DNA of 4,960 nucleotides from a virus. Taxonomy: Duplodnaviria; Heunggongvirae; Uroviricota; Caudoviricetes. The notes under the pieces were generated by a model. That model was given only the letters and a program-made list of their open reading frames with translations. It was not told where the DNA came from and made no database searches. The stretch lies in the IMG/VR virus record IMGVR_UViG_2703719355_000011, positions 1 through 4,960 of that record; one strand, written 5' to 3'. Shown piece after piece: positions 1 to 4,960 of the stretch (within the stretch, counting starts at the first letter, position 1; each line of letters opens with the position of its first letter). The translations under genes and the position numbers were made by a program.

Positions 1-353
1 TGGCGGGAATTGATATGCCGGATTTTGAGCGTGAGGATGACTGGTGGCGCAACGGTCAGAACCTTTACCTGGACAATATGGCGGTCACCGGCTTTTACCG
101 GGTGCCCCTGTCCTCTGCACAGGCGGGCGATATTCTGCTGTGCTGCTTTGGTGCTTCGGTACCGAACCATGCCGCCATTTACTGCGGCAACGGTGAGCTG
201 CTTCACCATCTGCCTGAACAACTGAGTAAACGGGAGAGGTATTCCGAAAAATGGCAACGACGAACGCATTCTGTCTGGCGTCACCGCCACTGGCACGCAT
301 CTGCCTTCACGGGGATTTGCAACGATTTGGCCGCCGCCTCAGCCTGTATGTGA
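1..353 (+). CDS. K: Tail assembly protein K (NlpC/P60-type tail tip assembly protein), C-terminal part; 5' end lies upstream of the window
   Basis: Reading frame 3 is open from the window edge (codons start at position 3) to the TAA ending at 353; the track ORF 15..353 is only the segment after the first internal ATG. The translation (MPDFEREDDWWRNGQNLYLDNMAVTGFYRVPLSSAQAGDILLCCFGASVPNHAAIYCGNGELLHHLPEQLSKRERY...) closely resembles the C-terminus of phage lambda gpK as I recall it. Position directly upstream of, and overlapping, an I homolog matches lambda gene order. Confidence 0.88.
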   Translation, partial: AGIDMPDFEREDDWWRNGQNLYLDNMAVTGFYRVPLSSAQAGDILLCCFGASVPNHAAIYCGNGELLHHLPEQLSKRERYSEKWQRRTHSVWRHRHWHASAFTGICNDLAAASACM

Positions 354-931
354 ACACGGCAGCGGAAGCCATTCGCGCCCTGTCGATGCAGATGCCGGGC
401 TTTCGCCGTCAGATGAACGAAGGCTGGTACCAGATACGTATTGCCGGTGATGACACGGCACCGGAGGCGGTGTACGCCCGTCTTCACGAACAGCTGGGTG
501 AGGGAACGGTCATCCACATTGTGCCGCGACTGGCCGGGGCCGGAAAGGGTGGACTGCAGATTGTGCTGGGGGCGGCGGCCATCGTGGGGTCGTTCTTCAC
601 TGCCGGGGCATCAATGGCGTTATGGGGTTCAGCCCTGGCAGCCGGCGGTTTTTCTGCCACCACGATGCTGTTTTCACTGGGTGCCAGCATGATACTGGGT
701 GGTGTGGCACAGATGCTGGCCCCGAAGCCAAAAACACCGGAATACAGGGCAACGGATAACGGTAAACAGAACACGTACTTTTCGTCGCTGGATAACATGA
801 TTGCCCAGGGGAACCCGATGCCGGTGCCTTACGGTGAAATGCTGGTTGGCTCACGGCGAATCTCCCAGGACATCAGTACCCGTGATGAAGGCGGTGACGG
901 GAAGGTGGTGGTTATCGGGCGGCAGGCATAA
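251..931 (+). CDS. I: Tail assembly protein I (tail tip assembly, ubiquitin-like N-terminus with Gly/Ala-rich hydrophobic C-terminal half)
   Basis: ATG at 251 preceded by the Shine-Dalgarno-like GGGAGAGG (231..238); 226-aa ORF ending at TAA 929..931. The translation (MATTNAFCLASPPLARICLHGDLQRFGRR...NGKQNTYFSSLDNMIAQGNPMPVPYGEMLVGSRRISQDISTRDEGGDGKVVVIGRQA) is recognisably similar to lambda gpI along its length. The 103-nt out-of-frame overlap with K (251..353) matches the lambda K/I arrangement. Confidence 0.93.
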   Translation: MATTNAFCLASPPLARICLHGDLQRFGRRLSLYVNTAAEAIRALSMQMPGFRRQMNEGWYQIRIAGDDTAPEAVYARLHEQLGEGTVIHIVPRLAGAGKGGLQIVLGAAAIVGSFFTAGASMALWGSALAAGGFSATTMLFSLGASMILGGVAQMLAPKPKTPEYRATDNGKQNTYFSSLDNMIAQGNPMPVPYGEMLVGSRRISQDISTRDEGGDGKVVVIGRQA

Positions 932-943
932 AAGCGAAAAAAT

Positions 944-967
944 CCCGCAGTGACCGAAGGCTGCGGG
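944..967 (-). terminator. Terminator-like hairpin (perfect 7-bp stem CCCGCAG/CTGCGGG, 10-nt loop) immediately 3' of I; the U-tract follows it only on the minus strand
   Basis: Seen directly: CCCGCAG (944..950), loop tgaccgaagg, CTGCGGG (961..967). On the + strand the downstream sequence is aacagaaaatg (not T-rich). On the - strand the hairpin is followed by ATTTTTTCGCTTT (complement of 931..943), which looks like an intrinsic terminator for a leftward transcript. No promoter was identified for such a transcript. Confidence 0.35.
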
Positions 968-968
968 A

Positions 969-984
969 ACAGAAAATGAAGATT
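969..984 (+). repeat. Direct repeat copy 1 (ACAGAAAATG-AAGAT) in the I-J spacer
   Basis: The 10-mer ACAGAAAATG at 969..978 is identical to 1059..1068, and the following AAGAT also recurs in copy 2 after a 2-nt TG insertion. Each copy sits just 3' of a GC-rich palindrome (944..967 and 1027..1058). Confidence 0.45.
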
Positions 985-1058
985 AACCACAGGGAGTTTT
1001 GTTTTTATTGGCCCGAAAAAACTGTAACGCCCGGGAATGATATCTGCCACGGGGGCGT

Positions 1059-1076
1059 ACAGAAAATGTGAAGATA
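1059..1076 (+). repeat. Direct repeat copy 2 (ACAGAAAATG-TG-AAGAT) in the I-J spacer
   Basis: Identical 10-mer to 969..978, about 90 bp downstream. Preceded by the imperfect palindrome ACGCCC...GGGCGT (1027..1032 / 1053..1058). Suggests an imperfect ~90-bp tandem duplication or paired binding sites. Confidence 0.45.
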
Positions 1077-1101
1077 TTCAGAATTTTTATTCAGTCATGA
1101 T

Positions 1102-1134
1102 ACAGGCATCCTCCGGGATGCCTGTTGTTTTTGT
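1102..1134 (+). terminator. Rho-independent terminator-like stem-loop (10-bp perfect stem, UCCG tetraloop, then TGTTTTTGT) 33 nt upstream of the J start codon
   Basis: Seen directly: ACAGGCATCC (1102..1111), loop TCCG (1112..1115), GGATGCCTGT (1116..1125), then tgtttttgt (1126..1134). The T-rich tract follows the hairpin only on the + strand. Strength and function are not measurable from sequence; in a late operon such a site would normally be read through by Q-antiterminated polymerase. Confidence 0.55.
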
Positions 1135-1166
1135 GCGTAACAGTTATCACAGTAAAGGGTGAGACA

Positions 1167-4100
1167 ATGGGCAAAGGTGGCGGCAAGGCGCACACGCCGG
1201 TTGAGGCAAAGGACAATCTTAAGTCCACGCAGATGATGAGCGTGATTGATGCGATTGGTGAAGGGCCGATTGAAGGTCCGGTGAAGGGGCTGCAGAGTAT
1301 CCTGGTGAACAAAACCCCGCTGACGGACACGGACGGTAATCCTGTGATACATGGTGTGACAGCGGTCTGGCGCGCCGGGGAGCAGGAGCAGACACCACCT
1401 GAAGGCTTTGAGTCCTCCGGGGCGGAAACCGCACTGGGCGTGGAAGTGACGAAGGCAAAGCCGGTGACGCGCACCATTACGTCCGCGAACATTGACCGCC
1501 TGCGGGTCACCTTCGGGGTGCAGTCACTGTTGGAGACCACCTCAAAGGGCGACCGTAATCCCTCTTCTGTCCGACTGCTGATTCAGTTACAGCGTAACGG
1601 TAACTGGGTGACGGAAAAGGATGTCACCATTAACGGCAAGACCACCTCGCAGTTTCTGGCGTCGGTGATTCTGGATAATCTGCCTCCCCGCCCCTTTAAC
1701 ATCCGGATGGTCAGGGAGACGGCGGACAGCACCACGGACCAGCTGCAGAACAGAACGCTGTGGTCGTCATACACCGAAATCATCGATGTGAAACAGTGCT
1801 ACCCGAACACGGCCATTGTGGGGATGCAGGTGGATGCGGAGCAGTTTGGTGGTCAGCAGATGACGGTGAACTACCATATCCGCGGTCGCATCATCCAGGT
1901 GCCGTCAAACTATGACCCGGAAAAACGCACGTACAGTGGTATCTGGGACGGCAGTCTGAAACCGGCATACAGCAACAATCCGGCCTGGTGTCTGTGGGAC
2001 ATGCTGACTCACCCGCGCTACGGCATGGGAAAACGTCTGGGGGCGGCGGATGTGGACAAGTGGGCGCTGTATGCCATCGGGCAGTACTGCGACCAGATGG
2101 TGCCGGATGGCTTCGGGGGCACCGAGCCGCGGATGACCTTCAATGCGTACCTGGCACAACAGCGTAAGGCGTGGGATGTTCTCAGTGATTTCTGCTCGGC
2201 GATGCGCTGTATGCCGGTATGGAACGGTCAGACGCTGACGTTCGTTCAGGACCGCCCGTCGGATGTGGTGTGGCCGTACACCAACAGCGATGTGGTGGTG
2301 GATGATAACGGCGTGGGATTCCGCTACAGCTTCAGTGCCCTGAAGGACCGGCACACGGCGGTGGAGGTGAATTACACCGACCCGCAGAACGGCTGGCAGA
2401 CCTCCACGGAACTGGTGGAAGACCCGGAAGCCATACTGCGCTACGGGCGCAATCTGCTGAAGATGGACGCGTTCGGCTGTACCAGCCGCGGTCAGGCCCA
2501 CCGTGCCGGACTGTGGGTGATAAAGACCGGACTGCTGGAAACGCAGACGGTGGATTTCACGCTCGGGTCTCAGGGGCTGCGGCACACACCCGGTGACATC
2601 ATTGAAATCTGTGATAACGACTATGCCGGGACCCTGACCGGCGGACGTGTCCTGTCCATTGATGCTGCCACCCGCACCCTGACGCTGGACCGTGAAGTGA
2701 CACTTCCGGAGACCGGTGCCGCCACGGTGAACCTGATTAACGGCAGCGGTAAGCCGGTGAGTGTGGACATCACCGAACACCCCGCGCCGGACCGGATACA
2801 GGTCAGTACCCTGCCTGATGGTGTGGAGACATACGGGGTGTGGGGACTCTCCCTGCCGTCACTGCGCCGTCGCCTGTTCCGCTGTGTCTCCGTCCGGGAA
2901 AACACGGACGGCACCTTTGCCATCACGGCGGTGCAGCACGTACCGGAAAAAGAAGCCATCGTGGATAACGGTGCCCGCTTTGAGCCGCAGTCAGGTTCCC
3001 TGAACAGCGTCATCCCACCGGCAGTGCAGCACCTGACGGTGGAGGTGAGCGCAGCTGACGGCCAGTATCTGGCGCAGGCGAAATGGGACACGCCGCGGGT
3101 GGTGAAGGGTGTGCGCTTCAGTCTGCGCCTGACCAGTGGTAAGGGAACGGATGCCAGACTGGTGACCACCGCCATCACCGCAGACACGGAGCACCGTTTC
3201 AGCGGCCTGCCGCTCGGGGAATACACCCTGACGGTGCGGGCGATAAACAGCTATGGCCAGCAGGGTGAACCTGCCACCACCACCTTCCGGATTGCCGCAC
3301 CGGCAGCACCGTCGCGGATTGAGCTGACGCCGGGCTATTTTCAGATAACCGCCACGCCGCATCTTGCCGTTTATGACCCGACGGTACAGTTTGAGTTCTG
3401 GTTCTCGGAAAAGCGGATTGCGGATATCAGGCAGGTTGAAACCGCAGCCCGCTATCTTGGCTCGGCGCTGTACTGGATAGCTGCCAGTATCAATATCAAA
3501 CCGGGCCATGATTATTATTTTTATATCCGCAGTGTGAATACTGTTGGCAAATCGGCATTCGTGGAGGCTGTCGGTCGGGCGAGCGATGATGCGGAAGGTT
3601 ACCTGGATTTTTTCAAAGGAGAAATCGGGAAAACACATCTGGCCCAGGAGCTGTGGACGCAGATTGATAACGGTCAGCTTGCGCCTGACCTGGCTGAAAT
3701 CAGGACGTCCATTACGGATGTCAGCAATGAAATCACGCAGACCGTCAATAAGAAACTGGAAGACCAGAGTGCGGCAATTCAGCAGATACAGAAGGTTCAG
3801 GTTGATACAAATAATAACCTGAACAGCATGTGGGCTGTGAAGCTGCAGCAGATGCAGGACGGACGCCTTTATATCGCGGGTATTGGTGCCGGTATTGAGA
3901 ACACCCCTGACGGCATGCAGAGTCAGGTGCTGCTGGCGGCAGACAGGATTGCGATGATTAATCCTGCGAATGGCAACACAAAGCCGATGTTTGTTGGGCA
4001 GGGCGATCAGATATTCATGAACGAAGTGTTCCTGAAACGCCTGACGGCTCCCACCATTACCAGCGGCGGTAATCCTCCGGTATTTTCCCTGACACCGGAC

Positions 4101-4640
4101 GGGCGGCTGACGGCGAAAAATGCCGATATCAGCGGTAACGTGAATGCGAACTCCGGGACGCTCAACAACGTCACGATTAACGAGAACTGTCGGGTTCTGG
4201 GAAAACTGTCCGCGAACCAGATTGAAGGCGATCTCGTTAAAACAGTGAGCAAAGCTTTCCCCCGGGACTCCCGTGCACCGGAACGGTGGCCATCAGGGAC
4301 CATCACCGTCAGGGTTTATGACGATCAGCCCTTTGACCGGCAGATTGTTATTCCGGCGGTGGCATTCAGCGGCGCTAAACATGAGCGGGAGAATAACGAT
4401 ATTTATTCGTCATGCCGCCTGATAGTACGGAAAAACGGTGCTGAAATTTATAACCGTACCGCGCTGGATAATACGCTGATTTACAGTGGTGTTATTGATA
4501 TGCCTGCCGGTCACGGTCACATGACACTGGAGTTTTCGGTGTCAGCATGGCTGGTAAATAACTGGTATCCCACAGCAAGTATCAGCGATTTGCTGGTTGT
4601 GGTGATGAAGAAAGCCACTGCAGGCATCACGATTAGCTGA
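1167..4640 (+). CDS. J: Tail tip / host specificity protein J (central tail fibre, lambda gpJ family), 1157 aa
   Basis: Track ORF 1125..4640; the start is more likely the in-frame ATG at 1167 ([22 protein letters not shown]...), preceded by the purine-rich AAAGGGTGAG (1154..1163), whereas 1125 lies inside the upstream hairpin. The N-terminus and many internal blocks (e.g. [103 protein letters not shown]) match lambda gpJ as I recall it. Size and position after K-I and before lom fit. Confidence 0.96.
3015..3302 (+). other. Fibronectin type III-like domain within J (approx. aa 617..712)
   Basis: Segment [42 protein letters not shown]...[28 protein letters not shown] has the length and alternating beta-strand pattern (W...Y.L.V.A) typical of FN3 domains reported in gpJ-family proteins. 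Assigned by eye, not by a profile search. Confidence 0.5.
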
Positions 4641-4659
4641 ATTTTATAACCCAGATACG

Positions 4660-4686
4660 GGCGCCAGAAATGGTGCCTTTTTTATT
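4660..4686 (+). terminator. Rho-independent terminator-like hairpin (7-bp stem with one G-U pair, GAAA tetraloop, T6 tract) between J and lom
   Basis: Seen directly: GGCGCCA (4660..4666), GAAA (4667..4670), TGGTGCC (4671..4677), then ttttttatt (4678..4686). It begins 20 nt after the J stop (TGA 4638..4640) and ends 22 nt before the lom ATG. Confidence 0.55.
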
Positions 4687-4707
4687 GCAGAAAAGCGAGA
4701 GGTAATT

Positions 4708-4960
4708 ATGCGTAAAGTTTGTGCAGCCATTTTGTCCGCAGCCATCTGTCTGTCCGTATCCGGTGCGCCTGCATGGGCATCTGAACATCAGTCCACGCTG
4801 AGCGCGGGGTATCTCCATGCCTCGACGAACGTTCCCGGTAGTGATGATCTGAACGGGATTAACGTGAAATACCGTTATGAGTTTACGGACACTCTGGGAA
4901 TGGTGACGTCATTCAGCTATGCAGGAGACAAGAATCGCCAGCTGACCCGTTACAGCGATA
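4708..4960 (+). CDS. lom: Lom-like outer membrane protein (Ail/Lom/PagC/OmpX beta-barrel family), N-terminal 84 codons; 3' end lies beyond the window
   Basis: ATG at 4708 preceded by GAGAGG (4696..4701); the frame is open to the window end, so it is absent from the stop-bounded ORF track. The translation (MRKVCAAILSAAICLSVSGAPAWASEHQSTLSAGYLHASTNVPGSDDLNGINVKYRYEFTDTLGMVTSFSYAGDKNRQLTRYSD) has a signal-peptide-like N-terminus (hydrophobic core, APAWA-SEH cleavage-like site) and closely resembles lambda Lom as I recall it. Position directly after J matches lambda. Confidence 0.92.
   Translation, partial: MRKVCAAILSAAICLSVSGAPAWASEHQSTLSAGYLHASTNVPGSDDLNGINVKYRYEFTDTLGMVTSFSYAGDKNRQLTRYSD

Follow-up and report, generated by a model that had tools for sequence, protein, structure and literature searches.

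What occupies the gap between the tail genes I and J, which follow one another closely in phage lambda and lie much further apart in the 4,960-nucleotide stretch of viral DNA analysed here (the window)? The genes that bound the gap are as follows.

251 to 931, plus strand: tail assembly gene I, from the ORF list and the RefSeq annotation of the identical locus in O26:H11 11368.
1167 to 4640, plus strand: J, the tail tip / host specificity gene, from the ORF list and the RefSeq annotation of the identical locus.

The spacer extends from 932 to 1166, between the TAA stop codon of I (929–931) and the ATG start codon of J (1167), which bears out the 235-bp gap of the original prediction. The lambda spacer, given there as a few tens of base pairs, is 60 bp, and the insertion suggested at the time amounts to ~175 bp added to it. 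The spacer had also been described as AT-rich, and its GC content of 0.455–0.48 does fall below that of its flanks (0.55–0.63); the RefSeq annotation places no feature within it. We give almost no credence to the idea that the spacer encodes a small protein, from either a plus-strand 31-aa ORF (976–1071) or a 41-aa ORF (1037–1162). Both ORFs are present in the window, but among 24 spacer variants their position, frame, length and start codon are all unconserved, several variants carry ACG or nothing at the position of the ATG, and the 41-aa ORF crosses a terminator hairpin. This agrees with the earlier statement that the spacer holds no convincing ORF.

Both hairpins that had been proposed for the ends of the spacer were found at the positions given for them. 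At the left end, CCCGCAG (944–950) pairs with CTGCGGG (961–967) across a 10-nt loop, and the minus strand then continues as A-UUUUUU-CGC-UUUU (943 to 931). This hairpin has the shape of a terminator for the minus strand only, and in 15 hairpin variants its stem is invariant while its loop varies. The minus strand of the spacer carries a diverged copy of a known small RNA (sRNA), described as PasB in EPEC and as EcOnc22–24 in EHEC, and not a new kind of sRNA. The parts of the predicted gene are listed here.

937 to 1014, minus strand: predicted sRNA of the PasB / EcOnc22–24 family, ~78 nt, with its 5' end predicted at ~1014 and its 3' end at ~937 in the U-tract; from locus, probe and covariance model.
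937 to 967, minus strand: intrinsic terminator of the sRNA, with stem 967 to 961 / 950 to 944, loop 960 to 951, then A and UUUUUU (942 to 937); from sequence and fold.
978 to 986, minus strand: UUAAUCUUC (plus strand: GAAGATTAA), the conserved core within the single-stranded part of the sRNA body; from alignments.
991 to 996, minus strand: CUCCCU, anti-Shine-Dalgarno-like (CUCC(U/C)U in most variants); from alignments.
998 to 1009, minus strand (read 1009 to 998): A-R-N run AAUAAAAACAAA, four repeats, (ARN)4; from a motif scan.

The relationship was assessed with a covariance model, R1, built from 13 variants including PasB and EcOnc22, with window-type sequences left out. R1 gave a single match in the window, on the minus strand from 1030 to 929, which covered all 101 model positions (61.5 bits, E = 2.3e-9). 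This match lies between I and J and is antisense to them, and PasB and EcOnc22–24 lie at the same place. PasB (E2348CN_0006) is a pathogenicity-associated sRNA of EPEC O127:H6 E2348/69 (Pearl Mizrahi et al. 2021, PMC8550237), and we located it in that genome (NC_011601) on the minus strand from 1466343 to 1466261, an 83-nt stretch between E2348C_1436 (I) and E2348C_1437 (J). It has been confirmed by northern blot and RIL-seq, its levels fall in a delta-hfq strain (log2 -6.8 and -2.4), and its 37 RIL-seq partners include ler, perB, bfpB, bfpI, ftsZ and galE (PMC8550237). The northern probe covers the hairpin, and the PasB 3' end maps within the U-run equivalent to that of the left hairpin in the window.

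EcOnc22, EcOnc23 and EcOnc24 are Hfq-bound sRNAs of the EHEC O157:H7 Sakai prophages Sp15 (Stx1), Sp14 and Sp11, respectively (Tree et al. 2014, PMC4104026). They are ~85 nt by northern blot, crosslink to Hfq and are destabilised without it (PMC4104026), and they have been listed with unknown targets (PMC7873438). All three fall in the I–J spacers of their prophages. Their northern probe, GGGAGAGAACGATGAAGATTAAC, is the tail-sense strand adjoining the hairpin, and the RNA is therefore antisense to the tail genes. If the 2014 coordinates are used as printed, the EcOnc22–24 RNA appears to lie over the right hairpin; we rejected this placement as an artefact of a ~137-bp shift between genome versions, which we reconciled through AgvB and identical HnrS copies, and the probe sequence settles the matter.

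Compared with PasB, the window copy has the same I–J locus and antisense strand, the same terminator stem and U-tract abutting the I stop codon, the same upstream block and spacing, and the same architecture of ARN run, CUCC(U/C)U, UUAAUCUUC and terminator. Identity is 89% over the whole spacers (alignment A1) but no more than 61% in the RNA body, and the longest exact word common to the two within the gene is 17 nt. A megablast search at word size 28 would not join the window to PasB, and those are the settings used in a 2026 survey of PasB distribution (Zhu, Shabalina and Storz, bioRxiv 10.64898/2026.05.13.724894). The window type is multicopy in STEC, while PasB has been described as usually single-copy and as common in non-EPEC/EHEC strains. 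The variable stretches beside the conserved core also differ between the two, so the targets of the window variant may differ from those of PasB. EcOnc22–24 have the same locus, strand and module elements as the window copy, and the RNA body of EcOnc22 is 54% identical to it. From these alignments we infer that PasB and EcOnc22–24 form one family with variable bodies. This grouping is proposed here: no link between EcOnc22–24 and PasB was found in the cited sRNA literature, and Table S6 of PMC8550237 gives an EHEC counterpart to PasA and to PasD and none to PasB. An Rfam search of the window at E <= 1 returned no match, as did the homologous EPEC and EHEC spacers.

Other prophage sRNAs were considered and set aside. 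The anti-sRNAs AgvB and AsxR, as well as HnrS (EcOnc10–12), all from EHEC lambdoid prophages, are, like the PasB-type RNAs, short, prophage-borne, multicopy, Hfq-binding and expressed in lysogens, and they too join a variable region to a conserved terminator part and carry ARN motifs. None of them has a sequence or Rfam match to the window. AgvB (RF02702) and AsxR (RF02703) lie downstream of PR', unlike the I–J locus, and the same Rfam search did detect AgvB elsewhere in Sakai, in Sp10 and Sp17 (96.5 bits). HnrS, which has similar copy numbers (up to 9 copies), is located between the lysis genes and the DNase/terminase region, with the gene for the Rz endopeptidase on one side and that for the DNase on the other.

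Within the sRNA, the terminator stem, UUAAUCUUC, the ARN periodicity, and the TAnnnT hexamer and CRP half-sites upstream are kept across variants, and the rest of the body varies. The UUAAUCUUC core is the most conserved single-stranded part of the body, nearly invariant in 31 variants whose neighbouring positions vary. The anti-Shine-Dalgarno-like CUCCCU element may serve as a seed. Folding of the whole RNA (86 nt) gave z = -0.2, a stability not above that of shuffles, and we therefore claim no structure beyond the terminator. Low fold stability is commonly seen in sRNAs whose seed region is open. ARN runs of 3–7 repeats were kept at this position in 12 of 12 body types examined, with differing letters, and the window copy has both of the family's Hfq-binding motifs, the U6 run (942 to 937) and (ARN)4. 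ARN is the motif bound by the Hfq distal face (PMC4104026). Read 5' to 3', the sRNA would present an ARN run to the Hfq distal face, then CUCC(U/C)U, the UUAAUCUUC core, and a terminator with a U-tail for the Hfq proximal face. The terminator, a CCCGCAG / CUGCGGG stem followed by a U-run, adjoins the I stop codon as it does in PasB and EcOnc22–24, and it would stop transcription of the sRNA from entering I antisense.

The position, strand, homology, terminator anatomy and conservation patterns of the window module are direct observations; a transcript, its size and its dependence on Hfq have been demonstrated in the literature for the homologues, and by analogy probably extend to the window variant. 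An earlier suggestion of a self-contained transcription unit, such as a prophage sRNA on either strand, is supported by the ~83–85-nt Hfq-dependent RNA of the homologues and by the covariance match; RNA evidence exists for the minus strand only.

A generic sigma-70 promoter scan returned nothing in the spacer, and the promoter elements listed below are candidates that came only from the comparison of variants.

1021 to 1026, minus strand: favoured candidate -10, TACAGT; the start would be near 1014.
1037 to 1042, minus strand: alternative candidate -10, TATCAT (TATAAT in most variants); the start would be near 1030 and the RNA ~94 nt.
1064 to 1085, no strand assigned: CRP-like site AAATGTGA-AGATAT-TCAGAATT, core 1067–1082, centre 1074.5; from pattern match and conservation.

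The favoured hexamer follows a TAnnnT pattern whose distance from the centre of the CRP-like site is exactly 48.5 bp in all but two of 59 distinct modules (57 of 59), and in E2348/69 it lies 6 nt upstream of the reported PasB 5' end. The alternative, 16 bp further upstream, is the better match to TATAAT (a mean of 5.2 of 6 positions over the 59 modules), but is lost in ~4–5 modules that keep the other hexamer, and would set the CRP-like site at about -44.5, outside the standard positions for activation. The core of that site, TGTGAAGATATTCAGA (1067–1082), agrees with TGTGA-N6-TCACA at 9 of its 10 core positions and lies between AAA and TT flanks. Nowhere else in the 4,960-bp window does this pattern occur with one mismatch or fewer, and 0.16 such matches would be expected by chance. 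Among the spacer variants, variation is confined to the central six bases of the site, between invariant half-sites, and tandem arrays of the module have one CRP-like copy per module. The centre of the site is 59.5 bp from the reported PasB 5' end, and would be at about -60.5 from the start predicted with the TAnnnT hexamer. The reference positions for a class I CRP-dependent promoter are -61.5, -71.5 and so on. We propose, as a new suggestion drawn from these comparisons, that a CRP-like site upstream of each module would mean control by CRP. Overnight LB cultures contain more PasB than DMEM cultures, and the CRP-repressed sRNA Spot 42 behaves in the opposite way; stationary phase would explain the PasB difference equally well. 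An example of a CRP-activated sRNA promoter in E. coli is that of cyaR. The window module resembles such promoters in having a near-consensus CRP site upstream of a weak -10 and an Hfq-dependent sRNA gene, with the difference that CRP binding is putative here and the distance from site to start would be that of one or other -10 candidate. The arrangement suggests a weak promoter downstream of the CRP-like site, from which the favoured -10 (TACAGT, 1026 to 1021) would start an RNA near 1014 that would end, after ~78 nt, at the left hairpin and U-tract (967 to 937).

Could the window variant nonetheless be silent, a passive insertion remnant or a J 5' UTR with a decayed promoter and no independent transcript? 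The departure of its upstream -10 candidate, TATCAT, from the TATAAT kept by most variants would fit such decay, and the spacer carries no RefSeq annotation. We judge this highly improbable, as every module element is intact, including the CRP-like site, TAnnnT, ARN run, core, perfect terminator stem and U-tract. Furthermore, many unrelated STEC lineages carry the 235-bp sequence at 100% identity, and five to seven independent spacers share the window body type with point changes only.

The right hairpin is a different matter.

1102 to 1135, plus strand: intrinsic terminator with a 10-bp stem, UCCG loop and U-rich tail; from terminator scan and fold.

Its arms and loop, ACAGGCATCC-TCCG-GGATGCCTGT, occupy 1102–1125 and are followed by TGTTTTTGTG on the plus strand. 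With six G-C pairs in the 10-bp stem, a tetraloop and UGUUUUUGUG on the plus strand, it has the make-up of an intrinsic terminator, and termination is predicted. For the 81 nt surrounding it the folding score is z = -3.4, and none of 200 shuffles was as stable. In 11 variants 98% of cells are paired and there is one compensatory pair (C-G vs U-A); the covariation comes from that one pair, and the observed score was attained in 30 of 500 shuffles. A hairpin and T-run also stand at this place upstream of J in lambda and other short spacers, and tandem arrays carry the right hairpin only at their J end. The right hairpin is therefore outside the sRNA unit, a separate plus-strand terminator beside J, and the two hairpins are not, as had been supposed, the two ends of one unit. 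In a lysogen it most likely halts rightward transcription that has not been antiterminated before it reaches J, and in lytic growth Q-modified polymerase would read through it.

A strong plus-strand terminator with a U-tail might instead end a second sRNA of ~60–70 nt, starting at ~1065–1075 and finishing at 1102–1135, which would make a divergent or overlapping pair with the first. The 40 nt before the hairpin are highly conserved and AU-rich, and short sRNAs of 51–66 nt and opposite-strand sRNA dyads are known from EHEC prophages. We nevertheless consider this second RNA quite unlikely. Neither scanning nor inspection gave a convincing plus-strand promoter, the Hfq-CRAC table has no opposite-strand peak in the three Sakai spacers, and in the EPEC RIL-seq tables searched PasB is the sole I–J intergenic RNA. 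The conserved block and the hairpin also occur apart: the block accompanies every internal array module, all of which are without the hairpin, the 336–344-bp spacer class swaps the sequence directly after the block, and lambda has its hairpin and T-run without the block. Taken together, the spacer very probably consists of two independent features, a minus-strand sRNA gene and a plus-strand terminator before J.

The sRNA is fully complementary to late mRNA between I and J, and it might act mainly in cis, as an antisense RNA that alters the processing of the late tail transcript at I–J or the expression of J in its own or a related prophage. Related spacers reach 9 copies per genome and have the conserved core and hairpin in common, which speaks for such a role. 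Such a main role appears rather unlikely from what has been found for PasB: its 37 RIL-seq partners are mostly coding or 5'UTR regions of unlinked genes, as for a trans-acting sRNA, and lysogens with abundant PasB show hardly any transcription of the tail genes. By analogy with PasB, the sRNA of the window would be expressed from the prophage in the lysogen, be stabilised by Hfq, and pair in trans with host and virulence mRNAs, and the variable parts of the body would give each variant a target set of its own.

We found the spacer in 706 of 5426 complete E. coli genomes (~13%; median copy number 3), mostly in Stx-converting and related prophages. It also occurs in 147 phage records, the majority of them from Stx-converting phages; up to 9 related prophages per genome carry the same spacer. 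Its length falls into classes of 235–260 (the window class), 336–344, 421–425, 662–714, 848–851 and 914 bp, as compared with 60 bp in lambda. The comparison of these classes suggests, as a further new proposal, that I–J spacers can hold arrays of 1–4 sRNA modules or a sodC gene; sodC, a moron, was found at this place in other spacers. The region from ~931 to 1090, the left two-thirds of the spacer, would itself be an sRNA moron that has entered the I–J junction and is transcribed from the minus strand, antisense to the tail operon. Like the morons of lambdoid phages (Juhala et al. 2000, as cited in PMC4104026), it is extra DNA in the late operon relative to lambda, here between two conserved late genes, in an orientation that allows expression from a repressed prophage. 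It has a clear terminator of its own and a putative promoter, with two conserved -10 candidates and a CRP-like site, while the generic promoter scan was empty. It differs from morons in that its cargo is a non-coding RNA, not a protein gene, and in that the cassette can be repeated 2–4 times in tandem.

A broader reading, which we hold tentatively and put a little short of an even chance, is that the I–J junction is a cassette site for diversifying CRP-driven, Hfq-dependent sRNAs, present singly or in arrays of 2–4 that recombine at module borders. PasB and EcOnc22–24 would then both be drawn from one much larger family, broken up by word-based searches, and one STEC cell, with its multiple prophages, might hold up to a dozen carbon-responsive sRNAs. 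As part of the same joint reading, and with equal reserve, the four parts of each cassette would be a CRP site and a weak promoter, then an sRNA of ~80 nt in which variable flanks surround a conserved core, and finally a terminator.

In EHEC and EPEC, DNA acquired horizontally is linked to the host regulatory network through prophage sRNAs, and PasB contacts the ler, perB and bfp transcripts. The sRNA of the I–J spacer is absent from Rfam and from genome annotation, and it is much commoner and more variable than its two published names suggest; a covariance model finds genes of this family that word-based searches miss, which is a gain for annotation. If the CRP site is real, it would couple prophage-encoded regulation to carbon availability, and the variable bodies and tandem arrays would provide a compact means of diversifying targets.

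The spacer between the tail genes I and J lies in the tail-tip part of a lambdoid prophage, which is laid out in the window as follows.

Features of the window
Left edge: end of K
251-931, plus strand: I, tail gene
932-1166: I-J spacer, 235 bp
1167-4640, plus strand: J, tail gene
From 4708: Ail/Lom-type gene, start only in the window, with its own Shine-Dalgarno sequence

The original prediction had described this spacer as AT-richer than its flanks and devoid of a convincing ORF, and both points were confirmed: its GC content is 0.455-0.48 versus 0.55-0.63 in the surroundings, and its two short plus-strand ORFs were not conserved among the 24 spacer variants compared. The start of I differs between RefSeq (193 aa, later start; comparison locus L001:5419-6000) and the longest window ORF (226 aa, 251-931), which overlaps the end of K by ~100 nt, like lambda I. 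The 67-bp spacer between J and lom (4641-4707) holds another plus-strand terminator-like hairpin, at 4659-4678, followed by TTTTTTATT.

At the left end of the spacer we found the perfect 7-bp hairpin that had been predicted (944-967), in which CCCGCAG (944-950) pairs with CTGCGGG (961-967). Since the sequence 3' of it on the minus strand reads A-UUUUUU-CGC-UUUU, it has the shape of a terminator for leftward transcription only. Although an Rfam 15 search of the window returned no match at E <= 1, this position is that of a published small RNA. PasB of EPEC E2348/69 was mapped to NC_011601 1466343→1466261, an 83-nt minus-strand RNA between E2348C_1436 and E2348C_1437 (Table S6, PMC8550237), which are I and J of prophage PP6. 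It therefore lies within the 240-bp PP6 I-J spacer, antisense to both genes and with its end 5 nt away from the stop codon of I, and this spacer aligns with that of the window over its full length, with 89% column identity. Northern blotting confirmed PasB, whose level fell by log2 6.8 and 2.4 when hfq was deleted, and RIL-seq gave it 37 partners, among them ler, perB, bfpB, bfpI, ftsZ, galE and rplX under activating conditions (PMC8550237).

In EHEC Sakai, EcOnc22, EcOnc23 and EcOnc24 of prophages Sp15, Sp14 and Sp11 are ~85 nt by northern blot and unstable without Hfq (PMC4104026), and we found that all three prophages carry 240-bp I-J spacers of the window family. The 2014 EcOnc table uses an older Sakai genome version, with coordinates ~137 bp lower than NC_002695.2 over 1.94-2.90 Mb, a shift that matters for any reuse of the table. 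We calibrated it in two ways, from the AgvB1 table coordinates against the Rfam hit and from the HnrS copies of Sp10 and Sp12, which are identical; the intergenic region around HnrS (EcOnc11, EcOnc10), 362 bp long, is 100% identical in Sp10 (L133:747-1108) and Sp12 (L134:875-1236). In corrected coordinates, the Sakai Hfq peak spans the antisense RNA's body and terminator. In the Sakai spacer, the published northern probe for EcOnc22/23/24, GGGAGAGAACGATGAAGATTAAC..., matches the tail-sense strand directly beside the hairpin, which settles the place and strand of these RNAs independently of coordinates. The annotation splits J into two overlapping CDSs in Sp15 (L003, ECs_2943/2944) and Sp14 (L004, ECs_2719/2720), which suggests a frameshifted, probably defective J beside an intact, expressed sRNA gene.

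A covariance model trained on 13 variants, PasB and EcOnc22 among them but no window-type sequence, gave a single hit in the window, on the minus strand at 1030→929 (61.5 bits, E 2.3e-9), covering the full model. The body of the window RNA is only 61% identical to PasB and 54% to EcOnc22, and the longest exact word shared with PasB within the gene is 17 nt. As the 2026 Pas sRNA survey relied on megablast at a word size of 28 (bioRxiv 10.64898/2026.05.13.724894), this explains why STEC copies were not counted as PasB; the same divergence accounts for the lack of an EHEC PasB homologue in Table S6 of PMC8550237. From the alignments we infer that PasB and EcOnc22-24 form one family, a link that we did not find stated in the source papers.

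The predicted window RNA reads (G)GGCC-AAUAAAAACAAA-A-CUCCCU-GUGG-UUAAUCUUC-AUUUUCUGUU-[CCCGCAG CCUUCGGUCA CUGCGGG]-A-UUUUUU. Across 31 distinct left modules, the terminator stem and U-run were invariant, UUAAUCUUC was nearly so, and CUCC(U/C)U was retained in most variants. A run of three to seven A-R-N repeat units was always there, with varying letters, and the other body positions vary, so that the 31 sequences have 17 distinct bodies.

No part of the spacer is more conserved than GAAAATGTGAAGATATTCAGAATTTTTA at 1063-1090, which falls outside the RNA. Nine of its 10 core positions agree with the CRP consensus TGTGA-N6-TCACA, flanked by A- and T-rich arms. The 4960-bp window contains no other site of this kind, against a chance expectation of 0.16; changes among variants are limited to the central six bases. 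We measured distances from the centre of this site in 59 distinct modules. A TAnnnT hexamer lies 48.5 bp away in 57 of them (TACAGT in the window, 1026→1021), and a near-consensus TATAAT lies at 32.5 bp with a mean match of 5.2/6 (TATCAT in the window, 1042→1037). We favour TAnnnT as the -10 element, as it lies 6 nt upstream of the reported 5' end of PasB, predicts the observed size of 78-83 nt, agrees with the 5' edge of the EcOnc22 Hfq peak and places the CRP-like site at about -60.5, near the class I position; our confidence in the exact start site is low. The TATAAT-type hexamer, closer to consensus, is the less favoured candidate: it would yield an RNA of ~94-98 nt that requires 5' trimming, would put the CRP-like site at a non-standard -44.5, and is lost in ~4-5 modules that retain TAnnnT. 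PasB is more abundant after overnight static culture in LB than in exponentially growing DMEM cultures (PMC8550237), whereas the CRP-repressed Spot 42 is ~5-fold higher in DMEM in the expression data. This contrast is circumstantial support for CRP control, and stationary phase could explain it equally well; on the sequence evidence, we lean slightly towards CRP control of the sRNA.

The shortness of the lambda I-J spacer was borne out (60 bp), and the proposal of an insertion relative to lambda is supported by the size classes among 92 distinct spacers from 234 loci.

Size classes of I-J spacers (a module comprises minus-strand terminator, RNA body, -10 candidates and CRP-like block)
59-60 bp: lambda type
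71-90 bp: hairpin upstream of J, without sRNA module
235-260 bp: one module (window class)
336-344 bp: one module and a different right part
421-425 bp: two modules
914 bp: four modules
662-714 bp and 848-851 bp: sodC (Cu/Zn superoxide dismutase), minus strand
1599 bp: 343-type spacer broken by a transposase-like insertion

Tandem arrays hold two, three or four modules (e.g. L187:316-1229, 914 bp; L136:9815-10239, 425 bp; L177), each complete in all four elements; one module type departs from the rest in its body and in its terminator stem (CUCCCG/CGGGAG). Since 67 complete E. coli genomes carry the four-module array intact, it is not an assembly artefact. The sodC spacers measure 848-851 bp in L067, L047, L057 and others, and 662-714 bp in L030, L042 and L044, although the 662-bp spacer of L044 has instead a 185-aa plus-strand ORF. 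In the 851-bp class the TATAAT box and CRP-like block are lost. The sRNA-like body and terminator are retained there, downstream of sodC and its own hairpin, so the sRNA part might arise as a sodC 3'-UTR product. In L162 (1599 bp), ~1.25 kb of insertion-sequence-like DNA with transposase-like ORFs follows just after the CRP-like block. I-J sequences 100% identical to lambda, DE3 and HK630 occur in assemblies labelled Neobacillus, Pseudomonas, Shewanella, Bradyrhizobium, Enterococcus and others (L011-L024, L028, L035, L036, L038, L046), often on short low-coverage contigs; these, and an E. coli-type prophage I gene (97% identity) labelled Streptomyces flavalbus (L008), look like assembly contamination.

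The right hairpin was also found as predicted, at 1102-1125 with a UCCG loop followed by UGUUUUUGUG on the plus strand; a terminator scan detected it, and the 81-nt region around it folds much more stably than shuffled sequences (z = -3.4). In 11 variants 98% of stem cells were paired, and one pair is C-G in 5 variants and U-A in 4, with U-G as an intermediate, a modest covariation whose score was attained by 30 of 500 shuffles. A hairpin and T-run also stand directly upstream of J in spacers without the sRNA module (lambda, 60 bp; Citrobacter, 71 bp; Enterobacter-type, 86-90 bp). In two- and four-module spacers the hairpin is confined to the J-proximal end and missing from internal junctions, and the 336-344-bp class diverges right after the conserved block. 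These patterns indicate that the unit of inheritance runs from the I stop codon to ~1090 and that the hairpin belongs to the J-proximal end. The hairpins had been proposed to bound one self-contained unit with an sRNA on either strand; the predicted minus-strand sRNA at the left hairpin stands, and the right hairpin is a separate feature. Our promoter scan found no promoter for a plus-strand sRNA ending there, the Hfq data of PMC4104026 contain no opposite-strand peak in the Sakai spacers, and the searched tables of PMC8550237 list no plus-strand I-J sRNA in EPEC. We read the right hairpin instead as a plus-strand terminator; general lambda biology suggests that in the lysogen it would halt non-antiterminated transcription ahead of J, and that Q-modified polymerase would override it. 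L116 (260-bp spacer) and the 245-246-bp variants differ in the number of copies of a short tandem repeat (CAGACAT, part of TCAGACATCAGACATCAGACATCAGACAGG) located between this terminator and the ribosome-binding site of J.

The 235-bp spacer is present in 706 of 5426 complete E. coli genomes, at a median of three and a maximum of nine places per genome, and none of these copies carries an annotated feature. Identity reaches 100% for many of them in STEC strains (O26, O121, O157 and others). Among phage records, 147 contain the spacer, most of these from Stx1a-, Stx2a- or Stx2c-converting phages. The left part of the spacer is very probably a real, independent sRNA gene. Its kind is already known, since the RNA has been detected twice under separate names, in EHEC as EcOnc22-24 and in EPEC as PasB, the latter with a list of RIL-seq targets; the copy in the window is a divergent, uncharacterised variant of this type. 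What the present comparison would add is the link between PasB and EcOnc22-24, a CRP-like site with fixed promoter geometry, and the organisation of the I-J junction into cassettes and arrays.

Follow-up and report, generated by a model that had tools for sequence, protein, structure and literature searches.

The window considered here, the whole 4,960-nt stretch of DNA that was analysed, corresponds to the tail region of a lambda-like prophage from Shiga-toxin-producing E. coli. Its genes are arranged in the order K, I, a gap of 235 nt, J and lom. The gene for tail assembly protein I occupies 350..931 of the plus strand, with a TAA stop at 929-931, following the RefSeq annotation of the matching O26:H11 locus, to which window positions 900-1200 are identical; 592 relatives were found in IMG/VR. 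The tail tip or host specificity protein J is encoded on the same strand at 1167..4640, its start at the ATG at 1167 being confirmed by an alignment to the lambda J N-terminus, and a Shine-Dalgarno region, AAGGGTGAG, can be read at 1155..1163 (plus strand). Only the 5' part of lom, a gene of the Ail/Lom family, is included (4708..4960, plus strand), the gene running past the window end. The Q gene, its loading site and the late promoter lie outside the 4,960-nt window. The 301 nt around the hairpin that forms the subject of this analysis are identical in many prophages of Shiga-toxin-producing E. coli, including those of O26:H11 strain 11368 and of O121 strains, and show 91-99% identity to Stx1- and Stx2-converting phages.

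The I-J hairpin and its counterpart after J

Within the gap between I and J lies a perfect 10-bp stem with six G-C pairs and a UCCG loop of the UNCG class (1102..1125, plus strand), the terminator-like element under study. Positions 1102-1135 read ACAGGCATCC, TCCG and GGATGCCTGT, followed by the U-rich tail TGTTTTTGTG at 1126..1135 (plus strand), with the U-rich tract UGUUUUUGUG placed directly 3' of the stem. The first-pass annotation had singled out this perfect, GC-rich stem and UNCG loop as a strong terminator-like structure, and the description is well founded. The predicted folding energy of the RNA is -19.3 kcal/mol, compared with -9.2 ± 2.4 kcal/mol for shuffled sequences (z = -4.2), and none of 200 shuffles matches it. 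When the 235-nt gap itself is shuffled, any qualifying hairpin followed by a T-run arises in only 0.8% of trials. A consensus scan of the whole window found seven terminator-like sites against 4.4 expected, a count unremarkable in itself, with the I-J hairpin as the top site. The hairpin lies on the late-sense strand, and the minus strand has no U-run after the stem. The distances noted at first pass also hold: the T-run ends 32-33 nt before the J ATG at 1167 and the Shine-Dalgarno region follows about 20 nt downstream, the stem itself ending 41 nt before the ATG. The element has the GC-rich stem-loop, the 3' U-tract and the intergenic position on the sense strand expected of an intrinsic terminator.

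A second terminator-like hairpin, with eight pairs (GGGCGCC..GGTGCCT) and the tail TTTTTTATTG, is found at 4659..4688 of the plus strand, between the J stop (4640) and the lom start (4708). J is bracketed by terminator-like hairpins, at 1102-1125 and at 4659-4688. Counterparts of the second hairpin are present in lambda and in the O26 prophage, and expression of lom from the repressed lambda prophage has been reported (PMC3594210).

A PasB-family gene and its probable promoter region on the opposite strand

The main occupant of the gap, missed at first pass, is a gene of the PasB family of Hfq-dependent small RNAs, encoded on the minus strand at approximately 937..1015. Its ends are set by homology with the small RNA of EPEC, and the 5' end may perhaps be near 1030. 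The terminator (937..968, minus strand) is composed of a stem, TCCCGCAG/CTGCGGGA (968..943), with a 10-nt loop and a U6 run (942..937), and corresponds to the northern probe and the reported 3' end of EPEC PasB; the probe, AATCCCGCAGTGATCGCGGAGCT, matches window positions 941-965 by resemblance. EPEC PasB is an 83-nt RNA from the minus strand of NC_011601 (1466343..1466261; PMC8550237 Table S6), stabilised by Hfq, detected on northern blots and associated with many RIL-seq partners (PMC8550237). Its coordinates place it exactly between I and J of prophage PP6, on the strand opposite the tail operon, and the PP6 gap aligns with that of the window over the full gap length at a mean column identity of 88%. 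PasB has been described as embedded in a phage structural-gene operon (2026 preprint, doi 10.64898/2026.05.13.724894). On homology, synteny and a terminator shared with EPEC PasB, the gap is identified as carrying a PasB homologue. A search of the whole window against Rfam, on both strands, returned no match at E ≤ 1; PasB therefore matched no family in that release. The hairpin at 1102-1125 is not part of the PasB RNA, being located upstream of the PasB promoter region.

Related RNAs have been recorded in EHEC. The Hfq-CRAC peaks EcOnc22, EcOnc23 and EcOnc24 of strain Sakai are situated in the I-J gaps of Sp15, Sp14 and Sp11, respectively, antisense to the late operon, and EcOnc22, seen as a band of about 85 nt, is less stable in the absence of Hfq. 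Taken at face value on NC_002695.2, these peaks would fall on the hairpin, in antisense, a placement that was considered and rejected. The peak coordinates, published in 2014, refer to NC_002695.1 and not to NC_002695.2, and calibration with AgvB and STnc100 gave an offset of about +137 to +146 at 1.94 Mb and of at least +99 at 3.49 Mb. Since the coordinates are shifted by this version offset, the corrected peaks would come to lie on the PasB-like body. For reference, the equivalent of the window U-tract in Sakai Sp15 is at approximately 2902732-2902741 of NC_002695.2, on the minus strand, and the J starts next to the three Sakai gaps, all of the type designated class A below, are at 2166671, 2676621 and 2902690. 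EcOnc22-24 probably belong to the PasB family; Table S6 of the EPEC study (PMC8550237) gives no EHEC homologue for PasB. Published data on the homologues PasB (EPEC) and EcOnc22 (Sakai) support, by analogy, expression of the cargo of the gap from a repressed prophage. Other small RNAs of such phages were rejected as candidates: anti-sRNAs of the AgvB/AsxR type are sited at the moron site near the late promoter rather than in the tail region, and PasA, PasC and PasD are located near Q and the lysis genes rather than in the I-J gap.

Two sites may contribute to leftward transcription of pasB. The family alignment points to a conserved -10-like hexamer at 1037..1042 (minus strand), which reads TATCAT in the window, TATAAT in EPEC and in the gaps designated class B below, and AATAAT in Sakai. 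This hexamer was missed by the consensus promoter scan because its -35 element is weak. Further from pasB, an AT-rich block at 1061..1100 is near-invariant while its flanks vary, and probably constitutes a promoter or regulatory region for leftward cargo. It is kept up to about position 1090 in class B gaps, which are without the hairpin, and in one locus (L165) it is kept beside the start of a minus-strand protein gene. The PasB promoter could be assigned to the hexamer at 1037-1042, but the arrangement in L165 suggests activity within 1061-1100. Overall, the block seems to drive leftward cargo of varied kinds. In four loci (L143, L152, L172 and L184) the promoter block is duplicated and accompanied by a second small-RNA-like cassette with a different terminator.

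The plus strand of the gap contains a 31-codon open reading frame (window 977-1072), antisense to PasB, which starts at ATGAAGATTAA, the complement of the most conserved segment of PasB. A plus-strand gene for this 31-residue peptide, ended by the hairpin, was rejected as an explanation: many variants have ACG instead of ATG, the predicted peptides are anywhere from 16 to 41 residues long, and their C-termini bear no relation to one another.

Conservation within the prophage family and the same junction in other phages

Gap classes were defined from 77 IMG/VR loci with a near-identical I protein and a recognisable J start. Class A (43 loci; 235-259 nt) contains PasB and a hairpin of the 1102-1125 type. 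Class B (14 loci; about 343 nt) contains a PasB-like gene, the promoter block and a different, two-way hairpin of 12-13 bp about 100 nt before J. Class C (20 loci; about 851 nt) contains a PasB-like gene together with sodC on the minus strand. The sodC gene encodes a Cu/Zn superoxide dismutase, and the PasB-like sequence remains downstream of it. No convincing plus-strand terminator was found before J in the class C gaps (20 of the 77 loci, for example L007). Because the class C gap with sodC has no hairpin, the hairpin appears dispensable for J expression.

Where the hairpin is present, its position is fixed. Among IMG/VR contigs, 114 of the 116 evaluable occurrences lie 41-65 nt upstream of the J start, and this confinement to the I-J junction rules out a dispersed, REP-like repeat. 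Each of the ten distinct class A variants retains the stem, 98% of alignment cells being paired, and the EPEC stem is also kept, with C:G replacing T:A. Covariation is weak: a single pair has changed in both arms, from T:A to C:G, and a score as high as that observed is reached by 61 of 500 shuffles. All variants have a T-run after the stem, even where the downstream sequence diverges. Downstream of it, three unrelated types of J 5' UTR are found on the same hairpin. The left arm of the stem is inherited together with the PasB block, and the right arm follows the J 5' UTR type; since the arms are linked to different flanks, the hairpin itself may be regarded as a recombination junction. In the mismatched stems, with T.G in L070 and C.A in L009, the left arm comes from one haplotype and the right arm from the other. 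The two haplotypes and these mismatched intermediates look like recombinants that have crossed over inside the hairpin, between PasB and J modules.

A terminator-like hairpin before J is by no means restricted to this family. Such a hairpin was found in 13 of the 14 I-J gaps of at least 50 nt that were examined, that of lambda included, and every sampled lambda-like phage outside the prophage family with a gap of at least 50 nt has a sense-strand GC-rich hairpin followed by a T-run. The phages concerned are lambda, PhiR57_1, phi458, HK106, Fraca, phi80, Klebsiella phage KLB28, Serratia phage Bigdog and Pseudomonas phage Medea1. An I|J hairpin is also found in two virulent T1-like phages, Webervirus K2069PH1 and Tlsvirus U136B. 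The stems in these other phages end 16-53 nt before J and are unrelated in sequence, and in each of the gaps no more than 0.8% of shuffles yield a qualifying match. At least nine unrelated stem sequences occupy the I|J junction in phages of several host genera. No I|J hairpin was found in the Stenotrophomonas and Burkholderia phages or in Vibrio phage pVa-8, all of which have I and J genes that overlap or almost touch. Phages with a J homologue account for 1633 records. A genome-wide scan for more distant relatives of J contributed little further diversity, most of what it retrieved being lambda contamination in unrelated assemblies. J sequences of lambda or E. coli prophages occur in assemblies labelled Streptomyces, Neobacillus, Chromatium, Shewanella and Bradyrhizobium (L085, L088-L105 and others), and these are almost certainly contamination or spike-in DNA.

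The late operon of lambda has hairpins with T-runs at five sites (D|E, E|FI, I|J, J|lom and lom|orf401), which make up nearly all of its intercistronic gaps, and none of these gap hairpins is annotated in the lambda RefSeq record that was examined. In the O26 prophage the corresponding sites are I|J, J|lom, lom|stf and a position after stf. A terminator between co-transcribed late genes had been presented at first pass as a surprise, a view that is mistaken given five such gaps in lambda and the prevalence of I-J hairpins recorded above. The element is ordinary rather than surprising, and opens no long-standing question. Annotated terminators at the I|J junction of phi80 and KLB28 were already known, as were terminators inside antiterminated late operons; a literature search for a described lambda I-J terminator found nothing relevant. 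What the analysis adds is the recognition of the PasB/EcOnc22-24 gene in the gap, with the order PasB terminator, PasB, promoter block and rightward terminator, as well as the suggestion, from the survey, that lambda-like tail modules, lambda among them, almost constantly have a terminator just before J.

The closest annotated parallels are the terminator of the MorF moron in phi80 (FN582354 16718-16746) and a terminator in KLB28 (PP582755 18388-18412), each just upstream of J. Like the hairpin of the window, these have a GC-rich stem, a tetraloop and a T-run, and lie in the late sense within the I-J gap; theirs are 16-25 nt before J and have no sequence similarity to that of the window. In phi80, as in the window, extra DNA has been inserted after I, and the hairpin marks its J-proximal end. 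The two differ in that the inserted gene of phi80 runs rightward and the hairpin is its own terminator, whereas pasB in the window runs leftward and is terminated at the other end of the gap. The I-J hairpin of lambda itself (NC_001416, approximately 15461-15484) has 8-10 pairs, a 4-nt loop and the tail TTTTGTCATTT, and ends 20 nt before J, at the same junction and on the same strand. Unlike the 235-nt gap of the window, that of lambda measures 60 nt and holds no cargo, and the stem is unrelated.

Parallels may also be drawn with moron elements such as HK97 gene 15 and lambda lom and bor, in which, as in the window, extra DNA at a fixed junction is bracketed by transcription signals. Morons carry their own promoter and terminator and are hence expressed from repressed prophages (PMC3594210). 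Cargo at the I-J junction differs by phage, being pasB, sodC or morF, and lies between the I stop and J, upstream of the terminator where one is present. In contrast to morons, the cargo of the window is a non-coding RNA in reverse orientation. The hairpin was rejected as the terminator of such a moron cassette, as pasB, the one cargo gene with support, is transcribed from the minus strand and has a terminator of its own at 937-968. The annotation of I-J gaps in Shiga-toxin-associated prophages should gain a leftward PasB-family gene, a promoter block and a rightward terminator, and none of these three features is annotated in the four E. coli loci that were examined.

Role of the hairpin at the I|J boundary

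We regard it as reasonably probable that the hairpin is an ordinary intrinsic terminator at the I|J boundary, obeyed in the lysogen and read through by Q-modified polymerase. In a repressed prophage, unmodified polymerase moving rightward would stop at about 1130-1135 and not enter J. Such polymerase could stem from read-through or from spurious starts, and would include transcription that had crossed the leftward pasB cassette. After induction, Q-modified polymerase from the late promoter would ignore this hairpin and the others in the late operon, and its read-through would allow I and J to be co-transcribed. Polymerase modified by Q is known to pass intrinsic terminators (reviewed in PMC7547250). 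The hairpin would be the local version of the I|J terminator found across lambda-like tail modules, and the leftward pasB cassette, comprising the small RNA and its promoter block, seems to have entered between the I stop and a terminator already resident there, much as morF in phi80. Such an I|J terminator may help to explain how cargo can be expressed in the lysogen without the host-range gene J being switched on.

We infer termination at the hairpin, its override by Q and its purpose chiefly by analogy with lambda. The analogy extends to lambda tR', likewise an intrinsic terminator on the late transcript that Q-modified polymerase would be expected to ignore; tR' comes directly after the late promoter and serves as an on/off switch, whereas the hairpin of the window is deep inside the operon. 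Strict dependence on Q had been proposed at first pass for J and lom together. Q dependence is retained here as the favoured reading, drawn from lambda biology; the pairing of the two genes is imprecise, as the hairpin at 4659-4688 separates them. Against termination with Q override as the role of the hairpin, the consensus scan found no sigma-70-like promoter on the plus strand of the gap, and so no local rightward promoter needing a stop.

The virulent T1-like phages K2069PH1 and U136B are assumed to be without Q. If so, Q-dependent read-through is not the whole explanation of the wider pattern, which, with these phages included, points to a possible broader function in marking unit boundaries or stabilising RNA. 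After the I|J terminator, both phages carry TGTACAAT, an extended -10-like motif (approximately 620-660 in L134, the K2069PH1 locus, and 605-645 in L135, the U136B locus). The sequences suggest that J may open a new transcription unit in K2069PH1 and U136B.

One alternative holds that the hairpin is mainly an RNA 3'-end or stability element, which would protect the tail-assembly mRNA from 3'-to-5' exonucleases after cleavage or partial termination. It would then set the ratio of upstream products to J, and could work alongside termination. Similar hairpins after the highly expressed lambda genes D and E are in keeping with this role, and the I|J hairpin in T1-like phages, if these are without Q as assumed, calls for a function independent of Q. 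On the other hand, I is not a high-copy structural protein, and the class C gap manages without a hairpin. Stability as the main function is, on balance, unlikely. We attach a low probability, too, to a pair of more far-reaching proposals: that the hairpin forms the 3' end of an anti-PasB RNA in a cis-antisense pair, or that the I|J terminator is a dosage or processing signal independent of Q. On the former, PasB would dominate in the lysogen, and induction would bring abundant late-sense RNA across the gap that removes PasB; on the latter, lambda-like tail modules would conserve the I|J terminator as a signal for dosage or processing, functional also where Q is absent.

A further alternative is that the hairpin ends a discrete late-sense small RNA, starting somewhere within the gap or derived from the I 3' UTR. 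Being fully complementary to PasB, this RNA could serve as an antisense partner of PasB or as a sponge for it. The complement of PasB would be included in any rightward transcript that ends at 1134, and the segment 1050-1134, with an AU-rich stretch before the hairpin, folds well (z = -2.8). The suggestion made at first pass, that the hairpin ends a short transcript from the spacer, is of this kind and finds little in its favour. The gap has no promoter-like site on the plus strand, and the small open reading frame is not conserved. None of 63 Sakai CRAC peaks falls on the late-sense strand at the three gap copies, and the EPEC RIL-seq data show no entry for the I 3' UTR, the J 5' UTR or the intergenic region among the matches listed; no sense-strand Hfq-bound RNA appears among those listed for EHEC and EPEC. 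The presence of the block without a hairpin in class B, and of the block beside a leftward gene in L165, fits a leftward promoter better. A discrete late-sense RNA ending at the hairpin is very unlikely.

It is likewise very improbable that the hairpin is a functionless relic, whether the scar of a former rightward moron or a mere recombination junction. In favour of a relic, the annotation of phi80 assigns the counterpart to the rightward MorF moron as its terminator, crossovers are placed within the hairpin, and class C lacks it. Without selection, however, it is hard to see why nine or more unrelated stems should occupy one junction. Alternatively, the 24-bp palindrome might be a DNA site at which a dimeric protein regulates the neighbouring leftward promoter, rather than an RNA element. 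A perfect inverted repeat abutting the conserved promoter block would suit such a site, and symmetric half-site changes (T:A to C:G) are also expected where a protein binds. A DNA site would leave the conserved T-run without a role, and would account neither for the unrelated hairpins and T-runs at the same place in phages without PasB nor for class B, which keeps the promoter block without the palindrome; we consider it highly improbable.

Control of J translation through RNA structure, also raised at first pass, is scarcely credible: the ribosome-binding site lies only some 20 nt downstream of the T-run and a small local UCAC/GUGA hairpin can partly pair with the Shine-Dalgarno region, but the stem, at its distance from the ATG, is unpaired with the ribosome-binding site in the predicted folds, and the unrelated J leaders share one hairpin. 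In one type of J leader the copy number of the heptamer CAGACAT varies: the J 5' UTR of one locus (L014) contains three full copies and one partial copy, compared with one full and one partial copy elsewhere.

Follow-up and report, generated by a model that had tools for sequence, protein, structure and literature searches.

A lambda-like E. coli prophage tail segment whose J protein very probably carries a module-exchanged, OmpC-docking receptor-binding domain of the 1A2 class

We conclude that the DNA analyzed here (the window, a whole stretch of 4,960 nucleotides) is very probably the K-I-J-lom segment of a lambda-like E. coli prophage, whose tip attachment protein J ends in a module-exchanged receptor-binding domain (RBD) of the 1A2 class that docks onto OmpC and not onto LamB. 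The receptor class is OmpC; the genetics and a sister-class structure have been published, and the feature is already known. This class has been experimentally established and is in use in engineered delivery vectors, and the RBD is very common in E. coli lambdoid prophages, including many Stx-converting phages, so it carries little weight as a discovery. The initial annotation of this DNA had read the divergent C terminus of J as the signature of receptor switching; it was right that the domain belongs to a non-LamB class, but this is a common and already characterized RBD type and not a fresh case.

The K-I-J-lom segment and its J protein

The window is identical to the full length of contig CYGN01000121.1 (4960 bp) in the draft assembly GCA_001286505.1. 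Its gene order is K, I, J, lom, all on the + strand as in lambda, and the genes were recognized by the Pfam families NLPC_P60, Lambda_tail_I, the J domains, and Ail_Lom. The partial K and lom genes are also covered by gene calls on the contig.

1-353, + strand: 3' part of a tail gene K homologue (NlpC/P60 peptidase; Pfam NLPC_P60, E 5.7e-9), running off the contig start
251-931, + strand: tail assembly gene I homologue, 226 aa (Pfam Lambda_tail_I, E 1.8e-16)
932-1166, + strand: I-J spacer, 235 bp (blastn gap at 922-1155 against lambda)
1102-1125, + strand: terminator-like hairpin in the I-J spacer (ACAGGCATCC-TCCG-GGATGCCTGT, 10 bp stem, then a T-run)
1167-4640, + strand: gene J, tip attachment protein or central tail fibre, 1157 aa, intact ORF (phmmer, Pfam)
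4659-4678, + strand: terminator-like hairpin and T-run between J and lom (GGGCGCC-AGAAAT-GGTGCCT, then TTTTTT; a consensus match only)
4708-4960, + strand: 5' part of a lom-like outer-membrane protein gene (Ail/Lom; Pfam Ail_Lom, E 1.9e-44), running off the contig end

The K and I genes share 73.6% nucleotide identity with their lambda counterparts over nt 1-921 (blastn), and gene I overlaps K just as it does in lambda. The I-J spacer differs: it is 235 bp in the window and 60 bp in lambda, the two sequences are unrelated, and the window spacer is 93-99% conserved across many Stx1a and Stx2a converting phages. Its coding content is limited to a 41-codon ORF (1037-1162). An Rfam search of the whole window gave no match at E <= 1, indicating that the conserved spacer is not a known RNA family. 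The spacer hairpin is strong and lies midway along the late operon, only ~40 nt ahead of the ATG of J. Beyond J, the lom-like gene begins 68 nt past the stop codon, and its first ~125 nt do not resemble lambda lom at the nucleotide level.

The J ORF runs from an ATG at 1167 to a stop at 4638-4640. A phmmer comparison with the lambda gpJ structure (8iyk_J) gave E = 0 and 1814 bits over residues 1-834 and 864-1156, and six Pfam J domains are present in the lambda order (FNIII-A_GpJ, Phage-tail_3, Ig_J, Ig_J_second, Phage_Tail_Tip, and Ig_GpJ_C). By its full-length similarity, domain order, and gene context, J is a lambda-type tip attachment protein.

To locate the differences between the two proteins, we took identities from a global alignment of the window J with lambda gpJ (NC_001416), as follows.

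J residues 1-800: 76.6% identity
J residues 819-900 (3621-3866, + strand): 24.4% identity with 28 inserted residues; second divergent block, equivalent to the lambda alpha-helical shaft and the top of the beta-prism
J residues 901-1004: 76.9% identity
J residues 951-1004 (4017-4178, + strand): 90.7% identity; lower central straight fibre, conserved, forming the junction just upstream of the probably exchangeable RBD
J residues 1005-1157 (4179-4637, + strand): 42.5% identity; RBD, an Ig-like beta sandwich assigned to the "1A2" OmpC-binding class
J residues 1029-1157 (nt 4251-4637): 41.1% identity; the peptide singled out by the initial annotation

The initial annotation had held that J tracks lambda closely until its final ~130 residues, and that these residues diverge, and only these. 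The divergence of the final residues was confirmed by the 41.1% identity of residues 1029-1157 against 76.6% for residues 1-800; at the rate of residues 1-800, the binomial probability of so few matches is 6e-18, and tblastn gave 41.8% for the last 134 aa. Close tracking up to that point was an overstatement, as the whole protein is only 68.8% identical to lambda gpJ, and confinement to the C terminus did not hold, given the 24% identity and 28 inserted residues of block 819-900 and the unrelated I-J spacer. The transition itself is abrupt, and the true break lies ~60 nt upstream of where it had been placed, at nt ~4191. Blastn aligned the window with lambda over nt 1-921, 1156-3657, 3827-4190, and 4835-4898 only; nucleotide similarity is lost after nt 4190, where the protein reads NNVTI before the break and NENC after it, and returns at 4835 inside lom. 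We considered gradual divergence from the lambda RBD as the main explanation and rejected it, because identity falls abruptly from 90.7% (residues 951-1004) to 42.5% at the very point where nucleotide similarity disappears altogether.

The shaft block (819-900), and not the receptor domain, is the part of J most divergent from lambda. We assigned it to the shaft and beta-prism using published lambda domain limits (PMC11101478), and blastn against lambda found no nucleotide similarity over nt 3658-3826 within it. The lambda shaft flips and partly refolds upon receptor binding, and a shaft longer by ~28 residues would lengthen the fibre.

The receptor-binding domain and its receptor class

The C-terminal domain had been taken by the initial annotation to be the receptor-binding part of J, and Pfam bore this out: Ig_GpJ_C (PF12421) matched residues 1027-1157 over its complete profile (1-135 of 135) with E 1e-37 and 129.5 bits, against a cut-off of 26.2. 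Over the RBD, the window protein is 42.5% identical to lambda, 64.4% to A8, 65.1% to phi330, and 97.4% to 1A2, the last of which is the closest gpJ of known receptor and is of the OmpC type. When the last 134 aa were compared by tblastn with 50,697 phage records, 57 records showed at least 90% identity, among them the EHEC "PPompW" prophages, Stx1a and Stx2a converting phages, JLK-2012, PhiR46_1, and vB_EcoS-640R1, whose RBD is 99.3% identical to that of the window. A second group followed at 58-62%, and lambda and 434-type J proteins at 38-42%. The VT1-Sakai J gene is 96% identical in DNA to the window J over its full length. For the natural carriers of this RBD we found no receptor data; vB_EcoS-640R1 is merely named, and the PhiR46_1 paper contains no data on a J receptor.

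Structural comparisons pointed in the same direction. The C-terminal 294 aa searched against the PDB matched "A8 gpJ 713" (9wca/9wcb) best, with 401 bits compared with 330 bits for lambda. We also built an AlphaFold2 model of residues 985-1157 from a 17-sequence alignment; the search for related proteins returned mostly J fragments under ~300 aa, and frameshifted or mis-joined fragments (P0001, P0025, P0035, P0039, and P0061) were left out. The model had a mean pLDDT of 79, exceeding 80 over most of the beta sandwich. Foldseek against the PDB placed 9wcb, 9wca, 8xck, and 8xcj at the top (E 6e-19 to 2e-16, TM 0.70-0.71), with nothing comparable beyond these four. The best match was the OmpC-bound 9wcb (E 6e-19, TM 0.70), and the predicted domain is a member of the lambda-J RBD fold, nearest to the OmpC-bound structure. 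Both the alignment to gpJ proteins of known receptor and the structure prediction had been proposed by the initial annotation as checks.

Evidence on the receptor comes from the gpJ chimera 1A2. Both 1A2 and A8 are lambda gpJ in which the C-terminal part was swapped for natural E. coli phage J variants, in order to redirect lambda particles from LamB to OmpC (Brödel et al., Nature 2024, PMC11338833). Over the RBD, 149 of 153 residues are identical between 1A2 and the window, with equal length and no gaps, although the 1A2 protein had to be reconstructed from a published codon-optimized, OCR-damaged DNA listing by joining tblastn blocks in three frames, and one or two of its residues could be misread. 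Going from the window to 1A2, the four substitutions are S1028G, R1074K, N1076H, and N1077T. The recoded segment of 1A2 appears to start at about NADISG/NVNA, equivalent to window residue ~990/991, which would place the specificity segment at window residues ~991-1157.

The assay host for 1A2 was MG1655 ΔlamB ΔompC carrying one of 23 plasmid-borne OmpC variants (PMC11338833). Delivery succeeded with 20 of the 23, including G17, yielding 76-99% GFP-positive cells at the top MOI, while G1, G2, and G40 gave no more than 2% (PMC11338833). The G1 values are identical to the OmpC-MG1655 data in Extended Data Figure 2, and the main text describes 1A2 as efficient on EDL933 OmpC and not on MG1655 OmpC (PMC11338833); the title of PDB entry 9wcb identifies G17 as the EDL933 OmpC variant. 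The particles thus work without LamB, and whether they do so depends on the OmpC allele when nothing else in the host changes, which is direct evidence for OmpC as the receptor of 1A2. The same chimera is used in EB003, an anti-STEC (anti-O157) delivery vector (bioRxiv 2025.02.28.640725). The earlier proposal of a receptor other than LamB is therefore supported by ~97% identity to a LamB-independent, OmpC-allele-dependent protein. For the exact allele in the window, we infer OmpC dependence and LamB independence from these near-identical and sister proteins.

Three loops of the RBD are candidates for contact with the receptor.

4383-4403, + strand: ERENNDI, residues 1073-1079, homologous to phi330 hairpin E953-S962
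4512-4523, + strand: HGHM, residues 1116-1119, a variable loop after the conserved DMPAG; positions 1116, 1118, and 1119 vary
4551-4571, + strand: LVNNWYP, residues 1129-1135, mapping to phi330 A1015-P1020; positions 1129-1134 vary

In a published AlphaFold3 model of phi330, hairpin E953-S962 occupies the interior of the OmpC barrel, and A1015-P1020 lies at the rim (PMC12502783). These segments map to window residues 1073-1078 (ERENND) and 1130-1135 (VNNWYP), respectively; a contact role for the HGHM loop is inferred. Among 19 ungapped class members, variable positions cluster at 1009-1011 (the junction), 1073-1079, 1116-1119, and 1129-1134, a pattern expected if the loops read the polymorphic outer loops of OmpC. 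Every position of loop 1073-1079 varies within the class, and three of the four differences from 1A2 (R1074K, N1076H, and N1077T) fall there, which flags this loop as the likely site where OmpC-allele specificity is tuned.

As these three differences lie in a predicted barrel loop, the range of OmpC alleles, and conceivably the choice of porin, could differ from that of 1A2. One reading is that the window allele uses OmpC with a variant set unlike that of 1A2 (for example, K-12-type) or, less likely, uses OmpF, owing to its R1074/N1076/N1077 loop and S1028. We consider this improbable. The loop is homologous to the phi330 hairpin predicted inside the barrel, it is the most variable stretch in the class (HERENND, HEREHTD, HERENSD, HPRKDKE, and others), and A8 and 1A2 are known to accept differing OmpC variants (PMC11338833); against this, only 4 of 153 residues differ, the remaining loops match 1A2, most alleles are probably shared given that 1A2 already takes 20 of the 23 variants, and no data for either the 1A2 or the A8 class point to a porin other than OmpC. 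That the allele accepts OmpC variants which 1A2 cannot use, such as the K-12, G2, and G40 types, is unlikely but plausible. If it does, the loop variants of E. coli prophages would amount to a naturally occurring collection of specificities for OmpC alleles, moulded by an arms race in which ompC polymorphism is the other side.

A second reading, that the domain still binds LamB and its divergence reflects drift or adaptation to LamB alleles, is very improbable. The domain does have the fold of the lambda RBD (8xck and 8xcj, TM 0.71) and conserves 42.5% of its residues, but the 1A2 segment, 97% identical to it, functions in ΔlamB cells and follows whichever OmpC allele is supplied. The domain is also without nucleotide similarity to lambda, and its identity over residues 1005-1157 is far below the 80% that the initial annotation had set as the level that would speak against a new receptor.

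Prevalence and module exchange

The OmpC-docking RBD type is widespread. Of 5426 complete E. coli genomes, 3378 contain DNA of the RBD type by megablast (80-100% identity); genomes having any match carry a median of two such places, and 361 records matched the RBD DNA at 99% or better. J-like sequence overall was present in 4938 genomes, with up to 15 J-like places in a single E. coli genome. J bodies bearing the same RBD share between 89% and 97% DNA identity with the J body of the window.

Mosaicism of lambdoid phages is well known. Two observations are consistent with exchange of the RBD as a recombination module: its sharp boundary lies beside a 54-residue segment that is 91% conserved with lambda, and the same RBD is found on J bodies of differing identity. 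We suggest that the class originated and is spreading through module exchange, with one breakpoint in the conserved fibre segment at nt ~4190 and the other end in or beyond lom. The block unlike lambda, nt 4191-4834, spans the RBD, the J-lom spacer, and the 5' end of lom, all of which may be transferred together. Residue 1028 of the window (nt 4248-4250, in TVSKAF) is serine, as in the A8/phi330 class (TVSKSF), whereas 1A2 and each of the 19 full-length class members retrieved have glycine. The serine hints that a tract was exchanged by recombination or conversion between these two OmpC classes, close to where the domain begins.

Among the best-ranked complete E. coli genomes, the best full-length match to the window was 96.1% identical. 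Lambdoid prophage regions present in several copies typically yield short contigs like this one, and the window J could be a consensus or chimera of several prophage copies produced by a collapsed assembly. Three database copies of the RBD (P0025, P0035, and P0039) are frameshifted within residues ~1030-1075, showing that E. coli genomes often contain the module in a decayed state. It is nonetheless hardly credible that the segment is a defective prophage or assembly chimera whose J has no current adsorption function, since, despite the isolated 4960-bp draft contig, the up to 15 J-like places per genome, and the frameshifted copies, K, I, and J are unbroken and follow one another as in lambda, and the RBD DNA is 99.8% identical to copies in complete genomes.

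An exchangeable 1A2-class RBD has two practical consequences: J C termini from draft genomes can be assigned a receptor class by sequence, and nt ~4190 provides a precise module boundary for domain swaps.

Comparison with known receptor-binding systems

The trigger mechanism is presumably common to lambda and the window J. In lambda, four bottom loops of each RBD enter LamB and the three RBDs spread, and the change runs through the beta-prism and the helical shaft, opening the tail tip (Ge and Wang, PMC11101478). By PDB entry title, 9wca is the A8 gpJ713 fibre in its closed form and 9wcb its complex with EDL933 OmpC; the closed and OmpC-bound open states of A8 suggest that the same scheme operates with OmpC. 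In the window, the last ~150 residues of J would form a trimeric Ig-like RBD at the tip of the central tail fibre, and by analogy with lambda-LamB and A8-OmpC, its bottom loops may insert into the OmpC barrel or rest on its rim. OmpC binding would then push the three RBDs apart, and the change would pass up the beta-prism and helical shaft, so that the tail tip opens and DNA is ejected.

The lambda RBD (8xck, closed; 8xcj, with LamB) shares its fold (TM 0.71) and its C-terminal position with the window RBD; it differs in its receptor, LamB, and is 42.5% identical in protein without nucleotide similarity. A report on Drexlerviridae-type GpJ classes calls the lambda C-terminal domain not comparable (bioRxiv 2026.04.02.716166). 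The closest system, 1A2, is set apart by the rest of the protein: it carries the N-terminal ~965 residues of lambda and the shorter lambda helical shaft, whereas the window J has its own.

The A8/phi330 class has the same fold as the window RBD at 64-65% identity, and its receptor is OmpC. The A8 RBD shares 98.7% identity with its counterpart in vB_EcoS_phi330 (PV189401), a natural Stx2a siphophage that forms no plaques on Keio ΔompC unless Plac-ompC is supplied (PMC12502783). The N-terminal junction NNVTINENC and the C-terminal strand are common to this class and the window. The first hairpin of A8/phi330, ENFNSNNQQSYW, is 5 residues longer than the window ERENNDI, a second loop is 4 residues shorter than in the window, and A8/phi330 use K-12 OmpC as well, which 1A2 does not. 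With 64.4% and 65.1% identity, two loop indels, and no long ENFNSNNQQSYW hairpin, the window RBD lies outside the A8/phi330 class and belongs to a sister class.

Phage 434 J, known from lambda h434 hybrids, is likewise an OmpC user of the same domain family as the window RBD, but its last 134 aa are only 42% identical to those of the window (H67), making it a separate RBD class. OmpC is thus recognized by several distinct classes of J.
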